A DNA stretch of 64,000 bases, from contig DWUX01000197.1 of assembly GCA_019120545.1 (NCBI GenBank), positions 16,767 through 80,766 on the forward strand, in the 5' to 3' direction. Made by a program: the position numbers and the translations under genes. Positions 1-64,000 of this stretch are shown piece after piece; within the stretch, counting starts at the first letter, position 1, and each line of letters opens with the position of its first letter. The notes under the pieces are model-generated. The model made no database searches, was not told where the DNA came from, and saw nothing but the letters and a program-made list of their open reading frames with translations. The DNA is from Candidatus Blautia stercoripullorum (lineage in GTDB: Bacteria; Bacillota; Clostridia; Lachnospirales; Lachnospiraceae).

Positions 1-2109
1 GACAAATCGGAAACTTTTATGCGGGAGCTTGCCGCCCTTCCTAACTGGCTGGGACTGAAGCTTTATGTAGAAAAAGAACTGATCGGCATAGAAAATTGTG
101 AGATCCTGGAGTTTTCCAGAGCGCTGGATATGAAACAGGCGGCTTTGTACTGGCATTATGTCCTGAAAGATAAAAAGGGCAGGAAGACCAGGATCGACGG
201 CAGGAGATTTGTGAGCAGGAACTGCGTTCATCGGATGGGGATCGAGCTGTATGTAACGCCTCTGAATTACGGCGGGATCATCGAGACTGAGAATATCATT
301 GACGGAACGATCATCAATTTCTATGATGCTCCCCGTTTTAAGGTAAAGCATATGACCATCAAAGCCAATGAAAAGCTGGGCGGCTATGGGGCATATATAG
401 AGGCTGCCACCAGGGACCGGAATCTCCATGTGGGGATCGGCTCTGTATTGGAGGCTTTCCGGGGAGAAGAAAAAATCATGAGAAACCGGGATTTCCATGC
501 TTTTGGAGAACAGGCTGTGGAATTCGGAGATTTTACCGCGGAAGAAGGAGAATGTATCCGCCTTGTCAAATATGCTTCTATTTATACAGAGAGAGAATGC
601 CCGGCCTATGGTCTTCATGTGGCGGTGGAAAAGGAAATCCAGGCTTTTGAGGAAGAAGGATTCCAGGAGGAGCTGGAAAAACATGCCGGAGTCTATGAAA
701 AAATGTGGGAAGAGGCAAACCTGAAGATCAAGGGTGATTTTGATCTGGACAGAGCGGTGCGCTTTAATATTTTCCATCTTATGAGCACGGGAAACGAGGA
801 GGATGACAGGATCAGCGTAGGTGCGAAACTCCTTACCGGCGAAGAATACGGGGGCCATGCCTTCTGGGACATTGAACTTTTCATGCTGCCATTCTTTTCC
901 TTTGTATTTCCTAAAATGGCAAAAAATATGGAGAATTATAGGTATCATCTTCTGGACGCCGCAAGAGCTAACGCAAAGAAAAACGGCTATAAAGGAGCGC
1001 AGTATCCCTGGGAATCCGCAGATGACGGGACAGAGCAGTGCCCGGACTGGACTATTGAACCGGACGGCACCTGCTACCGCTGTTATGTGGCTATGTACGA
1101 GCATCATGTGACCGCTGATGTGGCGTATGGGATCTACGACTATGTAAAGATCACAAATGACAGAGATTTCTTGTTTCATGAGGGGGCGGAGATCCTTACA
1201 GAGACAGCCAGATTCTGGGCTGACCGGTGCGAATATATTCCCGAAAGGGATCGGTATGAGATCAATCAGGTGACAGGCCCTGATGAATGGCATGAGCCGG
1301 TGAACAACAATCTCTATACCAATTATTTCGCAAGATGGAATCTCCGTTATGTGATAGCGCTGACCGACCAGATGAAAAAAGAGTATCCGGAAGAATATAA
1401 AAGGCTGACAGAAAAGACAGGGCTGACAGAAAAGGAGATCGAAAATTGGGATCAGGTACAAAAGAAAATTTATCTTCCCAGAAAAGAAGGAACAGATCTT
1501 CTGGAACAGTTTGAAGGCTATTTTGATCTGAAAGATGTAGTGATCGACAAATATGATGAAAATGACTGGCCCATCCGTCCCGAAGCATTAAAGAAATACC
1601 CTGCAAGGGAAACGCAGATCCTGAAACAGCCGGATGTGGTGCTGCTCCTCCATCTTTTAGGAGAAGAATTCGATCAGAAAGTGATCAAAGCCAATTATGA
1701 CTATTACGAAAAAAGAACGCTTCACGGCTCCTCTTTAAGCCCCAGCATCTATTCCGTAATGGGCCTTAAAGTGGGGGATGATTCTAAAGCTTACCGGTAT
1801 CTGCGGAGAGCGGCGTTTATTGATCTTTTAAATCTGCAGAAAAATACCCGAGAGGGAATCCATGCCGCCAATGCAGGAGGGGTATGGCAGACGGTAGTGT
1901 TCGGATTTGCAGGAGTGTCCATTGATTCGGAAGGTGTATTAAATATCTGTCCCCATATGCCGGAAGAATGGGAGGAGCTTTCTTTCCGTCTCCATTATTA
2001 TGGTTCATGGGTAGAGATTACCGTGGATTCAGCGGATCAGGTTTCTGTGAAAAGACTTTCCGGAGAACCTGTAAAAATCAGAATAAAGGGAATTACAGAA
2101 GAAATTTAG
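1..2109 (+). CDS. Glycoside hydrolase family 65 disaccharide phosphorylase (kojibiose/maltose phosphorylase-like); N-terminus probably begins upstream of the window
   Basis: ORF 19..2109 (696 aa), with the frame open to the window edge. GH65 motifs YGGHAFWD, YPWES, GPDEWHE (catalytic Glu), KQPDV and HGSSLS. beta-PGM lies downstream. Confidence 0.9.
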   Translation, partial: DKSETFMRELAALPNWLGLKLYVEKELIGIENCEILEFSRALDMKQAALYWHYVLKDKKGRKTRIDGRRFVSRNCVHRMGIELYVTPLNYGGIIETENIIDGTIINFYDAPRFKVKHMTIKANEKLGGYGAYIEAATRDRNLHVGIGSVLEAFRGEEKIMRNRDFHAFGEQAVEFGDFTAEEGECIRLVKYASIYTERECPAYGLHVAVEKEIQAFEEEGFQEELEKHAGVYEKMWEEANLKIKGDFDLDRAVRFNIFHLMSTGNEEDDRISVGAKLLTGEEYGGHAFWDIELFMLPFFSFVFPKMAKNMENYRYHLLDAARANAKKNGYKGAQYPWESADDGTEQCPDWTIEPDGTCYRCYVAMYEHHVTADVAYGIYDYVKITNDRDFLFHEGAEILTETARFWADRCEYIPERDRYEINQVTGPDEWHEPVNNNLYTNYFARWNLRYVIALTDQMKKEYPEEYKRLTEKTGLTEKEIENWDQVQKKIYLPRKEGTDLLEQFEGYFDLKDVVIDKYDENDWPIRPEALKKYPARETQILKQPDVVLLLHLLGEEFDQKVIKANYDYYEKRTLHGSSLSPSIYSVMGLKVGDDSKAYRYLRRAAFIDLLNLQKNTREGIHAANAGGVWQTVVFGFAGVSIDSEGVLNICPHMPEEWEELSFRLHYYGSWVEITVDSADQVSVKRLSGEPVKIRIKGITEEI

Positions 2110-2125
2110 ACAGGAGGATAGATAC

Positions 2126-2992
2126 ATGAGAAAGTGGATGGCTATAGGAGGGCTGGTACTGGTAACGATCATATGGGGAGGAGGCTTTACTGCCAGTGAC
2201 ATTGCCCTGGAAAGCATGACTCCTTTTCAGATTATGACAGTCCGGTTTTTCCTGGCCGCCATTCTGATGGGGCTGATCAGTATCCGGTCTTTGAAAGGAA
2301 TGAAAAAGGAAGAAATCAGAGCTGGTATATTGATGGGAATTGCTTTGTTTGCCGCTTTCGCTCTTCAGATTGTAGGACTGCAGTATACGACCCCGTCAAA
2401 AAATGCCTTTTTAACGGCGTTAAATGTAGTGATCGTGCCATTTATTGCGTTTTTGATACTGAAGAAAAAAATCAGCCCAAAAGGAATACTGGGTGCGGTA
2501 ATGTCTGTGATCGGAGTGGCGCTGCTGTCTCTGAAAGGAGACTTTTCCCTTGGACTGGGAGATGGGCTGACCCTTTTATGTGCTGTAGGATTTGCATTTC
2601 AGATCTTTTTTACCAGTGAATTTGTTAAAAAATACAGAGCGGAGGTTCTAAATTTTGTGCAGATGGCAACTTCCTTTATCCTTTCTTTGATCAGTCTGTT
2701 TATTTTTCAGGAAACAGAATTCCAGGTGACAGGAGAAGGATGGCTGGGAGTGCTCTATCTGGGGGTTGTGAGCACAACCATCTGCTATCTGATTCAGACA
2801 CTGTGTCAGAAATATGTGGATGAGACAAAGGCGGCGATTATTTTGTCTATGGAATCTGTTTTCGGAACTTTATTTTCCGTTATCATACTTCATGAGATCC
2901 TTACACCTCGTATGATAGCAGGAAGTTTGATCATTCTGGCGGCAGTGGTCATCTCAAATCTGGCAGAGACGGCACAGCCTCAGAAAGTATAG
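2126..2992 (+). CDS. DMT/EamA family transporter
   Basis: 288 aa with about 10 hydrophobic helices in two EamA repeats (IIWGGGF..., GLQYTTPSKNAFLT, ESVFGTLFS). RBS GGAGG upstream. Confidence 0.9.
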   Translation: MRKWMAIGGLVLVTIIWGGGFTASDIALESMTPFQIMTVRFFLAAILMGLISIRSLKGMKKEEIRAGILMGIALFAAFALQIVGLQYTTPSKNAFLTALNVVIVPFIAFLILKKKISPKGILGAVMSVIGVALLSLKGDFSLGLGDGLTLLCAVGFAFQIFFTSEFVKKYRAEVLNFVQMATSFILSLISLFIFQETEFQVTGEGWLGVLYLGVVSTTICYLIQTLCQKYVDETKAAIILSMESVFGTLFSVIILHEILTPRMIAGSLIILAAVVISNLAETAQPQKV

Positions 2993-3005
2993 GAGGAATG
3001 GATAT

Positions 3006-3644
3006 ATGAAATACAGAGCGGTGATTTTTGATCTGGACGGGGTGATCTGTTTTACAGACAAATACCATTATCAGGCTTGGAAAAGTGTAGCGGATGAATT
3101 AGGGATTTATTTCGATGAGAAGATTAATGACCGCCTGAGAGGCGTGAGCAGAAAAGCAAGTTTTGAGATTATTTTGGAAAATTATGACGGGACTATGGGG
3201 GAAGAAGAAAAGGAAAGATGGACGGATAAGAAAAATGAAATTTATAAAAATCTTTTAAAAAATATGAGCCCGGAAGATTTATCCAAAGAAGTAAAGGACA
3301 CTTTAGATCAGTTAAGGGAAAGAGGTCTTTCGCTGGCGATCGGATCTTCAAGTAAAAACGCAGGATTTATTCTCCATCAGCTGGGACTTGGAGAATATTT
3401 TGACGCAGTATCAGACGGAAATCTTATTTCAAAATCTAAACCGGACCCGGAGGTCTTTATAAAAGCGGCGGAACTTCTGGGGGAAAATCCAGAAGACTGT
3501 CTGGTGGTGGAAGATGCGAAAGCCGGAGTACAGGCGGCAAAGGCCGGGGGGATGGACTGCGCAGCCCTTGGAGACGGAGCAAAGAGCGGTCTGGCGGACT
3601 ATAATATGGCAAAGTTTTCTGATCTATCAGAAATAGTGAAATGA
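3006..3644 (+). CDS. pgmB: Beta-phosphoglucomutase (HAD family)
   Basis: HAD motifs DLDGV, SSSKNA, KPDPEVF and VEDA. Adjacent to a GH65 phosphorylase, which produces beta-G1P. Confidence 0.9.
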   Translation: MKYRAVIFDLDGVICFTDKYHYQAWKSVADELGIYFDEKINDRLRGVSRKASFEIILENYDGTMGEEEKERWTDKKNEIYKNLLKNMSPEDLSKEVKDTLDQLRERGLSLAIGSSSKNAGFILHQLGLGEYFDAVSDGNLISKSKPDPEVFIKAAELLGENPEDCLVVEDAKAGVQAAKAGGMDCAALGDGAKSGLADYNMAKFSDLSEIVK

Positions 3645-4696
3645 CAAAGTATTTTACAGAAAGAATGAGAAAAATGGATAATAAGTTTTTATTGAGTTTA
3701 CTGAACAGTGTTTCTGTGTCCGGATATGAAGAAATTCTCCAGCAGAAGGTAGAAGCGGAAATGAGGCCCTGGGCGGATGAAATCAGGAAAGATGAGATGA
3801 ACAATCTGATCTGCATAGTGAACCCGGAGAGTGAGACCAGGATCATGCTTTCTGCCCATGCAGATGAAATCGGACTGATGGTGTCAAATATTACAGAAGA
3901 AGGAAGGCTCCAGGTCATTGACAGGGGAGGAATCGTTCCTCATACATATCCAGGACAGCAGATCTGCATCCAGACAGCTAAAGGGCTGATCTATGGAGTT
4001 GTGGAAGCCCACCGTCAGCTGTTCAGCAAAAATGATCTGGGAACCAGAGATTTTTTGATCGATATTGGAGCAAAAGATAAAAAGGATGCAGAAGCTATTG
4101 TATCTCTGGGGGATCCTATTGTGCCTGATACCCATATCCGGGAAATGGCTAATGGCCGTTTTACGGCGAGAGCTCTGGATGACCGCATAGGGGTATACAT
4201 TATCATGGAGGCTTTGAAATATGCTAAAAAACTGGGGTGTAAAGCAGGGATATATGCGGCCTCAACAGTAGGAGAAGAAACTACAAAAAACGGAGCATAT
4301 TGGTGCAGTGCCAGGATCTGCCCGGATCTGGCTGTAGTGGTAGATGTTACTTATACAAGCGACTGCCTTGGCATGGATCCTGCCGAAGCAGGAACGGTGC
4401 TTTTGGGAAAAGGGCCGGTGCTGTGCAACAGTCCTATTGTTTCCAAAAGACTTAACGATCAGATGCAGAAATGCGGGGAAAAGAATGGTATTCCTTTGCA
4501 GCGGGAAGCTGCCAGCAGACTTAGTTATACAGATGCAGATAAAATACATTTCTCAAATAACGGGGTTCCGGTCGTTCTTGTTTCAGTGCCGCTTCGTTAT
4601 ATGCATATGCCTTCAGAAGTGGCAGATGAACAGGATGTTAAAAACTGCATTGAGCTGATCGGAAGATTTCTGGCAGAATATCAGAAAGAAAAATAA
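3641..4696 (+). CDS. M42 family metallopeptidase (start could be 3665 or 3674)
   Basis: Metal ligand motifs HADEIG, ALDDRIG, GEE, VDVT and RYMH. ATG overlaps the pgmB stop (ATGA). Confidence 0.88.
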   Translation: MTKYFTERMRKMDNKFLLSLLNSVSVSGYEEILQQKVEAEMRPWADEIRKDEMNNLICIVNPESETRIMLSAHADEIGLMVSNITEEGRLQVIDRGGIVPHTYPGQQICIQTAKGLIYGVVEAHRQLFSKNDLGTRDFLIDIGAKDKKDAEAIVSLGDPIVPDTHIREMANGRFTARALDDRIGVYIIMEALKYAKKLGCKAGIYAASTVGEETTKNGAYWCSARICPDLAVVVDVTYTSDCLGMDPAEAGTVLLGKGPVLCNSPIVSKRLNDQMQKCGEKNGIPLQREAASRLSYTDADKIHFSNNGVPVVLVSVPLRYMHMPSEVADEQDVKNCIELIGRFLAEYQKEK

Positions 4697-4777
4697 GGAT
4701 AAAAATGGAAATTCTCTGTAATGTGGGCTGTTGCGGCTGCTATCCAGATATGCTAAAATAGCAAAGTAAACAATTAA

Positions 4778-5794
<1,017 letters not shown>

Positions 5795-5800
5795 ATAGAT

Positions 5801-5860
5801 AAAAAACGGGTTCTGAAGTGGGAGAAGAGCATGCTTTTCTCGGTTTAGAATCCGTTTTTT
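5801..5860 (+). terminator. Probable intrinsic terminator after the LacI gene
   Basis: AAAAAACGGGTTCTGAA...TTAGAATCCGTTTTTT inverted repeat with an internal GAGAAGAG/CTTTTCTC hairpin. Confidence 0.7.
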
Positions 5861-6135
5861 ACTATATAAAAGACCAGACTTACCAATGCTGTTTTTAAAA
5901 TAAATAATACTCAAAATAATAGAAAAGAGTAATAAGCAATATAAAATATATTTATGTCCATTGTTGTGAAATCATTTTTTCATTATAATACTAAATAAAA
6001 AGAACAATCAACGGAGGTTTATTATTATACTAATAAGAAATAATCAACGCAAGGGAAATATCCAAAGGCTATAATAAACCGGCAGTGAACGTTTTGGCAG
6101 CAGGATCTGTCTGAGTACAAGGAGGAGGTATCAGT

Positions 6136-6738
6136 ATGAAATATCGGTATATTACGATTGAAAGAGAATATGGAAGCGGAGGAACCAAGATCGGCCGAGA
6201 ACTGTCAAAGGCCTGCAATATTCCCTGCTATGGGCATGAAATTCTTGAAACAGTGGCCAAAAAAAGAGGAATTCCGGCAGAGCGTATCAATCAATATGAA
6301 GAAAAAGCAACAGGAAGCCTTTTGTATTCTTTGTTCGTTATGAGCCGGGTTCAGTCAGGAGATGCCAATATGCTGCCGGAAGAAGGAAAGGTCTTTTTAG
6401 ATGAACAGCTGGAGATCCGGCGTCTTGCCATGGAAGGACCGAGTATTTTCTTGGGACATTGCGCTGCCTTTGCTCTGAAAAATCAGAAAGGGGTGGTAAA
6501 GGTGTTTATCCACTCCAGTGACGAAGCAGAAGTCAGGAAACGTATCATAGAAGAATATAAAATTCCTGAAAATGATGTAGAATCTACACGGAAATATTAT
6601 AATAAAAAACGATCAGGGTATTTTAAGGCGAATACTGGAAAAGATTGGAATGATCTGAGAAATTATGATGTAGTCCTTGATTCCGCTACATTGGGCATCG
6701 AGGGCTGCGTAAAAGCTCTGAAAGGGCTTTTGGAGTGA
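6136..6738 (+). CDS. Cytidylate kinase-like family protein
   Basis: ITIEREYGSGG N-terminal motif, GHCA, and YDVVLDS C-terminal motif. RBS GGAGG upstream. Confidence 0.8.
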   Translation: MKYRYITIEREYGSGGTKIGRELSKACNIPCYGHEILETVAKKRGIPAERINQYEEKATGSLLYSLFVMSRVQSGDANMLPEEGKVFLDEQLEIRRLAMEGPSIFLGHCAAFALKNQKGVVKVFIHSSDEAEVRKRIIEEYKIPENDVESTRKYYNKKRSGYFKANTGKDWNDLRNYDVVLDSATLGIEGCVKALKGLLE

Positions 6739-6764
6739 AATTTTTAAATGAATATGAGCGCTAA

Positions 6765-6802
6765 AGAGAGCAGTAAGTCTTTGCAGACTTACTGCTCTCT
6801 TT
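6765..6802 (+). terminator. Intrinsic terminator
   Basis: Perfect 16-bp stem AGAGAGCAGTAAGTCT-TTGC-AGACTTACTGCTCTCT followed by TT. Confidence 0.8.
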
Positions 6803-6990
6803 GTGTATGGCAAAAAAAGTATTGATAAAAGTGCACAAAAACCCTTATATGAAATTGTGCAAATCATAAAAATAAATAAAACGAACATATTTATTATGAA
6901 TTAATGATACAGTACAGGCAGAATAACAGAATGCTTCGCTGTAAGATAAATAGTACCCGGGAATATAAACAGGGCGAAGAGCTGGAATTA

Positions 6991-7512
6991 ATGAAGAATG
7001 GTGAAAAGATTATGCCCGTGGCTTCAGAAACTGTCTCTTTTGACAGTGCTATTGCCATTATACTTGCCGGCATGGCCCTTGCGGTTTTTCCTGTAGCCTC
7101 CAGAAATGCAGGCGATAGAGCAGGATCTGTGCTTCTGGTTTTGCTGCTTTTCGCGGCAGGATGGATTTTACTCTCCTCATTTATGAAAGATAGAAAACGC
7201 CATTTGATAGAAATAGAAGGAAAAATCACAGATGTTCTGTATTATAGAAGAGGAGAAAACAAAAAATTAATAAAAGCTTCAGAATCCTATTATCCCCTGA
7301 TCCGATATAAGCTTCATGACAAAGAAAAAACTTTTATAAGCAGTTATAATTCCAGCCTTAAAACTGCTTATAAAACAGGAAGGACAGTAAAACTGTATTA
7401 TGATGAAAAGACAAAAAGCCTTGCAGAGAAAAAAGCCAGTCCCCTGCTGGCATTGTCTGCAGTCATACTATGGTGTATCGCGGCGGTTGGGATCGTCAGT
7501 ATCCTGGGATAA
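6991..7512 (+). CDS. Membrane protein, DUF3592-like (start uncertain, ORF open from 6904)
   Basis: Two N-terminal TM helices, a soluble beta-rich part (YYPLIRY...YKTGRTVKLYYD) and a C-terminal TM helix. Confidence 0.55.
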   Translation: MKNGEKIMPVASETVSFDSAIAIILAGMALAVFPVASRNAGDRAGSVLLVLLLFAAGWILLSSFMKDRKRHLIEIEGKITDVLYYRRGENKKLIKASESYYPLIRYKLHDKEKTFISSYNSSLKTAYKTGRTVKLYYDEKTKSLAEKKASPLLALSAVILWCIAAVGIVSILG

Positions 7513-7632
7513 AACAAACTTGTTGCAAGACAGAAGGAAAAAGGAACCGGATAGGTCTTATGTTGACACCTGTACTTCGAAATGGTAAAGTTATTGAAAA
7601 TGAAACAAAAGTTTGCTGGGAGGTATGGAAAC

Positions 7633-8580
7633 ATGGATACGAGAATATCCGGAAAAACAAGACTGCTGGGGGTATTCGGAACACCGATCACACATTCCGG
7701 CTCGCCGGTAATGTATAATTTTTCTTTTGACTACTATGGCATAGACGGTGTCTATCTGGCTTTTGACTGCAGGGAATCTGAGATGAAAGATTCTCTGGCT
7801 GCCATGCGCCGGCTGAATATGTGGGGAGCAAATGTCACTATGCCCTGCAAACAGGAAGCTGCCCGGAATATGGACAGACTGTCCCCTGCCGCAAAGTTTA
7901 TAGGAGCGGTTAATACGATCGTAAATGACGGAGGCATACTCACTGGTCATAATACAGATGGTATGGGGGTAGTGCTGGATCTGAAGGATCATGGGAAATC
8001 CGTACAAGATCAGAAAATAGTCCTTCTGGGAGCCGGAGGAGCAGCTACAGCCATTATGGTACAGTGCGCCCTGGACGGGGCAAAGTCTGTGACAGTATTT
8101 AATAGGGGCGCATCAGCCCTTGAAAAGGCAGAGAAGATTGGAAAGAAGATGAAGAAAGAAGGAGTTTCCTGCATGTTAGATTACTGCCTTCTTTCTGAAG
8201 AAGAATTGCTGACAGAGACTATCCGGCAGGGGGACATTCTGATCAATGCAACCTCAGTGGGAATGGCTCCTATGAGCGAAGGCCAGTCTCTGATAACAGA
8301 TATGAAGGCTTTTCATGAAGAGCTTGTAGTTTACGATGTGATCTATAATCCTGAAGTTACGAAACTTATGAAAGATGCAGCGGAGAACGGCTGCAGGAAG
8401 GAAAATATTATTGGAGGAAAGGGAATGCTGCTCTGGCAGGGAGCCTGTGCCTTTCGGCTTTATACCGGACTTGAGATGCCGGTTCGGGAACTGAAAGAGT
8501 TTCTTGCAAAGCGGGAGAAAGAAGGTACTCCTGTTCTGCAGGATATTGTTCATGAACAGAAAGAATATCACGAAGAATAA
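7633..8580 (+). CDS. aroE: Shikimate/quinate dehydrogenase (AroE/YdiB-like)
   Basis: Motifs HSGSP, GANVTMPCK, GAVNT, NTDG, GAGGAA, NATSVGM and MLLWQGA. GGAGG RBS before ATG 7633. Confidence 0.9.
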   Translation: MDTRISGKTRLLGVFGTPITHSGSPVMYNFSFDYYGIDGVYLAFDCRESEMKDSLAAMRRLNMWGANVTMPCKQEAARNMDRLSPAAKFIGAVNTIVNDGGILTGHNTDGMGVVLDLKDHGKSVQDQKIVLLGAGGAATAIMVQCALDGAKSVTVFNRGASALEKAEKIGKKMKKEGVSCMLDYCLLSEEELLTETIRQGDILINATSVGMAPMSEGQSLITDMKAFHEELVVYDVIYNPEVTKLMKDAAENGCRKENIIGGKGMLLWQGACAFRLYTGLEMPVRELKEFLAKREKEGTPVLQDIVHEQKEYHEE

Positions 8581-8725
8581 ATTTTGCAGTGTATAACCTG
8601 GCAAGAAATAATCAGTTTGATTATTCAAAGGCAGAAAGGGAGCTGGGATACCATACCAGACCTTATGAAGAGACATTGAAAGACGAGGACCGGTGGCTGG
8701 TAAAAGAAGGCTATATTGAGCATGG
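8580..8725 (+). pseudogene. 3' remnant of an NAD-dependent epimerase/3-beta-HSD-like gene
   Basis: The frame reads NFAVYNLARNNQFDYSKAERELGYHTRPYEETLKDEDRWL, a typical extended-SDR C-terminus. No N-terminal Rossmann fold, and a stop lies upstream at 8553. Confidence 0.65.
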
Positions 8726-8898
8726 GAAAGATAGAAAAACGTCAGTATCGAAACATGGCGTACAAACTGCGTGATCATTTGAAGAAGAACAAACCTCTGA
8801 ATTTTTCGGCGCCTGTTCCGGCTGAAAACAGGCGCTGTCCCATTAGGCAAAATCAGGAATATATCTATATACTAATGGGACAGCGTCTAATTTGTTCT

Positions 8899-9670
8899 TT
8901 ACTTATCGTACACCCCATATTCGCATCCTACGTTCTCTTGCCGTTTCCGGCCGTCAGGGGATTCATAATTGATCCAGAGCATTTCATCTTTAGGACAGGA
9001 AATCTGTACCGCCATTCTGGCTCGGAAAGTGGTCTGGATAACTTTCCAGATGATCTGATCTTTTGTTTCCCGGCAGTCAAAAAAGGTGCGGCTGCCAGTC
9101 CAGAATTTGCTGAAATTAAATTCATAATTTTTTCCTTCATAGTAGAACTGTCCCGGTTTTTGTCTGCATAACCATAGCAAGTTTCCGGACGGACACGGTA
9201 TTGTTCTCCGTTCAGCCGGATCCCCCCTCATAAGCTGTCTTCATGCCCTCCGTATGCCAGAACATTTCAAAGGCGTTAAGGATCCGGAAGAATTTAGAAG
9301 CGCCATAGCCTACGTTATAGGCAACCTGTTTGTGAATCTTGATATCCCATTCCATCTCTCCGGCATCCCACATCCATTCGGGGTGAGCTGCGGCATCAGA
9401 GGGAGTGACCAGGATACGGCCTTTCATATGAGTTTCCGTACAGCTGCAGTCTCCGGCTTTCAGATTCAGGGGATGATTATCAGGAATGGATACCTCTTTC
9501 CATGGAAAAAACCGGTGAAGCTGTCCTTTGGACTTGCCCCAGAAACCGGCATTGATCATACAGTAAGAAGGGCGTCTGCCTTCACGCTGTGCGCCAGGAT
9601 CATTCCAGACAATCACCGGTTCGTCCTGGGCCAGCGCAGGATTACAAAGAAGGAACAGGTATTTCCCGCG
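8899..9670 (-). pseudogene. Fragmented hypothetical gene (tocopherol-cyclase-like clostridial family, tentative)
   Basis: Coding-like segments in different frames (LCNPAL...WHTEGMKTAYEG / IRLNGEQYRVRPETCYGYADKN / GQFYYEGKNYEFNFSKFW...INYESPDG). A frameshift occurs in a G-run near 9223-9228, and there is no valid 5' start. Confidence 0.6.
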
Positions 9671-9710
9671 TAAATATTTGTAATGCCGGATTTAGTGGAC
9701 TCTGTAACGT

Positions 9711-10592
9711 TTATCTGTTTTCAAAATTCTTTTTTAATTCCTCCAGCAGCAGCCCGGCTGCTGGTGTGAATACCTGGTATTTTTTCCAGATAATATACAT
9801 GGGAGATTCCAGGGACGGTTCCAGAGGCCGGAAGCAGAGGTCGCTGTCAGGCCCTGTATTTACAAGTTTGTCAAACCCCAGTACATACCCGAAGTTCTCC
9901 CGGACCATAACGGAAGTGTTAAAAAGCAGGTCATAGGTGGCTATGATGTCCAGCTTGTCCTGTATCTCTCCGAACCATTTGGGCATAGTATCTTTCATGG
10001 ACTGGCGGGAAAGGATCAGAGGAATTCCCAGGAGTTCCTCTTTTCGTATACAAGAATGCCAGGCAAGGGGAGCGTCTTTTCTCATGATCAGTCCCCACTG
10101 GTTAGAAAAAGGAATCCGCAGATAGTGATATCTGGAGGGATCCGCTTCCTGTACGATAATAGCCAGATCTAAAAGGCCCTTATCCAGTTTTTCATATACG
10201 GCCTCTGTTCCGCTGCTGTAAAAATGATACCGGATCCCCGGGTACTGCTGATGGAGTTTTTTGGCAACCCGGACAAAATGCTGGATCCCTTCAGATTCAG
10301 CACATCCGATATGGATATCTCCGCTGTTGACCTCATCCAGAGCCTTAAACTCTTCGGTGGTTTTATCTACCATTTCTAAAATTTCTTCCGCTCTTTTCCG
10401 AAGCAGTATTCCTTCCTCTGTCAGCTTTATACTGTAATTACTCCGGACAAAAAGTTTCCTGCCAAGCTCTTCCTCCAGATCTTTTAATTGCCGGGACAGA
10501 GTAGGCTGGGATACATGGAGAGAACGGGCTGCCCGGGTAATATTACTTTCTCTGGCTGCCGCCAGAAAATATCGTAAAACTCGTAATTCCAT
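9711..10592 (-). CDS. LysR family transcriptional regulator
   Basis: LysR HTH MELRVLRYFLAAARESNITRAARSLHVSQPTLSRQLKDLE; 293 aa. Confidence 0.95.
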   Translation of the reverse strand: MELRVLRYFLAAARESNITRAARSLHVSQPTLSRQLKDLEEELGRKLFVRSNYSIKLTEEGILLRKRAEEILEMVDKTTEEFKALDEVNSGDIHIGCAESEGIQHFVRVAKKLHQQYPGIRYHFYSSGTEAVYEKLDKGLLDLAIIVQEADPSRYHYLRIPFSNQWGLIMRKDAPLAWHSCIRKEELLGIPLILSRQSMKDTMPKWFGEIQDKLDIIATYDLLFNTSVMVRENFGYVLGFDKLVNTGPDSDLCFRPLEPSLESPMYIIWKKYQVFTPAAGLLLEELKKNFENR

Positions 10593-10793
10593 AAGATGTC
10601 CTCCTGATAAGAGGGGATAGGATAGATTGTCCCCTGTATAAAACTTTTCATATACCTAAGCTCAGTATAGGTTCAGTATATCATGTTCAGATATTTAAAA
10701 AAAGAATTTCTACAAATAACTTTTCGATATTTTACATTTCTGAATACCGCCAATATAATGAAGATATAGTAAAATCCAGAAAGGAAAGAGAAC

Positions 10794-11381
10794 ATGACAA
10801 TAGAAGATATTTTAAAAGAATTTCATGGAGAAGAAGGGGAAGGGGCCAAAAATCCCAGGTGGCAGGCTTTGTTTCAGGAACTGTGTCAGGAGGCCATCCG
10901 GCTGGGGATGGAACTGAATACCCGGTATCATACACCTGAGGAAATCCGGAAGATTATGGAAAAACTGACAGGAAAGAAGATAGATGAAACCTTTCGCCTG
11001 TTTCCGCCCTTTTATACAGATTTTGGAAAAAATATAACCATTGGAAAAGATGTGTTTATTAATTCCTGCTGCCATTTTCAGGATCAGGGCGGCATTACCA
11101 TAGAAGAGGGAGTTCTCATCGGCCATAACGTGGTCCTTGCCACTATTAACCATGCCCTGGAACCGGAGAAAAACCGGATAAACTGTTATGCGCCGATCCA
11201 TATCGGAAAACATGTGTGGATCGGCTCCAATGCAGTTATCCTGCCAGGTGTCACGATAGGGGACTGGGCAGTTGTGGCGGCCGGGGCAGTGGTGACCAAA
11301 GACGTTCCTGCCAGGACAGTCGTAGGGGGAAGCCCTGCCAGGATCATAAAAACCATTTCAGACAGAGGGGAGGAAATCTGA
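10794..11381 (+). CDS. Sugar O-acetyltransferase (hexapeptide repeat, maltose acetyltransferase-like)
   Basis: [14 protein letters not shown] and hexapeptide repeats [32 protein letters not shown]. Confidence 0.9.
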
Positions 11382-12370
11382 TGATAAAAATATTCGGACT
11401 GCTTCTGGTATTTGTATTTCTTTCCGCTCTTTCTGCCTGTAAAGGTTTTGGATCAGATATAGATGCATCCGGGAAAGAGGATATTTCTGCAGAAAAAGAA
11501 GAGACAGAGGGAAGCGTTTCCCCTGATAAAGGCGAAGACCCAGGAGAAAATCCGGGAGGATTTGATTTCCAGTCCAAAACAGTGATTCTAAACAGTGGTT
11601 ATGAAATGCCGATCATGGGACTGGGAACTTACAGTCTAACAGATGAAGAATGTTACAACTCGGTAACTGCCCTGCTGGAAGCAGGGGGACGGCTGATCGA
11701 CACCGCATATATGTACCATAATGAGGAAAGTGTAGGCCGGGCAGTGCGAGATTCTCAGGTCCCAAGAGAAGAAATCTTCGTGATCACAAAACTTTATCCC
11801 AGCCAGTTTGCAGATCCCGAAGCTGCCATTGAAGAAGCTCTGGGAAAATTGGATATTGAATACATTGATATGATGCTCCTTCATCATCCGGGAGAAGGGG
11901 ATGTGAAAGCTTACCACGCCATGGAACAGGCAGTAGAAGAAGGAAAGATCCGTTCTATAGGCCTGTCTAACTGGTATATTGAAGAATTAGAGGAATTCCT
12001 GCCTCAGGTAAATATCATGCCGGCACTGGTGCAAAATGAGATCCATCCCTATTATCAGGAAAATGATGTGATCCCTTACATCCAGGAACTGGGGATCACC
12101 GTTCAGGGCTGGTATCCCTTTGGGGGAAGGGGACATACGGGAGAGCTGCTGAGAGATGAAACCATCTCTGCCATTGCCCGGAACCATAAAGTTACCTCAG
12201 CTCAGGTTATTCTGAGATGGAATCTGCAAAAGGGAGTAGTGGTAATCCCAGGTTCCAGTAATCCGGAACATATCCGGGAAAATCTGGATCTCTTTGATTT
12301 TCAACTTACAGATGAAGAAATGGAACAGATCAATGCCCTGGACAGAAATGAAAAACATGACTGGTATTAG
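11381..12370 (+). CDS. Aldo/keto reductase with an N-terminal lipoprotein signal peptide
   Basis: ATG 11381 overlaps the upstream stop. [20 protein letters not shown] lipobox, then an acidic linker, then AKR motifs GLGTY, IDTAYMY, TKL, LLHHP, SIGLSN and QNEIHPY. Confidence 0.88.
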   Translation: MIKIFGLLLVFVFLSALSACKGFGSDIDASGKEDISAEKEETEGSVSPDKGEDPGENPGGFDFQSKTVILNSGYEMPIMGLGTYSLTDEECYNSVTALLEAGGRLIDTAYMYHNEESVGRAVRDSQVPREEIFVITKLYPSQFADPEAAIEEALGKLDIEYIDMMLLHHPGEGDVKAYHAMEQAVEEGKIRSIGLSNWYIEELEEFLPQVNIMPALVQNEIHPYYQENDVIPYIQELGITVQGWYPFGGRGHTGELLRDETISAIARNHKVTSAQVILRWNLQKGVVVIPGSSNPEHIRENLDLFDFQLTDEEMEQINALDRNEKHDWY

Positions 12371-12386
12371 AGGGGAGGAGAGAAAA

Positions 12387-12965
12387 GTGAAAGTTTTAGC
12401 AATTAACAGCAGTGCCAGAAAAGATGGAAATACAGCAATCCTTATAGAAAAGATATTTGAAATACTAAGCAAAGAAGGAATTGAAACGGAAATGCTGCAG
12501 CTTGGGGGTCAGGTGATCGAACCCTGCAGAGCCTGCTGGGCATGTGAGGGAAAGAAAAATTGTGTTCACAGAAAAGACAGTTTTTATGAGATTTTTGAGA
12601 AGATGAAAGAGGCTGATGGGATCATCCTTGGTTCCCCTGTTTATACGGCGAATATCTCTGCAAATATGCAGGCCTTGTTGGAGAGAGCTTCAGTAGTGAC
12701 AGATATGAACCGTGAGAAGAGTCTGCTCCGGTATAAGGCGGGAGCTGCCGTTACAGCGGCACGACGGGGCGGTGCTCTGAATGTACTGGACGCAATGAAC
12801 CATTTTTTTCTGCTCCAGGAGATGTTTATCGTGGGATCTTCTTATTGGTCTATGGCCTACGGCCAGATGCCGGGAGATGTACGGCAGGATATAGAGGGAC
12901 TGCATACCGTGGAAGTACTTGGAAAAAATATGGCGTATTTATTGAAAGCATTAAACGTCAGATAA
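12387..12965 (+). CDS. Flavodoxin-like NADPH-dependent FMN reductase / iron-sulfur flavoprotein
   Basis: GTG 12387 after GGAGG. SARKDGNT, CRACWACEGKKNC Cys cluster, GSPVY and ARRGGA. Confidence 0.85.
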   Translation: MKVLAINSSARKDGNTAILIEKIFEILSKEGIETEMLQLGGQVIEPCRACWACEGKKNCVHRKDSFYEIFEKMKEADGIILGSPVYTANISANMQALLERASVVTDMNREKSLLRYKAGAAVTAARRGGALNVLDAMNHFFLLQEMFIVGSSYWSMAYGQMPGDVRQDIEGLHTVEVLGKNMAYLLKALNVR

Positions 12966-13053
12966 GTTATACCTATAAGTTTTTTTGTGACAACTGTTTC
13001 TGATTGTGATAGAATATTAAAAATGCATTTTTATATTTCGAGAGGACAGCTGC

Positions 13054-13473
13054 ATGAAAAAAGAACTTCCCTATTTTAAAATAGAAGAGGCCCGCGGAGG
13101 AAACCAGGAATGGTTCCCGGACCAGATGATGCGCTTAGGAGGATGTGCAGCTGTCACAGCATGTGACAGCTGCATTTTCTTTGACCTTTATAAAGGAACC
13201 CATCTGTATCCTTTTGACAGGAAGAATATAACAAAAGCCGATTATATCCGGTTCGGAATGGAGATGAAGCCTTATCTCCGCCCCAGATGGTCAGGAATTG
13301 ACACCCTGGATATTTATATGGAAGGATTTGGAAAATATGAGAAGAGACAAGAAAAGTTTATGGTCAAGATTATCACATACGGAAAATATTTTTGGGTGGA
13401 TTTTCAGGAACTGTGGAACACCGGACATAAAAGAAAAGGCGGTCTGATCCTTTATCATGGTAAAGAGGGGTGA
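13054..13473 (+). CDS. Hypothetical protein (GGCAA motif, papain/C39-like?), possibly internally deleted
   Basis: 139 aa ORF with RBS, containing LGGCAAVTAC. It seems to lack a central segment relative to the roughly 200-aa homologs I recall. Confidence 0.5.
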   Translation: MKKELPYFKIEEARGGNQEWFPDQMMRLGGCAAVTACDSCIFFDLYKGTHLYPFDRKNITKADYIRFGMEMKPYLRPRWSGIDTLDIYMEGFGKYEKRQEKFMVKIITYGKYFWVDFQELWNTGHKRKGGLILYHGKEG

Positions 13474-14365
13474 TTTTTTGCTGTTCAGACAGATGAAATA
13501 TTTTATCGCAGTAGTGGATCGGGGAAGTTTCACAGAAGCGGCAGAGCAATGCTATATCTCCCAGTCAGCAGTTTCCCAGCAGATACGGGCTTTGGAAAAA
13601 GAGCTGGGAGTAGAACTGCTCCACAGAGAGAACCGGAGGTTTACTCTTACTCCGGCAGGAGAATATTTTTATAGCCAGAGCAAAGGAATCTTGAAAGAAG
13701 TAGAAGATATCCGGAGAGAAACCATCCGTATAGGCCAGGATGAAGAGTCGGAGCTTCGGATCGGATATCTCCGGTGCTACAGCGGCCAGGAACTTCATCA
13801 GGCGGTGGCAGAATTTTCTCAGGTTTACCCGGAGGTTTCTATTAGCATTGTAAACGGTACCCATGAAGAACTTTACGATCTCCTCCGTTTCGGAGGAACA
13901 GATCTGGTCCTTACAGACCAGCGGAGAGCTTTTTCCGACAAGTATACGAACTATCAGCTGCTGAAATGCGGATGCTACGCAGAAGTTTCTGTCCGCAGCC
14001 GGCTGGCCCGGCAGGAATTTGTCACTATGGAAGATCTGAAACATCAAGCCTGTATTCTGATCTCTTCCAGAGAACAGCAGAATACAGAGGAAGATTATTT
14101 TAGGAACACTCTGGGATTTGGCGGCAGGTTTTTATTTGCGGAAAACCTGGAAGAAGGCCGTCTGATGGTGGCGGGAAACCGGGGATTTCTTCCTATAGAA
14201 AGCGTGGGAACCCTTCCACCTCCGGCCGCGGCAGTGAAACGTCTGCCGATCATGGAGAATGGAAAGCAGCTTCAGAGAAACTACTGTCTCTTCTGGGTGA
14301 AGGAGCACACCAACTATTATATTGAAGAGTTCGCGGAAACTTTGCGGAAACTTTTGAAAGGTTGA
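13457..14365 (+). CDS. LysR family transcriptional regulator
   Basis: RQMKYFIAVVDRGSFTEAAEQCYISQSAVSQQIRALE HTH. Confidence 0.95.
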   Translation: MVKRGDFLLFRQMKYFIAVVDRGSFTEAAEQCYISQSAVSQQIRALEKELGVELLHRENRRFTLTPAGEYFYSQSKGILKEVEDIRRETIRIGQDEESELRIGYLRCYSGQELHQAVAEFSQVYPEVSISIVNGTHEELYDLLRFGGTDLVLTDQRRAFSDKYTNYQLLKCGCYAEVSVRSRLARQEFVTMEDLKHQACILISSREQQNTEEDYFRNTLGFGGRFLFAENLEEGRLMVAGNRGFLPIESVGTLPPPAAAVKRLPIMENGKQLQRNYCLFWVKEHTNYYIEEFAETLRKLLKG

Positions 14366-14508
14366 AGTTTTGCGGAGATAACCATGCTTTTTTGGCAGGC
14401 TTGCTTTTCCGGGGCCGGATACGTGGTGGAATCTAATTATGAAAGCAGATTGGGAAGGCAGAAAGGCAAGCAACGAGCTGTGCGACATGCAGATATATAA
14501 GAAACCAG

Positions 14509-14565
14509 AAAATCCCTTAGTCGGGCTGTCAGAAAACAGATAGTCAAACTAAGGGATTTTTTCTT
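14509..14565. terminator. Bidirectional terminator between the convergent lysR and cstA genes
   Basis: AAAATCCCTTAGT...ACTAAGGGATTTT inverted repeat flanked by A/T runs. Confidence 0.7.
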
Positions 14566-14626
14566 ATTTACCCGCAGCTAAAAGATATTAGCCCGCGGTA
14601 TTTTACCTGATATTTTTTAAATCAGA

Positions 14627-16315
14627 TCAGGCAACTGCCTTCTTCTTCAGCAGTTCCTTTCCGGAAGTCACTACAATAGTCACGCCCAGGATCATCAGCA
14701 GCACAGCTACGATAAGCTGGAGGCCTTCTACCATGAATGTGCCGGTTCCTGCTGTAAAGGCGTTGACCAGAGCGATGAATCTCTGTACTAGAGCAGTAAA
14801 GGTAACTACCAGCATGATCACGAAAGGAGGAACCAGGGTTCTCATTTCTCTGCCTGTAACTTTCAGGAATACACAAAGAGTGATCAGTACCAGGGCGCTG
14901 AGAAGCTGGTTGGCGCTTCCGAAGAGCGGCCAGATATTGGAGTAGCCTACCTGTGTCAGGATATAGCCGAATACCAGTGTGATCAGAGTGGCAAAATATT
15001 TGTTGCACAGGACTTTTCTCCAGCCTTCTGCATGTTCCATGTCATCTACGCTGAACAGTTCCTGGAAGGACATACGGCCGATACGTGCCACGGAATCCAG
15101 GGTAGTGAAAGCCAGGGCAGATACGCACATGGTCATAAAGCTCTGGGCTACAAATACAGGGATATGGAACATTTCCAGAAAACCTGCAACTCCTGAGGAG
15201 AAGATTTGGAAAGGAGTTCCCACTGCGGCAGTTCCGTCTGCACTGGCGGCGGCCCCTGCCACACACAGAGCGATAACGGCCAGAAGACTTTCCAGTACCA
15301 TAGCGCCATAGCCTACCTTCAGCATATCTTTTTCATTAGAAATCGTCTTGGAAGAGGTGCCGGAGGATACCAGACTGTGGAATCCGGATACGGCGCCGCA
15401 GGCAACAGTTACGAACAGGATAGGGAAAAGAGTTCCCAGGTTTTCATTCCGGAATCCTGTAAAAGCAGGAAGGTTCATGGAAGGATGAGCAAAGACCAAT
15501 CCAAGGACTGCTCCTGCGATCATGCCGATGAACATAAAGGTAGACATATAATCTCTTGGCTGCATAAGGAACCACATAGGAAGCACAGCTGCCAGGAAAA
15601 TATAGATAAATGCGATGTAGATCCACATTTCTTTGCCAAGGATCACAGGAAGGTTCATTCCGCATACAAAAGCCAGTATGGTAAAGACCAGTCCTAAAAC
15701 CACTTCTTTCCAGCCGGTAAATTTCATCTTTTTCTGGACCAGTCCGAAAACTGCGGCAAAAAGAATGAAAAACAGGGAGATACTTCCGGCGGCGCCGTTT
15801 ACAGTGGCATTTTCAGAGAGGGTTTTCACACCGTCTGTCACCACGTAGGCATTGAAAGTATCGGCTACCATATCTGCAAAGGCTGCCATAACGATCAGAG
15901 TAAACAGCCAGCAGAATCCCAGGAACAGTTTACGTCCGGTCTTGCCTATGTATTTCTCGATAAGAAGTCCCATGGATTTTCCATCATTCTTTACGCTGGC
16001 GTAAAGGGCTCCGAAGTCAGTGACTGCGCCAAAGAAGATACCGCCCAGGATGATCCACAGAAGCACCGGCAGCCAGCCGAAGGCTGCGGCCTGGATGGCT
16101 CCTGTAACAGGGCCTGCGCCGGCGATGGAAGAAAACTGGTGGGCAAATACGGTCCAGCCGTCGGTAGGCACATAATCCTGTCCGTCGTTATGAAGGACAG
16201 CCGGAGTCTTTGCCTTGGGATCGATGCCCCATTTTTTCGCCAGCCAGCGTCCGTATAAGGCATAGGCTGCGATGAGACATACAGCAGCGATCAGTACGAT
16301 TACAAGTGTGTTCAT
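14627..16315 (-). CDS. cstA: Carbon starvation CstA family transporter (562-aa clostridial form)
   Basis: TPA...DGQDYVPT, HQFSSIAGAGPVTG, FVTVACGAVSGFHSL, GYGAMVLES and WPLFGSANQLL motifs; polytopic. Confidence 0.93.
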   Translation of the reverse strand: MNTLVIVLIAAVCLIAAYALYGRWLAKKWGIDPKAKTPAVLHNDGQDYVPTDGWTVFAHQFSSIAGAGPVTGAIQAAAFGWLPVLLWIILGGIFFGAVTDFGALYASVKNDGKSMGLLIEKYIGKTGRKLFLGFCWLFTLIVMAAFADMVADTFNAYVVTDGVKTLSENATVNGAAGSISLFFILFAAVFGLVQKKMKFTGWKEVVLGLVFTILAFVCGMNLPVILGKEMWIYIAFIYIFLAAVLPMWFLMQPRDYMSTFMFIGMIAGAVLGLVFAHPSMNLPAFTGFRNENLGTLFPILFVTVACGAVSGFHSLVSSGTSSKTISNEKDMLKVGYGAMVLESLLAVIALCVAGAAASADGTAAVGTPFQIFSSGVAGFLEMFHIPVFVAQSFMTMCVSALAFTTLDSVARIGRMSFQELFSVDDMEHAEGWRKVLCNKYFATLITLVFGYILTQVGYSNIWPLFGSANQLLSALVLITLCVFLKVTGREMRTLVPPFVIMLVVTFTALVQRFIALVNAFTAGTGTFMVEGLQLIVAVLLMILGVTIVVTSGKELLKKKAVA

Positions 16316-16353
16316 AATTAGACATCTCCTTTATTATTTTTCAGATCAAAGCC

Positions 16354-16640
16354 AAAAAAAATCGCCTTCCGACAGATTACTCTGTCAGAAGACGAATAAA
16401 ATTATCTCCGCGTTACCACTTCTGTTACCGGGAAATCCCGGTCTCTTGGCCCCGTCGTTCAGTTTATACTGAATTAACAGGTTTCCTTATATCGGAGGAA
16501 TTCCGGTCCGGGTTACTGTTTCTCATGTTCACCCTGACTGCTCACAGGTGATAGCCGCCCTGACTATGCTGTCTCCTCACACCATCCGGAGACTCTCTGA
16601 AAACATAACTGTCTGGGAAGTCCTGTCCTGTTCTTCGCAT
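16354..16640 (-). promoter_or_regulatory. T-box riboswitch, probable Ile (AUC) specifier, with terminator
   Basis: On the minus strand: stem I with GA motif, AGAGAG bulge and TGGTGTGA distal loop. Specifier ATC-A-CCTGT at 16550-16552. Stem II with GAA/AGTA. Stem III ACCGGGATTTCCCGGT. T-box GAAGTGGTAACGCG at 16409-16422. Terminator hairpin 16363-16394 followed by a U-run. Confidence 0.9.
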
Positions 16641-16662
16641 TGGCTTTTCTCAATTCGGTTTC

Positions 16663-16690
16663 ATTATAGCTCAAAAAATCAGAATGTCAA
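16663..16690 (-). promoter_or_regulatory. SigmaA promoter for the T-box/cstA transcript
   Basis: TTGACA-N16-TATAAT on the minus strand, just upstream of stem I. Confidence 0.85.
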
Positions 16691-16722
16691 CAGGAAAATT
16701 TTATCAAAATTTTATAATTTTA

Positions 16723-17952
16723 TTAGATTTTGTCTGTTTTTATGAAAAACAGAAAGCCGATGAGGAACATCAGGGAGAGTGCGCCTACCCCCAGATTTAC
16801 GCTTCCGGAGATCTGGCTTACCAGGGATACCAGCATGGTTCCCATAAAAGAAGCTCCTTTTCCGCAGATATCGTAAATGCCGAAATATTCTCCGGATCTG
16901 TCTTCCGGGATGATCTGGGCAAAGTAGGAACGGGACAGGGACTGGATAGCGCCCTGGAAGATTCCCACACATACCGCCAGGATCCAGAACTGATACTGTT
17001 TGGAGAGAATGATCCCGTAAAGAGAAATGCAGAAATAGGCTCCGATGCAGATCAGGATCAGCCTGGAGGCAGGAGCTTTTCTGGACAGTCTTCCGAAGGT
17101 CAGCGCTGCGGGAAATGCTACGATCTGGGTCAGCAGCAGCGCCAGAAGCAGTCCCGTGGTGTCCAGACCAAGAGCAGTTCCATAGGCGGTAGCCATATCG
17201 ATAATGGTGTAAACCCCGTCGATAAAGAAGAAAAAGGCGATCAGGAAAAAGAGGATCTTCTTTTTCTCTTTTAATTCAGAAAAAATCCTTGCCAGACGTT
17301 TCAGCCCTGAGGAGACTGGGCTTTTTGTCACAGGGGTAAAATTTTTCTGCTGATAAGCGGCGATCAGAGGAAAAGCCATTCCCACCCACCAGATGGCAGT
17401 GAGGAGAAATGCCCCTCCCATGGCCAGTTCCATGGAAATCCCGATTTTATCATAAAATAACACCAGAAGCAGGCTGATGATAAAGGGGATACAGCTTCCG
17501 ATATAACCCCAGGCATAACCGTGGGAGGATACCTCGTCCATCCGGTCTTTGTCTGTAACATCCGTAAGCATGGAATCGTAGACCACCAGACTCAGGGAAT
17601 AGGCGGATTTGGCAATGACAAATACCAGCAGGAACCAGAGCCAGGATGAGGTAAATCCCAGGAAGACACAGCCCAGTGCCCCGATAAGCATAACGGTCAG
17701 AAAAATCTTCCGTTTCCAGCCGGGAAAATCGGAAAAGGTTCCCAGAACAGGCCCCAGAATGGCTACGATAACAGTAGATACAGATACCGCATAGCCCCAG
17801 TAAGCCAGGTAATCTACATCGGATACCCCGGCGTTTCCTGCCAGATAATTAAAATAGATCGGCATGATCGTGGATACCAAAAGAGTAAATGCAGAATTTC
17901 CCACATCATATAAGATCCACTTTTTTTCTAAATCATTTAGTTTGAACTTCAT
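16723..17952 (-). CDS. MFS transporter (UMF1/YxiO-like)
   Basis: WILYDVGNSAF, GTFSD...RK, YDSML...SSHGYAWGYIG and SLSRSYF; 12 TM. Confidence 0.85.
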   Translation of the reverse strand: MKFKLNDLEKKWILYDVGNSAFTLLVSTIMPIYFNYLAGNAGVSDVDYLAYWGYAVSVSTVIVAILGPVLGTFSDFPGWKRKIFLTVMLIGALGCVFLGFTSSWLWFLLVFVIAKSAYSLSLVVYDSMLTDVTDKDRMDEVSSHGYAWGYIGSCIPFIISLLLVLFYDKIGISMELAMGGAFLLTAIWWVGMAFPLIAAYQQKNFTPVTKSPVSSGLKRLARIFSELKEKKKILFFLIAFFFFIDGVYTIIDMATAYGTALGLDTTGLLLALLLTQIVAFPAALTFGRLSRKAPASRLILICIGAYFCISLYGIILSKQYQFWILAVCVGIFQGAIQSLSRSYFAQIIPEDRSGEYFGIYDICGKGASFMGTMLVSLVSQISGSVNLGVGALSLMFLIGFLFFIKTDKI

Positions 17953-18230
17953 AATTTGATTTCCTCCTTCATAGTAATGGTACTATAGATGGCCGGGGAT
18001 TTCCATATAAAATATCTCAAATCGGCGTAAAAAAACAAACCTGTTATGTAAAGTATATCAAATAAAACGAAAACAATAATTTTTTTGCTTTATTTACAGA
18101 AAATACTACCCATGTTTCATTGTGGGAAGTATAATATAAAACAAATGGCACATAGTATTTTGCAACTATCCGGTCAAGAAATTTTGAAATGGCGGCTGGA
18201 TTGTTGCGCTGTCTGGAAAGGGGGATTTTT

Positions 18231-20330
18231 ATGGACAACCAGTTAGCGTTACTTACTTTATTCGGTTCTATCCTGGCTTTGGCTTTTGCGGCCAGCCGGG
18301 CGGCGAGAGTGCTGAAATTTTCTCAGGGAAATGAGAAAATGAAGAAGATTTCTTCTTCTATCCACCACGGGGCGATGGCCTATCTCAGAAGACAGTACCG
18401 GATACTGATCTGCTTTTTTGCGGGAATGTTCATTATACTTTTTGCTATGGCGGCTTTTGGATATCTTACCTGGTTTGTACCTTTCGCTTTTATTACAGGG
18501 GGATTTTTCTCCGGCCTTTCCGGTTTTGTAGGAATGCAGATCGCTACCAGAGCCAATGGACGGACGGCGGCTGCCTGTCAGCAGGGACTGAATAAAGGAT
18601 TGAATGTGGCCTTCTCCGCCGGGTCTGTTATGGGATTTACAGTGGTAGGACTGGGGCTTTTGGACATTTCTATCTGGTATCTGCTGCTCCGGCTGGTATT
18701 CAAACTTCCTATCGAGGATATTACCAGCACCATGCTCACCTTCGGAATGGGAGCTTCCAGCATGGCTCTTTTTGCCCGTGTAGGCGGCGGGATCTATACC
18801 AAGGCTGCCGATGTGGGAGCAGACCTGGTAGGAAAAATAGAAGCAGGGATCCCTGAAGATGATCCCAGAAATCCGGCGGTTATCGCGGACAATGTAGGGG
18901 ATAATGTAGGAGATGTGGCAGGAATGGGAGCGGATCTGTATGAGTCCTATGTGGGTTCCATCCTTTCTGCCTGCGCTCTGGGAGTGATCGCATTTAATAA
19001 GATCGAATCTGTGGACCGGGTCAATGCAGTAGTGATTCCTATGGTCCTGGCGGCGGTAGGAGTTCTGGCCTCCATTATCGGAAGTCTTCTGGTAAAGACA
19101 GGAGAGAGTACTAAACAGAATGTGCTTCTGGGAGCTCTGCGCAGAGGAACCAACACCAGCGCTATACTGATCGCCATAGTGGCATTTCCCTTGGTGTGGC
19201 TGGTCTTGGGAAAAGAGTTTATCGGATTCTACCTGGCAATCCTGGCAGGACTGCTGGCGGGCGTCCTGATCGGATTCTTTACCGAGTACTTTACCTCGGA
19301 TACTTACAAGCCTACCCAGGATCTGGCGGACAAATCTGTCACAGGTTCGGCTACCATTATCATCGGAGGCCTGAGTCTGGGAATGCTTTCTACGGCTTTG
19401 CCTATTCTGATCGTTGTAGTCTGTGTTATGGCTGCTTATGTATGCTCCGGAGGATTTATCGAGGCTACCAGAGGACTGTATGGCATTGCTCTTTCTGCAG
19501 TAGGTATGCTGTCTACTCTGGGGATTACCCTTGCCACAGACGCCTATGGTCCCATTGCAGATAATGCGGGAGGTATAGCAGAGATGGCAGGACTGGATCC
19601 GGAGGTCCGGGTAAGGACAGATGCGCTGGATTCTCTGGGAAATACTACAGCGGCTACCGGAAAAGGTTTTGCTATCGGTTCTGCAGCTCTGACGGCGCTG
19701 GCTCTGATTGCTTCCTATGTTGAAAAAGTACAGGAAGTAGGAGGGGCTTCTGTGAAGCTGGATATGAGTATTATGAACCCTACCGTATTATGCGGTATTT
19801 TTATCGGGGCCTGCCTGCCATTTGTCTTTGCGGCTCTTACTATGTCCTCTGTAGGCCGGGCGGCCCAGAGTATTGTAATGGAGGTAAGAAGGCAGTTTAA
19901 GGAGATCAGAGGCCTGATGGAAGGAAAAGCGGATGCTGACTATGAAACCTGCGTGGATATCTGTACCAAAGCCAGTCTCCGGGAAATGATCCTTCCTACT
20001 TTGCTGGCGATCGTTACCCCGGTGGTCACCGGCCTGATCCTGGGCTATAACGGGGTCATCGGCCTTTTGGCCGGATCTACTGCCACAGGATTTCTCATGG
20101 CGGTTTTTATGGCCAACGCCGGAGGCGCCTGGGACAATGCAAAAAAATACATTGAAGGCGGCGCCCATGGGGGAAAAGGAAGCGAGGCCCATAAAGCGGC
20201 TGTAGTGGGAGACACGGTGGGAGATCCTTTTAAGGATACTTCAGGACCTTCTATCAATATCCTGATCAAGCTTCTTTCTATGGTGTCTATAGTCTTTGCG
20301 GCGCTGGTGGTACAGTTCCATATTTTCTGA
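18231..20330 (+). CDS. hppA: Membrane-integral K+-dependent pyrophosphatase, probably Na+-translocating
   Basis: [39 protein letters not shown] and [20 protein letters not shown] indicates the K+-dependent type, and DLYESY suggests a Na+-PPase. Confidence 0.93.
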
Positions 20331-20401
20331 CAGTGACAGAGGAAGGACTGGAAGACTTATCCTTAAGAAAAAAGGCTGGGTTTTCAAAAGAAAGCTCAGC
20401 C

Positions 20402-20429
20402 TTGAAAAATGTCTGTGATATGGTATAAT
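20402..20429 (+). promoter_or_regulatory. SigmaA promoter with extended -10
   Basis: TTGAAA-N16-TATAAT with TG at 20421-20422. Confidence 0.7.
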
Positions 20430-20530
20430 ATGGACAAAAATTGACCAGATTTCAGTTCCCTTCAGAGAAGATGGATCCCGAAGGGAGACAGAAGGTCAGA
20501 TAAAAGAAGAAAATTAAGGAGAAAAATATC

Positions 20531-22555
20531 GTGAATTTGGAATTTAAGGAAATCACAGTGGAAGACAGTCCGGTGATGATGCCCTACTATAACATGCGTA
20601 GAAATAATACCTGTGACAGCGTTTTTCTGGAGAGTTTTATCTGGAAAGAATTCTATAATGTCCGTTATGCCATATGGGAGGATAAGGCTCTTCTCTGGCT
20701 GATGGAATACAATGGAAAATGTTTTTCGGCCATGCCTCTTTGCAAAGAGGAGGATCTGCCTGAGGCTTTCCAGGCTATCCAGCAGTATTTTAATGAAGAA
20801 CTGGGGTATCCTCTGGTGATCAACCTGGCGGATGAATATGCGGTAAAATACCTGGATCTGCCCGAAGATAAATATTTTATAAAAGAGCAGGAAGATTCCA
20901 GGGATTATCTTTATCTGGGGGAATCCCTCCGAAAACTTTCCGGGAAAAAACTTCACAAAAAAAAGAACAGACTGAATTTGTTTCTCCGTCAGTATGAAGG
21001 AAGATTTGAATACAGGACCCTGGGCTGTGATGATAAAGACGATATGTGGAAGTTCCTGGACCGCTGGAGGATCCAGAAAGGTGAAGACCAGGAGGAGCAT
21101 TTAGATTATGAAGTACGGGGTATCCATGATATCCTGAGGAACTGCTGCGAGCTGAATATCCATATGGGAGGCATTTATGTGGACGGCCGCCTGGAAGCCT
21201 TTTCTGTAGGAAGCTATAATAAGATCGAGGATATGGCTGTAATCCATATTGAAAAGGCAAATCCGGAAATCCCCGGTCTTTACCAAGCCATTAATCAGAT
21301 GTTCCTGCTTCATGAATTTCCAGATGTCCAGTGGGTAAACCGTGAGGATGATATGGGGCTGGAAGGTCTGAGAAAGGCAAAAATGTCTTATAATCCCGCG
21401 GAATTTGCCAGAAAATATCTGGTAGAGCAGCTTCAGGACGGACAGAAGCCCTATAAATGGGCGGAAGAGATTGAAAATACTGCATCAGAGAATATGCCGG
21501 AATACCTTTCTTCGGAGGAAAAAAAGGAGACTATCTCTCTATGGAAATCCTGTTTCCCGGAGGATACAGACCGGTATCTGGAATATTATTATCGGGAAAA
21601 GACAAAGGACAACCGGATTCTGGCAAAGAAAGAGGATGGAAAGATTATCTCCATGCTTCACAGAAATCCCTATAAGGTCCATATGAGGGAAAAATTGTGG
21701 GATGTAGATTATATTGTTGCAGTTGCTACGGAAAAAAACCACAGAGGCAGGGGGCATATGAGAGAAGTACTGATAAAGGCCCTTCGGGATATGAATCTGG
21801 AAGGCAGGCCTTTCACCTTTCTCATGCCTGCAGCGGAAGCTATCTACCGGCCTTTTGATTTCCGGTTTATCTGGAGGAAGCCTTTGCTGATCCTGAAACA
21901 GGGAGAACCGGAAGGAATGAAAAAAATTCCGGTATCGGAAGATGACGCAGACTGCCAAAAGGCAGCAGAACTTATGGAAAAATGGTTGGCAGAACACAGT
22001 CAGGTCTATACCTGCCGGGATAATTCATATGTCCGCCGTCTTTCCAGAGAACTGGCCAGCGAAGACGGAGAATTGTATTTTCTGAGAGGAAACCAGGGAG
22101 AAGATCTGGGTCTTCTGGGACTTACAGGAAAAGATAAGAAAAATCAGGTGCTTCTTTACACGGAAGAAAGATTATACGAAGAAAAAGAAGGAAAAACAGG
22201 CATCATGGCAAGGATCACAGCTCTTGGGGAATTCCTCACAGCTTTTTCTCTGTATGCTCCCGGAAGCCTCACGCTGAACCTGGAAGTGGAGGACAAGCTG
22301 ATTCCGGAAAATGAAGGAAGCTATCTCTGGACTCTGGATGAACAGGGCAGCAGCCTGGAAAGTACTCAGCCCTCTTGGGAACTACAGGCAGCCCAGAGGA
22401 TCTGGACTTTGAAAACGGACATCGGAGATCTGGCCTCTTGGCTTTTTGGCTGTAAAAAACCGGAAGATATATGGCCCGATATACCGGGAGAACTGAAAAA
22501 AGAACTGGAAAAGATACAGACAGTACAGAAAATCTGGCTGGATGAGATTGTTTAG
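20531..22555 (+). CDS. DUF2156 (LPG synthase C-like GNAT) domain fused to an Eis-like acetyltransferase with SCP2-like tail
   Basis: N-half has DYLY...LSGKKLHKKKN, HIEKA and NREDDMGLEGLRKAKMSY. C-half has VAT...HRGRGHM, FLMPA...IYRPFDF and a C-terminal DNEG...WLDEIV-type end. Confidence 0.82.
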   Translation: MNLEFKEITVEDSPVMMPYYNMRRNNTCDSVFLESFIWKEFYNVRYAIWEDKALLWLMEYNGKCFSAMPLCKEEDLPEAFQAIQQYFNEELGYPLVINLADEYAVKYLDLPEDKYFIKEQEDSRDYLYLGESLRKLSGKKLHKKKNRLNLFLRQYEGRFEYRTLGCDDKDDMWKFLDRWRIQKGEDQEEHLDYEVRGIHDILRNCCELNIHMGGIYVDGRLEAFSVGSYNKIEDMAVIHIEKANPEIPGLYQAINQMFLLHEFPDVQWVNREDDMGLEGLRKAKMSYNPAEFARKYLVEQLQDGQKPYKWAEEIENTASENMPEYLSSEEKKETISLWKSCFPEDTDRYLEYYYREKTKDNRILAKKEDGKIISMLHRNPYKVHMREKLWDVDYIVAVATEKNHRGRGHMREVLIKALRDMNLEGRPFTFLMPAAEAIYRPFDFRFIWRKPLLILKQGEPEGMKKIPVSEDDADCQKAAELMEKWLAEHSQVYTCRDNSYVRRLSRELASEDGELYFLRGNQGEDLGLLGLTGKDKKNQVLLYTEERLYEEKEGKTGIMARITALGEFLTAFSLYAPGSLTLNLEVEDKLIPENEGSYLWTLDEQGSSLESTQPSWELQAAQRIWTLKTDIGDLASWLFGCKKPEDIWPDIPGELKKELEKIQTVQKIWLDEIV

Positions 22556-22643
22556 ATCTTCTTAAAGAATACGTTAAAGCGGAGTGGGAACCGGACAGGG
22601 TTTTTACTCCGCTTTTTCTGATAAAATCTTATAAAAGCATTTC

Positions 22644-23225
22644 TTATTCATTCAGTACTCCCCAGAAAAAACAGCGCATTTGTTTCAGCATGGCTTCTTC
22701 CAGATCATAGTTTCCATTATAGATACACCAGTCATAACAGGTTCCTCTTAATACGATAAACAGATCTTTAACTAAAGAAAGAGGATCCGTACCCTTTGGA
22801 AGCTGTCCCTGATCCATGGCGGACAGAAAGATTTTTAAAAGCGTTTTCTGCATGGGACGGTTTTTGGAGAACCATACATTTTCCGGATTAAACAGGACTT
22901 TCATAGTATCCAGACCGGTTTCTATGTTCAGCCGGGCATAGGCTTTTACGAAAAGTTCCAGCTGCTCTTTAAAACTTCTGTCTTCCAGAAGAGCAGGAAA
23001 TTCCGAAGAAAAATACTGGTCAGGCTTTGCATAAATATCCCGGAGAAGGTCGGATTTAGAATGAAAATAAGAATAAAAGGAAGAGGGGGCGATCCCGACT
23101 TTTTGACAAATATCCCGGATGGTAGTACCCTGATATCCCTTTGTTTTCATAATAAAAAGAGCAGCTGTTAAAATTTTTTGCCGCGTTCCGCCGGCTTCTT
23201 TTTTCTTTACCGCTGAAGGACTCAT
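22644..23225 (-). CDS. TetR/AcrR family regulator
   Basis: TRQKILTAA...GYQGTTIRDICQKVGIAPSSFYSYFHSK HTH. Confidence 0.93.
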   Translation of the reverse strand: MSPSAVKKKEAGGTRQKILTAALFIMKTKGYQGTTIRDICQKVGIAPSSFYSYFHSKSDLLRDIYAKPDQYFSSEFPALLEDRSFKEQLELFVKAYARLNIETGLDTMKVLFNPENVWFSKNRPMQKTLLKIFLSAMDQGQLPKGTDPLSLVKDLFIVLRGTCYDWCIYNGNYDLEEAMLKQMRCFFWGVLNE

Positions 23226-23481
23226 TTTGTCTGCCTCCTTTGTTTGAATGTAGATTGCAAATATATTACTTAGTCTTAATCTTAGTTTGTACTAACATGA
23301 TAGAATATAACGAATAAAAATTAAATGTGAAATATAAACAAAAAAATGAAATGAAAATAGTTAAATATATAAAAAACAACTGTGAAATAAACGGAAGAAA
23401 TTGACATTTTGGTATATTCTTGCTAAACTTAATAAAACCGAATGTGTTCGGAAATTACAATTTCATATGGGAGGTGCAGTG

Positions 23482-24882
23482 ATGAGTGGTAACACGCAGC
23501 AGAAAAAAGAAGCTCCGAAAAAGAAAGGGTTAACAAATACCCTGAAGTATTTTTTTGGTGTGGGCGACGCGGGATTTGTTTTAATGAGTAACATTGAAAC
23601 ATTCTATTTTATGACATTCCTTACTGATCTGGCAGGTTTCGGCTCGGCTATCGCAGGTATCATCAACTCGATTTTTACTACGGTAGACGCCTGTCTTTCC
23701 TGGCTTTACGGAGGAATTATCAACGGAACCAAGGCGAAAAAATGGGGACGCTACAGATCCTGGCTGATCCTGCTGCCCTGGGCAGTGCCGTTTTTGTATG
23801 CATTTATGTTTATCAGGGTCAGTGATAACGAGATCCTGTCGGCTGTGATCATTATCGCCGCCTCTATTGCGTCTCATGTAGTATGGAACTTTTCCTATGT
23901 AGCCAACGCCACACTGGTCAGCGTGGTAGGAAAGACTCCGGAGGACAAGGCAGTATTGTCTTCTTCAAGAGCTACCTGGAACAATATCGGCGGACTCCTT
24001 TTTTCTTATCTGGGACTGCCTTTCGCTACTTTGCTGGCAGGATTTGTAGGAGAAAGAAATCAGTTTGCAGCGGCGGCATTCTGCCTGGGCTGGCTGATGG
24101 TGGCAGGATACTTTGCCCATTTTAAAATGACAGAAGGCTATGAAGAAGTAGAAACTGAGACTGTGAAAAAGGGAAAAGACAAGTCTAAGATCACCATAAG
24201 GGAAATGTTTGCTTCCCTGTTTAAAAATCCTCAGCTGATGATCCTGATGCTGGCCGATCTGGCGAAATGGTGCGTGAAGTTTGTAACGGCAGCGGCGGCT
24301 ATCTATTATTTCCGGGATGCGGCAGGCAATGCGGGACTGATGACCATGTATACTCTGCTGATTTCTCTGGGAGCTATCGTGGGCGCTTTCTGCATGAGAT
24401 ATCTGGCGAAACAGTTATCTTCCAGAACTACTATGATCCTGTCCTATATAGGAATGGCAGTATTCCTTTTCCTCATATTTGTCTTTTATCAGAACCCTTA
24501 TGTGGTCATAATTCTGATGACCATTGCCCAGTTCTTTTACGGGATTGCTTTTGCCTCTTCGCCGGCTCTATATGCGGATACCATTGTATACTCTACCTGG
24601 AAGACCGGAAAGGACGCGTCGGGCTGGATCATGGGACTGCAGAATCTGCCTCTGAAGATTGGCGTTTTCCTGAGAGGCGTTATCTTAAGCGCCTGTCTGG
24701 TCGCTGTAGGCTGGCAGTCAGGAGTTGTTTTGGAAGGCAGCGCAAGACAGGGTATGACCATTGCTTTCGCATTGGTTCCTGCGATTTTATGTGCAGCGGG
24801 TGCTGTGCTTCTGATCTTTGGTTTTAAGATCACAAAAGAAAAAGTTGAACAATATCAGGCGGAAATCGACGCCAGAGCATAA
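23482..24882 (+). CDS. GPH (MelB-like) MFS sugar/glycoside:cation symporter
   Basis: GGAGGT RBS before ATG 23482. GKWGRYRSW-type motif (KKWGRYRSW), and ADTIVYSTWKTG; 12 TM. Confidence 0.85.
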   Translation: MSGNTQQKKEAPKKKGLTNTLKYFFGVGDAGFVLMSNIETFYFMTFLTDLAGFGSAIAGIINSIFTTVDACLSWLYGGIINGTKAKKWGRYRSWLILLPWAVPFLYAFMFIRVSDNEILSAVIIIAASIASHVVWNFSYVANATLVSVVGKTPEDKAVLSSSRATWNNIGGLLFSYLGLPFATLLAGFVGERNQFAAAAFCLGWLMVAGYFAHFKMTEGYEEVETETVKKGKDKSKITIREMFASLFKNPQLMILMLADLAKWCVKFVTAAAAIYYFRDAAGNAGLMTMYTLLISLGAIVGAFCMRYLAKQLSSRTTMILSYIGMAVFLFLIFVFYQNPYVVIILMTIAQFFYGIAFASSPALYADTIVYSTWKTGKDASGWIMGLQNLPLKIGVFLRGVILSACLVAVGWQSGVVLEGSARQGMTIAFALVPAILCAAGAVLLIFGFKITKEKVEQYQAEIDARA

Positions 24883-24896
24883 GGAGGATATAAGAA

Positions 24897-25913
24897 ATGT
24901 TAAGCGCAAAAGAAAATTTTCTGGAAACTATTAAGAAAGACGGAAAGCCGGACCGTCTGGTAAAACAGTTTGAGGGAACGGTATTTTTTCCTCCAAGTCC
25001 TGCTTCTACATATATCAGAGGCAATCGGCACAGAGGGATGGAGCCTTTAAAGGATCGTTTCGGAACCGAGATCCTCTGGCCGGAAAATCAGGTTGCGGCA
25101 ATGCCTCACGTAACTGCAGAGAATAAAGTGATCAAAGATATTACGGAGTGGAGAGATCAGCTGGTAATGCCGGATCTGGAAGCAAACTGTTCAGACCCGG
25201 AATTGTGGAAGCCTTTTATCGAGCAGGCGGAAGCTGCCAGAGGCGAGGACAAGCTGCTTATGGCTTTCATGCCTACAGGTGTATTTGAAAGACTTCATTT
25301 TCTTATGGGGTTTGAGGATATGCTGGTGAACTTCCTTTTAGAGCCGGAAGATATGCTGGATCTGTGCAACGCTATCGGAGAGTACCGTTTCCAGTATATG
25401 AAGCTGATCGTAGACAATTTGAAACCGGATATCATGCTGTCCCATGATGACTGGGGATCTAAAAATTCTCTTTTCATAAGCCCGGATACCTGGAGAGAGT
25501 TTATCAAGCCTCAGTATGAAAAAACTTATAAATATATGAAAGATCATGGGGTGATCGTTATGCACCATGCAGATTCCTTTATGGAGCCTATTGTAGAAGA
25601 TATGGTAGAACTGGGAGTCGATATCTGGCAGGGAACTCTTCCGGAGAATGATATTGTGAAGCTGCAGAAACAGCTGGACGGAAGGATGACTCTTATGGGC
25701 GGTATAGACGCTTCTATCGTGGACCGGGAAGATTCTACAGAAGAAGAGATCCGCAAGGAAGTACGCAGGGCCTGCACACAATATGGACCGGGAGGCCACT
25801 ATATCCCATGTATCACCTATGGAGGACCTGGCTGTCTCTATCCTCATGTAGATCCTGTCATTGACGATGAAATCAGAAAATATAATAAAGAAGTATATGG
25901 GATTGACGACTGA
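24897..25913 (+). CDS. Uroporphyrinogen decarboxylase-superfamily protein (MtbA/MtaA-like methyltransferase family)
   Basis: GVFERLHFLMGFEDML, HDDWGS, HHADS, DIWQG and LMGGID; 338 aa TIM barrel type. Confidence 0.8.
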   Translation: MLSAKENFLETIKKDGKPDRLVKQFEGTVFFPPSPASTYIRGNRHRGMEPLKDRFGTEILWPENQVAAMPHVTAENKVIKDITEWRDQLVMPDLEANCSDPELWKPFIEQAEAARGEDKLLMAFMPTGVFERLHFLMGFEDMLVNFLLEPEDMLDLCNAIGEYRFQYMKLIVDNLKPDIMLSHDDWGSKNSLFISPDTWREFIKPQYEKTYKYMKDHGVIVMHHADSFMEPIVEDMVELGVDIWQGTLPENDIVKLQKQLDGRMTLMGGIDASIVDREDSTEEEIRKEVRRACTQYGPGGHYIPCITYGGPGCLYPHVDPVIDDEIRKYNKEVYGIDD

Positions 25914-25994
25914 TTTTTTTACTTACAGCCCGGAGATGGTTTGAAAAGACCATCTCCGTTTTTTCTTTCCGTCTGTCAGAGTTTAAAAATCGGG

Positions 25995-26024
25995 TTGACG
26001 AACAGAGGGCCAGAGGTGTATAAT
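25995..26024 (+). promoter_or_regulatory. SigmaA promoter for the ABC transporter
   Basis: TTGACG-N18-TATAAT about 70 nt before ATG 26095. Confidence 0.6.
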
Positions 26025-26094
26025 AGCACCATTAAAACTTTGGCACAGTAAAGCGCAACGGTTTTTTGTGATAAAGTAACAGGGAGGAAAGAAA

Positions 26095-27117
26095 ATGAAG
26101 TTGAAAAAAATATTGGCGATTATGATGGCGGCGGCAATGGGAGTCGCAATGACGGCCTGCGGAGGAAACTCTGATTCTGGTTCAGGAGCGGACAGCGGCT
26201 CGGGAAATGAAAGTTCAGCAAACAGCGGAAAGACCTATACTATCGGTATATGTCAGCAAATGGAACACGATGCGTTGGATCAGGCAACCCAGGGATTTAT
26301 AGATGCCTGTACAGAATTGTTTGGAGAAGGAAATGTGGAATTTGATCAGCAGAACGCTCAGGGCGAGCAGGCAATGTGTTCTACTATTATTAATAATTTT
26401 GTGTCTGCAGATGTTGATCTGATCCTGGCAAACGCTACTCTGCCTTTACAGACAGCAGCTCAGGCCACAGCGGATATTCCGATTCTGGGAACATCTATTA
26501 CAGATTACGCTACAGCTCTTGGGATTGATGACTGGACAGGAGCTACGGGTATAAATGTTTCAGGAACCAGTGATCTGGCTCCCATCGATCAGCAGGAAGA
26601 TATGCTGTTAGAACTTCTTCCGGATACTCAGAAAGTAGGAATCCTTTACTGCTCAGCAGAGCCTAATTCTCAGTATCAGGCACAGCTTTTTGAAGAGGCC
26701 CTGGAAGAAGATGGAATTGAGTATGAAGAGTATACAGCGGCTGATTCTAATGAGATTCAGACAGTGGTGACCAGTGCTGTTGAATCCTGTGATGCTATTT
26801 ATGTTCCTACAGATAATACAATGGCGTCCAATACTCAGATCGTAAATAATGTATGTATGCCTGCAAAAGTTCCGGTAATCGCGGGAGAGCAGGGAATCTG
26901 CTCCGGATGCGGCATTGCTACACTGTCTATCAGCTACTACGATATCGGATATAAAGCCGGTGAGATGGCTTATCAGGTTTTGGAAGAAGGTGCGGATATT
27001 TCCACTATGGAGATCCAGACCGCTCCGAAAGTGACAAAAATGTACAATCCTACGATCTGCGAAGAATTGGGAATTACTGTTCCGGATGACTATGAGGCTA
27101 TCGAGACAGAATCATAA
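26095..27117 (+). CDS. ABC transporter substrate-binding lipoprotein (ABC_sub_bind, tryptophan/aromatic amino acid type)
   Basis: Lipobox MTAC, IGICQQMEHDALD, NAQGEQ, GTSD, PTDN and ISYYDIG. Confidence 0.85.
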   Translation: MKLKKILAIMMAAAMGVAMTACGGNSDSGSGADSGSGNESSANSGKTYTIGICQQMEHDALDQATQGFIDACTELFGEGNVEFDQQNAQGEQAMCSTIINNFVSADVDLILANATLPLQTAAQATADIPILGTSITDYATALGIDDWTGATGINVSGTSDLAPIDQQEDMLLELLPDTQKVGILYCSAEPNSQYQAQLFEEALEEDGIEYEEYTAADSNEIQTVVTSAVESCDAIYVPTDNTMASNTQIVNNVCMPAKVPVIAGEQGICSGCGIATLSISYYDIGYKAGEMAYQVLEEGADISTMEIQTAPKVTKMYNPTICEELGITVPDDYEAIETES

Positions 27118-27293
27118 AAGGTTCTTATATGCCGCAGCCGGCAGTGACAGGCAGCGGACTGTCTGAGAGCAGACAGGGAGCCGCCGCATTAAACAAAGGG
27201 TGAACGTTTAATGCGGCGGCCTCTGTTTCTGTATTGAAAATATAATGCCGGACTGATAAAGTAATAAAAATACATTGGAAAGGAATAAAGATT

Positions 27294-28238
27294 ATGACAA
27301 TGACAATGCTGATGGCACTGGATCCTATGGCTCTGGTGCGGTCTCTCCCGGGCAATGTGGCCCAGGGACTGATCTGGGGGATTATGGCTCTGGGAGTATA
27401 TATCACTTTCAGGATCCTGGACTTTGCCGATTTGACAGTAGATGGTTCACTGGCTACAGGAGGAGCCGTAGCAGTCATGCTGATACAGGGAGGCATGCAT
27501 CCGGCTTTATCTTTGATTTTTGCATTTCTGGCTGGAATGGCCGCAGGTTTTGTTACAGGATTTCTCCATACAGCGCTGGGAATCCCGGGGATTTTGGCAA
27601 GCATCCTGACCCAGATTTCCCTGTATTCTGTAAATCTTGGTATCATGGGAAAAGCTAATCAAAGTATGGGGATCGGGCAGAAAGGTCTGGTAGCTTCTGC
27701 CCGGTATGTGACAGCTGATAATAATTATATATTTTTTATCGGTCTGATCCTGGGCTGCCTTGTTCTTGTGGCTATTGTATATTGGCTTTTTGGAACAGAA
27801 CTTGGAGCATCCATCCGCGCTACAGGATGTAATCCTCAGATGGCAAGCGCTCAGGGAATCAATACAAATTTTTGTAAAGTGATCGCTTTGATGATCTCTA
27901 ATGGACTGGTAGGTCTGTGCGGAGGCGTTTATGCTCAGTATCAGGGCGCGGCAGATGTAAATGCCGGTCGTGGAGCCATTGTTATCGGTCTGGCTGCCGT
28001 AATCATCAGCGAAGTGATCTTTGGAAAGCTTTGCGCAGGAAAGAAGATTGCTTTTGCTTATACTCTGGCATCGGTGTTTGTAGGGGCTATCTTATATTAT
28101 ATAGCCTATGCTCTGGTAATGTGGCTGGGAATCGATTCTGACTACATGAAACTGTTCTCTGCAGTAGTCGTAACCTGCTTCCTGGCAGCCCCCTATCTGA
28201 AAGGAAAATATCTGATGAGAAGGAGGATGGCAAAATAA
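27294..28238 (+). CDS. ABC transporter permease
   Basis: DFADLTVDGS...GGAV, IRATGCN and GAIVIGLAAVII; polytopic. Confidence 0.9.
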   Translation: MTMTMLMALDPMALVRSLPGNVAQGLIWGIMALGVYITFRILDFADLTVDGSLATGGAVAVMLIQGGMHPALSLIFAFLAGMAAGFVTGFLHTALGIPGILASILTQISLYSVNLGIMGKANQSMGIGQKGLVASARYVTADNNYIFFIGLILGCLVLVAIVYWLFGTELGASIRATGCNPQMASAQGINTNFCKVIALMISNGLVGLCGGVYAQYQGAADVNAGRGAIVIGLAAVIISEVIFGKLCAGKKIAFAYTLASVFVGAILYYIAYALVMWLGIDSDYMKLFSAVVVTCFLAAPYLKGKYLMRRRMAK

Positions 28239-29041
28239 TGGGATACATGTTGGAAATAAATGATCTTCATAAAACCTTTAATATCGGAACGATCAATGAA
28301 AAAGTAGCTCTGGACGGAGTAAACCTGAAGCTGAATTCAGGAGATTTTGTCACGATCATCGGCGGAAACGGCGCAGGAAAATCTACAACCCTGAATGCCA
28401 TCGCCGGGGTCTGGCCCATCGATCAGGGAAAAATCATTGTAGACGGCGTAGATATCACCAGACTGTCCGAGCACAAAAGAGCGGTTTACCTTGGAAGAGT
28501 TTTTCAGGATCCAATGACCGGGACCGCTTCCACAATGTCTATTGAAGAAAATATGGCTATTGCTGCCAGGAGAGGGGAGCGCAGAGGCTTCCGCTGGAGT
28601 ATCTCCAGAAAAGAGAGAGAATTCTACAAAGAGCAGCTGAAGGAGCTGGATCTGGGCCTGGAAGAGCGTCTTACTACGAAAGTGGGCCTTCTTTCCGGAG
28701 GACAGAGACAGGCGATCACATTGCTGATGGCTTCTTTAAAAAAGCCGAAGCTCCTGCTTTTGGATGAGCATACAGCGGCTCTGGATCCCAAAACAGCCGC
28801 AAAAGTTCTGGAAATATCTGATAAGATCATCCAGGAACATAATCTGACTGCTATGATGGTTACTCATAATATGAAAGATGCGATTGTTCATGGAAACCGT
28901 CTGATCATGATGCACGAAGGAAAAGTGATCTATGATGTGGCAGGGGAAGAAAAGAAGAAACTTCATGTTTCTGACCTGCTTGCAAAATTTGAAGAAGTCA
29001 GCGGCGGTGAATTTGCAAATGACCGGATGATGCTGGCATAA
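28238..29041 (+). CDS. ABC transporter ATP-binding protein
   Basis: GGNGAGKS, LSGGQRQ, LLLLDEHTAALDP and VTH. Confidence 0.95.
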   Translation: MGYMLEINDLHKTFNIGTINEKVALDGVNLKLNSGDFVTIIGGNGAGKSTTLNAIAGVWPIDQGKIIVDGVDITRLSEHKRAVYLGRVFQDPMTGTASTMSIEENMAIAARRGERRGFRWSISRKEREFYKEQLKELDLGLEERLTTKVGLLSGGQRQAITLLMASLKKPKLLLLDEHTAALDPKTAAKVLEISDKIIQEHNLTAMMVTHNMKDAIVHGNRLIMMHEGKVIYDVAGEEKKKLHVSDLLAKFEEVSGGEFANDRMMLA

Positions 29042-29139
29042 AATAATCAGAGACCTGCTGCCTTAAAAGGATATTTTAAGCAGCAGGTTCTTATCATGTA
29101 AAGGACCAGGAAAGGTTTCGGAATCAGAGGCATGGGGAG

Positions 29140-30219
29140 ATGGATATGGAAGACCGGGAAAGACGGAAGCAGGATCGAGGGGAACGGCGAAAAGAAGCAG
29201 AAAGTCAGAGAAGGAGAATAATAGAACAGGAAAAGAAAAGGAGACGGCAGGTTGTACGGAAACAACGGGCGATTCTTGGCGGCGCAGCCGTTTTGCTTCT
29301 CCTCTTTATTTGGGGAGGCGTATCTGTCTGGATGGGAAGAAAATCGTCTGAAGAACAGCGGAAGGATGAAGCTGCTTTAGAGACTGCGGCTAAAGAGCAG
29401 GAAAAAGCAGAACGGCGGGAGAAGAAGCAGCATGCGGAAGAAGAAATGGAATCAGCCATGACTTCTCTGGAAAGCACAGTGGAAGACCTGATCTCTGATT
29501 ATGATGGAAACTGGAGTGTCTATGTGGAAGAACTGGAATATGAAAATGATTTCAGTATCAATAATCAGGGTATGTATCCTGCCAGTCTGGTCAAGATCTA
29601 TACCATGGCGGCTACCTTTGCAAACATGGAACAGGTGATCAAAAACGAAACAGATTATCTGGGCAGTGAGGAAAGTGCCAAAGCTACAGTGGCTCAGCTT
29701 CTGGAAAACATGATCGAAATTTCTGATAATGAATCGTACAATGAATTGGTGAGGCTCCAGTCGTCAGACAGAGACTTTGGAGAGGGATGCGGTTATATCA
29801 ACGCTTATCTCCAGGAAGAGGGTTATACAGGCACGGGTGTACATACTACTCTCCATCCGGCGGCCTCTAGTATGGAAAACGACGGGCTGGGAGACAATGT
29901 TACCTGTGTGGAGGACTGCGGAAAACTTTTAGAAAAAATTTACAAAGGAAGCTGCGGCTCTCAGGAGGATTCTGGTGAAATGCTCCACCTTCTTTTAAAT
30001 CAGGAAAATACTTTGAAAATCCCGGAGGGACTTCCGGAAGGCATAGAGGTAGCGCATAAGACAGGAGAAACTTCTGAGGTGCAACATGATGTGGGGATCA
30101 TATATGGTGAGAGTACAGATTTTATCCTGTGTATTATGGTGGATGAACTTACCAGCTCTGCAGATGTTTATACTCAGTATCATGAGTTGACAGAAACTGT
30201 ATATGATGCTTTAAATTAA
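29140..30219 (+). CDS. Membrane-anchored serine hydrolase (class A beta-lactamase-like / PBP fold)
   Basis: Basic N-tail plus one TM helix. SxxK (PASLVK), SDN and KTG (HKTG) motifs. Confidence 0.85.
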   Translation: MDMEDRERRKQDRGERRKEAESQRRRIIEQEKKRRRQVVRKQRAILGGAAVLLLLFIWGGVSVWMGRKSSEEQRKDEAALETAAKEQEKAERREKKQHAEEEMESAMTSLESTVEDLISDYDGNWSVYVEELEYENDFSINNQGMYPASLVKIYTMAATFANMEQVIKNETDYLGSEESAKATVAQLLENMIEISDNESYNELVRLQSSDRDFGEGCGYINAYLQEEGYTGTGVHTTLHPAASSMENDGLGDNVTCVEDCGKLLEKIYKGSCGSQEDSGEMLHLLLNQENTLKIPEGLPEGIEVAHKTGETSEVQHDVGIIYGESTDFILCIMVDELTSSADVYTQYHELTETVYDALN

Positions 30220-30365
30220 CATTACTCAACATAATAATGAACTGATGCATTAATCAAAAAAGATACAGGGCCGGATTTATCCGGCTCTTTTTCCATTCCA
30301 TTAAAAATTTGCTTTATTCAATAATAATTCCTGCCAAAGATTTGACAGAAATTATTGGGGAAAGA

Positions 30366-30394
30366 TTGACAATACTATAAAACTGTGTTATATA
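30366..30394 (+). promoter_or_regulatory. SigmaA promoter of the heme operon
   Basis: TTGACA-N17-TATATA with an extended TG. Confidence 0.7.
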
Positions 30395-30401
30395 AAAAGA
30401 T

Positions 30402-30477
30402 AGGTAGTTTAAACTAACTTTATGAACAAGAGGGTGGACTACTCTTTTTTTACCTGATGAGTTATACAAAACTAACT
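30402..30477. promoter_or_regulatory. Two candidate DtxR/MntR-family operator sites
   Basis: Near-perfect palindrome AGGTAGTTT-AAACTAACT (30402-30419) and a related AGTTATACA-AAACTAACT (30460-30477), both just downstream of the -10. Confidence 0.55.
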
Positions 30478-30500
30478 AGCTGCAGAAGAAAGGAAGAAAT

Positions 30501-31625
30501 ATGAAAACAGAAAAAATCATGAAGAAGTTTTCTGCCGGTATCCTGCTTGCGCTATTTATAATAGCAGGGATACCGGCTGTTCCGGTGCAGGCGGCTGCTG
30601 GCACGGTATATACCTGCGCCGTACACCCCAGCTACCGCCATCCGGTAACGGGAGAGATCGAGGATTCAGGGGGTGAAGCCTCTTATGCCACAGGCCAGGG
30701 CATGGTTGACGGGGCTGTATATCCTACCGGCATCCTGGAACTGACAGACAGCGGAGAGTACTATCTGACTATCCGGATGAGCCTTATGGACTATACTGCC
30801 AATCACAGCTTCTGGGTACAGAACGTGGGAGATTCCGGCTGGTCCACGCCGGCTCTGGGAGTTACAGGAAGCGGTACAGACAATAACGGAGCCACCAGTG
30901 ATATCTGCATTCAGGTACCAAGTGAGAACTGCGTGATCCGGGCAGCGATGTATGTAGAGCCTATGGGGAGGGATGTGATCTTTTATATCTATCCCAGTGA
31001 TTTTGTGACGGGCAACAATACAGACATGAATGCCACTATTGTAACCGAGGCTTCCGGAAGCAGTACCGGATCCCAAAGCACCGGTGCTGCACAGGATTTG
31101 GGCACTTCCAGCCAGAATACGGATAATTCTGCTTCCGGAAACGGCACCTCTTCTTCAGGCAATGGCAATACAGTGACCCCTTCGGCTTCCAGCCTGCCTT
31201 CAGGAAATACCGGCGCCGGCAGTACATCAGGTGCAGACAGCGGCAGTACAGAGGGGGAGACTGGGAACAGTGAGAGCACGGATAATGAAAATACAGAAGA
31301 TGCCAGCGGAGCCACCGGTGTGCAGGTTCTGGAAAATACCATTGAGGATCCGGCGGATTCCGCCCAGGAAACAGAAACTCCTTCTACAGAGGATACAGAA
31401 CTGGACAGCGCTCAGGGCCTGAGTCTCTCCACAGCCCGGGAGGCCCAGGCAGAAGACCAGGTATCTGAGGCTTCCGGAAGCACTACAGCAGGCAGTCAGA
31501 TCCTGGTGTTGATCATATCCATTACCGTTTCCGGCCTTCTTCTTATAGGAGCTGCAGCTGCAGTGATCTATTATTTCCGGAGAAACTGGAGACGCTGGGG
31601 CGGAGGAGAAGATGATGATGAGTAG
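30501..31625 (+). CDS. shp: Shp-like surface heme-binding protein
   Basis: Signal peptide. YRHPVTGEIEDSGG, GQGMV and YVEPMGRDV closely match streptococcal Shp, including both Met heme ligands. S/G/T/N-rich linker, C-terminal TM and basic tail. Confidence 0.85.
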   Translation: MKTEKIMKKFSAGILLALFIIAGIPAVPVQAAAGTVYTCAVHPSYRHPVTGEIEDSGGEASYATGQGMVDGAVYPTGILELTDSGEYYLTIRMSLMDYTANHSFWVQNVGDSGWSTPALGVTGSGTDNNGATSDICIQVPSENCVIRAAMYVEPMGRDVIFYIYPSDFVTGNNTDMNATIVTEASGSSTGSQSTGAAQDLGTSSQNTDNSASGNGTSSSGNGNTVTPSASSLPSGNTGAGSTSGADSGSTEGETGNSESTDNENTEDASGATGVQVLENTIEDPADSAQETETPSTEDTELDSAQGLSLSTAREAQAEDQVSEASGSTTAGSQILVLIISITVSGLLLIGAAAAVIYYFRRNWRRWGGGEDDDE

Positions 31626-32643
31626 AAACCGATCAGTGAAAAGCAAAAGAAGATTTCTGTCCCTGGGGCTGGCTGCATGGACTCTCTGTGTTCTTCTGGG
31701 AGGCTGCGGCGTAATGAAGGGGCAGAAAGAGGATTCTTCTGCCAGTGTCCAGGAAGTGGACAGCGTAGAAACTCTTCTGGCTATTGATGATCCCGAGGAG
31801 AAGGCGGCTGTGGAAGCTGCAAAGGCTAAAGTGGCTGCTATGGAAGAAGAACCCAGGATCATTGCTACATCACCGGCTACGGCGGATATCTGTGACCGGC
31901 TGGATCTGGATCTGGCGGGAGTATGCAGCAGTACCACCTCTTCTTTACCGGAGCGGTATGAGGACCTGACCCAGGTGGGAACAGCCATGAGCCCTGATAT
32001 GGAGATCATTTCTTCTCTGGATCCGGACTGGATCCTAAGTCCTGTCACTCTCCAGTCTGATCTTCAGCCAAAGTATGAGGCCATTGACACAGACTGGGCT
32101 TTTCTGAATCTTCGCAGCGTACCGGGTATGTACCGTTCCATTCAGGAACTGGGGGAGATTTTCCAAAGAAAAGAGGAGGCTCAGGCTCTGGTTGATGAAT
32201 TCACAGAATTTTACAATGATTATAAAGATCAGAATGAAGGAAAAGAAGCTCCCAAGGTGATGATCCTTATGGGACTTCCCGGTTCTTATATCATTGCCAC
32301 AGAGAATTCTTATGTGGGCAGTCTGGTAGAACTGGCAGGAGGAGAAAACGTATATGCCGGTACAGATCAGGAATTTCTTACAGTAAATACTGAGGATATG
32401 AAGACAAAGGAACCGGATGTGATCCTCCGGGCGGCCCATGCTCTCCCTGACCAGGTAGTGGAAATGTTTAAAGAAGACTTTGAGACAAATGATATATGGC
32501 AGCATTTCCAGGCGGTAGAGGAAGGACGTGTGTATGACCTGACTTATGAATACTTTGGGATGAGCGCGAATTTCAATTATCCTCAGGCCCTGGAGGAACT
32601 TCAGCCTATGCTGTATCCGGAAAATCAGGAAGCAGTACAGTAA
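31612..32643 (+). CDS. isdE: Heme ABC transporter substrate-binding lipoprotein (HtsA/SiaA/IsdE)
   Basis: Lipobox LGGC. AMSPDME (Met ligand) and AAHALP (His ligand) as in IsdE/HtsA. Confidence 0.88.
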   Translation: MMMSRNRSVKSKRRFLSLGLAAWTLCVLLGGCGVMKGQKEDSSASVQEVDSVETLLAIDDPEEKAAVEAAKAKVAAMEEEPRIIATSPATADICDRLDLDLAGVCSSTTSSLPERYEDLTQVGTAMSPDMEIISSLDPDWILSPVTLQSDLQPKYEAIDTDWAFLNLRSVPGMYRSIQELGEIFQRKEEAQALVDEFTEFYNDYKDQNEGKEAPKVMILMGLPGSYIIATENSYVGSLVELAGGENVYAGTDQEFLTVNTEDMKTKEPDVILRAAHALPDQVVEMFKEDFETNDIWQHFQAVEEGRVYDLTYEYFGMSANFNYPQALEELQPMLYPENQEAVQ

Positions 32644-32655
32644 GGAGGGTATGTT

Positions 32656-33720
32656 TTGAAAGACAATAAAGAAATAAAGACAGCCGCCGGCAATATCCCT
32701 TCCGCAGAGGAACAGGATAAAAACAGAAGAAAGAGAAAGACCGCCCGGGCGGCTCTGTCTTTCGGGATCATGGTTCTGCTTTTGGTGATCCTGTTTTTTG
32801 CGGCGGTGAATATCGGAAGCCTGAAAGTGACTTTTCCCCAGCTTTTCAGAGGAATCTTCCTGGAACCTGACGAGACGGTATCTGCCATCTTTGATCTCAG
32901 ATTTCCCAGGATCATGATCTCTATGCTGGCAGGAGCGGCAGTGGCTGTCTCCGGTGTGCTTTTTCAGGCGGTACTGAAGAATCCTCTGGCAGACCCGGGG
33001 ATCATCGGTATTTCCAGCGGGGCCAGCTTTGCGGCAGTGATCATTACAGCAGCGGCGCCCGCCCTGTTTTTCTTCACGCCTCTTTTTGCCTTTCTGGGAG
33101 GAGTCTTGGCTTTTTTCCTGGTGTATACCCTTTCCTGGAAAGGAGGACTGAGTCCTCTTCGGATCATTCTGGTAGGCGTGGCTGTAAACTCTATGTTTAC
33201 CGGTCTGTCTTCAGCTATGAATTCTATGAGCGGCGGGAATATGTCGGGAGTGGCTTCCATTGTCAATGGAAACATTACTATGAAGACCTGGGAGGATGTA
33301 CAGACTCTGGTGCCTTATGTGATCATCGGCCTGATCCTGTCGCTGGTCTTTGCGGGAAAGTGTAATCTTCTGTCTCTGGAAGACAAGACTGCCAGGAGCC
33401 TGGGAGTCAATGTAAATACCATGCGGATCCTGATCTCTCTGGCGGCAGTGCTTCTGGCCAGTATTTCCACTGCGGTAGCTGGAGCAGTAAGCTTTCTGGG
33501 ACTGATCGTTCCCCATATCGGAAGGATCCTGGTGGGCAGCGATCACAAGGCTCTCCTTCCTTTTTCTATGCTTTTCGGGGCTTTTACCTTCCTTCTGGCA
33601 GATACTATCGGAAGAACTGCAGCTTACCCTTACGAGATTTCCGCTTCTGTCATTATGAGCGTTGTAGGCGGTCCTTTCTTTATCATTCTCTTAAGGAGGT
33701 CAAAGAAATATGCAAACTGA
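32656..33720 (+). CDS. Heme ABC transporter permease (FecCD family)
   Basis: LRFPR, QAVLKNPLADPGIIG, LGEDK-like EAA motif and FLGLIVPHIGR. Confidence 0.92.
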   Translation: MKDNKEIKTAAGNIPSAEEQDKNRRKRKTARAALSFGIMVLLLVILFFAAVNIGSLKVTFPQLFRGIFLEPDETVSAIFDLRFPRIMISMLAGAAVAVSGVLFQAVLKNPLADPGIIGISSGASFAAVIITAAAPALFFFTPLFAFLGGVLAFFLVYTLSWKGGLSPLRIILVGVAVNSMFTGLSSAMNSMSGGNMSGVASIVNGNITMKTWEDVQTLVPYVIIGLILSLVFAGKCNLLSLEDKTARSLGVNVNTMRILISLAAVLLASISTAVAGAVSFLGLIVPHIGRILVGSDHKALLPFSMLFGAFTFLLADTIGRTAAYPYEISASVIMSVVGGPFFIILLRRSKKYAN

Positions 33721-34507
33721 AAAAAGCCCGGCAAAAGAAAAACCGGCCATGGAGGTAAGAAATCTATCTTTTTCTTATGGAAAGAACAAAGTCCTTCGGG
33801 ATGTATCTTTTAAGATAAAGGGCGGAGATATCACGACTATCATGGGAGCTAACGGCTGTGGAAAATCCACTTTGTTTTCTCTTATGACCAAGAATCTTTA
33901 TCCCAGAAAAGGAAATATCTTTCTTTCCGGAAAAAATATCCAGAATCTGGGACTGAAAGATTTTGCAAAAAAAGTTTCCATTGTCCATCAGTATAATACT
34001 TCCAGCGATGACATTACAGTGGAACGCCTGGTTTCCTTTGGACGGACCCCTCATATGAAAATGATGCAGGCGAAAAGTCAGGAGGACGAAGAACGGATCC
34101 AATGGGCTATGGAAGTTACTAATGTAGAAAAATACCGGAACCGGGAGATCGCCAGGCTGTCAGGAGGACAGAGGCAGAGGGTGTGGATCGCCATGGCGCT
34201 TGCCCAGAATACCGGGATCCTTTTTCTGGATGAGCCTACCACTTATCTGGATATCCGGTATCAGATCGAGATCCTGGAGCTGATCCGGAGGTTAAATGAA
34301 GAGTATGGCATCACCATTATCATGGTGCTCCATGATATTAACCAGGCTATTCATTTTTCCCATCAGGTCATTGGCCTGAAGGACGGTGCCGTCTCTTTTC
34401 AGGGAGATCCTCAGGAGGTGATCGATCCTGACAGCATCCGGGATCTGTACGGGATCCATCTGGACGTAACAGAAATACAAGGAAAAAAATTTGTGCTTAC
34501 AGTATAG
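33710..34507 (+). CDS. Heme/iron ABC transporter ATP-binding protein
   Basis: [16 protein letters not shown] and LDEPTTYLD. Confidence 0.94.
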
Positions 34508-34517
34508 GAGAAGAAAA

Positions 34518-34910
34518 ATGAGAAAAAATCCGTTGCGTATATTTTGGATCGTCCTGGGCTTTCTCTGCCTGGGGCTGGGAACTGTGGGAGTAGTCCTTCC
34601 CATCCTTCCTACAGTACCTTTTTACATGGCCACGGTGTTCTGCTTTGCAAAAAGCTCCAGAAAGCTTCATGACTGGTTCATTGGGACAAGTCTGTATAAG
34701 AAACATCTGGAGTCTTTTGTAGAAAAGAAGGCCATGACTATGAAAACAAAGCTGACCATTATAGGGACGGTTACTCTGGTAATGGCAGCAGGCTTCATTA
34801 TGATGAGCCGGGTCCCCATAGGGAGGATCTGTCTGGCAGCGGTATGGATATGCCATCTGCTGTATTTCTTCCTTCGGGTAAAAACAGTGAAAGAGGAAGC
34901 ATATGATTAA
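34518..34910 (+). CDS. YbaN/DUF454 family membrane protein
   Basis: [16 protein letters not shown]...[11 protein letters not shown]; ATG 34518. Confidence 0.88.
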
Positions 34911-36657
34911 GACTAGACTGGTGAGACTTCTGTCTCACGCAAAAAAATACATAGTATATAACATTCTCTGGCAGTGGGCAGCTCTTCTGGCGCAGATCCT
35001 GGCGGTGTTTTCCATTGCCGGCTTTCTGGGAACACTGGCAGACAACCGGGGGGATCTTGTTCAGACACTGGGAAGCCTGGCTGCCGGCAGGACGGTGCTG
35101 ATCCTGCTCCTGGCGGCGGCAATAAGGTTTCTCTGTGAAAGAATGGCAGCCAGAGCCTCCTACGGAGCCAGCGTAGACGTAAAAAGGATCCTGCGTAAAA
35201 AAATCTATGAAAAGCTCCTGAAACTGGGAGCCTCTTACAAGGAAAAGACTTCCACTTCAGAAGTGGTCCAGCTGAGTACCGAAGGTGTGGAACAGCTGGA
35301 AGTTTATTTCGGAAAATATCTTCCCCAGCTTTTCTACAGTCTGCTGGCGCCCCTGACACTTTTTGTGATCTTATCTTTTGTAGATCTGAAAGCCAGTCTG
35401 GTGCTGCTGCTCTGCGTGCCACTGATCCCTGTGTCTATTGTAGCGGTGCAGAAATTTGCAAAAAAACTTCTGAGCAGATACTGGGGGATCTATACAGGGC
35501 TGGGAGACAGTTTTCTGGAAAATCTCCAGGGACTGACTACTTTGAAAATTTACCAGGCGGACGAACAAAAAGCAGAGGAGATGGACCGGGAGGCCCAGGA
35601 ATTCAGGCGGATCACCATGAAGGTCCTGACCATGCAGCTGAATTCTACCAGTGTTATGGATATTGTGGCATATGGGGGCGCTGCTGTGGGAATGATAGTG
35701 GCGGTCAGTGAATTTCTGTCAGGAAGCCTGGATTTTTCCGGAACTCTGACCATTATCCTACTGGCCTCTGAATTTTTCATTCCCCTGCGGCTTCTGGGAT
35801 CTTTTTTCCATATTGCAATGAACGGTATGACGGCCAGCGATAAGATCTTCCGGCTTCTGGATCTGGAGGAGCCAAAAGACGGAGAAGAGCCTATGCCCCG
35901 GGAGAACTTCGACATAGAACTTTGGAAAGTAGGATTTTCCTATGAAAAAGACAGGGAGATCCTTAAAGACCTCTATCTTGCCATACCTCAGGGCTCCTTT
36001 GTGTCTCTTGTGGGAGAGTCCGGCTGCGGGAAAAGCACCATTGCCGGTCTGCTCACCGGGAAGCTTGGAAATTATCAGGGCGAGATCCTTATAGGAGGCA
36101 AGGGCCTTTCCAGGATCAGTGAAAAGGAACTGATGGAGCATGTGACCCTTGTCCGGCACAACAGCTATATCTTTAAAGGAACAGTGGAAGAGAACCTGAG
36201 GATGGCAAAGTCCCAGGCTTCAGAAGAAGAAATGAGAAAGGTTCTTTCCAGAGTAAATCTGCTGGGATTTCTGGATACCCAGGAAGGGTTGAAGACCAGG
36301 CTTTCGGAACAGGGAGCCAATCTTTCCGGAGGACAGCGTCAGAGACTGGCTCTGGCCAGAGCCCTTCTCCATGATACTCCTGTATATATTTTTGACGAAG
36401 CTACCTCTAATATCGACGCGGAAAGCGAAGACCTGATCATGGAAGTGATCCGGGAGCTTGCAAGGACCAGGACTGTCCTTCTTATCTCCCACAGACTGTC
36501 TAATGTAGTGGCCTCTGACAGGATCTACCTTCTGGATCAGGGAAAGATCCTGGAACAGGGAACTCATCAGGAGCTGATGGAGCAGCAGGGAGTTTACCGG
36601 AAACTCTATGAAACTCAGAAAAATCTGGAGATGTATGGAAGGGAGGCCGGAGTATGA
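34903..36657 (+). CDS. ABC exporter-type ATP-binding/permease (CydD/SiaD-like)
   Basis: 6-TM domain with [31 protein letters not shown] and DEATS. Confidence 0.88.
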
Positions 36658-38345
36658 CGGGAGAAAGAAAAGAAAGAAGGAGCGGGATACAGATCATGGC
36701 CAGGCTTATAGGCCTTGTACGGCCTCTGCTCCACATTATGACCGGGGCTGTCATTTTAGGAGTCCTGGGATACCTCTGTGCTATTTTTCTGACCATCCTG
36801 GCCGGACAGGGGATCCTGAAAGGCCTGGGTGAAAATACTTTTTCAGAGCATTTTACAGCGGGAAATCTGTTCCTGCTTATGGGAATCCTGGCGGTGCTTC
36901 GGGGGCTTCTCCATTATGCGGAGCAGTACTGCAACCACTTTATTGCCTTTAAGCTTCTGGCCATCATCCGCCATAAAGTATTTGCCGCTCTTAGAAAGCT
37001 TTGTCCGGCAAAGCTGGAGGGAAGAGACAAAGGAAATCTTATTTCCATTATCACCACAGATATTGAACTGCTGGAAGTCTTTTATGCCCATACCATTTCT
37101 CCCATTGTCATTGCCTTTCTGACTTCTCTGGTCATGGTAATGTTTATAGGAAGCTATCATGTTCTTGCCGGTCTGTTTGCCCTGGCCGGCTATGTGGTAG
37201 TGGGAGCTGTGATCCCTTTGTGGAACGGCAAAAGAGGGGGAAGCAGAGGTATGGAATTCCGCACCGGTTTTGGAGAACTGAACAGCTTTGTGCTGGATTC
37301 TCTCAGGGGTCTGGACGAGACCATTCAGTATGGACAGGGGGAGAAAAGGATGGAGGAGATGGAGAAACGGTCGGTCAGCCTGGGAAATCTCCAAAAAAAT
37401 CTCAGCCTTTTAGAAGGCTCTCAGAGATCCTTTACCACTCTGGCGATCCTGGCCTTTTCCTTTGGTATGTTGTTTTTCTGTCTTTATCTGGGACAACAGG
37501 GGAAACTGGATTTTTCAGGGATCCTTACCTGCACCATTGCCATGATGGGGTCTTTCGGTCCGGTAACAGCCCTGTCCAGTCTGTCCAATAATCTGAATCA
37601 GACCCTGGCCAGCGGAGAGCGGGTGCTTTCTATTCTGGAAGAAAAGCCTCTGGTGGAAGAGATACCGATCCAGGCTGGGACTCCGGATCCGGTCTTTACA
37701 GGGGCCCGGGCAGAGCATGTGACCTTTGCCTATGAGGAGGAAGTGATCTTAAAAGATTATTCCCTGGAAATGCCGAAAGGAAAGATCATCGGGATCCATG
37801 GGGCCAGCGGTTCCGGAAAGTCTACTTTTTTAAAGCTTCTCATGCGGTTCTGGGATGTGGACCGGGGAGCTGTGAAGATCTCCGGTAAAGATGTGCGGCA
37901 GACTGCCACGGCACAGCTGCGGGATACGGAATCCTATGTGACCCAGGAGACCCAGCTGTTCCATGATTCTATTGCCAATAATATTGCCATAGGAAAACCG
38001 GGAGCCAGCCGGGAAGAGATCATAGAGGCGGCAAAAAAAGCCTCTCTCCATGATTTTGTCATGACCCTTCCGAAAGGCTACGATACGGAAGTGGGTGAAC
38101 TGGGAGATACTCTTTCGGGAGGAGAAAAGCAGAGGATCGGAGTGGCTAGAGCCTTTCTCCATGACGCTCCCTTCCTCCTTCTGGATGAACCTACCAGCAA
38201 TCTGGATTCCCTCAATGAAGGTATTATCCTGAAATCTCTGAAGGAGTCCTGCCGTCAGAAGACGGTAGTGCTGGTCTCTCACAGAAGATCTACGATGAAT
38301 CTGGCGGATAAAGTCTATACCATGGACAATGGAAGAATCTCATAA
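36654..38345 (+). CDS. ABC exporter-type ATP-binding/permease (CydC/SiaE-like)
   Basis: HYAEQYCNHFIAF and DIELLEVFYAHT. GASGSGKS, LSGGEKQR and DEPTS. Confidence 0.88.
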   Translation: MTGERKERRSGIQIMARLIGLVRPLLHIMTGAVILGVLGYLCAIFLTILAGQGILKGLGENTFSEHFTAGNLFLLMGILAVLRGLLHYAEQYCNHFIAFKLLAIIRHKVFAALRKLCPAKLEGRDKGNLISIITTDIELLEVFYAHTISPIVIAFLTSLVMVMFIGSYHVLAGLFALAGYVVVGAVIPLWNGKRGGSRGMEFRTGFGELNSFVLDSLRGLDETIQYGQGEKRMEEMEKRSVSLGNLQKNLSLLEGSQRSFTTLAILAFSFGMLFFCLYLGQQGKLDFSGILTCTIAMMGSFGPVTALSSLSNNLNQTLASGERVLSILEEKPLVEEIPIQAGTPDPVFTGARAEHVTFAYEEEVILKDYSLEMPKGKIIGIHGASGSGKSTFLKLLMRFWDVDRGAVKISGKDVRQTATAQLRDTESYVTQETQLFHDSIANNIAIGKPGASREEIIEAAKKASLHDFVMTLPKGYDTEVGELGDTLSGGEKQRIGVARAFLHDAPFLLLDEPTSNLDSLNEGIILKSLKESCRQKTVVLVSHRRSTMNLADKVYTMDNGRIS

Positions 38346-38364
38346 AAGGCAGGGGTGAGAAAGT

Positions 38365-38721
38365 ATGGAACTGGGACAGGTGCAGGAAGATTATTTGGAG
38401 GCTATTTACATTCTGAGGGAGAAAAACGGCAGGGTGAAATGTGTCCATATCGCAGAGTATATGGAGCGGTCAAAGCCTACCATCCTGACAGCAATGAAAG
38501 TTTTGGAAGAAAAAGGATACATTATAAATGACCGCCACAGCCTGCTTCTTACGGAAAAAGGCGAGAAGCTGGCAAAACGGGTACATGAACGACATCAGTA
38601 TTTTAAAAAGCTTCTCATGCTGGCCGGAGTAGAAGAAGAAACAGCAGACAAAGAGGCCTGTGTCATGGAACATGTATTAAGTGAGGACAGCTATGAAAAA
38701 CTGAAAAACTATCTGGCGTAA
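38365..38721 (+). CDS. DtxR/MntR family metal-dependent repressor (short form, no FeoA domain)
   Basis: QEDYLEAIY, IAEYMERSKPTI, HERH and ACVMEH; 118 aa. Confidence 0.9.
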   Translation: MELGQVQEDYLEAIYILREKNGRVKCVHIAEYMERSKPTILTAMKVLEEKGYIINDRHSLLLTEKGEKLAKRVHERHQYFKKLLMLAGVEEETADKEACVMEHVLSEDSYEKLKNYLA

Positions 38722-38903
38722 CAGCCGCAGGAGGTATGTTAGTGAGGCTTTTCCACAGTGCGGTCCGGGATGTTTAAGAAATATTAAAAAGAAATAAAAT
38801 TCTTGTATACAGAATTGAGAGCCTTCTTTTTTTGTGCTATGATAAGAATAATGTTTGGCTGAAAAAGCAGAAGTATGGAGAAAGAAAGGTGAAATACAGC
38901 AAC

Positions 38904-41360
38904 ATGAGAAAAAGACAGAAGCCGGAGCCAAAATCTTCCGAAAAAAACATAAAATTTCCGGTAGAACCTGTAAAAGCCGATTACCTTTACGGACTGACAA
39001 AGAAGCAGGTGCAGGAGCGGATGGCAGCAGGCTGGAGTAACGAAGAAGTCGGCAGTGTCAGTTTAAGTACCAAAGATATTGTCAAGAAAAATGTATTTAC
39101 CTATTTCAACCTGATATTCGCAGTCCTGGCAGTGCTGGTGTGCCTGTCAGGTTCCTTCCGGGATCTGACTTTCCTTCCGGTGATCCTGCTGAATACTGTG
39201 GTGGGGATCGTCCAGGAGATCCGGGCGAAAAATGTTCTGGAAAAGATGAATATGCTCAATGCTCCCAAGACCGACGTGGTACGGGAAGGAAAGATCCGTT
39301 CTATAGATTCTACCCATCTGGTCCGGGACGATATCGTCATATTTAATACGGGAAATCAGATCTGCGCGGACGCAGTGGTATGTTCTGGCGAAGTGCGGGT
39401 AAACGAGTCCCTTCTTACAGGAGAATCCGAGGAGATCGTAAAGAAAGAAGGAGATTCTCTTATGTCCGGAAGCTTTATTGTTTCCGGAAAATGTTATGCC
39501 CGTCTGGAAAAAGTGGGGGATGAATCTTATATTTCCAGACTGACCCTGAAGGCGAAAGCCATGAAGGATGAGGAACAGTCTGAGATGATCCGTTCCTTGG
39601 ATAAGCTGGTGAAAACTGTGGGTATTGCTCTGATACCTATAGGGATCATTCTTTTTATACAGAGCTTCTTTATCAGTCATGAGGGGTTCCAGGAAAGCAT
39701 TACCTCCATGGTGGCAGCGGTGATCGGTATGATCCCGGAAGGGCTTTATCTGCTGACAACAGTGGCTCTGGCCCTGAGCAGTGTCCGGCTGGCAATGAAT
39801 AAGGTTCTCCTCCATGATATGAAGAGTATCGAGACCCTTGCCAGAGTCAACGTTCTCTGTGTGGATAAGACCGGGACTATTACGGAAAATGCCATGACGG
39901 TTCAGGATATTGTTCTGCTGGACGAGGAGCAGGATATGGACAATGTAAAGGGGATCCTGTCAGATTTTGTCCAGGCCATGGGAGAGGATAACAGCACTAT
40001 GGCGGCAATGAAGCAGTATTTTACGGAATATAAAGGGGAAAAACCTTTAAAGATCATTTCCTTCTCTTCCGCTAATAAATACAGCGGCGCCGTGTTTGAG
40101 TCTGGAAATTTTGTCCTGGGGGCTCCGGAGTTTGTTCTTGGCAGCGCTTATGAGGCTTATCAGGATATCATAGAAGAATATTCTGCTAAAGGATACCGGG
40201 CTCTGATCTTCGGAACCTATGAGGAAGAGCTTAATGGAAAGAAACTTCAGGGACAGGTGGATCCCTGGGCCCTGATCCTGCTGATGAATCGGATCCGGGA
40301 GGAAGCACCGGCGACTTTTGAATACTTTAACCGCCAGGGCGTGGAGGTGAAGGTGATCTCCGGGGATAATCCCCTTACAGTATCAGAGACTGCCAGACAG
40401 GCAGGGATCGCCGGAGCCCAGCGGTATGTGGATGCCAGGACTTTGAAGACAAAAGAGGAGTTGGAGGAAGCTGCCGTAAATTATACAGTGTTCGGACGAG
40501 TGCTGCCGGAACAGAAGAGGCAGCTGGTACGGGCCCTTCAGAGGAAAGGCAAGACTGTTGCCATGACAGGAGACGGCGTCAATGATGTGCTGGCTTTAAA
40601 AGATGCAGACTGCAGCGTTGCCATGGCTTCAGGAAGCGAGGCTGCCATGCAGGCGGCTCAGGTGGTCCTTCTGGAATCAGATTTTTCCAAGATGCCGGAG
40701 GTAGTGGCAGAAGGAAGAAGAGTGGTAAATAATATCCAGCAGTCTGCCAGTCTGTTCCTGGTAAAGAATATTTTTTCCTTCCTGTTGTCACTGGTATCCA
40801 TTATCTTTGTATTTACCTACCCTCTGGGACCTTCCCAGATTTCTCTGATCAGTATGTTTACTATTGGCATACCGGGATTCTTCCTGTCCCTGCAGCCGAA
40901 TAAAAATGTGATCAAAGGTCATTTTCTTCAGAATGTGCTGCTGAAGGCCCTTCCGGCAGGCCTGACTGACGTACTGGTAGTGGCGGCTCTGGCGATCTTT
41001 TCCCAGACCTTCGGAGTCAGCGGGGCGGATCTGTCCACGGCGTCTACCATGCTGCTGGCGATCGTGGGATTTATGATACTGTTTAAGATCTGCAAGCCAA
41101 TGAACATGCTCCGGGGAGTGATCTGTGTGGGATGTATCATCGGATTCCTGGCAAGCTGTTTCCTGTTCCCGGGATTGTTCGGCATTTCTTCTATGTCAAC
41201 AAAATGCGTTATGCTCTTTGTAGTATTTTCTATTGCCACAGAGCCGATCTTGCGGTATCTCACAAAGTTTAACGAGTTTATCCAGAACATGTACGCAAAC
41301 AGAGAGATGTATAAGAAAAAATTTCTGTCTGTAAAAAATGCTTTGCAGAAGGAAGAGTAG
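38904..41360 (+). CDS. Cation-transporting P-type ATPase (HAD-IC, CtpE-like)
   Basis: ESLLTGES, IPEGL, DKTGT phosphorylation site and TGDGVND. Confidence 0.93.
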   Translation: MRKRQKPEPKSSEKNIKFPVEPVKADYLYGLTKKQVQERMAAGWSNEEVGSVSLSTKDIVKKNVFTYFNLIFAVLAVLVCLSGSFRDLTFLPVILLNTVVGIVQEIRAKNVLEKMNMLNAPKTDVVREGKIRSIDSTHLVRDDIVIFNTGNQICADAVVCSGEVRVNESLLTGESEEIVKKEGDSLMSGSFIVSGKCYARLEKVGDESYISRLTLKAKAMKDEEQSEMIRSLDKLVKTVGIALIPIGIILFIQSFFISHEGFQESITSMVAAVIGMIPEGLYLLTTVALALSSVRLAMNKVLLHDMKSIETLARVNVLCVDKTGTITENAMTVQDIVLLDEEQDMDNVKGILSDFVQAMGEDNSTMAAMKQYFTEYKGEKPLKIISFSSANKYSGAVFESGNFVLGAPEFVLGSAYEAYQDIIEEYSAKGYRALIFGTYEEELNGKKLQGQVDPWALILLMNRIREEAPATFEYFNRQGVEVKVISGDNPLTVSETARQAGIAGAQRYVDARTLKTKEELEEAAVNYTVFGRVLPEQKRQLVRALQRKGKTVAMTGDGVNDVLALKDADCSVAMASGSEAAMQAAQVVLLESDFSKMPEVVAEGRRVVNNIQQSASLFLVKNIFSFLLSLVSIIFVFTYPLGPSQISLISMFTIGIPGFFLSLQPNKNVIKGHFLQNVLLKALPAGLTDVLVVAALAIFSQTFGVSGADLSTASTMLLAIVGFMILFKICKPMNMLRGVICVGCIIGFLASCFLFPGLFGISSMSTKCVMLFVVFSIATEPILRYLTKFNEFIQNMYANREMYKKKFLSVKNALQKEE

Positions 41361-41426
41361 AAAAATTTATACAATATGACAATATATATTGAAAAAACAG
41401 GGATTTTATTATAACATATATATATA

Positions 41427-41529
41427 AAATCCGAGTCCTGTAAAGAGGAAACAGGACCATGCCGAGATGATCTTTCGGCGAGGGTATTGACCGCTTGAAT
41501 CAATGCCTCCCGTGTTTGGAAAGGATTTT
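41427..41529 (+). promoter_or_regulatory. Moco/Tuco RNA motif (molybdenum/tungsten cofactor riboswitch candidate)
   Basis: AAATCCGAG...GCCTCCCGT...TGGAAAGG conserved segments. Closing stem AAATCC/GGATTT with internal hairpins. Lies upstream of aor. Confidence 0.78.
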
Positions 41530-41601
41530 CATGTAACAGCAGTTATGTCCTTTTATTTTCAGGACAGTTGGCTATTTGTGAAATGCAAGGGAGGGTAAGT
41601 T

Positions 41602-43404
41602 ATGGGTACGTCTTATAACGGAAAAATGGCCAGGATTAATCTGTCCACAGGCGAGATTCGGGTGGAGCCTCTGGACATGGAGCAGGCAGTAAAATTTATT
41701 GGCGGCAGAGGACTTGGAACCAAAATTTTATATGATGAAGGAGTGGCAAAAGCAGATCCTTTGTCTCCGGAAAACAAGCTGATCTATATTACAGGTCCGA
41801 TGACAGGCACTGCTTCCCCTACTGCGGGACGGTATATGGTAGTGACCAGATCACCTCTTACCGGAATGATCGCATGTTCCAATTCCGGGGGAAAATGGGG
41901 AGGAAAGCTGAAGTATGCAGGATGGGACGGATTGATCGTAGAAGGAAAAGCAGAGCAACCGGTTTATATCCATGTTGAGGATGATAAGATCCAGATCCTG
42001 GATGGGACTCCCTATGCGGGAATGATGAGCGAGGCGGTGGATGACGCCTTAAAGGCAGTCCATCCCGGATGTTCCGTATTGAATATCGGTCCTGCGGGAG
42101 AGCATCTTTCTCTTCTGGCTGCTATTATGAATGACAAAGACAGAGCAGCGGGAAGAAGCGGGGTAGGCGCGGTCATGGGTTCTAAAAATCTGAAAGCTAT
42201 CACAGTAACAGCCAGCAGAAAGGTAATACCTCCTTATGATGAAGCTGCTTTAAAAGAGGCTTCCCGGGAGTGCGGTCATATGCTCCGGGAAAACGGAGTG
42301 ACCGGCGGCGGACTTCCCACCTATGGAACGGCAGTTCTGGTAAACATCATTAATAATACCGGTTCTTTCCCTACAAGGAACTGGCAGGGATCTTATTTTG
42401 AAGATGCAGATGATATTTCCGGGGAAACTCTGAAAGATACATATCTTGTAAGGAATGCGGCATGTCACCGCTGCCCTATTGCCTGCGGAAGAGTCGTAAA
42501 GATCGACGACAAGGTAGTAGGAGGACCGGAATACGAGCCTTTGTGGGCTTATGGTGGAAACTGCGGATTAAAAGATCTGGATGCTATTGACCGGGCCAAT
42601 ATGTGGTGTAATGAATATGGCCTGGACGCTATCTCTACTCCCTGTACCATCGCCGCGGCTATGGAGCTTTATCAGATGGGCGTCATCACAGAAGAGGAAT
42701 GCGAGGGTGTTCCTCTGGTGTGGGGAAGCTCGGAAGCTATTATTGAATGGACGAAGCGTATGGGAGAGGGAAGCAGTCCTCTGGCAAGGCTTATGGCAGA
42801 CGGATCCTATCGTCTTTGTGAGCACTATGGACATCCGGAGATATCCATGAGTGTGAAAAAGCAGGAAATGCCTGCCTATGACGCCCGCGGGATTCAGGGA
42901 ATCGGTATTACCTATGCTACCAGCAATCGGGGCGGCTGTCATGTCCGGGGGTATCTGATCTCGCCGGAGGTGCTGGGTCTGCCTGAACAGCTGGACCGGA
43001 CCACGATAGAAGGAAAGGCGAAATGGTGTATGACTTTCCAGGATCTGACCGCGGTGATCGATTCCATGGGGCTGTGCCTGTTCTCATCTTTCGCTCTTGG
43101 AGCGCCTCAGTATGCAAAACTTCTTAATGCAGCTACAGGAACGGAGTATACCCCTCAACAGCTGTTAGAAGTAGGAGAAAGGATCTATAATCTGGAAAGA
43201 CTGTTTAATAAGGCAGCGGGAATGAAGCCGGAAGATGACCGTCTGCCCAAGAGGCTGATGGAAGAACCCATTAAAGAAGGACCTTCCAAAGGTATGGTCA
43301 GCCAGATCAAGCTGACCTTGCCTCAGTATTACCAGGCAAGAGGCTGGATAGATGCATTTCCTACAAAAGAGACCCTGGACAGACTGGGACTTGAAGAACA
43401 GTAA
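41602..43404 (+). CDS. aor: Tungsten-dependent aldehyde:ferredoxin oxidoreductase
   Basis: FIGGRGLG, SPLTG, SNSGG, AAGRSGVGAVMGSKNLKA, CHRCPIAC Fe-S motif, GPEYE and RGGCH; 600 aa. Confidence 0.93.
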   Translation: MGTSYNGKMARINLSTGEIRVEPLDMEQAVKFIGGRGLGTKILYDEGVAKADPLSPENKLIYITGPMTGTASPTAGRYMVVTRSPLTGMIACSNSGGKWGGKLKYAGWDGLIVEGKAEQPVYIHVEDDKIQILDGTPYAGMMSEAVDDALKAVHPGCSVLNIGPAGEHLSLLAAIMNDKDRAAGRSGVGAVMGSKNLKAITVTASRKVIPPYDEAALKEASRECGHMLRENGVTGGGLPTYGTAVLVNIINNTGSFPTRNWQGSYFEDADDISGETLKDTYLVRNAACHRCPIACGRVVKIDDKVVGGPEYEPLWAYGGNCGLKDLDAIDRANMWCNEYGLDAISTPCTIAAAMELYQMGVITEEECEGVPLVWGSSEAIIEWTKRMGEGSSPLARLMADGSYRLCEHYGHPEISMSVKKQEMPAYDARGIQGIGITYATSNRGGCHVRGYLISPEVLGLPEQLDRTTIEGKAKWCMTFQDLTAVIDSMGLCLFSSFALGAPQYAKLLNAATGTEYTPQQLLEVGERIYNLERLFNKAAGMKPEDDRLPKRLMEEPIKEGPSKGMVSQIKLTLPQYYQARGWIDAFPTKETLDRLGLEEQ

Positions 43405-43424
43405 ATCCAGAATTTGACAATGGG

Positions 43425-43458
43425 AAACGGAGCCGCTTAAATCGTGGCTCCGTTTTTT
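43425..43458 (+). terminator. Intrinsic terminator between aor and moaD
   Basis: AAACGGAGCC-N11-GGCTCCGTTT followed by TTT. Confidence 0.7.
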
Positions 43459-43482
43459 AGCATAAAGGGACAGGAGAAAGTT

Positions 43483-43704
43483 ATGATAGAGGTACGTTTA
43501 TTTGCGACTTTTCGTGAAGGAAGGGAAAAGATCAGCTATGTAGAATCTGAGAAAGCGAAAAATGGAGAGGATATATGCAGATTATATCAGATCCCCTGTG
43601 AGGAAGTGGCGATCTTCCTTATTAACGGCAGGCATTCGGACCTTCAGAAACCAATAAAGGACGGGGATATCCTTGCTCTTTTTCCTCCTGTAGGAGGTGG
43701 CTGA
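43483..43704 (+). CDS. moaD: MoaD/ThiS sulfur carrier
   Basis: 73 aa ubiquitin-like fold ending in PPVGGG. Confidence 0.88.
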   Translation: MIEVRLFATFREGREKISYVESEKAKNGEDICRLYQIPCEEVAIFLINGRHSDLQKPIKDGDILALFPPVGGG

Positions 43705-43706
43705 AC

Positions 43707-44456
43707 ATGTATGAAAGGCAGATGATCCTTCCGGAAATCGGAGAAGAAGGACAAAGGCGCATCAGAGAAAGCCGGGTCACCGTGATAGGGGCAGGAGGGC
43801 TGGGGTCTCCCGCGGCATTGTATCTCTGGTATGCCGGCGTGGGAAAACTGAGGATCATAGATGGAGACAGGGTTTCTCTGTCTAATCTGAACCGCCAGAT
43901 CCTATATGGAAAGGAGGATCTGGGGAAAGCAAAAAGCCAGAGTTCTGTCAGACATCTTTCAGATCTGAGAAAAGGTGAAGGACAGGAAGCAGAAGGAATA
44001 GAATGTTTTTTTAAGGAAGAAAACGGAAGGGAACTACTGGCAGATTCTCAGGTAGTCGTTGACTGTGTGGACAATCAGAAAACCAGACTGGCGGCAAATA
44101 AGATCTGTATTTCCATGGGAATCCCTCTGGTAGAAGGAGGCGTACATGGATTTTACGGCTATGTGATGACGGTCGGAAAGGACAGCGCCTGCCTTGGCTG
44201 TCTGGGCTATAGGCGAGAAGAGGGCAGAGATGATGTTCCGGCTTTGGGACCGGCGGCAGGAGTGATCGGGAGCCTTCAGGCTATGGAAGCTCTGAAACTG
44301 ATCACAGGGGCAGGAAAACCTTTATATAACAGGATCCTTTCCTATGATGGTCTGGAAGGAGAGTTCGATATAGTGCCGGTATTTCCTGATCCGGAGTGCC
44401 CTTTTCATCAAAGAAAGACTGACAGAATAAAAAAGAGAAACGGGGAAGCCTTATGA
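43707..44456 (+). CDS. moeB: MoeB/ThiF adenylyltransferase
   Basis: YERQ, GAGGLGS, DGDRVSLSNLNRQ, DCVDN and CLGC. Confidence 0.9.
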   Translation: MYERQMILPEIGEEGQRRIRESRVTVIGAGGLGSPAALYLWYAGVGKLRIIDGDRVSLSNLNRQILYGKEDLGKAKSQSSVRHLSDLRKGEGQEAEGIECFFKEENGRELLADSQVVVDCVDNQKTRLAANKICISMGIPLVEGGVHGFYGYVMTVGKDSACLGCLGYRREEGRDDVPALGPAAGVIGSLQAMEALKLITGAGKPLYNRILSYDGLEGEFDIVPVFPDPECPFHQRKTDRIKKRNGEAL

Positions 44457-45427
44457 TCGACAGATTTGGAAGAAAAATTGACTATGTACGGATTTCGGTA
44501 ACAGACAGATGTAATCTTCGCTGCTGTTACTGTATGCCTGAGGAGGGAGTTCCTATGGTGGACCATGAAGATATCCTCAGGTACGGGGAGATTGTAAAGC
44601 TTGCGGAGATTTTTGCTTCTCTGGGTATTGAGAAGATCAAACTCACCGGAGGAGAACCTTTAGTAAGGAAAGATCTATGGCAGCTGACAAAAAAGCTCAA
44701 AGAGATCCCCGGTATACGTCAGGTGACATTGACAACAAATGGGATCCTTCTAAAGGAACAGATGAGGGAACTTGCGCAGGCTGGGATAGATGGAGTGAAT
44801 ATCAGTCTGGATACACTGAGAGAGGAAGAGTATTATCAGATTTCCCGGAGAAGAGAACTGAAACGGGCGTGGGAAGGATTTCAGGAAGCTTTAAAATATC
44901 CGGAAGTAACGGTAAAGATCAACTGCGTCCCTATGGGGCAGGATACAGAAAGTCTTCTGGAAATCGGAGCCTTGGCAAAAGATTATCCTGTTCATGTAAG
45001 ATTTATTGAGATGATGCCTATCGGGCTGGGAAAAGAATGGAAAGGTAAAACAGAAAAAGAGATAAAAGAACTGCTGGAAAACAGGTTTGGCAGGTGCAGG
45101 CCCTTTCAGGGAGTTTTGGGAAATGGACCTGGTCACTATATTTCTTTTGAAGGCTTTCAGGGAAAGATCGGGTTCATCAGTGCGGTGAGTCATAAATTCT
45201 GCAGTTCCTGCAACCGGATACGGCTGACCTCCCAGGGCTATTTAAAGTCCTGCCTCCAGTATGATATAGGGGAGGATCTCAGAGAGCCTCTGAGAAGAGG
45301 TGAACCGGAGGAAAAAATAAAAGCCCTTATTGTAAAGGCGATAGAAAAAAAGCCGGAAGGCCATATGTTCGGTCTGGCAAACAAAGAAAATCAGGAACAG
45401 AAGATCATGTCCCAGATTGGAGGATAA
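44453..45427 (+). CDS. moaA: GTP 3',8-cyclase (radical SAM)
   Basis: CNLRCCYC, TGGEPL, FIEMMP, FCSSCNRIRLT and a C-terminal IGG. Confidence 0.95.
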   Translation: MIDRFGRKIDYVRISVTDRCNLRCCYCMPEEGVPMVDHEDILRYGEIVKLAEIFASLGIEKIKLTGGEPLVRKDLWQLTKKLKEIPGIRQVTLTTNGILLKEQMRELAQAGIDGVNISLDTLREEEYYQISRRRELKRAWEGFQEALKYPEVTVKINCVPMGQDTESLLEIGALAKDYPVHVRFIEMMPIGLGKEWKGKTEKEIKELLENRFGRCRPFQGVLGNGPGHYISFEGFQGKIGFISAVSHKFCSSCNRIRLTSQGYLKSCLQYDIGEDLREPLRRGEPEEKIKALIVKAIEKKPEGHMFGLANKENQEQKIMSQIGG

Positions 45428-45429
45428 AT

Positions 45430-45870
45430 ATGGGAACAGTGAAAGCGGTATGTATCAGTGAAAAGAAAGGAACTCCTAAAAAGAATATAGGAGAGGCTTT
45501 ATTTATAGAGGATTACGGCGTGGAGAAAGACGCTCATGCAGGAAAATGGCATCGCCAGGTAAGTCTGCTTTCTTATGAATCCATCGAGGATTTTAAGAAG
45601 AGAGGGGCTGTGGTGGAGGACGGCGCCTTTGGGGAAAACCTTATAGTTTCAGGTTTTGACTTTAAAAATCTCCCGGTGGGGACCAGATTTATATGCGGGG
45701 ATGTAGTGCTGGAAATGACCCAGATCGGCAAACAGTGCCACCAGGGATGTGCGATCCAGAAAATAACAGGAGACTGTATTATGCCCCGGGAGGGAGTTTT
45801 TGCCAGAGTCCTGAAAGGAGGAAGGATTTCTGTGGGGGATGAAATGAGGATCCTGGAGGATGACCGATAA
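45430..45870 (+). CDS. Stand-alone MOSC domain protein
   Basis: DAHAGKWHRQVSLL, GAFGENL, TQIGKQCH and MPREGVFARV. Confidence 0.9.
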   Translation: MGTVKAVCISEKKGTPKKNIGEALFIEDYGVEKDAHAGKWHRQVSLLSYESIEDFKKRGAVVEDGAFGENLIVSGFDFKNLPVGTRFICGDVVLEMTQIGKQCHQGCAIQKITGDCIMPREGVFARVLKGGRISVGDEMRILEDDR

Positions 45871-45933
45871 GGAGAAGGCTTCTAGAGCAGTGATAAACTG
45901 CAGAAGATAAATTAAAAAAAGGGAGGTTTTTAC

Positions 45934-46872
45934 ATGAGAAAAAAAACTGTAGGGATGCTTTTGGGAATGGTGATGGTCTTCAGTCTGACAGCGGGATGCG
46001 GCGGACAGTCACAGGAAAATCACAATGACACAGCCGGGGAAACCGGCAAAGAAGAGCAGACGGCGCAGGAAACGGAAGAAAGCAAGGACCAGGAAGCGTC
46101 TGTACAGAAGGACAAGGGGCAGTTGATGATGGCAACGACTACCAGTACAGCAGATACCGGACTGCTGGACTATCTGGCGCCGATCTTCCAGGAAGATACC
46201 GGCTATGAACTTCTCTGGGATGCAGTAGGAACAGGAGAAGCTTTGAAAATGGGAGAAAACGGGGATGTGGACATTGTACTGGTCCATGCAAAAGCCAGCG
46301 AGGAAGAATTTGTCAATAACGGATATGGAGTAGAGAGATTCCCGGTTATGTACAATGATTTTATTGTTGTAGGGCCTGCAGAACCCATAGCCGCGACTGA
46401 AGATATCCGGACGGTTTTTCAACAGATTATAGATGAACAGCTTTCCTTCGTTTCCAGAGGAGACGACTCAGGAACGGATAAAAAGGAAAAGACGATCTGG
46501 GCGGATCTGGGACTGGATCCGGCACAGGATCCGAATTATCTGGAATCCGGACAGGGCATGGGCGCTACGCTTACTATGGCGGGAGAGATGCAGGCCTACT
46601 GTCTTACAGATAGAGGCACGTATCTGAAAATGAAAAAAGATGCGGATGTTCCCCTGGATCTGGAGATCGTCTGCCAGGGAGATGAAAATCTTCTGAATCA
46701 ATATGGGGTTATCGCAGTGAATCCGGAAAAGTATCCGGAAGTAAATAACGAAGGAGCCAACGCTTTTATTGAATGGATCTGTTCTGATGAAATACAGAAA
46801 CTGATCGGAGAGTATGGAGTAGAAGAATATGGAGAGGCTTTGTTTGTTCCAAATGCGGGAACGGATGCATAA
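45934..46872 (+). CDS. tupA: Tungstate ABC transporter substrate-binding lipoprotein
   Basis: Lipobox TAGC and the TupA signature ATTTSTADTGLL. GTGEAL and SRGDDSGT. Confidence 0.92.
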   Translation: MRKKTVGMLLGMVMVFSLTAGCGGQSQENHNDTAGETGKEEQTAQETEESKDQEASVQKDKGQLMMATTTSTADTGLLDYLAPIFQEDTGYELLWDAVGTGEALKMGENGDVDIVLVHAKASEEEFVNNGYGVERFPVMYNDFIVVGPAEPIAATEDIRTVFQQIIDEQLSFVSRGDDSGTDKKEKTIWADLGLDPAQDPNYLESGQGMGATLTMAGEMQAYCLTDRGTYLKMKKDADVPLDLEIVCQGDENLLNQYGVIAVNPEKYPEVNNEGANAFIEWICSDEIQKLIGEYGVEEYGEALFVPNAGTDA

Positions 46873-46887
46873 GACCTGGAGAGATAT

Positions 46888-47574
46888 ATGCTGAAGACAT
46901 TATTTGACGAGATTTTTTCTGATGTGGGAGTTTACAGCGCGATCCTGGTCACTTTCCGTATGGCTGTGACTTCTACATTTCTTTCAGCAGTACTTGGAAC
47001 ATTTCTGGGCCTGGTCATGGAGAGATATTCTTTTCCGGGAAAAAGGCTGGCAGTCCGTATTAACAGGACTCTTATGGGAGTCCCGCCTGTAGTGGTGGGA
47101 CTCCTGGTTTATATGCTGACTATGAGAAGAGGACCTTTGGGAAAACTGGAATTGCTTTTTACCGTAGAAGGGATGATCCTGGCTCAGACCATCATTATTA
47201 CGCCTATTATCTGTGGAATGGTATATACCTATGCCGCCAAGACCGCCCCGGGGATCCGGGTATTTGCAAAGACTATGGGAGCGGGAAAACTACAGACGGA
47301 TCTGCTGCTGCTTAAAGAAATGAAACATGAGATCTATTTTGCTGTTGTCACAGGTTTTGGACGATCGATCAGTGAAGTAGGCGCTGTCATGCTGGTAGGA
47401 GGGAATATCAAAGGCCACACCCGGACTATGACTACAGCAATTTCATTGTTGAAAAGCCAGGGGATTTTTACGGAAGGACTTACCCTGGGGATCCTGCTGC
47501 TGATCATGGCCTTTATTCTTCAATGTATGGCTGATTTTTTCCGGAAGGAGTCGCAGGAAGATGAAAATTATTAA
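46888..47574 (+). CDS. tupB: Tungstate ABC transporter permease
   Basis: GVPPVVVGL...RRGPLG, FGRSISEVGAVMLVGGNIKG and TRTMTTAI. Confidence 0.9.
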   Translation: MLKTLFDEIFSDVGVYSAILVTFRMAVTSTFLSAVLGTFLGLVMERYSFPGKRLAVRINRTLMGVPPVVVGLLVYMLTMRRGPLGKLELLFTVEGMILAQTIIITPIICGMVYTYAAKTAPGIRVFAKTMGAGKLQTDLLLLKEMKHEIYFAVVTGFGRSISEVGAVMLVGGNIKGHTRTMTTAISLLKSQGIFTEGLTLGILLLIMAFILQCMADFFRKESQEDENY

Positions 47575-48268
47575 TGTGGAGAAAAAGATCGGCGGTTTTG
47601 TTCTGGAAACCGGCTGCGTCCAAATAGAGACCGGCTGTATCCATGGATTTATCGGCAGTAATGGCAGCGGGAAAACTACGCTGGCGAAACTGATCATGGG
47701 AATCCTGGAGCCGGACAGAGGCAGGATCGATTATGGAGATCTTACCATGAGGGATATCACCATGACCAGCCAGAGGCCCTATCTCCTTCATGACACAGTG
47801 TATGAAAATATTGTATATCCTCTGAAGATCCGCAGGATCAAACCGGATAAAAGAGCTGTGCTTGAGATGCTTGAGGCATGCGGTATGGGCGGAAAGGAGA
47901 AACAGAGCGCCAGAAGCCTTTCAAGCGGTGAACGGCAGAAAGTGTCTATGCTCCGCGCCATGTGTTTTCACCCCCGTCTGGTGATCATAGATGAAACCTT
48001 ATCTAATCTGGATCCGGACAGCGTGGATTTTTTTGAAAAGCAGATCCGGAAGATGAACCAGGAAGAAGAAAACACCTGGATCCTGATCAGTCACCGCCTC
48101 AGTCACATAGGAAAAATGTGCGGGAGGATCCATGCTCTGGATAAGGGAAAAATTGTTCAAAGCGGCAGAGCGGAAGAGGTATTGTTTCATTCTCCGGTTC
48201 CGGAGGTACAGAGATTTCTAAAGGGAGAGATGCTTTCTTTTCCCGGAACGGATATAAATGAAAGATGA
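47561..48268 (+). CDS. tupC: Tungstate ABC transporter ATPase
   Basis: GSNGSGKT, LSSGERQK and IDETLSNLD. Confidence 0.85.
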   Translation: MKIINVEKKIGGFVLETGCVQIETGCIHGFIGSNGSGKTTLAKLIMGILEPDRGRIDYGDLTMRDITMTSQRPYLLHDTVYENIVYPLKIRRIKPDKRAVLEMLEACGMGGKEKQSARSLSSGERQKVSMLRAMCFHPRLVIIDETLSNLDPDSVDFFEKQIRKMNQEEENTWILISHRLSHIGKMCGRIHALDKGKIVQSGRAEEVLFHSPVPEVQRFLKGEMLSFPGTDINER

Positions 48269-48286
48269 TTTAAGGGGGAACAGATT

Positions 48287-49519
48287 ATGAAACTTCTGAA
48301 GGTAGATACTCTGGAGCAGGCAAGAGAAAAACTGCTTGCCCAGATTACCTGGGATATGGGGAAAACAGAAAAGATCCCTGTAGAAAAAAGCGGGGGAAGG
48401 ATCCTGGCCTGTGATGTTCTGGCGGAAAGTCCTCTTCCCTATTTTCCAAGAGCCACAGTAGACGGTTATGGAGTGAGGGCGGCAGATACACAGGGAGCGG
48501 GAGAGAGTATACCGGTATTTTTGGAGGTGAAAGAAGAAGTAGAGATCGGTACAGTCCCTTCCGGCGAAATTACCGGAGGAACCTGCGCTTATGTACCTAC
48601 AGGGGGAATGATCCCCAGGGGAGCAGACGCCATGGTAATGGTTGAATATACAGAGCCTTTTGACACTTCTCACATAGCGGTCTACTCTTCGGTTCCTTCC
48701 GGTGCGGGGATCCTTCAGATCGGAGAAGATGTGGAAAAAGACCAGATCATTCTCACCAGGGGAACCAGGCTGGGGGCTGCGCAGATCGGAGCCCTGGCGG
48801 GAAACGGTATAAGAGAGGCAGAGGTCTATAAGCCTCTGAAAGTTACGATCCTATCTACGGGAGACGAGCTTACAGAGCCGGGCTGCCCTTTAAAACCAGG
48901 CTGTATTTACGACATCAATACCCCTGCTCTTGCCCGGATGGGAGAAGAAATGGGCTTTGAGATCGTACATACCCAGGTACTGCCGGATCGGGAAGCAGTG
49001 ATAGAACAGGCCCTGAGGCAGGGACTAAGGTCCAGTGATCTGATCGTGATCTCAGGAGGAAGCTCTCAGGGAAAAAAGGACATGACCAGCAGGATCCTGG
49101 ACAGGATTTCCAATCCCGGGGTTTTTACCCACGGGCTTGCTTTAAAACCGGGAAAACCAACGATCCTTGGGGTGGACAAAGAGTCTGAATCGGTTCTGAT
49201 GGGGCTTCCGGGGCATCCTGGCGCGGCCCTGGTGGTATTTCGCCTTCTGGCAGGCTGGCTGGAAAGACAGAGGACAGGCTGTCCCGAAAAGCCCAGGGTG
49301 CCGGCGGTGATGGAGAGTAACGTGCCGGCGGCTCCGGGTAAGGATACTATTTTAATGGTACGTCTTCTTCCGGGAGAAGGCGGCGTATATACAGCCCGGC
49401 CTGTGCTGGGAAAATCAGGACTTATGCGTACGCTTACTGGTTCGGACGGCTTTGTGAGGATTCCTTTGGGAAAAGAAGGGCTGAAAACAGGAGAAACCGT
49501 TACGGCAGAACTGCTTTAG
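48287..49519 (+). CDS. moeA: Molybdopterin metallotransferase MoeA
   Basis: ATVDGY, PTGGMIPRGADAMVMVE, STGDEL, SGGSSQG and KPGKP...GLPG. Confidence 0.92.
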   Translation: MKLLKVDTLEQAREKLLAQITWDMGKTEKIPVEKSGGRILACDVLAESPLPYFPRATVDGYGVRAADTQGAGESIPVFLEVKEEVEIGTVPSGEITGGTCAYVPTGGMIPRGADAMVMVEYTEPFDTSHIAVYSSVPSGAGILQIGEDVEKDQIILTRGTRLGAAQIGALAGNGIREAEVYKPLKVTILSTGDELTEPGCPLKPGCIYDINTPALARMGEEMGFEIVHTQVLPDREAVIEQALRQGLRSSDLIVISGGSSQGKKDMTSRILDRISNPGVFTHGLALKPGKPTILGVDKESESVLMGLPGHPGAALVVFRLLAGWLERQRTGCPEKPRVPAVMESNVPAAPGKDTILMVRLLPGEGGVYTARPVLGKSGLMRTLTGSDGFVRIPLGKEGLKTGETVTAELL

Positions 49520-49528
49520 GAGAGAAAA

Positions 49529-51439
49529 ATGGGAAAGAGAAATTTGTATTTAAAAACCATATCTTTGGAGGAAGCTCTGGAGAAATATGAAAAGGCGCTG
49601 GAAAAGGTCCTGACAAAGAAATGGGAGACCATTCCGGTAACAGAAAGCCTGGGGAGGGTAACAAAGGAGGCAGTTTATGCAAAATACTGCTCGCCCTTAT
49701 ATAATTCCGCCGCTATGGACGGCATTGGGGTAATTACAGAGAAAACAAAAGGAGCTACAGAGAGCAGCCCTGTAGAATTGGTGCAGGGGGAAGATTTTGT
49801 GCCGGTAGATACAGGAGATCCTGTTCATCTGCCTTATGACGGTGTGATCATGGCAGAAGATCTTCTGGAAACAGACAAAGAGGACCGGGTCCGGATCACG
49901 GAAGCGGCGGCTCCATGGCAGCATATCCGGCCGGTAGGGGAAGATATTGTGGCAGGGGAGATGATCCTGCCGGGACACCACAAAATCAGGGCGATTGACA
50001 TCGGAGTCCTTCTTTCTGCCGGTATCACGGAGATTTCTGTTGCCTGCCGTCCTTCGGTTGCGATTTTTCCTACAGGGACTGAGATGATCGAGCCGGGGGA
50101 AACTCCTGTGGAGGGAAGTATTATTGAATCCAATTCCAGGATGTTTGAAAACATGGCAAAGGAACAGGGGGCGGAAGCGGTACGCTTTCCTATACTTCCT
50201 GACGACTATGATACCATACGGGATGCGGTGGCCCGGGCCGCGGAAGAATATGATATGGTAGTGATCAATGCCGGCTCCAGCGCGGGGCGGGAAGATTATA
50301 CGGTCCATGTCTTAAGAGAACTGGGCGAAGTGATTGTCCATGGAGTGGCCGTTAAGCCTGGAAAACCGGTGATCCTGGCAGTGGTCAATAACAGGCCGGT
50401 AATAGGACTTCCCGGCTATCCTGTAAGCGCGTATATCGCCTTTGAAAATTTTGTCAGTCCTGTACTGGCAAAGATGGGAGACTTTCCCCAGGAGAAAAAG
50501 CCGGTAATACAGGGAGTGGTCACGAAACGGCTGGTTTCCAGTCTGAAGCACAGGGAATATGTCAGGGTAAAGGTAGGAAAAGTGGGAGATAAGCTGGTGG
50601 CCGCCCCTCTTGCCAGAGGCGCAGGAGCGGCAATGTCTCTGGTACGGGCAGACGGATTCTGTATCATACCCCAGAACAGCGAGGGGCTGGAAGCGGGAGA
50701 AGAAGCGGAAATCGAGCTTTACCGGGATCTTAGCCAGATTGAAAATACGCTGGTGATCATTGGCAGTCATGATCTGATCCTGGATATTATGGCAGATCTG
50801 ATGCCGCAGATACATCCGGGAATGTTCATATCCAGCACCCATGTAGGCAGCATGGGAGGCCTGATGGCTCTGAAAAGACAGGAAGCCCATATTGCCCCGG
50901 TTCATCTTCTGGATGAGACTACAGGAGTTTATAATGAGTCTTATCTGAAGAAAATGTTCAGGGAGCCTATGGTCCTGATCAAAGGTGTGGGAAGGATCCA
51001 GGGATTGATGGTAAAACCGGGGAATCCTTTGGGCATAACAGGAATTTCAGATCTGAGAAAAGGACGGTATGTAAACCGTCAGAGAGGCGCAGGCACCCGG
51101 ATCCTCCTGGATTATCTTCTGGGGAAAGAGGGAATTTCACCGGATGAAATATCAGGATATGGCTGTGAGGCCGCTACACATATGGCAGTTGCCGCACAGG
51201 TAGCCGGAGAAGGGGCGGATGCGGGTATGGGAGTCTATTCGGCAGCGAAGGCCATGGGCCTGGACTTTATTCCTGTGGGAAAGGAATCTTATGATTTTGC
51301 CCTCTATAAAAAAGATCTGGACACTCCTCTTGTCCAGGCATTTCTGGATATCCTCAGATCCGAAGCATTTCATAAAAAAATAGAAGAATTAGGAGGATAT
51401 TCCTGGGAAGAAGCCGGGGAGATCAGAGAAATCCTGTAA
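49529..51439 (+). CDS. moeA: MoeA fused to a C-terminal periplasmic-binding-protein (PBP) domain
   Basis: AAMDG, DTGDP and KPGKP...GLPGYP, then GSHD, VGSMGGL and NRQRGAGTRILLD. Confidence 0.9.
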   Translation: MGKRNLYLKTISLEEALEKYEKALEKVLTKKWETIPVTESLGRVTKEAVYAKYCSPLYNSAAMDGIGVITEKTKGATESSPVELVQGEDFVPVDTGDPVHLPYDGVIMAEDLLETDKEDRVRITEAAAPWQHIRPVGEDIVAGEMILPGHHKIRAIDIGVLLSAGITEISVACRPSVAIFPTGTEMIEPGETPVEGSIIESNSRMFENMAKEQGAEAVRFPILPDDYDTIRDAVARAAEEYDMVVINAGSSAGREDYTVHVLRELGEVIVHGVAVKPGKPVILAVVNNRPVIGLPGYPVSAYIAFENFVSPVLAKMGDFPQEKKPVIQGVVTKRLVSSLKHREYVRVKVGKVGDKLVAAPLARGAGAAMSLVRADGFCIIPQNSEGLEAGEEAEIELYRDLSQIENTLVIIGSHDLILDIMADLMPQIHPGMFISSTHVGSMGGLMALKRQEAHIAPVHLLDETTGVYNESYLKKMFREPMVLIKGVGRIQGLMVKPGNPLGITGISDLRKGRYVNRQRGAGTRILLDYLLGKEGISPDEISGYGCEAATHMAVAAQVAGEGADAGMGVYSAAKAMGLDFIPVGKESYDFALYKKDLDTPLVQAFLDILRSEAFHKKIEELGGYSWEEAGEIREIL

Positions 51440-51464
51440 GATCATACGAAAGGAAGGACGGAAA

Positions 51465-51926
51465 ATGAGCGGTGATAAGGCACTAGGAAAGGTTCTTGCT
51501 ATTCTTTTATACAGGGAAAAGGGAATGCCGGGAAAATCAGTAAAATCTGTATTGGCGGAAGAAACCTGGGGCTTGGAAGGAGACTGGCATAAGGAGAACA
51601 AAGAGCGGCAGATCACAATTCTTCCACGGGAAGCCAGACAAGGGAATCAGGAGGGGTTCTGCCTGAAAAAATTTAAAGAAAATATCCAGACTACAGGTAT
51701 AGATTTTTCTCAGATCTGCCCGGGAGATCAGATCCGTATAGGGGAGACTGTCATCCAGGTCACCGGTACTCTGAAAAAATGCTATCCGGAAATCTGTTCC
51801 CTTGCCGCCCGTAAAGAACATTGTTCCCTGAAAGAACAATGCGTTTTCGGGATGATCCTCAGATCGGGAAGGATCTGTATAGGCGATGAAGTAGAAATAC
51901 TGGAAGACAGAGGATCCGGCAGGTAA
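51465..51926 (+). CDS. Second, divergent stand-alone MOSC domain protein
   Basis: GLEGDWH...RQIT, FKENI, GDQIRIG, KKCYPEIC and GRICIGD. Confidence 0.75.
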   Translation: MSGDKALGKVLAILLYREKGMPGKSVKSVLAEETWGLEGDWHKENKERQITILPREARQGNQEGFCLKKFKENIQTTGIDFSQICPGDQIRIGETVIQVTGTLKKCYPEICSLAARKEHCSLKEQCVFGMILRSGRICIGDEVEILEDRGSGR

Positions 51927-51952
51927 AATGACAGAAAATCCAGAGTTAAAAA

Positions 51953-51981
51953 TTGACAAGACCAGTCTATAGGTATATAAT
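51953..51981 (+). promoter_or_regulatory. SigmaA promoter of the rib operon
   Basis: Perfect TTGACA-N17-TATAAT. Confidence 0.9.
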
Positions 51982-51988
51982 ATAGAAA

Positions 51989-52097
51989 ATTCTTCAGGGC
52001 AGGGTGCAAGTCCCTACCGGTGGTAAAGCCCACGAGCCGCAAGGCATGATTCGGTGAAACTCCGAAGCCGACAGTATAGTCTGGATGAAAGAAGATT
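51989..52097 (+). promoter_or_regulatory. FMN riboswitch (RFN element)
   Basis: TCAGGGCAGGGTG..AGTCCCTACCGGTGGTAAAGCCCACGAGC...GATTCGGTGAAACTCCGAAGCCGACAGTATAGTCTGGATGAAAGAAG. Confidence 0.97.
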
Positions 52098-52144
52098 TGG
52101 CGTTTGATATTGTATATCTATATCTGTATATACCATGAAAGGTC

Positions 52145-52180
52145 AGGCTCTGAAATGGATTTCCATTTCAGAGCCTTTTG
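52145..52180 (+). terminator. FMN riboswitch attenuator terminator
   Basis: 14-bp perfect stem AGGCTCTGAAATGG/CCATTTCAGAGCCT followed by TTTG. Confidence 0.85.
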
Positions 52181-52318
52181 TATTTCACAATACATCGAGA
52201 AGAAGCAAATTCTTTTTAATATGCCTTTTGTCAAGTGTTTAAAAGTCCTGAAAAATTTTATCAGGGCTTTTTCTTTTATGCGATAAGCCCGATACAGAGA
52301 AATGAGGTGATAAGAAAC

Positions 52319-53440
52319 ATGTGTGCAGCACAGGAAGATGAAAAATTTATGAGAAGAGCCCTGGAACTGGCAAAGAAAGGAGAAGGCTGGGTTTCTCCCA
52401 ATCCTATGGTGGGAGCTGTCATCGTAAAAGACGGCCGGATCATCGGGGAAGGATGGCATGAAAAGTATGGTCAGCTCCATGCGGAGAGAAATGCTCTGGC
52501 TCACTGCATCCAGCCGCCAGAAGACGGGGTCATGTATGTAACTCTGGAACCCTGCTGCCATTATGGGAAACAGCCTCCCTGTACAGAGGCTATCCTGAAG
52601 GCCGGTATCCGGAAAGTAGTAGTGGGAGCAGGCGATCCCAATCCCCTGGTGGCAGGCAGGGGGCTGGAAATTCTCAGGCAGCATGGTATAGAGGTACAGG
52701 AACATGTGCTGGAAGAAGAATGCCGGGAGATCAACCAGGTATTTTTCCATTATATCCGGACAGGAACTCCCTATGTAGTGATGAAGTATGCCATGACCAT
52801 GGACGGAAAGATCGCCGCTTATACCGGAGCTTCCAAATGGATCACAGGAGAGGCAGCCAGAGCCCATGTCCAGAGCCTGCGGCATAAGTACAGGGGGATC
52901 ATGGCAGGAGTTGGAACTGTACTGGCGGACGATCCCCTTCTCACCTGCCGTATGGAAGGGGGAAGAAATCCTGTGCGGATCATCTGTGATACTCATCTTT
53001 CCACGCCTCTGGATTCCCGGATCCTGGAGACTGCCAAAGAGGCGGACACGATCCTGGCCATAGGAGAGAAGGTGGAAAGAGAAAGACAGATCCCTTATGA
53101 GGAAAAGGGCTGCACCCTGCTGGAGATTCCGGAGAAAGAGGGGAAGATCGACCTGTCTGTTCTCATGAAAGAGCTGGGAAAAAGGCAGATCGACAGCCTT
53201 CTCCTGGAAGGCGGCGGAAAGCTGAACTGGTCTGCTGTTCAGGCTGGGATCGTTCAGAAGGTCATGGCCTATATTGCCCCAAAGATCATAGGCGGGAGAG
53301 GTGCAAAAGGGCCTGTAGGGGGGCAGGGATATCCGGATCCCCAGGAATGCCTGTTCCTGAAGCCTGGAAAAATAAGCCGCCTGGGGGATGACTATCTGAT
53401 CGAAAGCGAGGTGGATGAGGATGTTCACAGGAATTGTTGA
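52319..53440 (+). CDS. ribD: Bifunctional riboflavin deaminase/reductase
   Basis: PNPMVGAV, HAE, TLEPCCH, KYAMTMDGK and LLEGGG. Confidence 0.96.
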   Translation: MCAAQEDEKFMRRALELAKKGEGWVSPNPMVGAVIVKDGRIIGEGWHEKYGQLHAERNALAHCIQPPEDGVMYVTLEPCCHYGKQPPCTEAILKAGIRKVVVGAGDPNPLVAGRGLEILRQHGIEVQEHVLEEECREINQVFFHYIRTGTPYVVMKYAMTMDGKIAAYTGASKWITGEAARAHVQSLRHKYRGIMAGVGTVLADDPLLTCRMEGGRNPVRIICDTHLSTPLDSRILETAKEADTILAIGEKVERERQIPYEEKGCTLLEIPEKEGKIDLSVLMKELGKRQIDSLLLEGGGKLNWSAVQAGIVQKVMAYIAPKIIGGRGAKGPVGGQGYPDPQECLFLKPGKISRLGDDYLIESEVDEDVHRNC

Positions 53441-54083
53441 AGAAATGGGAATTATCCGGGGAATCCGAAAAAACCGGGAATCCGCGGTGGTGTCTGTGAA
53501 GGCGGAAAAAGTCCTGGAAGATCTGAAGATCGGGGACAGCGTGGCGGTGAACGGGGTCTGTCTTACTGTGGTAGAATTTTTCCCCGGCGGATTTGGAGCG
53601 GATGTGATGCATGAGACTCTGGACCGGTCCACTTTGGGCAGTCTGAAACCTGGAAGCCGGGTAAACCTGGAGCGGGCTATGGCTGCCGGCGGACGCTTTG
53701 GCGGACATATTGTAGCGGGACATGTGGACGGACGAGGCGCTGTCCGAAAGATCAAGAGAGATGACAATGCCCTCTGGTATACCATTGCAGCGGATAGGGA
53801 AATCCTCCGTTATGTAGTGGAGAAAGGCTCCATTGCCATAGACGGGATCAGCCTGACGGTGGCAAAAGTTTCTGAAGATAGTTTTCAGGTTTCTGTGATC
53901 CCTCACACCGCCCGGGAAACAGTCCTGCAGGAACGAAAGCCGGGAGATCAGGTGAATCTGGAAACCGATGTGATCGGAAAATATGTGGAAAGGTTCCTGA
54001 CATTTCCGGCTCAGACAGATAAGAAAGAAAATACAGCCGGAGCAGGAATTACCATGGAAATGCTGAGAAAATATGGATTTTAA
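53421..54083 (+). CDS. ribE: Riboflavin synthase (alpha chain)
   Basis: MFTGIVEE N-terminus, [10 protein letters not shown] and VNLETD. Confidence 0.96.
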
Positions 54084-54097
54084 GGAGAGTGAGAATA

Positions 54098-55297
54098 ATG
54101 CCGAAATTTCAGAGGATAGAAGAAGGGCTGGAGGCCCTGAAAAAAGGCGGTCTGATACTGGTCACAGATGATCCGGACAGGGAGAATGAAGGAGATCTGA
54201 TCTGTGCCGCCCAGTTTGCCACTACAGAGAATGTAAACTTTATGGCTACTTATGGGAAAGGACTGATCTGTATGCCGATGACGGAGGAATATGTGAAAAA
54301 GCTTCAGATCCCTCAGATGGTGTCTCAGAATACAGATAACCATGAGACGGCGTTTACCGTATCCATTGATCATGTAAGCACCACCACAGGGATTTCCGCG
54401 GCAGAGCGGTCTGTAACTGCCATGAAGTGTGTGGAAGAAGATGCAAAGCCGGAAGATTTCCGCCGCCCCGGCCATATGTTTCCACTGCTGGCTAAGAAAA
54501 ACGGCGTCCTGGAGAGAAACGGCCACACGGAAGCTACCGTAGACCTTCTCCGGCTGGCGGGACTTAAGACCTGTGGTCTGTGCTGTGAGATCATGAGAGA
54601 AGACGGGACCATGATGCGGACTTCAGAGCTGGCTCATATGGCCAGGAAGTGGAAAATCCCGTTTCTTACCATAAAGGATCTTCAGAATTACCGGAAACGC
54701 CACGAAAAACTGGTGGAGCAGGTGACTAAGACAGATATGCCTACCAGATACGGACATTTTACCGCTTACGGCTATGTAAATAAGTTGAATGGGGAACATC
54801 ATGTGGCCCTTGTGAAAGGTGAAGTGGGAGAGGGAGAAAACCTTCTGTGCAGGGTTCACTCTGAGTGTCTTACAGGGGATACCTTTGGCTCTCTCCGCTG
54901 CGACTGCGGCCAGCAGCTTCACGCGGCTATGAGGCAGATCGAAGAAGAAGGAAGAGGCATCCTCCTTTACATGCGCCAGGAAGGCAGGGGCATCGGACTG
55001 ATCAACAAGCTTCGTGCCTATGAACTGCAGGAACAGGGAATGGATACCCTGGAAGCCAATCTCGCTCTGGGATTTAAAGGGGATGAAAGGGAGTATTATA
55101 TCGGAGCCCAGATCCTCAGGGATCTTGGGGCGAAAACTCTCCGGCTTCTCACGAATAATCCGGATAAGGTATACCAGCTTCAGGATTTCGGTATGGAGAT
55201 CCTGGAAAGAGTGCCTATCCAGGCTCCGGCAAATCCTCATGATATCCGGTATCTGAGGACTAAGCAGAACAGAATGGGACATCTGCTGAAATATTAA
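54098..55297 (+). CDS. ribBA: DHBP synthase / GTP cyclohydrolase II
   Basis: [35 protein letters not shown] and QEGRGIG. Confidence 0.96.
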
Positions 55298-55378
55298 AGC
55301 AATACAGGAAAGAGATTTTGCTTAGTTATTTACCAAACGCTGTACGAATATAATTGAAGTTTTAAGGAGGATTACAGT

Positions 55379-55849
55379 ATGAAAACATTTGAAGGAAAAT
55401 TAGTATCTGAGGATATTAAAGTAGGGATCATTGTAGCCAGATTTAATGAATTTATCACTTCCAAGTTATTAAGCGGGGCTTTGGATACTCTTACCCGCCA
55501 TGAGGTAAAAGAGGAAAATATCCAGGTGGCCTGGGTGCCGGGAGCTTTTGAGATCCCTCTTATTGCCTCGAAAATGGCAGAAAGCGGCAAATATGACGCG
55601 GTGATCTGCCTGGGTGCCGTGATCAGAGGAAGCACCAGCCACTATGATTATGTGTGCAGCGAAGTTTCCAAAGGGATCGCTTCTGTATCCTTAAAAAGCG
55701 GCATTCCTGTGATGTTCGGGGTACTTACCACTGAAAACATTGAGCAGGCTATTGAGAGGGCCGGTTCTAAGGCAGGAAATAAAGGTTCTGAGTGCGCCCA
55801 GGGAGCTATCGAGATGGTAAACCTGATCCGGGAGATCCAGAAAGGTTAA
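55379..55849 (+). CDS. ribH: 6,7-dimethyl-8-ribityllumazine synthase
   Basis: [25 protein letters not shown] and EQAIERAG. Confidence 0.97.
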
Positions 55850-55927
55850 AAGATTCTCGATTTTGATTTGCGACAGCTCCCTCTTTTTCTGTAAAAAACA
55901 CAAGATCTTGGTTTTTACTGTTGCAAA

Positions 55928-55974
55928 CACCTAAATATTGTGCTAATATCAGATTTGCATACAAAATATTGTGG
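55928..55974. promoter_or_regulatory. Tandem NrdR boxes
   Basis: CACCTAAATATTGTGC (55928-55943) and ATACAAAATATTGTGG (55959-55974) match acaCwAtATaTwGtg, are 31 bp apart, and abut the nrdJ RBS. Confidence 0.85.
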
Positions 55975-55983
55975 AGGTGTAAC

Positions 55984-58131
55984 ATGACAGAAAAGGAATG
56001 GCTGGGGGAGGAGAACCAGCTTGGAATGGATATCTGGACAAGAAAATATCAGAATCAGGGGGAAAGCTTTGAAGAATGGCTTACTAGAGTTACCGGGGGA
56101 AATGAAGAAATGGCCGGGTATATCCGGGAGAAAAAATTTCTTTACGGCGGAAGGATCCTGTCTAACAGAGGTCTTTATAAGGAAGGCAGAAAAGTGACTT
56201 ACTCCAACTGCTACGTGATCACGCCCCCGGAGGACAATATAGAAAGCATCTTCGACTGCGCGAAAAAACTGGCCAGGACTTACAGCTATGGAGGGGGCTG
56301 CGGTATTGATATTTCCGGACTTGCTCCCAAAGGGGCCAGGATCAACAACGCAGCCAAAGAGACTACCGGCTCCGTATCTTTTATGGAACTGTATTCTTTG
56401 GTCACAGGTCTGATCGGTCAGAACGGCAGAAGAGGAGCTCTGATGATCTCTCTGGACTGTTCCCACCCGGATGTGCCGGATTTTATAGAGCTGAAGACAG
56501 ATCTGGAGAAGGTGACAAAGGCAAACATATCTCTGCGTATCCATAAGGATTTTATGGAGGCAGTGAAAAATGATCAGGAATATATGCTCTACTATACCAG
56601 AGAGACTACAGGGGAAGTCATTGAGAAAAAGGTAAAGGCCAGAGAGCTGTTTCGGAAGATCACAGATACAAACTGGGACTATGCTGAGCCGGGAGCGCTG
56701 TTCTGGGACCGGATCACCGGCTGGAGTCTTCTGAGCAATACAGATACCTTTACATACGCCGGCGTAAATCCCTGTGCAGAGGAACCTCTTCCTGCCGGAG
56801 GCAGCTGTCTCCTGGGCAGTATAAATCTTTCTGCTTTTGTCCGGGATCCTTTTTCGGAACATTCCTATTTTGATTTTGACGGACTGAAAGCCTGCGTAAA
56901 GGCTGCAGTGAAAGCCTTGAATGAAGTCCTGGATGAGGGCCTGCCCCTCCATCCTCTGGAAGAACAGAGAGAAAGTGTCCGGCAGTGGCGGCAGATCGGT
57001 CTGGGCATCATGGGACTGGCAGACGCTTTGATCAAGCTGGGACTTACCTATGGAGAAGAAGAGGCAGTAGCTATGTGTGACAGGATCGGATTTGCCATGG
57101 CGGATACGGCTATCGCAGCTTCTGCGCTTCTGGCAAAAGAGGAGGGGGCTTATCCTATGTGCAATATCGGGCAGGTAATGGAGACTCCTTATTTCCAGGC
57201 AAATACCACAGAGAAGACCAGAGAACTGGTGAAAAAATACGGGTTGAGAAACTCCCAGCTCCTGACTATAGCGCCAACAGGGACTCTTTCCACCATGCTG
57301 GGGATCTCCGGGGGGATCGAGCCTATCTACGCCAATTATTATATGCGCAAGACGGAATCTCTCCACGGCACAGATGTCTATTATAAAGTTTATACCAAGA
57401 TCGTGGAAAATTATATGAAGCAGCACAATATAGAGGAGGATAAAGATCTGCCGGAATATTTTGTCACCGCCATGACCCTGGATTACCGTCAGAGGATCAA
57501 CATGCAGGCTGCATGGCAGGAACATATTGACGCCTCCATCAGTTCCACAGTAAACGTGCCAAACAGTTTTACAAAAGAAGAGACAGAGAACCTGTATCTA
57601 TACGCCTATGAAAAAGGGCTGAAAGGGATCACTATCTTCCGGGACGGCTGCAGGAGAGTAGGGATCCTGAATACCCAGATGAAAGAAGAAAAGAAAGAAG
57701 TGACTCCCGGAGAGGGGCTGAAAAGAGGAGAGATCCTTCTGGTCAGCGATGATGTGATCGGAAAGAAGCGGAAGCTGATCACCGGCTGCGGAAGTCTTCA
57801 CTGTATCGCCCTTTTTGATCCTCATACAGGAGCGCTGTTAGAAACTTATCTCAGCAAAGGTTCTACAGGCGGCTGCAATAACTTTATGGTAGGTCTTTCC
57901 AGGATGATCTCCATATCCGCAAGAGGAGGGATCAGCATTGAGACTATTGTGGATCAGCTGAATTCCAGCGGTTCCTGCCCTTCCTATACAGCCAGAAAAG
58001 TCACCAGAGGGGATACCAGCAAGGGCTCCTGCTGTCCTATGGCAGTGGGAAACGCTTTAATGGATATGTACCGGGAGATGCAGGAGGAACTGAAAGAGAG
58101 AAAAGCGGAGCAGGAGAAGAGAAATTCCTGA
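55984..58131 (+). CDS. nrdJ: Class II (adenosylcobalamin-dependent) ribonucleotide reductase with C-terminal TSCPD-type domain
   Basis: GGRILSNRG, NCYV, NPCAEEPL, CLLGSINL, IAPTGT and KGITIFRDG. C-terminal Cys-rich GCGSL...CPS...SCC domain. Confidence 0.92.
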   Translation: MTEKEWLGEENQLGMDIWTRKYQNQGESFEEWLTRVTGGNEEMAGYIREKKFLYGGRILSNRGLYKEGRKVTYSNCYVITPPEDNIESIFDCAKKLARTYSYGGGCGIDISGLAPKGARINNAAKETTGSVSFMELYSLVTGLIGQNGRRGALMISLDCSHPDVPDFIELKTDLEKVTKANISLRIHKDFMEAVKNDQEYMLYYTRETTGEVIEKKVKARELFRKITDTNWDYAEPGALFWDRITGWSLLSNTDTFTYAGVNPCAEEPLPAGGSCLLGSINLSAFVRDPFSEHSYFDFDGLKACVKAAVKALNEVLDEGLPLHPLEEQRESVRQWRQIGLGIMGLADALIKLGLTYGEEEAVAMCDRIGFAMADTAIAASALLAKEEGAYPMCNIGQVMETPYFQANTTEKTRELVKKYGLRNSQLLTIAPTGTLSTMLGISGGIEPIYANYYMRKTESLHGTDVYYKVYTKIVENYMKQHNIEEDKDLPEYFVTAMTLDYRQRINMQAAWQEHIDASISSTVNVPNSFTKEETENLYLYAYEKGLKGITIFRDGCRRVGILNTQMKEEKKEVTPGEGLKRGEILLVSDDVIGKKRKLITGCGSLHCIALFDPHTGALLETYLSKGSTGGCNNFMVGLSRMISISARGGISIETIVDQLNSSGSCPSYTARKVTRGDTSKGSCCPMAVGNALMDMYREMQEELKERKAEQEKRNS

Positions 58132-58150
58132 GAAAGAGGAGTAAAAAGTT

Positions 58151-58825
58151 ATGGAAAAAAAGATGATTCTGTCCTGCCCTACACTGAAGAAGGAACTTTT
58201 GAAAGCAGCGGAGGAGGCAGGATTTCAGGGAGAGATCCGCTTTATCCCTCAAAGTCTCCACAGCAGCCCTATGGAGCTGCAGAAGTATCTTCAGAATATG
58301 ATCGATCAAATGGAAGATATGGCGGAAATTCTGCTATGTGTCTCCGGCTGCGGAGGAGCGACTGCCGGTCTTAAGGCCGTACATGCTCTGCTGGTCGTAC
58401 CTAAGACCAGAGACTGTGTGGATATTCTCCTGTCCGGGGAGAATCTGAAAGAGCTTAAAAGACCAAAGGACGGATTTTTCCTCAGCCACGGCTGGATGGA
58501 GTATATGAAAAATTCACGCCTGGATCTGAACCGGATTTTGGCAGAGAAAGGTCCGGAAGCTACAGAGGAATATATGAGGACCATGTTCCGGGGCTTTGAA
58601 AACTTTTATATCATCGATACAGGTATCTATCCCCTGGAAGAAATAGAGGCGTATATACAGCCCCTGGCGGATATGATCGATGGAAGGATTTCCAAAGTCC
58701 GGGGCGACTGGGGGATCCTGAAGAAAATGGCGGCAGGAAAGATCGACGATGACTTTCTGGTGGCAAAAAAAGGTGAAACCGTCAAGGAGATCCTGCAGAG
58801 AGAAAGGCATACGAAATCATTTTGA
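58151..58825 (+). CDS. DUF1638 domain protein
   Basis: ILSCPTL...LHSSP..LQ, SGCGG, DCVDILL, FFLSHGW and YIIDTG. Confidence 0.78.
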   Translation: MEKKMILSCPTLKKELLKAAEEAGFQGEIRFIPQSLHSSPMELQKYLQNMIDQMEDMAEILLCVSGCGGATAGLKAVHALLVVPKTRDCVDILLSGENLKELKRPKDGFFLSHGWMEYMKNSRLDLNRILAEKGPEATEEYMRTMFRGFENFYIIDTGIYPLEEIEAYIQPLADMIDGRISKVRGDWGILKKMAAGKIDDDFLVAKKGETVKEILQRERHTKSF

Positions 58826-58894
58826 CCAGGGTTATACAGCTATGCTATACTATCCGTAAAGTGGTATAATGGCACTATAAAAAGGAGTGATCTT

Positions 58895-59110
58895 ATGAGC
58901 AATAAAGAAAAAATCATAACGCTGCTGGAGGATGTACCTGAATACAAATTGGGATATATACTGGCCTATATACAGGGAATTACTGCTGATGATGAAAATG
59001 ACGATTTATACTGCAGAAAATTAGCAGAAAGTTACTTAAATGATCCTAAAAGCGAGCAGGAGGAGACCTATACTCTTGAAGAATGTAAAAAAGAGTGGGG
59101 GCTTGATTAA
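58895..59110 (+). CDS. Putative type II antitoxin
   Basis: 71 aa, acidic, with GGAG RBS and ending in YTLEECKKEWGLD. Sits 2 nt upstream of the RelE-like toxin. Confidence 0.7.
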   Translation: MSNKEKIITLLEDVPEYKLGYILAYIQGITADDENDDLYCRKLAESYLNDPKSEQEETYTLEECKKEWGLD

Positions 59111-59112
59111 GT

Positions 59113-59364
59113 TTGTATAAGATAATCTTAAAAAAGAGGGCAAAAAAATTTATTGACCGATTACCTCAAACAGAGAGAAAACGGTTGGTATCAGCGATTG
59201 AACTTCTGCCTAAAGGGGATGATATTAAGCCGCTGAAGGGATATAAAAATCTCTTTAGGTTACGAGTCGGAGATTACAGGGTTATTTATACGATTGATAA
59301 CGGTGAACTGTTAATTATGGTCATTGATGTGGGCAACAGAGGAGATATTTATAAAAGATATTAG
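59113..59364 (+). CDS. relE: RelE/ParE family toxin
   Basis: 83 aa, basic. AKKFIDRL, DIKPLKG, FRLRVGDYRVIY and VIDVGNRGDIYK. Confidence 0.9.
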   Translation: MYKIILKKRAKKFIDRLPQTERKRLVSAIELLPKGDDIKPLKGYKNLFRLRVGDYRVIYTIDNGELLIMVIDVGNRGDIYKRY

Positions 59365-59465
59365 TGATCAATACTTTAAAGAGGTCCTGAAAAAAGAAAG
59401 AGCCTCTTGTAATCTGCAGAAAACTGTGATAGAGTACATGTTGACAATATTAATATGATGAAAAT

Positions 59466-59645
59466 CGGCAGAGTGGAAGAGGCTGCGTCAATACACAGCA
59501 GCCTGTTCTGAAAAGGGAACGGGGTGAGAATCCCCGACGGTCCGGCCACTGTAAACCGGGAGTCTGTCTTTAAAGGCCATTGCGCAGAAGCGTGAGAAGG
59601 CAAAGACAGATGAAGATCGGTAAGTCAGGAGACCTGCTTTGCCAG
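59466..59645 (+). promoter_or_regulatory. Cobalamin riboswitch
   Basis: AAAGGGAACGGGGTGAGAATCCCCGACGG, GCCACTGTAA and AAGTCAGGAGACCTG (B12 box), with a closing stem GGCAGAG/CTTTGCC. Confidence 0.93.
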
Positions 59646-59738
59646 ATAAGATGAGGCTTCCGAGTAAAGTGACCATCTGTAAAGATACAGACTGAAAAGG
59701 GGTTATTCCCTTTATGAGATAAATGGATTTTAGACGAA

Positions 59739-59774
59739 AGAAGCCTGCTGGATAAAAAGCGGGCTTTTTCTTTT
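59739..59774 (+). terminator. Cobalamin riboswitch attenuator terminator
   Basis: AAGCCTGCT-N8-AGCGGGCTT followed by TTTCTTTT. Confidence 0.8.
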
Positions 59775-59854
59775 GCTTTTTCCGTTTTTCAGATCTGGCA
59801 CTGGGAAACTTCATTTCATCACAGCTTTGGAATACTGAAAGGAGCGTAAAGGAA

Positions 59855-60970
59855 ATGAAGAACAAAGCAGTAACAAAGAAAGTGCTGGCAGTGATCCTTG
59901 CCGCAGGAATGACCGTAAGTATGGGAGCCTGTGCAGGCAGCGACAGCGGAAACAACAGCGGTGACAGCGGACGGATCAGTTCGGAGAGTGTGGTAGAGGA
60001 TAATCAGGCCGCAGAGGATACTTCCGGTACCCAGGCAGAAGAGACGGAAACAGAAAGCGCCAAAAGGACAGAGTACCCGTTGACCATTACCAGCTATGGA
60101 CCGGACGGAGAGGAATATACCACCGTCTATGAAGAAGCGCCTCAGAAAGTAGTGGCCGTATATCAGGGATGCGTGGAGACTATGCTGGCCCTGGGCCTGG
60201 AAGATCATCTGATAGCCACTGCCGGCCTGGATAATGAAGTCCCGGATGACCAGAAAGCAGCCTTTTCCCAGGTGGATTATCTGGATGAATTTACCCCTTC
60301 CAAAGAGACGGTGACTATGCTGGAGCCGGATATGATCTTTTCCTGGGTATCCCTTTTTGACTCTGACACCCTGGGAGCTCCCCAGGAATGGGAGGATAAG
60401 GGAACCCATGTGTATATCAATACCAATACGGCGGTAAAAGAAGATTCTCTGGAAAATGAGTACAACGACATTCTGAACATCGGCAAGATCTTTGACGTCC
60501 AGGACCGGGCGGAAGCACTGGTCAACAATATGAAAGAAACGATCACCAGTGTGACAGAGAAGACAGCAGACCAGGAAGATAAGCCTACCGTTATGGTGGT
60601 GGAGAGCATGAACGATACTTTCACCAATTATGGAGCTTCCAGCGTAGCCGGCGATATGGTAACCCAGCTTGGAGGAACCCTGCTGAATCCGGATGCCTCT
60701 TCTGTGGGAAAAGAAGATCTTGTGGCGGCAGATCCGGACGTGATCTTTGTAGTTTATATGCCCTATACCGGCGATGATCCGGAGACTGTAAAGCAGGAAA
60801 ATCTGGACAAGATCCTGGAAGACGAAGCTCTTGCCAGCCTCAGCGCCGTACAGAATGGCCGGGTTGTGCCTATCATGCTCAGTGAAATGTACGCCAGTGC
60901 CACCAGAACCCAGGACGGCATTGAGACTATCGCAAAGGGACTGTACCCGGATCTGGATCTAGGCGAATAA
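59855..60970 (+). CDS. ABC substrate-binding lipoprotein, probable cobalamin/corrinoid (BtuF-like)
   Basis: Lipobox MGAC, class III SBP motifs (PQKVVAV, PSKETVTMLEPD, SAVQNGRV), and position directly under a B12 riboswitch. Confidence 0.8.
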   Translation: MKNKAVTKKVLAVILAAGMTVSMGACAGSDSGNNSGDSGRISSESVVEDNQAAEDTSGTQAEETETESAKRTEYPLTITSYGPDGEEYTTVYEEAPQKVVAVYQGCVETMLALGLEDHLIATAGLDNEVPDDQKAAFSQVDYLDEFTPSKETVTMLEPDMIFSWVSLFDSDTLGAPQEWEDKGTHVYINTNTAVKEDSLENEYNDILNIGKIFDVQDRAEALVNNMKETITSVTEKTADQEDKPTVMVVESMNDTFTNYGASSVAGDMVTQLGGTLLNPDASSVGKEDLVAADPDVIFVVYMPYTGDDPETVKQENLDKILEDEALASLSAVQNGRVVPIMLSEMYASATRTQDGIETIAKGLYPDLDLGE

Positions 60971-60985
60971 AAGGAGCTGCAGGCG

Positions 60986-62050
60986 ATGAAAGAAAGCAGA
61001 AAAAAGACTTCTCTGTATGGGATAGTGCTGTTGATTCTTGGGGCAGGGCTGGTATTCTCCATACTGGCCTCCATTACTTTTGGCAATGCAGATATCTCCA
61101 TACAGGAAGTATATAAAGTGATCTTTTATGAGATCTTTCATGTAGACAGTTTTTCTGCCTATCAGGATGGGGCCGTCCATGATGTGGTATGGCTGATCCG
61201 TTTTCCCCGGGTGCTCCTGGCAGCAGGGATCGGTATGGGATTATCGGTGTGCGGCGTAGTGATGCAGGCTGTGGTGAAGAATCCCCTGGCAGATCCCTAT
61301 GTGCTGGGTGTGTCCTCGGGAGCTTATCTCGGTGCAGCGGCAGCCATTATCCTTGGGATCGGCGCTATATTTGGCGACAACGCCATGGGGATCATGGCCT
61401 TTATCAGTGCAGTGGCCGCATCTTTTGCAGTTTTATTTATATCCGGGATCGGAGGAAGGTCCAGCGCCGGAAAACTGATCCTGGCAGGTATGGCCATCAG
61501 CTCTGTATGCTCAGCCTTTGCCAATTTTCTGATCTATATATCACAGAACAGGGACGCCACTACCCAGATCTCCTATTGGAGCATGGGAAGCCTGGCAACA
61601 GCAGACTGGGATAATGTGCCGGTGATCCTTCCGATCATGATCCTGGCCACCCTGATCTTCTGGACCCAGTACAGAAAACTGAACTTAATGCTGCTGGGCG
61701 ATGAAACGGCTATTACTCTGGGCACAGACCTGCACAAGGCAAGAATCGCATATATGCTTCTTTCTTCTTTCATGGTGGGCTTTGCAGTCTGCGCCGCAGG
61801 GATGATCGGCTTTGTGGGGCTGATCATCCCCCATGCCATGCGTATGCTTTTTGGAACAGATCATAAAAGGCTGATCCCATTAAGCGCCCTTACCGGGGCA
61901 ATCTTTCTGATCTGGGCGGATGTGGCCTGCCGGGTGATCCTGAAGAATTCAGAGCTGCCCATCGGTATCCTGGTGTCTCTGATCGGCGCCCCCTGCTTTA
62001 TCTATCTGATGGTGCGGAAATCCTATGGATTTGGAGGTGAGAGATCGTGA
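60986..62050 (+). CDS. FecCD/BtuC family permease
   Basis: IRFPR, QAVVKNPLADPYVLG, LGDETA and FVGLIIPH. Confidence 0.9.
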   Translation: MKESRKKTSLYGIVLLILGAGLVFSILASITFGNADISIQEVYKVIFYEIFHVDSFSAYQDGAVHDVVWLIRFPRVLLAAGIGMGLSVCGVVMQAVVKNPLADPYVLGVSSGAYLGAAAAIILGIGAIFGDNAMGIMAFISAVAASFAVLFISGIGGRSSAGKLILAGMAISSVCSAFANFLIYISQNRDATTQISYWSMGSLATADWDNVPVILPIMILATLIFWTQYRKLNLMLLGDETAITLGTDLHKARIAYMLLSSFMVGFAVCAAGMIGFVGLIIPHAMRMLFGTDHKRLIPLSALTGAIFLIWADVACRVILKNSELPIGILVSLIGAPCFIYLMVRKSYGFGGERS

Positions 62051-62805
62051 ATATTTCAGCCAAAGATATCCACCTGTCCTATGGAGCAAGAGAAATCTTA
62101 AAAGGGGTAGACATACATAGCGAAAACGGGGAATTTGTAGGGCTGATCGGTCCTAACGGAAGCGGAAAGTCCACACTTTTGAAATGCATTTACCGGATCT
62201 TGAAGCCCAACGCCGGCCAGATATTCCTGGATGAGGAAGAACTGAAGGCTATGAGCATAAAAAAATCCGCCAGAAAAATGGGGGTAGTGGCCCAGCATAA
62301 TTACTATAACTTTGAGTTTACCGTAAGAGAAGTGGTGATGATGGGCCGGGCTCCTCACAAAAAAGCCCTGGAGAGAGATAACGCCAAAGACTATGAGATC
62401 GTAGAAGAAGCACTGAAAACCGTAGGGATGGAGGGATTTGCCCAGAGGAGTTTTTCCACACTTTCAGGAGGCGAACAGCAGAGAGTGATCCTGGCAAGAG
62501 CGCTGGCCCAGCAGACGCCCTGTCTCATCCTGGACGAGCCTACCAACCACCTGGACATTACTCACCAGCTTCAGCTAATGCGGATCGTAAAAAATCTGTC
62601 GGCAACTGTGATATCCGCTATCCATGACCTGAATATTGCCGCTATGTTCTGTGACCGTATCTATGCGCTGAAAGAAGGCCGGATCATTGCCCAGGGAACG
62701 CCCCGGGAAGTACTGACCGAAGATTTTATCCGGCAGGTATACCAGGTGGACGCAGAGATTGCAAAGGACAGCAGCGGGCAGATGCATATCCTTTTTAAGG
62801 GGTAA
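62047..62805 (+). CDS. ABC ATPase (FecE/BtuD-like)
   Basis: GPNGSGKS, LSGGEQQR and LDEPTNHLD. Confidence 0.93.
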   Translation: MNISAKDIHLSYGAREILKGVDIHSENGEFVGLIGPNGSGKSTLLKCIYRILKPNAGQIFLDEEELKAMSIKKSARKMGVVAQHNYYNFEFTVREVVMMGRAPHKKALERDNAKDYEIVEEALKTVGMEGFAQRSFSTLSGGEQQRVILARALAQQTPCLILDEPTNHLDITHQLQLMRIVKNLSATVISAIHDLNIAAMFCDRIYALKEGRIIAQGTPREVLTEDFIRQVYQVDAEIAKDSSGQMHILFKG

Positions 62806-63700
62806 ACTCCCTGTCTACACAATACTTCAATACCCTTTCCATCTGAGGAGACACCCATTTATTCCGATGATACAGAAGCTGTTTCCATACATGGATTTCC
62901 AGACCGGACACTGGCAGACAGACCAGTGTTCCGGCCTTTACTCTGTCCTTTATGACATATTCCGGAAGAAAGGAGATCCCGGCCCCCTGTTCCACCAGGG
63001 AACAGATCAGCTCGGTGCTCCCGATCTCCAGAACCGGCTGAACTTCCAGGGAAAGCTCTGCCAGTTTTTCCTCCAGCAGCCGCCGGTAGCTCATGCCTTT
63101 CTCTGTCAGAATAAAGGGCTGGAGGAGCAGTTCTTCTATGGAAAGAGAAGAAGCAGAGGCAATCCTGGTACCGGCTCCGGCTACAAAAAAGGTGCGGACC
63201 TTCTCTTCCCGGAGGATCCGGTACTCTGCATTGTAGATGTGATTGTCCAGCGTCAGGATAGCGTCTGCTTCATTGTGGTTCATCAGACGGAACATTTCTT
63301 CTGTTCCTGCGGCAATGATCTTCAGGGAAATATTGGGATAAAGTTCCCGGAAACGGAGAAAATCCCTGGACAGAAGAGAGGTGCACAGGGAGTCTGCCAT
63401 GGCCAGACGGATATATCCGAAGGAAACTTCTTCTTTCATGCTGTCTTTCAGTTCCCGGGTCATCCGATTGATCTGATGAGCGTATTCCAAGACCTCCCGG
63501 CCTTTTTCTGTGAGATGGACAGTATGATTGATCCGTTCAAAGAGCTGACAGCTCAGTTCGGTTTCCAGTTGTTTGATCTGAAAGGAGACAGTAGACTGGG
63601 AAAATCCCAGACGGTCTGCGGCTTTTGTGAAGCTACGCAGTTCCGCCACATAGATAAAGGTAGTTAAATTCTTGATATCCATACTTTTTCTCCCCTGCAT
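62795..63700 (-). CDS. LysR family transcriptional regulator
   Basis: IKNLTTFIYVAELRSFTKAADRLGFSQSTVSFQIKQLE HTH. True start is probably the MDIK Met. Confidence 0.94.
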   Translation of the reverse strand: MQGRKSMDIKNLTTFIYVAELRSFTKAADRLGFSQSTVSFQIKQLETELSCQLFERINHTVHLTEKGREVLEYAHQINRMTRELKDSMKEEVSFGYIRLAMADSLCTSLLSRDFLRFRELYPNISLKIIAAGTEEMFRLMNHNEADAILTLDNHIYNAEYRILREEKVRTFFVAGAGTRIASASSLSIEELLLQPFILTEKGMSYRRLLEEKLAELSLEVQPVLEIGSTELICSLVEQGAGISFLPEYVIKDRVKAGTLVCLPVSGLEIHVWKQLLYHRNKWVSPQMERVLKYCVDREFTP

Positions 63701-63723
63701 TTCTATATTAAAAAAATTTGAAT

Positions 63724-63738
63724 ATCGATTTTTTCGAT
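63724..63738. promoter_or_regulatory. Candidate LysR binding site
   Basis: ATCGA-N5-TCGAT palindrome with T-N11-A geometry in the divergent intergenic region. Confidence 0.6.
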
Positions 63739-63840
63739 CTATAGTATTATAACTATTAATTTTACAGATTTACATTCTTACTATATACTAAAACTACTGA
63801 CTCCACAAGGAAATATTACAGATCGTGAGGACATGGATCA

Positions 63841-64000
63841 ATGATGGATTTTTTTCAGGAAGCAGTCAGCGGCTTCATGAGGATTTTTTATGCTGTATTT
63901 GATATTTTATGGGGAGATTTTATCACCATACCCCTGCCGGGAGGCAGTTCTCTGGGGATTTCCCTTTTGGTGCTGATCTTGATCCCTTCAGGGATTTACT
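63841..64000 (+). CDS. Alanine/glycine:cation symporter family protein (partial, runs off the window)
   Basis: Open frame MMDFFQEAVSGFMRIFYAVFDILWGDFITIPLPGGSSLGISLLVLILIPSGIY resembles clostridial AGCS N-termini. Confidence 0.6.
   Translation, partial: MMDFFQEAVSGFMRIFYAVFDILWGDFITIPLPGGSSLGISLLVLILIPSGIY

Follow-up and report, generated by a model that had tools for sequence, protein, structure and literature searches.

Why should a gene of the CstA family stand behind a T-box that reads an isoleucine codon, and what would a transporter controlled in this way carry? Annotation calls such genes "carbon starvation protein A", and uptake of pyruvate or peptides is the role usually assigned to them by inference from E. 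coli. The locus that raises the question lies on contig DWUX01000197.1 of Candidatus Blautia stercoripullorum, in a stretch of 64,000 nucleotides that was analysed as a whole and is called the window here. A sequence-only reading of this stretch had described a promoter and T-box in front of the gene and had proposed that the transporter brings in peptides containing isoleucine, or an acid precursor of isoleucine. A T-box is a sequence-readable statement of a physiological signal, here uncharged tRNA-Ile or tRNA-Leu, and transporters under T-box control normally carry the cognate amino acid.

The leader and the gene that it precedes

The features of the locus are listed in Table 1. The promoter matches the consensus at 12 of 12 positions in its two hexamers, as had been noted from the sequence, and its −10 region aligns among close orthologues. 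The leader behind it was scanned with Rfam RF00230 and matched over model positions 1–219 (97.2 bits, E=4e-20; gathering score 93); with both antiterminator and terminator present, the T-box is complete, as the earlier reading had it. The AG bulge of Stem I has the sequence AGAGA (16598–16594, minus strand), the UGGU bulge described earlier is found in the antiterminator, and AGTGGTAACGCG is kept in most orthologous leaders. The terminator has a predicted fold with an MFE of −29.4 kcal/mol (z=−4.37), and its stem carries compensatory changes among orthologues. Its 5′ strand is shared with the 3′ strand of the antiterminator, which makes the two folds mutually exclusive. At the level of sequence, the leader of ~340 nt is shown to be a canonical transcription-attenuation T-box behind a predicted sigma-70 promoter. 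The T-box itself is a standard element, and the interest lies in the gene that it controls.

Table 1. Features of the T-box leader and the transporter gene, in positions of the window
Feature	Position	Strand	Description
sigma-70 promoter	16663..16690	-	TTGACA 16690-16685, spacer 16 nt, TATAAT 16668-16663
T-box leader, full length	16385..16644	-	Rfam RF00230; Stem I, II, IIA/B, III, antiterminator
Stem I	16538..16641	-	K-turn region, specifier loop, AG bulge, distal loop; covariance model
Specifier codon AUC (Ile)	16550..16552	-	followed by A16549, then helix strand CCUG 16548-16545
Antiterminator helix	16387..16423	-	T-box sequence GUGGUAACGCG 16419-16409, UGGU bulge 16418-16415; read from sequence and Rfam alignment
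Intrinsic terminator	16354..16395	-	15-bp stem 16395-16362 and U8 run 16361-16354
RBS AGGAG	16326..16330	-	10 nt 5′ of ATG; read from sequence
cstA-family transporter gene	14627..16315	-	562-aa ORF, ATG at 16315, monocistronic; Pfam CstA

PF02554 (CstA) is the one Pfam family reported for the encoded protein (482.6 bits, E=2.3e-144). In its strongest part the match aligns residues 2–355 with profile positions 1–353 of 560, and a second stretch is also matched. The protein gives no match to the PF05525 profile (Branch_AA_trans, BrnQ/LIVCS), and a PDB search with its sequence found no match. It misses the cut-off of NCBIfam NF011590, the equivalog for the pyruvate/H+ symporter CstA, by a wide interval (245.8 vs. 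1188 bits). An AF2 model of moderate confidence (pLDDT 66.8, pTM 0.69) has as its top PDB matches, at E ~1e-4, only carriers of the APC/LeuT-fold superfamily, among them the amino-acid carriers ApcT (TM 0.50/0.62), BasC, AgcS and AdiC, and SGLT. TCDB places the CstA family (TC 2.A.114) in the APC superfamily. The APC fold is not diagnostic of substrate, being found also in carriers of sugars, ions and carboxylates. When an operon partner such as a peptidase, an aminotransferase or a CoA ligase was sought near cstA, the neighbours were found to vary from locus to locus.

The specifier codon across the clade

The specifier column was assigned by alignment to our own Stem I covariance model, against which the window leader scores 93.6 bits. 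In the 47 leaders used to assess its pairing, 91.3% of cells are paired, compared with 68.4% after shuffling and 33–56% when the pairs are slid, and changes on both sides occur at 20 of the 22 pairs. Because this covariation-supported model places AUC, and not another codon, in the specifier loop, we call the specifier AUC, the codon also chosen in the sequence-only reading. The 55 near-orthologous leaders, which represent 47 distinct sequences of Stem I, all have AUC; in the 47 distinct leaders the column is constantly ATC, while the positions on either side vary. As an internal control, the ileS leader of the same genus also gives AUC. The genome has 15 T-boxes in total, and the rule that the codon is followed by one base and then by the helix predicts the expected amino acid in its other T-boxes upstream of aaRS and biosynthesis genes. 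The assembly, in 261 contigs, has 14 tRNA genes, and a check for the discriminator base of tRNA-Ile found no tRNA-Ile gene among them.

In a tree of CstA proteins, the genes preceded by a T-box form a single clade with an SH-aLRT of 100. Its hosts are gut Clostridia, that is Lachnospiraceae together with some Oscillospiraceae and Butyricicoccaceae, and its genera include Blautia, Mediterraneibacter, Lachnospira, Agathobacter, Faecalibacterium and Gemmiger. Several of these genomes also encode a CstA paralogue, 40–46% identical, which falls outside the clade and has no T-box directly upstream; the T-box is likewise absent from CstA homologues at ≤49% identity in other families of Clostridia. 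The earlier suggestion of a distinct clostridial CstA subfamily is borne out by this single T-box clade and by the low score against the E. coli pyruvate-symporter equivalog. The leader is also conserved, as it had proposed to check: the T-box is kept before the cstA genes of the clade across Lachnospiraceae genera and beyond.

This conservation bears on whether the T-box regulates the gene at all. In Bacillus methanolicus MGA3 a T-box is found upstream of cstA1; the authors, who saw a break in transcription between the two, questioned its role in regulating that gene (PMC4342826). The same break is, however, also expected from an attenuator in its off state. At the locus studied here, the leader is intact, with a promoter, all stems and a terminator that abuts the gene, and cstA is the sole gene downstream. 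The T-box has been maintained with compensatory changes in more than 150 leaders from many genera, and the specifier is fixed while adjacent bases drift. We therefore regard it as very improbable that the T-box has lost its control of cstA and survives as a relic.

The codon is not always that of isoleucine. Among 47 leaders from Lachnospiraceae, taken from one genome per genus, 41 have AUC and 6 have CUC (Leu), and in a second clade from the human gut (Lachnospira, Agathobacter, Faecalibacterium, Gemmiger) the proportions turn around, with 41 CUC and 17 AUC among 58 leaders. No codon other than these two was found in about 150 cstA leaders across the samples. Switches between Ile and Leu recur, with at least five label changes forced by well-supported branches. 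Six sister contrasts of the transporter revealed no residue that consistently tracks the codon; at position 451, for example, F and Y flip in both directions relative to it. These repeated switches with no consistent change in the protein favour a substrate of use in the supply of both, and disfavour Ile-only substrates, except in the case of a carrier that accepts branched acids broadly. The proposal that this subfamily was recruited to isoleucine supply thus stands in part. The AUC T-box is indeed a feature of the clade, but the Leu leaders suggest that the clade is tied to the supply of isoleucine or leucine rather than of isoleucine alone. The specific precursors put forward earlier (2-oxobutyrate, 2-oxo-3-methylvalerate and 2-methylbutyrate) serve isoleucine only and are disfavoured by the same switches. 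That the leaders read Ile or Leu only ties a poorly understood group of transporters to a predicted role in BCAA supply.

The probable cargo

From the established mechanism of T-boxes, a shortage of isoleucine would leave uncharged tRNA-Ile(GAU) to pair with the AUC specifier. The free NCCA end of the tRNA would then pair with UGGU and stabilise the antiterminator, allowing RNA polymerase to enter cstA. Charged tRNA-Ile would give no antitermination, and transcription would end at the terminator, the default fold. The product would be a secondary importer with an APC/LeuT-type fold, probably coupled to protons, and would relieve the shortage of isoleucine or leucine, most likely by carrying BCAAs, either free or as short hydrophobic peptides. 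We consider it somewhat better than an even chance that the protein is an importer of BCAAs, free or in short peptides, induced by starvation for isoleucine or leucine.

The T-boxes of brnQ are informative here. In Lachnospiraceae the specifier of the brnQ T-boxes is AUC in 6/6 cases, and the presence of an AUC T-box on this known BCAA carrier makes a BCAA or peptide importer the plainer reading of cstA too. In our sample an Ile T-box occurs upstream of either brnQ or cstA, never of both in one genome. A T-box precedes about 0/11 brnQ genes in genomes with a T-box-cstA and 6/29 brnQ genes elsewhere, a difference between small numbers that is not significant and in which relatedness is uncontrolled. 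The presence of BrnQ as such is not anticorrelated with the clade (16/72 vs. 50/329), and the present genome has BrnQ as a separate gene (contig C75), which lacks a T-box. The CstA proteins of the clade may act as a functional stand-in for the BrnQ that is controlled by an Ile T-box in other bacteria. In its broader form, the proposal is that the clade is an unrecognised carrier of BCAAs or branched 2-oxo acids that substitutes for Ile-T-box BrnQ, and whose leader toggles from AUC to CUC by one base while the carrier is not retuned; this we put forward tentatively, at a little under an even chance.

In a broadened form of the earlier proposal, the importer might instead bring in precursors that are converted to isoleucine or leucine in the cell. 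These could be short-chain branched acids or the branched 2-oxo acids 2-oxo-3-methylvalerate and 2-oxoisocaproate. The hosts are predicted to be BCAA prototrophs, and this makes a precursor importer sensible as well. The late BCAA pathway is retained: ilvD is found in 374 of 401 genera, a frequency (93%) that leaves its co-occurrence with the clade uninformative, and an IlvE-type aminotransferase is encoded in 12/12 congeners. Both ilvA and ilvD were found in the present genome, whereas the apparent absence of IlvE (PF01063) from it was rejected as an assembly gap, in view of those congeners. Pyruvate, the defined substrate of the family, is itself a 2-oxo monocarboxylate. On the other side, Ile-only precursors clash with leaders that turn to Leu with no consistent change in the protein, none of the 15 T-boxes of the genome precedes an acyl-CoA ligase or VOR gene, and in ~240 loci cstA has no linked gene for an aminotransferase or a ligase. 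To our knowledge, the T-box-controlled transporters characterised to date all carry amino acids, which also counts against the import of precursors. We judge a precursor importer to be unlikely, although it deserves some weight.

A further possibility is that the protein imports pyruvate, as its relatives do, and is turned on under a shortage of isoleucine or leucine to feed BCAA synthesis through acetolactate and a citramalate-type route. Pyruvate is a carbon source for both amino acids, the hosts possess the pathway, CstA and BtsT of E. coli are specific pyruvate/H+ symporters (PMC7730263), and CstA of Clostridioides difficile takes up pyruvate (bioRxiv 10.1101/2021.01.23.427917). The protein nevertheless scores far under the cut-off for the pyruvate-symporter equivalog, and several of the same genomes also hold the separate CstA paralogue. 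Valine derives wholly from pyruvate, yet a Val codon occurs in 0 of about 150 leaders. Pyruvate moreover stands at the centre of fermentation in these bacteria, and would hardly be what limits isoleucine. Import of pyruvate is in our view improbable, more so than import of branched precursors.

The preferred reading, a BCAA importer, would have wider consequences, which would follow equally if the keto acids of BCAAs were carried. A substrate class would be added to the CstA family, and a functional inference would be corrected for many genomes. The hosts include abundant gut commensals (Faecalibacterium, Lachnospira, Agathobacter, Blautia), so that the finding would bear on competition for BCAAs, and on their exchange, among gut Clostridia. 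The recurrent one-base switches between AUC and CUC also provide a clean natural case in which the T-box of one and the same gene has been retargeted.

Comparison with known systems

The leader has the same layout from Stem I to the antiterminator, and the same terminator switch, as the transcriptional T-boxes of Bacillota (RF00230), and it has its AUC specifier in common with the leaders of ileS and of Ile-specific brnQ. It departs from the T-box consensus in the S-turn of the specifier loop, which is AGGA/GGC in the cstA leader and AGUA/GAA in the consensus, and about one-third of the close cstA leaders have C in place of the consensus purine after the codon. Discussions of T-boxes do not usually count CstA-family transporters among the genes that they control. 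The impression that the pairing is uncharacterised agrees with the open literature that we searched, where no characterisation was found and the single passing mention concerns B. methanolicus (PMC4342826). That case shows the same pairing in a different class (Bacilli), with the specifier unreported.

Among CstA proteins, PF02554 is shared with E. coli CstA and BtsT (TC 2.A.114) and with C. difficile CstA (CD630_26000), all of them multi-helix secondary carriers. The clade protein differs in length from the E. coli type, with 562 residues against the 701 positions of the NCBIfam symporter profile. E. coli CstA and BtsT, the only relatives defined biochemically, have a narrow specificity for pyruvate (PMC7730263), an observation that speaks against the BCAA or peptide reading, as does the uptake of pyruvate by C. 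difficile CstA. Control is also different. The cstA genes of the clade are predicted to respond to tRNA charging, whereas E. coli cstA is controlled by CRP and CsrA, and E. coli btsT by the pyruvate-sensing two-component system BtsSR. In C. difficile, cstA is regulated by CcpA together with a two-component system that is encoded next to it and responds to pyruvate. Peptide-utilisation phenotypes have been described for CstA of Campylobacter jejuni and for CstA and YjiY of Salmonella (summarised in PMC7730263). These proteins belong to the same family and are linked to amino-acid nitrogen through di- and tripeptides, but their phenotypes are indirect and tied to carbon starvation, while the predicted signal for the clade is uncharged tRNA-Ile or tRNA-Leu.

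A further parallel is with BrnQ (LIVCS, PF05525) under an Ile T-box. The window's CstA protein has no sequence relation to BrnQ, and the likeness is functional and regulatory only: the two have in common the regulatory signal, the bacterial family and the proposed role, which is the uptake of BCAAs when isoleucine is short.

The T-box leader ahead of cstA

The product of the gene belongs to the CstA family (Pfam PF02554, E=2e-144), and in the Rfam covariance search its leader reached 97.2 bits for RF00230 (E=4e-20), above the gathering score of 93. The distal loop of Stem I can also be recognised in the sequence. The terminator has a folding energy of -29.4 kcal/mol (z=-4.4). Antiterminator and terminator cannot form together, because one strand, 3' in the former and 5' in the latter, belongs to both. 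The sequence-only reading had described a T-box with an AUC specifier ahead of cstA, and this is confirmed in full, from the promoter through the leader, UGGU bulge and terminator to the reading frame. The bulge is one that we take to suit the A73 discriminator base of tRNA-Ile.

Features of the cstA locus and other annotated elements of the window
Feature	Position	Strand	Remarks
LysR-type regulator	13457-14365	plus	downstream of cstA, opposite strand
cstA-family ORF	ATG 16315, end 14627	minus	562 aa
Ribosome-binding site AGGAG	16330-16326	minus	ahead of the ATG
Terminator stem	16395-16362	minus	15 bp, then eight U
Antiterminator, whole	16423-16387	minus	
UGGU bulge	16418-16415	minus	inside the T-box sequence
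T-box sequence GUGGUAACGCG	16419-16409	minus	sequence reading
Specifier AUC	16552-16550	minus	specifier rule
Stem I AG bulge AGAGA	16598-16594	minus	sequence reading
T-box leader RF00230	16644-16385	minus	Rfam, whole model (positions 1-219)
Sigma-70 promoter TTGACA-16 nt-TATAAT	16690-16663	minus	perfect consensus
Atg22-like MFS transporter	16723-17952	minus	directly upstream of the cstA unit, same strand
Membrane H+-pyrophosphatase	18189-20330	plus	further upstream of cstA
Moco/tungsten riboswitch	41417-41542	plus	49.4 bits, above Rfam gathering score
FMN riboswitch	51986-52100	plus	115.6 bits, above Rfam gathering score
Cobalamin riboswitch	59454-59655	plus	111 bits, above Rfam gathering score

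None of the flanking genes is related to cstA, and none of the three neighbours in the window is kept beside it in relatives. The gene is monocistronic and its adjoining genes change between loci; genomic context does not help in assigning a substrate.

The specifier codon

The genome comprises 261 contigs and contains 15 T-boxes. The specifier was taken as the codon that is followed by one base and then by the lower Stem I helix, a rule that yields the expected amino acid in the leaders of this genome with a recognisable downstream gene (for example leuS CUG, cysE UGC, trpE UGG, valS GUA, tyrS UAC, proS CCG, metG AUG and trpS UGG). To avoid calling specifiers by eye, 42 Stem I sequences were aligned to give a consensus structure, in which both partners have changed in 20 of the 22 pairs, and a covariance model (R1) was built from the alignment. 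Among 47 leaders taken from one genome per Lachnospiraceae genus, 91.3% of Stem I cells are paired, compared to 68.4% in shuffles; none of 500 shuffles reached the observed value, which drops to 33-56% if the pairing is offset by moving the 3' partners one to three columns. Covariation is also seen in the helix of four pairs directly beneath the specifier loop (CG to AU or UA, AU to GC, GC to AU). The structural model supported by this covariation places AUC in the codon column.

That column holds only AUC or CUC. All 47 distinct Stem I sequences from the 55 close orthologous leaders have AUC, the genus sample has 41 AUC and 6 CUC, and the Lachnospira / Faecalibacterium clade has 17 AUC and 41 CUC. 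The codon's neighbours vary in the close set: the two preceding bases are CU, CC, UU, UC or GG, and A, C, G and U all occur at the following base. This last base, position 16549 of the window, is canonically a purine; it is C in 17 of the 47 distinct close leaders. In the Lachnospira/Faecalibacterium clade this base is invariably A in CUC leaders and C in AUC leaders, and the 5' side of the loop differs, being mostly GGAAAUGAC in the Leu type (CUC) and GGACA(C/U)GAC in the Ile type (AUC).

A second AUC T-box of this genome lies at a contig end (C221), and its counterpart in a congener, 92% identical, is directly upstream of ileS (TIGR00392, 579.8 bits over its N-terminal half). The ileS and cstA leaders of the genus therefore read the same codon. 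We note that the assembly is broken up around housekeeping genes (contigs C99, C221 and C245), that of ileS it contains only a C-terminal piece, at the start of C245, and that no tRNA-Ile gene occurs among the 14 tRNA genes assembled. Two T-boxes with the Trp specifier UGG (C11:6532-6775 and C208:1820-2058, both minus) lie ahead of neither trpS nor trpE: one is followed by the gene of an ABC-type substrate-binding lipoprotein, the other by that of a TrpB-like 462-aa protein.

On these sequence comparisons cstA is very probably regulated by a standard transcriptional T-box, predicted to sense tRNA-Ile.

Distribution and switching between isoleucine and leucine

Close orthologues of the window protein (85-99% identity) were found at 80 loci in Blautia, Mediterraneibacter, Dorea, Fusicatenibacter and other Lachnospiraceae of chicken and human gut, and Stem I is present at 55 of them. 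CstA homologues occur in 137 of the 401 genomes that make up the one-per-genus sample. Every T-box directly upstream of cstA in the tree of this sample falls in a single clade (SH-aLRT 100) whose 72 rows are 51-100% identical to the window protein and comprise 41 Ile type, 5 Leu type and 26 without a T-box, a few of the last being cut by contig ends. No T-box lies directly upstream of cstA in a separate paralogue clade (40-46% identity), which is found alongside the T-box clade in several genomes, and none was found in a class-wide Clostridia sample at the homologues of other families, which are at most 49% identical. The leader is conserved across Lachnospiraceae orthologues, as the sequence-only reading had suggested checking, and because of this conservation and its covariation it is very unlikely that the T-box is a vestigial switch.

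A Leu-type query gave 80 more loci, in Lachnospira, Agathobacter and Roseburia/Eubacterium CAG bins and also, at 79-93% identity, in Faecalibacterium, Gemmiger, Subdoligranulum and Agathobaculum, which points to transfer of cstA between families. In the tree of these loci the Leu label requires at least five changes on well-supported branches; AUC and CUC differ by one base. The codon counts over about 150 leaders, together with the repeated changes of label, indicate that the switch reads only Ile or Leu and has been toggled repeatedly.

Orthologues of 85-89% identity also occur in at least 15 Spirochaetaceae MAGs (L079-L087, L089-L093, L095). No T-box Stem I was found at these loci, most of which have a conserved upstream motif of about 80 nt (AAAAAATATATTT..TTCCAATTCG..CACTTTAT..AAAGCGGTAG) in its place; the carrier seems to have been acquired horizontally by this lineage, and the T-box replaced by other control. 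Five 'cleanbin' MAG records of other phyla, labelled Bacteroidaceae, Alloprevotella, Coriobacteriaceae, Succinatimonas and Bifidobacteriaceae (L229, L252, L280, L294, L295), hold loci near-identical to Lachnospiraceae or Oscillospiraceae ones, L295 to an Agathobacter rectalis copy, and three (L229, L252, L295) have Stem I; they are probably mis-binned contigs rather than transfers. In the paralogue clade (L207-L215), tblastn found a conserved gene of about 175-210 aa, with no Pfam match, immediately upstream of cstA at 8 of 9 loci. In G491 a Stem I with CUC lies about 1.3 kb upstream of the paralogue (L211:97-196), with a similarly placed 210-aa ORF (L211:591-1224) in between.

Substrate and comparison with known carriers

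The proposed role in Ile supply, by import of Ile peptides or an Ile precursor, is supported as to the branched-chain link and not supported as to Ile alone, since the leaders read AUC or CUC with repeated switches: the clade is tied to the supply of both amino acids. Over six independent Ile-versus-Leu sister contrasts no protein column consistently tracked the codon, so a change of codon seems to leave the carrier as it was. This counts against the substrates that serve Ile only (2-oxobutyrate, 2-oxo-3-methylvalerate, 2-methylbutyrate) and favours one substrate, or a range of them, that would serve both. The most economical reading, which we hold at about even chances, is that the protein is induced by starvation and would import branched-chain amino acids or short hydrophobic peptides. 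Short-chain or 2-oxo acids with a branched chain are a less likely but still live alternative.

The hosts of the T-box clade are prototrophs; ilvD is present in 374 of 401 genera, and this genome carries ilvA and ilvD as well as a BrnQ gene that lacks a T-box. Apparent loss of IlvE (PF01063) in this genome was rejected as an assembly gap, as 12 of 12 congeners have it. The AlphaFold2 model of the protein is of moderate confidence (pLDDT 66.8, pTM 0.69), and its PDB matches are APC/LeuT-fold carriers only (E about 1e-4), including ApcT (TM 0.50/0.62), BasC, AgcS, AdiC, SGLT and CHT1; by sequence, no CstA-family structure was detectable in the PDB. The match would be compatible with an amino-acid carrier and also with other solutes, and is not decisive.

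Within the same bacterial family, BrnQ offers the closest parallel in regulation. Six T-boxes, all AUC, were found among 40 brnQ upstream regions scanned: five are in genomes without the T-box CstA clade, the sixth is in G587, where cstA has lost its T-box, and none is in a genome with a T-box-bearing cstA. This is a hint, on small numbers that are not significant, that the two T-boxes alternate between genomes; the presence of BrnQ itself shows no anticorrelation with the clade (16/72 vs 50/329). In two genomes of Lachnospiraceae (L310 in G553, L335 in G452) brnQ is closely preceded by a tRNA gene, and an FMN riboswitch also begins near brnQ in G553.

E. coli CstA (Km 242 µM) and BtsT (Km 16.5 µM) are narrowly specific pyruvate/H+ symporters, and peptide utilisation is impaired in C. 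jejuni and Salmonella mutants (PMC7730263; PMC5847655). C. difficile CstA imports pyruvate; CcpA represses it, and a two-component system that responds to pyruvate lies next to it (bioRxiv 10.1101/2021.01.23.427917). Pyruvate is nevertheless an improbable, though still live, candidate here; the window protein scores 245.8 bits on the NCBI 'pyruvate/proton symporter CstA' equivalog model and does not reach its cut-off of 1188. In the open literature searched, the only other T-box-cstA pairing is that of B. methanolicus MGA3, a table entry and one paragraph whose authors doubted regulation (PMC4342826). None of the E. coli, C. jejuni, Salmonella and C. difficile systems is under tRNA control, whereas the cstA gene of the window has a T-box.

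Follow-up and report, generated by a model that had tools for sequence, protein, structure and literature searches.

The region 30501–38721 on the + strand of the 64,000-nt stretch of DNA analysed here (GCA_019120545.1, DWUX01000197.1:16767-80766; hereafter the window), from the gut commensal Candidatus Blautia stercoripullorum, raises the question of how a heme acquisition operon works when no surface receptor is encoded next to it. In Streptococcus pyogenes, the sia/hts operon comprises shr-shp-siaABC/htsABC-siaDE-siaFGH and is repressed by the DtxR-family protein MtsR. The first-pass annotation had described the Blautia genes as a sia-type operon lacking Shr and had proposed a minimal system that scavenges free or dietary heme, with Shp as the primary receptor.

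Comparison with Pfam and NCBIfam confirmed the annotated gene content and order: shp, isdE/htsA, a permease gene, an ATPase gene, a DUF454/YbaN gene, a CydDC-like (SiaDE-like) ABC pair, and a DtxR/MntR-family regulator gene (Pfam matches Shp PF11545, Peripla_BP_2, FecCD, ABC_tran, DUF454, two times ABC_membrane plus ABC_tran, and Fe_dep_repress plus Fe_dep_repr_C). The order is collinear with shp-siaA-siaB-siaC-siaD-siaE of S. pyogenes, with reciprocal best hits at 32–58% identity, and the assignment as a sia/hts-type heme acquisition operon in a gut Blautia was thus upheld. In S. pyogenes, shr is located directly upstream of shp, whereas here this place is taken by a class-A beta-lactamase-fold gene, its intrinsic terminator (30267–30288; 9-bp stem with 6 GC pairs and a T-run, found by a terminator scan), which forms the upstream boundary of the operon, and a promoter. 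As annotated, no Shr/NEAT gene precedes shp; none was found in the window, and none adjoins shp in 10 conspecific contigs, which show the same upstream arrangement. The siaFGH ECF module of S. pyogenes is also absent, as had been noted: SiaF and SiaG homologues were found neither in the genome nor in 80 related loci, and the SiaH query matched generic ATPases only. Judged by its layout, the gene cluster is read as a single operon behind one operator-bearing promoter.

The first gene, shp (30501–31625), encodes a signal peptide, an Shp domain at residues 34–180 (200.5 bits versus a cut-off of 26.4), a stalk of 149 aa, a C-terminal membrane helix, and a basic/acidic tail. The domain is 42–47% identical to that of S. 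pyogenes Shp (PDB 2q7a; E 6.5e-43), with which the protein shares the bis-Met site and the C-terminal membrane-helix anchor. The axial M66 and M153 align with M68 and M155, so that both Met ligands are retained, as claimed; in a set of 29 diverse homologues, M68 never varies and M155 is conserved to at least 90%. The S/T/G/A-rich stalk, measured from the domain to the membrane helix, had been estimated at about 150 aa and had been linked to a special role of Shp as receptor. The length proved correct and exceeds the about 80 aa of S. pyogenes Shp, but it is ordinary for the family. Linkers have a median length of 121 aa where the locus lacks an adjacent NEAT gene and of 119 aa where it has one (p = 0.34); the long stalk thus does not compensate for an absent receptor, which argues against Shp as the primary receptor of a receptor-less strain.

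The heme-binding lipoprotein gene isdE/htsA (siaA; 31612–32643), whose product is called as 342 aa in other assemblies, encodes a lipobox LLGGC with Cys32 and is 56–58% identical to SiaA. The protein scored 397.9 bits with the IsdE equivalog TIGR03659 of NCBIfam (cut-off 298.65) and matched Listeria Lmo2184 (5joq; E 2.3e-76) and Staphylococcus aureus IsdE (2q8p; E 6.5e-61). Its predicted ligands M126 and H276 align with the Met and His ligand positions of both structures, in agreement with the annotation; we take these positions to be the heme ligands of S. aureus IsdE. An IsdE-equivalog binding protein with both ligands kept is thus shared with S. aureus IsdE/IsdF and Listeria Lmo2184 (Hup). 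In contrast to the S. aureus Isd system, neither a sortase-anchored IsdA/B/C/H relay nor an IsdG/I heme oxygenase is present here, and membrane helices take the place of LPXTG motifs as anchors of the surface proteins. The importer is completed by a FecCD-family permease equivalent to SiaB/HtsB (32656–33720; PF01032, 298.8 bits; 51% identical to SiaB) and an ATPase equivalent to SiaC/HtsC (33710–34507; ABC_tran; 51% identical to SiaC).

Between the siaC and siaD equivalents, in comparison with S. pyogenes, a gene for a small DUF454/YbaN membrane protein is inserted (34491–34910; PF04304, 125.1 bits). Its start may be Met10, which would yield 130 aa, the length called in other assemblies. In 64 of the 80 related loci, a DUF454 gene separates the ATPase gene from the CydD-like gene; it has no counterpart in locus L101 and is absent from the streptococcal operon.

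The two exporter-type half-transporters that follow are CydD-like/SiaD-like (34903–36657; 32% identical to SiaD, reciprocal best hit) and CydC-like/SiaE-like (36654–38345; 34% identical to SiaE). Both narrowly missed the NCBIfam equivalog cut-offs (TIGR02857, 408.4 versus 435 bits; TIGR02868, 298.4 versus 329.05 bits). E. coli CydDC is a heterodimeric heme exporter with the axial ligands CydC H85 and CydD H312 (PMC10374445). F302/H303 of the CydD-like protein align with E. coli CydD Y311/H312, and this His recurs in SiaD and in all 55 homologues compared. H95 of the CydC-like protein aligns with CydC H85, and here too SiaE and all 56 homologues compared have the His. The pair thus shares with CydDC the exporter-type architecture, both axial His, and an aromatic residue preceding the CydD His, whereas R81 and R136 of CydC are replaced by Q and H. 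A cytochrome bd gene (cydA, PF01654) had no match in this fragmented assembly, so that the pair has no partner there; catalase, the ChuW/HutW equivalog, HemS, ferrochelatase, and a CobN-type chelatase were not found in the genome either. Both heme-ligating His are thus kept in a genome without a recognised heme-using or heme-degrading enzyme.

These findings bear on what the operon is for. It could mainly guard against heme toxicity, with the SiaDE-like pair and DUF454 as its core and Shp/IsdE as sink or sensor; it would fit that the half-transporters keep the heme ligands of CydDC although no cytochrome bd was found, as would the lack of a heme-consuming pathway among those searched for. However, a complete type-II importer, 51–58% identical to the characterised HtsABC, leads the operon, and surface NEAT receptors together with a DtxR-type repressor are a signature of acquisition, not of detoxification, which makes this explanation very improbable. 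Import of another tetrapyrrole, e.g. a corrinoid precursor or another metalloporphyrin, would likewise explain the missing heme enzymes and degraders, and IsdE belongs to a BtuF-like class of binding proteins. Yet IsdE lies above the curated heme-specific cut-off, Shp, IsdE, and the NEAT domains have retained their Met/Met or Met/His iron ligands, and the CydDC-like proteins their heme-ligating His pair. In addition, the shp leader contains no cobalamin riboswitch (one was detected elsewhere in the window), and the operon is predicted to be controlled through an iron-box-like palindrome and a DtxR-family protein. We therefore give another substrate hardly any credence, and heme acquisition remains the preferred function.

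The last gene of the operon starts 20 nt past the CydC-like gene and encodes the regulator of 118 aa (38365–38721; PF01325, 38.1 bits; PF02742, 53.5 bits), which scored below every NCBIfam equivalog cut-off. Its best solved relatives are MntR and IdeR, and with Bacillus subtilis MntR and Corynebacterium DtxR/IdeR it shares the winged helix and the dimerisation/metal domain; an SH3/FeoA-like third domain is lacking. The annotated DtxR family was correct, but a correspondence to MtsR was not found: MtsR is a three-domain protein of 215 aa that is encoded outside the sia operon, and the in-operon Blautia protein is best classified, from its domain composition, as a short MntR-type protein and not an MtsR orthologue. 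Five of six MntR ligand positions are kept (D8/E11/H77/E99/E102/H103 read D9/E12/H77/C99/E102/H103). The Cys at the position of MntR E99, which corresponds to Cys102 of DtxR/IdeR, makes the metal selectivity uncertain.

Upstream of shp, a putative promoter was read from the sequence at 30366–30394, with a −35 hexamer TTGACA (30366–30371), a 17-nt spacer, and a TGn-extended −10 hexamer TATATA (30389–30394); the two hexamers are invariant in an alignment of the four closest Blautia loci, and a promoter function is inferred. A putative operator follows 8 nt past the −10 hexamer (30402–30419), a 7-4-7 inverted repeat AGGTAGT-TTAA-ACTAACT with half-sites that are kept and a centre that varies among loci L002, L003, L004, and L030. 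A degenerate second operator-like repeat in the leader (30460–30477; AGTTATA-CAAA-ACTAACT) is conserved in the closest-Blautia alignment. Between the two, a weak hairpin with a T7 run is found at 30428–30452, with a folding energy that is no better than that of shuffled sequences. The motif GTTAGT-N4-ACTAAC occurs in the own genome at 3 exact and 12 one-mismatch sites, versus 0 and 0.3 in 10 Markov simulations, and is present in 41 of the 80 related heme loci. The DtxR iron box, the consensus of which holds GTTAG...CTAAC, is a similar palindrome, but the half-site spacing differs from that of the 19-bp box. The motif also occurs in related loci without an in-locus homologue of the regulator and beside TetR genes in the own genome.

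Is the receptor truly missing? The own assembly, a MAG of 3.18 Mb that is rated 100% complete and fragmented into 261 contigs, contained no match to NEAT (PF05031), the Shr HID (PF07550), or Shr-like sequence. This absence is a property of the assembly and not necessarily of the organism. In this Blautia clade, the receptor module has three parts: a small 162-aa protein anchored in the membrane, a secreted protein of 313 aa in which a NEAT-like domain is probable, and a membrane-anchored receptor of about 1000 aa with FMN_bind and two NEAT domains. In both sister species (G201 and G202), it is encoded on a contig other than that of shp. Residues 749–916 of the receptor match Shr with E 7e-43, and they share 77% identity with the NEAT domain of the receptor that Blautia hominis encodes next to shp. 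The axial Met ligands of Shr NEAT2 are M997 and M1107 (PMC12796733), and both are kept in all NEAT domains examined, among them those of the conspecific and sister-species receptor; this assembly yielded none. The bis-Met NEAT domains are 45% identical to Shr NEAT2, whereas the receptor differs from Shr in being unlinked, in its N-terminal FMN_bind domain, and in lacking HID and LRR (Pfam matches to FMN_bind and NEAT only). The receptor operons of kin and conspecifics bear the same GTTAGT-N4-ACTAAC operator at their promoters as shp, and the arrangement of promoter, operator, hairpin with T-run, and operator recurs there.

Relatives of the Shp/Hts cassette were found in 201 species genomes, and 52 of the 80 related loci have the full set isdE-permease-ATPase-DUF454-cydD-cydC. 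The loci of Blautia hominis KB1, Mediterraneibacter, and Sellimonas catena share this cassette, including DUF454 and the CydDC-like pair, as well as the operator motif, with Shp proteins that are 64–97% identical. An Shr-NEAT2-like domain, 42–49% identical to Shr 971–1128, is encoded 0.4–1 kb 5′ of shp in 65 of the 80 loci (65 of 77 assessable Lachnospiraceae loci). The trio of 162-aa, 313-aa, and FMN_bind/NEAT genes directly precedes shp in 17 of the 80, and three other loci (L013, L020, and L025) carry near full-length Shr-like genes. The receptor gene is thus mostly adjacent to shp in other Lachnospiraceae, whereas shp in this clade follows a promoter and an operator of its own, with the regulator gene at the 3′ end, a position it occupies in 10 of the 80 loci. 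An import of the operon from streptococci, for which a phylogenetic comparison had been suggested, is indicated by nothing in the data; the family is far more diverse in Clostridia.

A NEAT gene adjoining shp is lacking here and in about 11 other species, and the adjacent gene was lost repeatedly in the family, with at least five changes on the tree. NEAT matches were present in 29 of 30 Shp-bearing genomes and entirely absent from one related genome (G205). These losses, the window and 10 conspecific contigs without an adjacent NEAT gene, and the empty search of a MAG rated complete are what would be expected of a strain that truly has no NEAT/Shr receptor and uses Shp for free or dietary heme. 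However, the own contig C56 ends within a 5′-open ATPase reading frame, 2.3 kb short of the place of the receptor operon in conspecifics. Among the matches listed, six contigs from six other samples align with C56 at 98.3–99.65% identity along as much as 11.8 kb, and all six run past the break into ATPase-HK-RR-receptor-313aa-162aa; 17 further similar places were found, and long-read contigs show the same continuation. At least 12.3 kb are missing beyond the break, and therefore a strain-specific deletion of the receptor module is possible. Nevertheless, with the module present in both sister species and contigs of such identity reaching it exactly where C56 stops, we consider a receptor-less strain improbable. 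The most probable cause of the module's absence from the assembly is that C56 ends within the adjacent ATPase gene; the species most likely does encode the receptor, at another locus with the same operator. The finding that the first-pass annotation itself had named as refuting its proposal, an Shr/NEAT receptor encoded elsewhere under the same regulator, was made in the nearest kin and in conspecific assemblies, where a bis-Met NEAT receptor operon carries the same operator motif, and the proposal of a minimal Shr-less system was not sustained.

From these sequence comparisons, the following working of a two-locus system can be proposed. Scarcity of the corepressor metal, probably Fe2+ and perhaps Mn2+, would release a repressor, for which the in-operon DtxR/MntR-type protein is the obvious candidate, from the operators that lie just past the −10 elements at shp and at the unlinked receptor operon. 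The receptor module would then take heme at the surface with its bis-Met NEAT sites and pass it to M68/M155 of Shp, held above its membrane anchor by the flexible stalk. Shp would deliver heme to M126/H276 of IsdE/HtsA for import by the permease and the ATPase. The CydDC-like pair and DUF454 would most likely return heme across the membrane or remove it from there, which could serve homeostasis or detoxification or supply an unrecognised acceptor. A more speculative version, which we regard as rather unlikely, is a redox-assisted relay that feeds an unrecognised anaerobic heme pathway. The extracellular FMN-binding domain of the receptor, flavinylated by ApbE, which is encoded in the genome, would reduce the heme iron at capture or hand-over, and the CydDC-like pair and DUF454 would be part of the route; imported heme would be handled by as yet unrecognised enzymes, given that known heme enzymes, degraders, and dechelatases are absent from the genome. 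Taken together, the window probably carries one half of a heme acquisition system of the Shr/Shp/Hts (sia) type, which is widespread in gut Lachnospiraceae: the transporter module would lie here, at one of two loci, and the receptor module was most probably cut off by the C56 break.

The heme operon of Candidatus Blautia stercoripullorum consists of eight plus-strand genes (30501-38721) that are closely spaced or overlapping. The first gene encodes a Shp heme-binding protein (PF11545 at residues 34-180, 200.5 bits); NCBI names proteins of this kind "heme-binding Shp domain-containing protein". It is followed by genes for a Peripla_BP_2 binding protein that is an IsdE (equivalog score of 397.9 bits, curated cut-off 298.65), a FecCD permease, an ABC ATPase, a DUF454/YbaN membrane protein, two exporter-type ABC half-transporters and a regulator of 118 aa with both DtxR-family domains. 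For the half-transporters the best NCBIfam models were CydD (408.4 bits) and CydC (298.4 bits), both below the respective cut-offs of 435 and 329. An alignment of the Shp domain with its S. pyogenes counterpart of solved structure (2q7a, E 6.5e-43) showed that both axial methionines are retained (M68 and M155); M68 does not vary among 29 diverse Shp homologues, and conservation of M155 is at least 90%. In IsdE, the lipobox of which ends at Cys32, the Met and His ligand positions are retained as M126 and H276 (alignment with Listeria Lmo2184 and S. aureus IsdE). The gene content, the domain scores, the ligand residues and the lipobox thus bear out the first-pass annotation in all points that are readable from the window sequence. 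Heme binding by Shp and IsdE is predicted, as is the order of heme transfer.

The gene upstream of the operon, which encodes a protein with a class-A beta-lactamase fold, is followed by a good intrinsic terminator (30267-30288). A putative plus-strand promoter can be read from the sequence, with the -35 hexamer TTGACA (30366-30371), a spacer of 17 nt and a TGn-TATATA element ending at 30394. Eight bases past the -10 hexamer lies the 7-4-7 inverted repeat AGGTAGT-TTAA-ACTAACT (30402-30419), and further into the shp leader a weak hairpin and its T7 run precede a second, degenerate repeat (30460-30477). The promoter hexamers and the half-sites of the repeat are conserved among the four closest Blautia loci, while the repeat centre is variable. 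The leader matched no Rfam family, neither the leader nor its hairpin folded better than shuffled sequences, and a riboswitch or attenuator was therefore rejected as a structured RNA. Rfam matches above the gathering score elsewhere in the window were a Moco/tungsten riboswitch ahead of an aldehyde ferredoxin oxidoreductase gene (41417-41542), an FMN riboswitch (51986-52100), a cobalamin riboswitch (59454-59655) and a minus-strand T-box leader (16385-16644). The P-type ATPase gene downstream of the operon (ATG 38904) has its own promoter-like site (38815-38843) and is not part of the heme transcription unit.

The S. pyogenes locus has the order shr (HID, NEAT, LRR), shp, siaA, siaB, siaC, siaD, siaE and an ECF module (Trep_Strep, CbiQ, double ATPase). 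The window proteins and their S. pyogenes partners are reciprocal best matches in identical order, with identities of 42-47% for the Shp domain, 56-58% for IsdE and SiaA, 51% for the permease and SiaB, 51% for the ATPase and SiaC, 32% for the CydD-like protein and SiaD, and 34% for the CydC-like protein and SiaE. Therefore, "sia-type", the label chosen in the first-pass annotation, is a fair name for the transporter part. In contrast, DUF454 has no counterpart in the sia operon, and homologues of SiaF and SiaG were found neither in the own genome nor in the 80 related heme loci. Import of the operon from streptococci was not supported, because streptococcal Shp sits on a very long branch and the clostridial diversity is large. 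Among streptococci, Shp was seen in only a handful of species of the pyogenic group.

The distribution of the cassette was analyzed with an alignment of 17 Shp sequences, as the alignment of 29 was too diverse for a locus scan. Among species-representative genomes, 201 encode relatives of the Shp domain, and the best 80 of these all belong to Lachnospiraceae-like gut bacteria. The domain was present in 17 of 200 sampled Lachnospiraceae genera, and at 50% identity the whole family falls into 589 clusters. Of the named relatives, Candidatus Blautia stercorigallinarum from chicken gut is the closest, its Shp domain being 97% identical. The isdE-permease-ATPase-DUF454-cydD-cydC cassette is complete in 52 of the 80 loci, contig ends cutting most of the others, and a homologue of the short regulator follows it in 10. 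Between the window (30346-38716) and the C. B. stercorigallinarum locus the operon DNA is 96.3-96.7% identical but the upstream flanks only 81-90%, which suggests that the operon may have been exchanged recently between Blautia species. Two further loci (L005 and L008) share the upstream ABC-transporter neighbourhood of the window but carry an operon from another branch of the tree. Four loci with a Lachnospiraceae-type operon (L033, L041, L045 and L055) lie on contigs assigned to bins of Bifidobacterium catenulatum, Tidjanibacter, Coriobacteriaceae and Bacteroidaceae; they stand beside Lachnospiraceae rows on the tree with branch lengths near zero, and their placement is likely caused by mis-binning. 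Fusions of at least one NEAT domain with Shp occur in other Clostridia (P0195, P0222, P0208, P0226 and P0229), as in Clostridium sp. CAG:122, where the fusion protein has 766 aa.

With S. pyogenes Shr as the tblastn query, a domain similar to Shr NEAT2 (Shr residues ~971-1128, 42-49% identity) was detected 0.4-1 kb upstream of shp in 65 of the 80 loci, and three of the 80 additionally contain near full-length Shr-like genes. The ORFs upstream of shp encode 730-2300 aa. Twelve assessable loci have no adjacent NEAT gene, and three of the 80 could not be assessed. On genome level, Pfam NEAT matches were obtained for 29 of 30 Shp-bearing genomes tested. In a tree of IsdE, permease and ATPase, the window groups with three Blautia loci that likewise have no adjacent NEAT gene (support 100), while the sisters of this group do have one; the state without an adjacent gene requires at least five changes on this tree. 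Taken together, the count and the NEAT-bearing sisters show that an adjacent NEAT receptor is the rule and that its absence at the window locus is derived.

In the genomes of two sister species (G201 and G202), the NEAT match is located on a contig other than that of the heme operon. The receptor has 971-1035 aa; its signal sequence is followed by an FMN_bind domain and two NEAT domains, then by a Ser/Gly-rich stalk and a membrane helix at the C-terminus. The second NEAT domain shares 77% identity with the NEAT domain encoded next to shp in Blautia hominis, and it matches Shr 851-1192 with an E value of 7e-43. Both axial methionines of Shr NEAT2 (M997 and M1107; PMC12796733) are retained in every NEAT domain examined. 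The receptor gene is the third of a unit that also encodes a membrane-anchored protein of 162-179 aa and a secreted protein of 313-351 aa, and in 17 of the 80 loci this trio immediately precedes shp, e.g., in Mediterraneibacter, Sellimonas and Scatomonas. An ancestral single cluster was split in two within this Blautia clade. Structural modelling of the 313-aa protein gave moderate quality (mean pLDDT 67), and the best fold matches of the model include the NEAT hemophores Hbp2 N2 and IsdX1 (target TM-score 0.53-0.60); this is suggestive of a NEAT-like fold, and only suggestive.

The FMN_bind domain (PF04205) is N-terminal in the NEAT receptors, which are encoded at L126:7026-9956 (a conspecific contig), L088:1310-4417 on the minus strand (G201) and L089:2449-5364. 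Most of the 73 database proteins related to the G201 receptor (E <= 1e-30) have both FMN_bind and NEAT. ApbE is encoded in the own genome, and no paper joining flavinylation, ApbE, NEAT and heme was found in the literature searched. The receptor may be an extracellular flavin-dependent heme reductase-receptor.

The first-pass annotation had proposed that Shp, on a long flexible stalk, acts as the primary receptor in place of Shr. The linker from the Shp domain to the membrane helix indeed comprises 149 aa in the window, compared to ~80 aa in S. pyogenes. However, the median length is 121 aa in loci without an adjacent NEAT gene (n=11) versus 119 aa in loci with one (n=55; Mann-Whitney p = 0.34), and the latter reach up to 148 aa. 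Compensation for an absent receptor was therefore rejected; the long stalk is a family trait and no receptor substitute. A GLSLST motif is conserved in the otherwise low-complexity stalk of Lachnospiraceae Shp, about 25 residues ahead of the membrane helix (31404-31421 in the window, residues 302-307).

In the own genome, a fragmented MAG, contig C56 (11,833 nt) ends within the gene for a BceA-like ATPase, leaving an ORF with an open 5′-end. The own BceB-like permease gave no match in exact look-ups, and the same kind of look-up with the neighbouring 302-aa protein retrieved at least six contigs from six samples as well as 17 further similar places. The six contigs match C56 with 98.3-99.65% identity along up to the full length of C56; for comparison, sister species are 81-91% identical to the own genome outside the heme operon. 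All six run past the C56 end and contain the remainder of the ATPase gene, genes for a histidine kinase and a response regulator, and the receptor module, i.e., the FMN_bind/NEAT receptor gene (976-1009 aa), the 313-aa gene and the 162-aa gene. Long-read contigs have GH120 and AraC genes farther along. At least 12.3 kb beyond the C56 end is absent from the entire MAG. This absence could also result from a strain-specific deletion of the module, which we regard as improbable; the simplest reading is a gap in assembly or binning, with C56 breaking just before a module that near-identical contigs carry. We infer that the receptor is present in this very strain, and the lack of an Shr receptor, presented as the special feature of the operon, most likely does not exist. 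More generally, the case calls for caution, as the "missing receptor" of a fragmented MAG could be read as an assembly gap only via near-identical contigs from other samples. Many contig ends of this MAG (C159, C80, C213, C100, C231, C201, C64, C233, C61 and C30) carry copies of a ~150-nt dispersed repeat, 80-97% identical to one another; the repeat is probably behind many of the assembly breaks and also adjoins the G201 receptor gene (L088:4440-4600).

The promoter of the receptor operon in a conspecific contig is TTGACA-17-TGCTATAAT, directly followed by GTTAGT-ACTA-ACTAAC, a hairpin with a T-run and GTTAGC-GTAT-ACTAAC. This layout is the same in the sister species and matches that of the shp leader. 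In the 80 heme loci, which total 1.36 Mb, about 70 copies of the motif GTTAGT-N4-ACTAAC were counted; they are spread over 41 loci and mostly precede receptor genes or shp. At the level of the operator sequence, the common motif and layout thus place a receptor encoded elsewhere under the same control as shp, which speaks against a minimal system without Shr. In the own genome, 3 exact and 12 one-mismatch copies were found, compared to expectations of 0 and 0.3 from ten third-order Markov simulations. The exact 18-nt shp operator has no second copy there, and none of the 12 relaxed-motif sites lies beside a surface receptor gene in this assembly. Among their neighbours are a heavy-metal P-type ATPase/CutC, an HMA protein, a ferric-reductase-like protein/MatE, enolase-AhpC-AhpF, two TetR-linked transporters (one an ABC exporter), PFL and DUF2325. 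These copies may represent a metal or redox regulon, or several regulators with a common half-site. One one-mismatch copy, the palindrome CTTAGT-TTGT-ACTAAC, is in the window (23281-23296, C250:40047), between a divergent TetR gene and a GPH transporter gene.

The 118-aa protein encoded in the operon is the obvious candidate for binding the operator and would act as an iron-responsive repressor. However, copies of the motif also occur in loci where no homologue of this regulator was detected and, in the own genome, beside other regulators. Among solved structures, the protein is closest to MntR and IdeR. The six manganese-ligand positions of MntR are occupied by D9, E12, H77, C99, E102 and H103, the sole change being Glu to Cys at C99, the counterpart of Cys102 in DtxR/IdeR. 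A Cys instead of Glu at this position favours iron in the DtxR/MntR family. In contrast to DtxR and MtsR, the regulator does not contain a third, SH3-like domain, and MtsR is not its orthologue.

For the CydDC-like proteins, a search of PDB sequences retrieved only generic ABCB/MsbA matches, and the pair was instead aligned directly to E. coli K-12 CydDC, for which the axial heme ligands CydC H85 and CydD H312, with Y311, have been determined by cryo-EM (PMC10374445). CydC H85 corresponds to H95 of the CydC-like protein, and CydD Y311/H312 to F302/H303 of the CydD-like protein. Neither histidine varies among 55-56 Lachnospiraceae homologues, and SiaE and SiaD have them as well, whereas the propionate-binding arginines of E. 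coli CydDC are not retained in the window pair. The SiaDE-like pair would function in export. Genes for cydA (cytochrome bd subunit I), catalase, ferrochelatase, HemS, a CobN-type chelatase and a ChuW/HutW equivalog were not found in the own genome; the only matches were HemN/HemW-like radical SAM proteins, far under the cut-off. Judged from this gene content, protoheme synthesis by the known final step would be impossible, and no recognised heme client appears to be encoded. Our working guess is that heme serves as an iron source via some unrecognised anaerobic route. The question is thus raised of how a strict anaerobe without a recognisable heme enzyme uses heme.

Heme is a major source of iron and cofactor in the gut, and to our knowledge its uptake by abundant Firmicutes commensals has barely been studied. 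In the literature searched, no publication dealt with Shp or NEAT systems in Lachnospiraceae; a NEAT-domain survey of 2014 mentions commensal clostridia and suggests uptake of dietary heme (PMC4143258). The results presented here show that the Shr/Shp/Hts relay of pathogens is a common trait of commensals, in which it has its own conserved additions, namely DUF454, FMN_bind-NEAT receptors and a family-wide operator.
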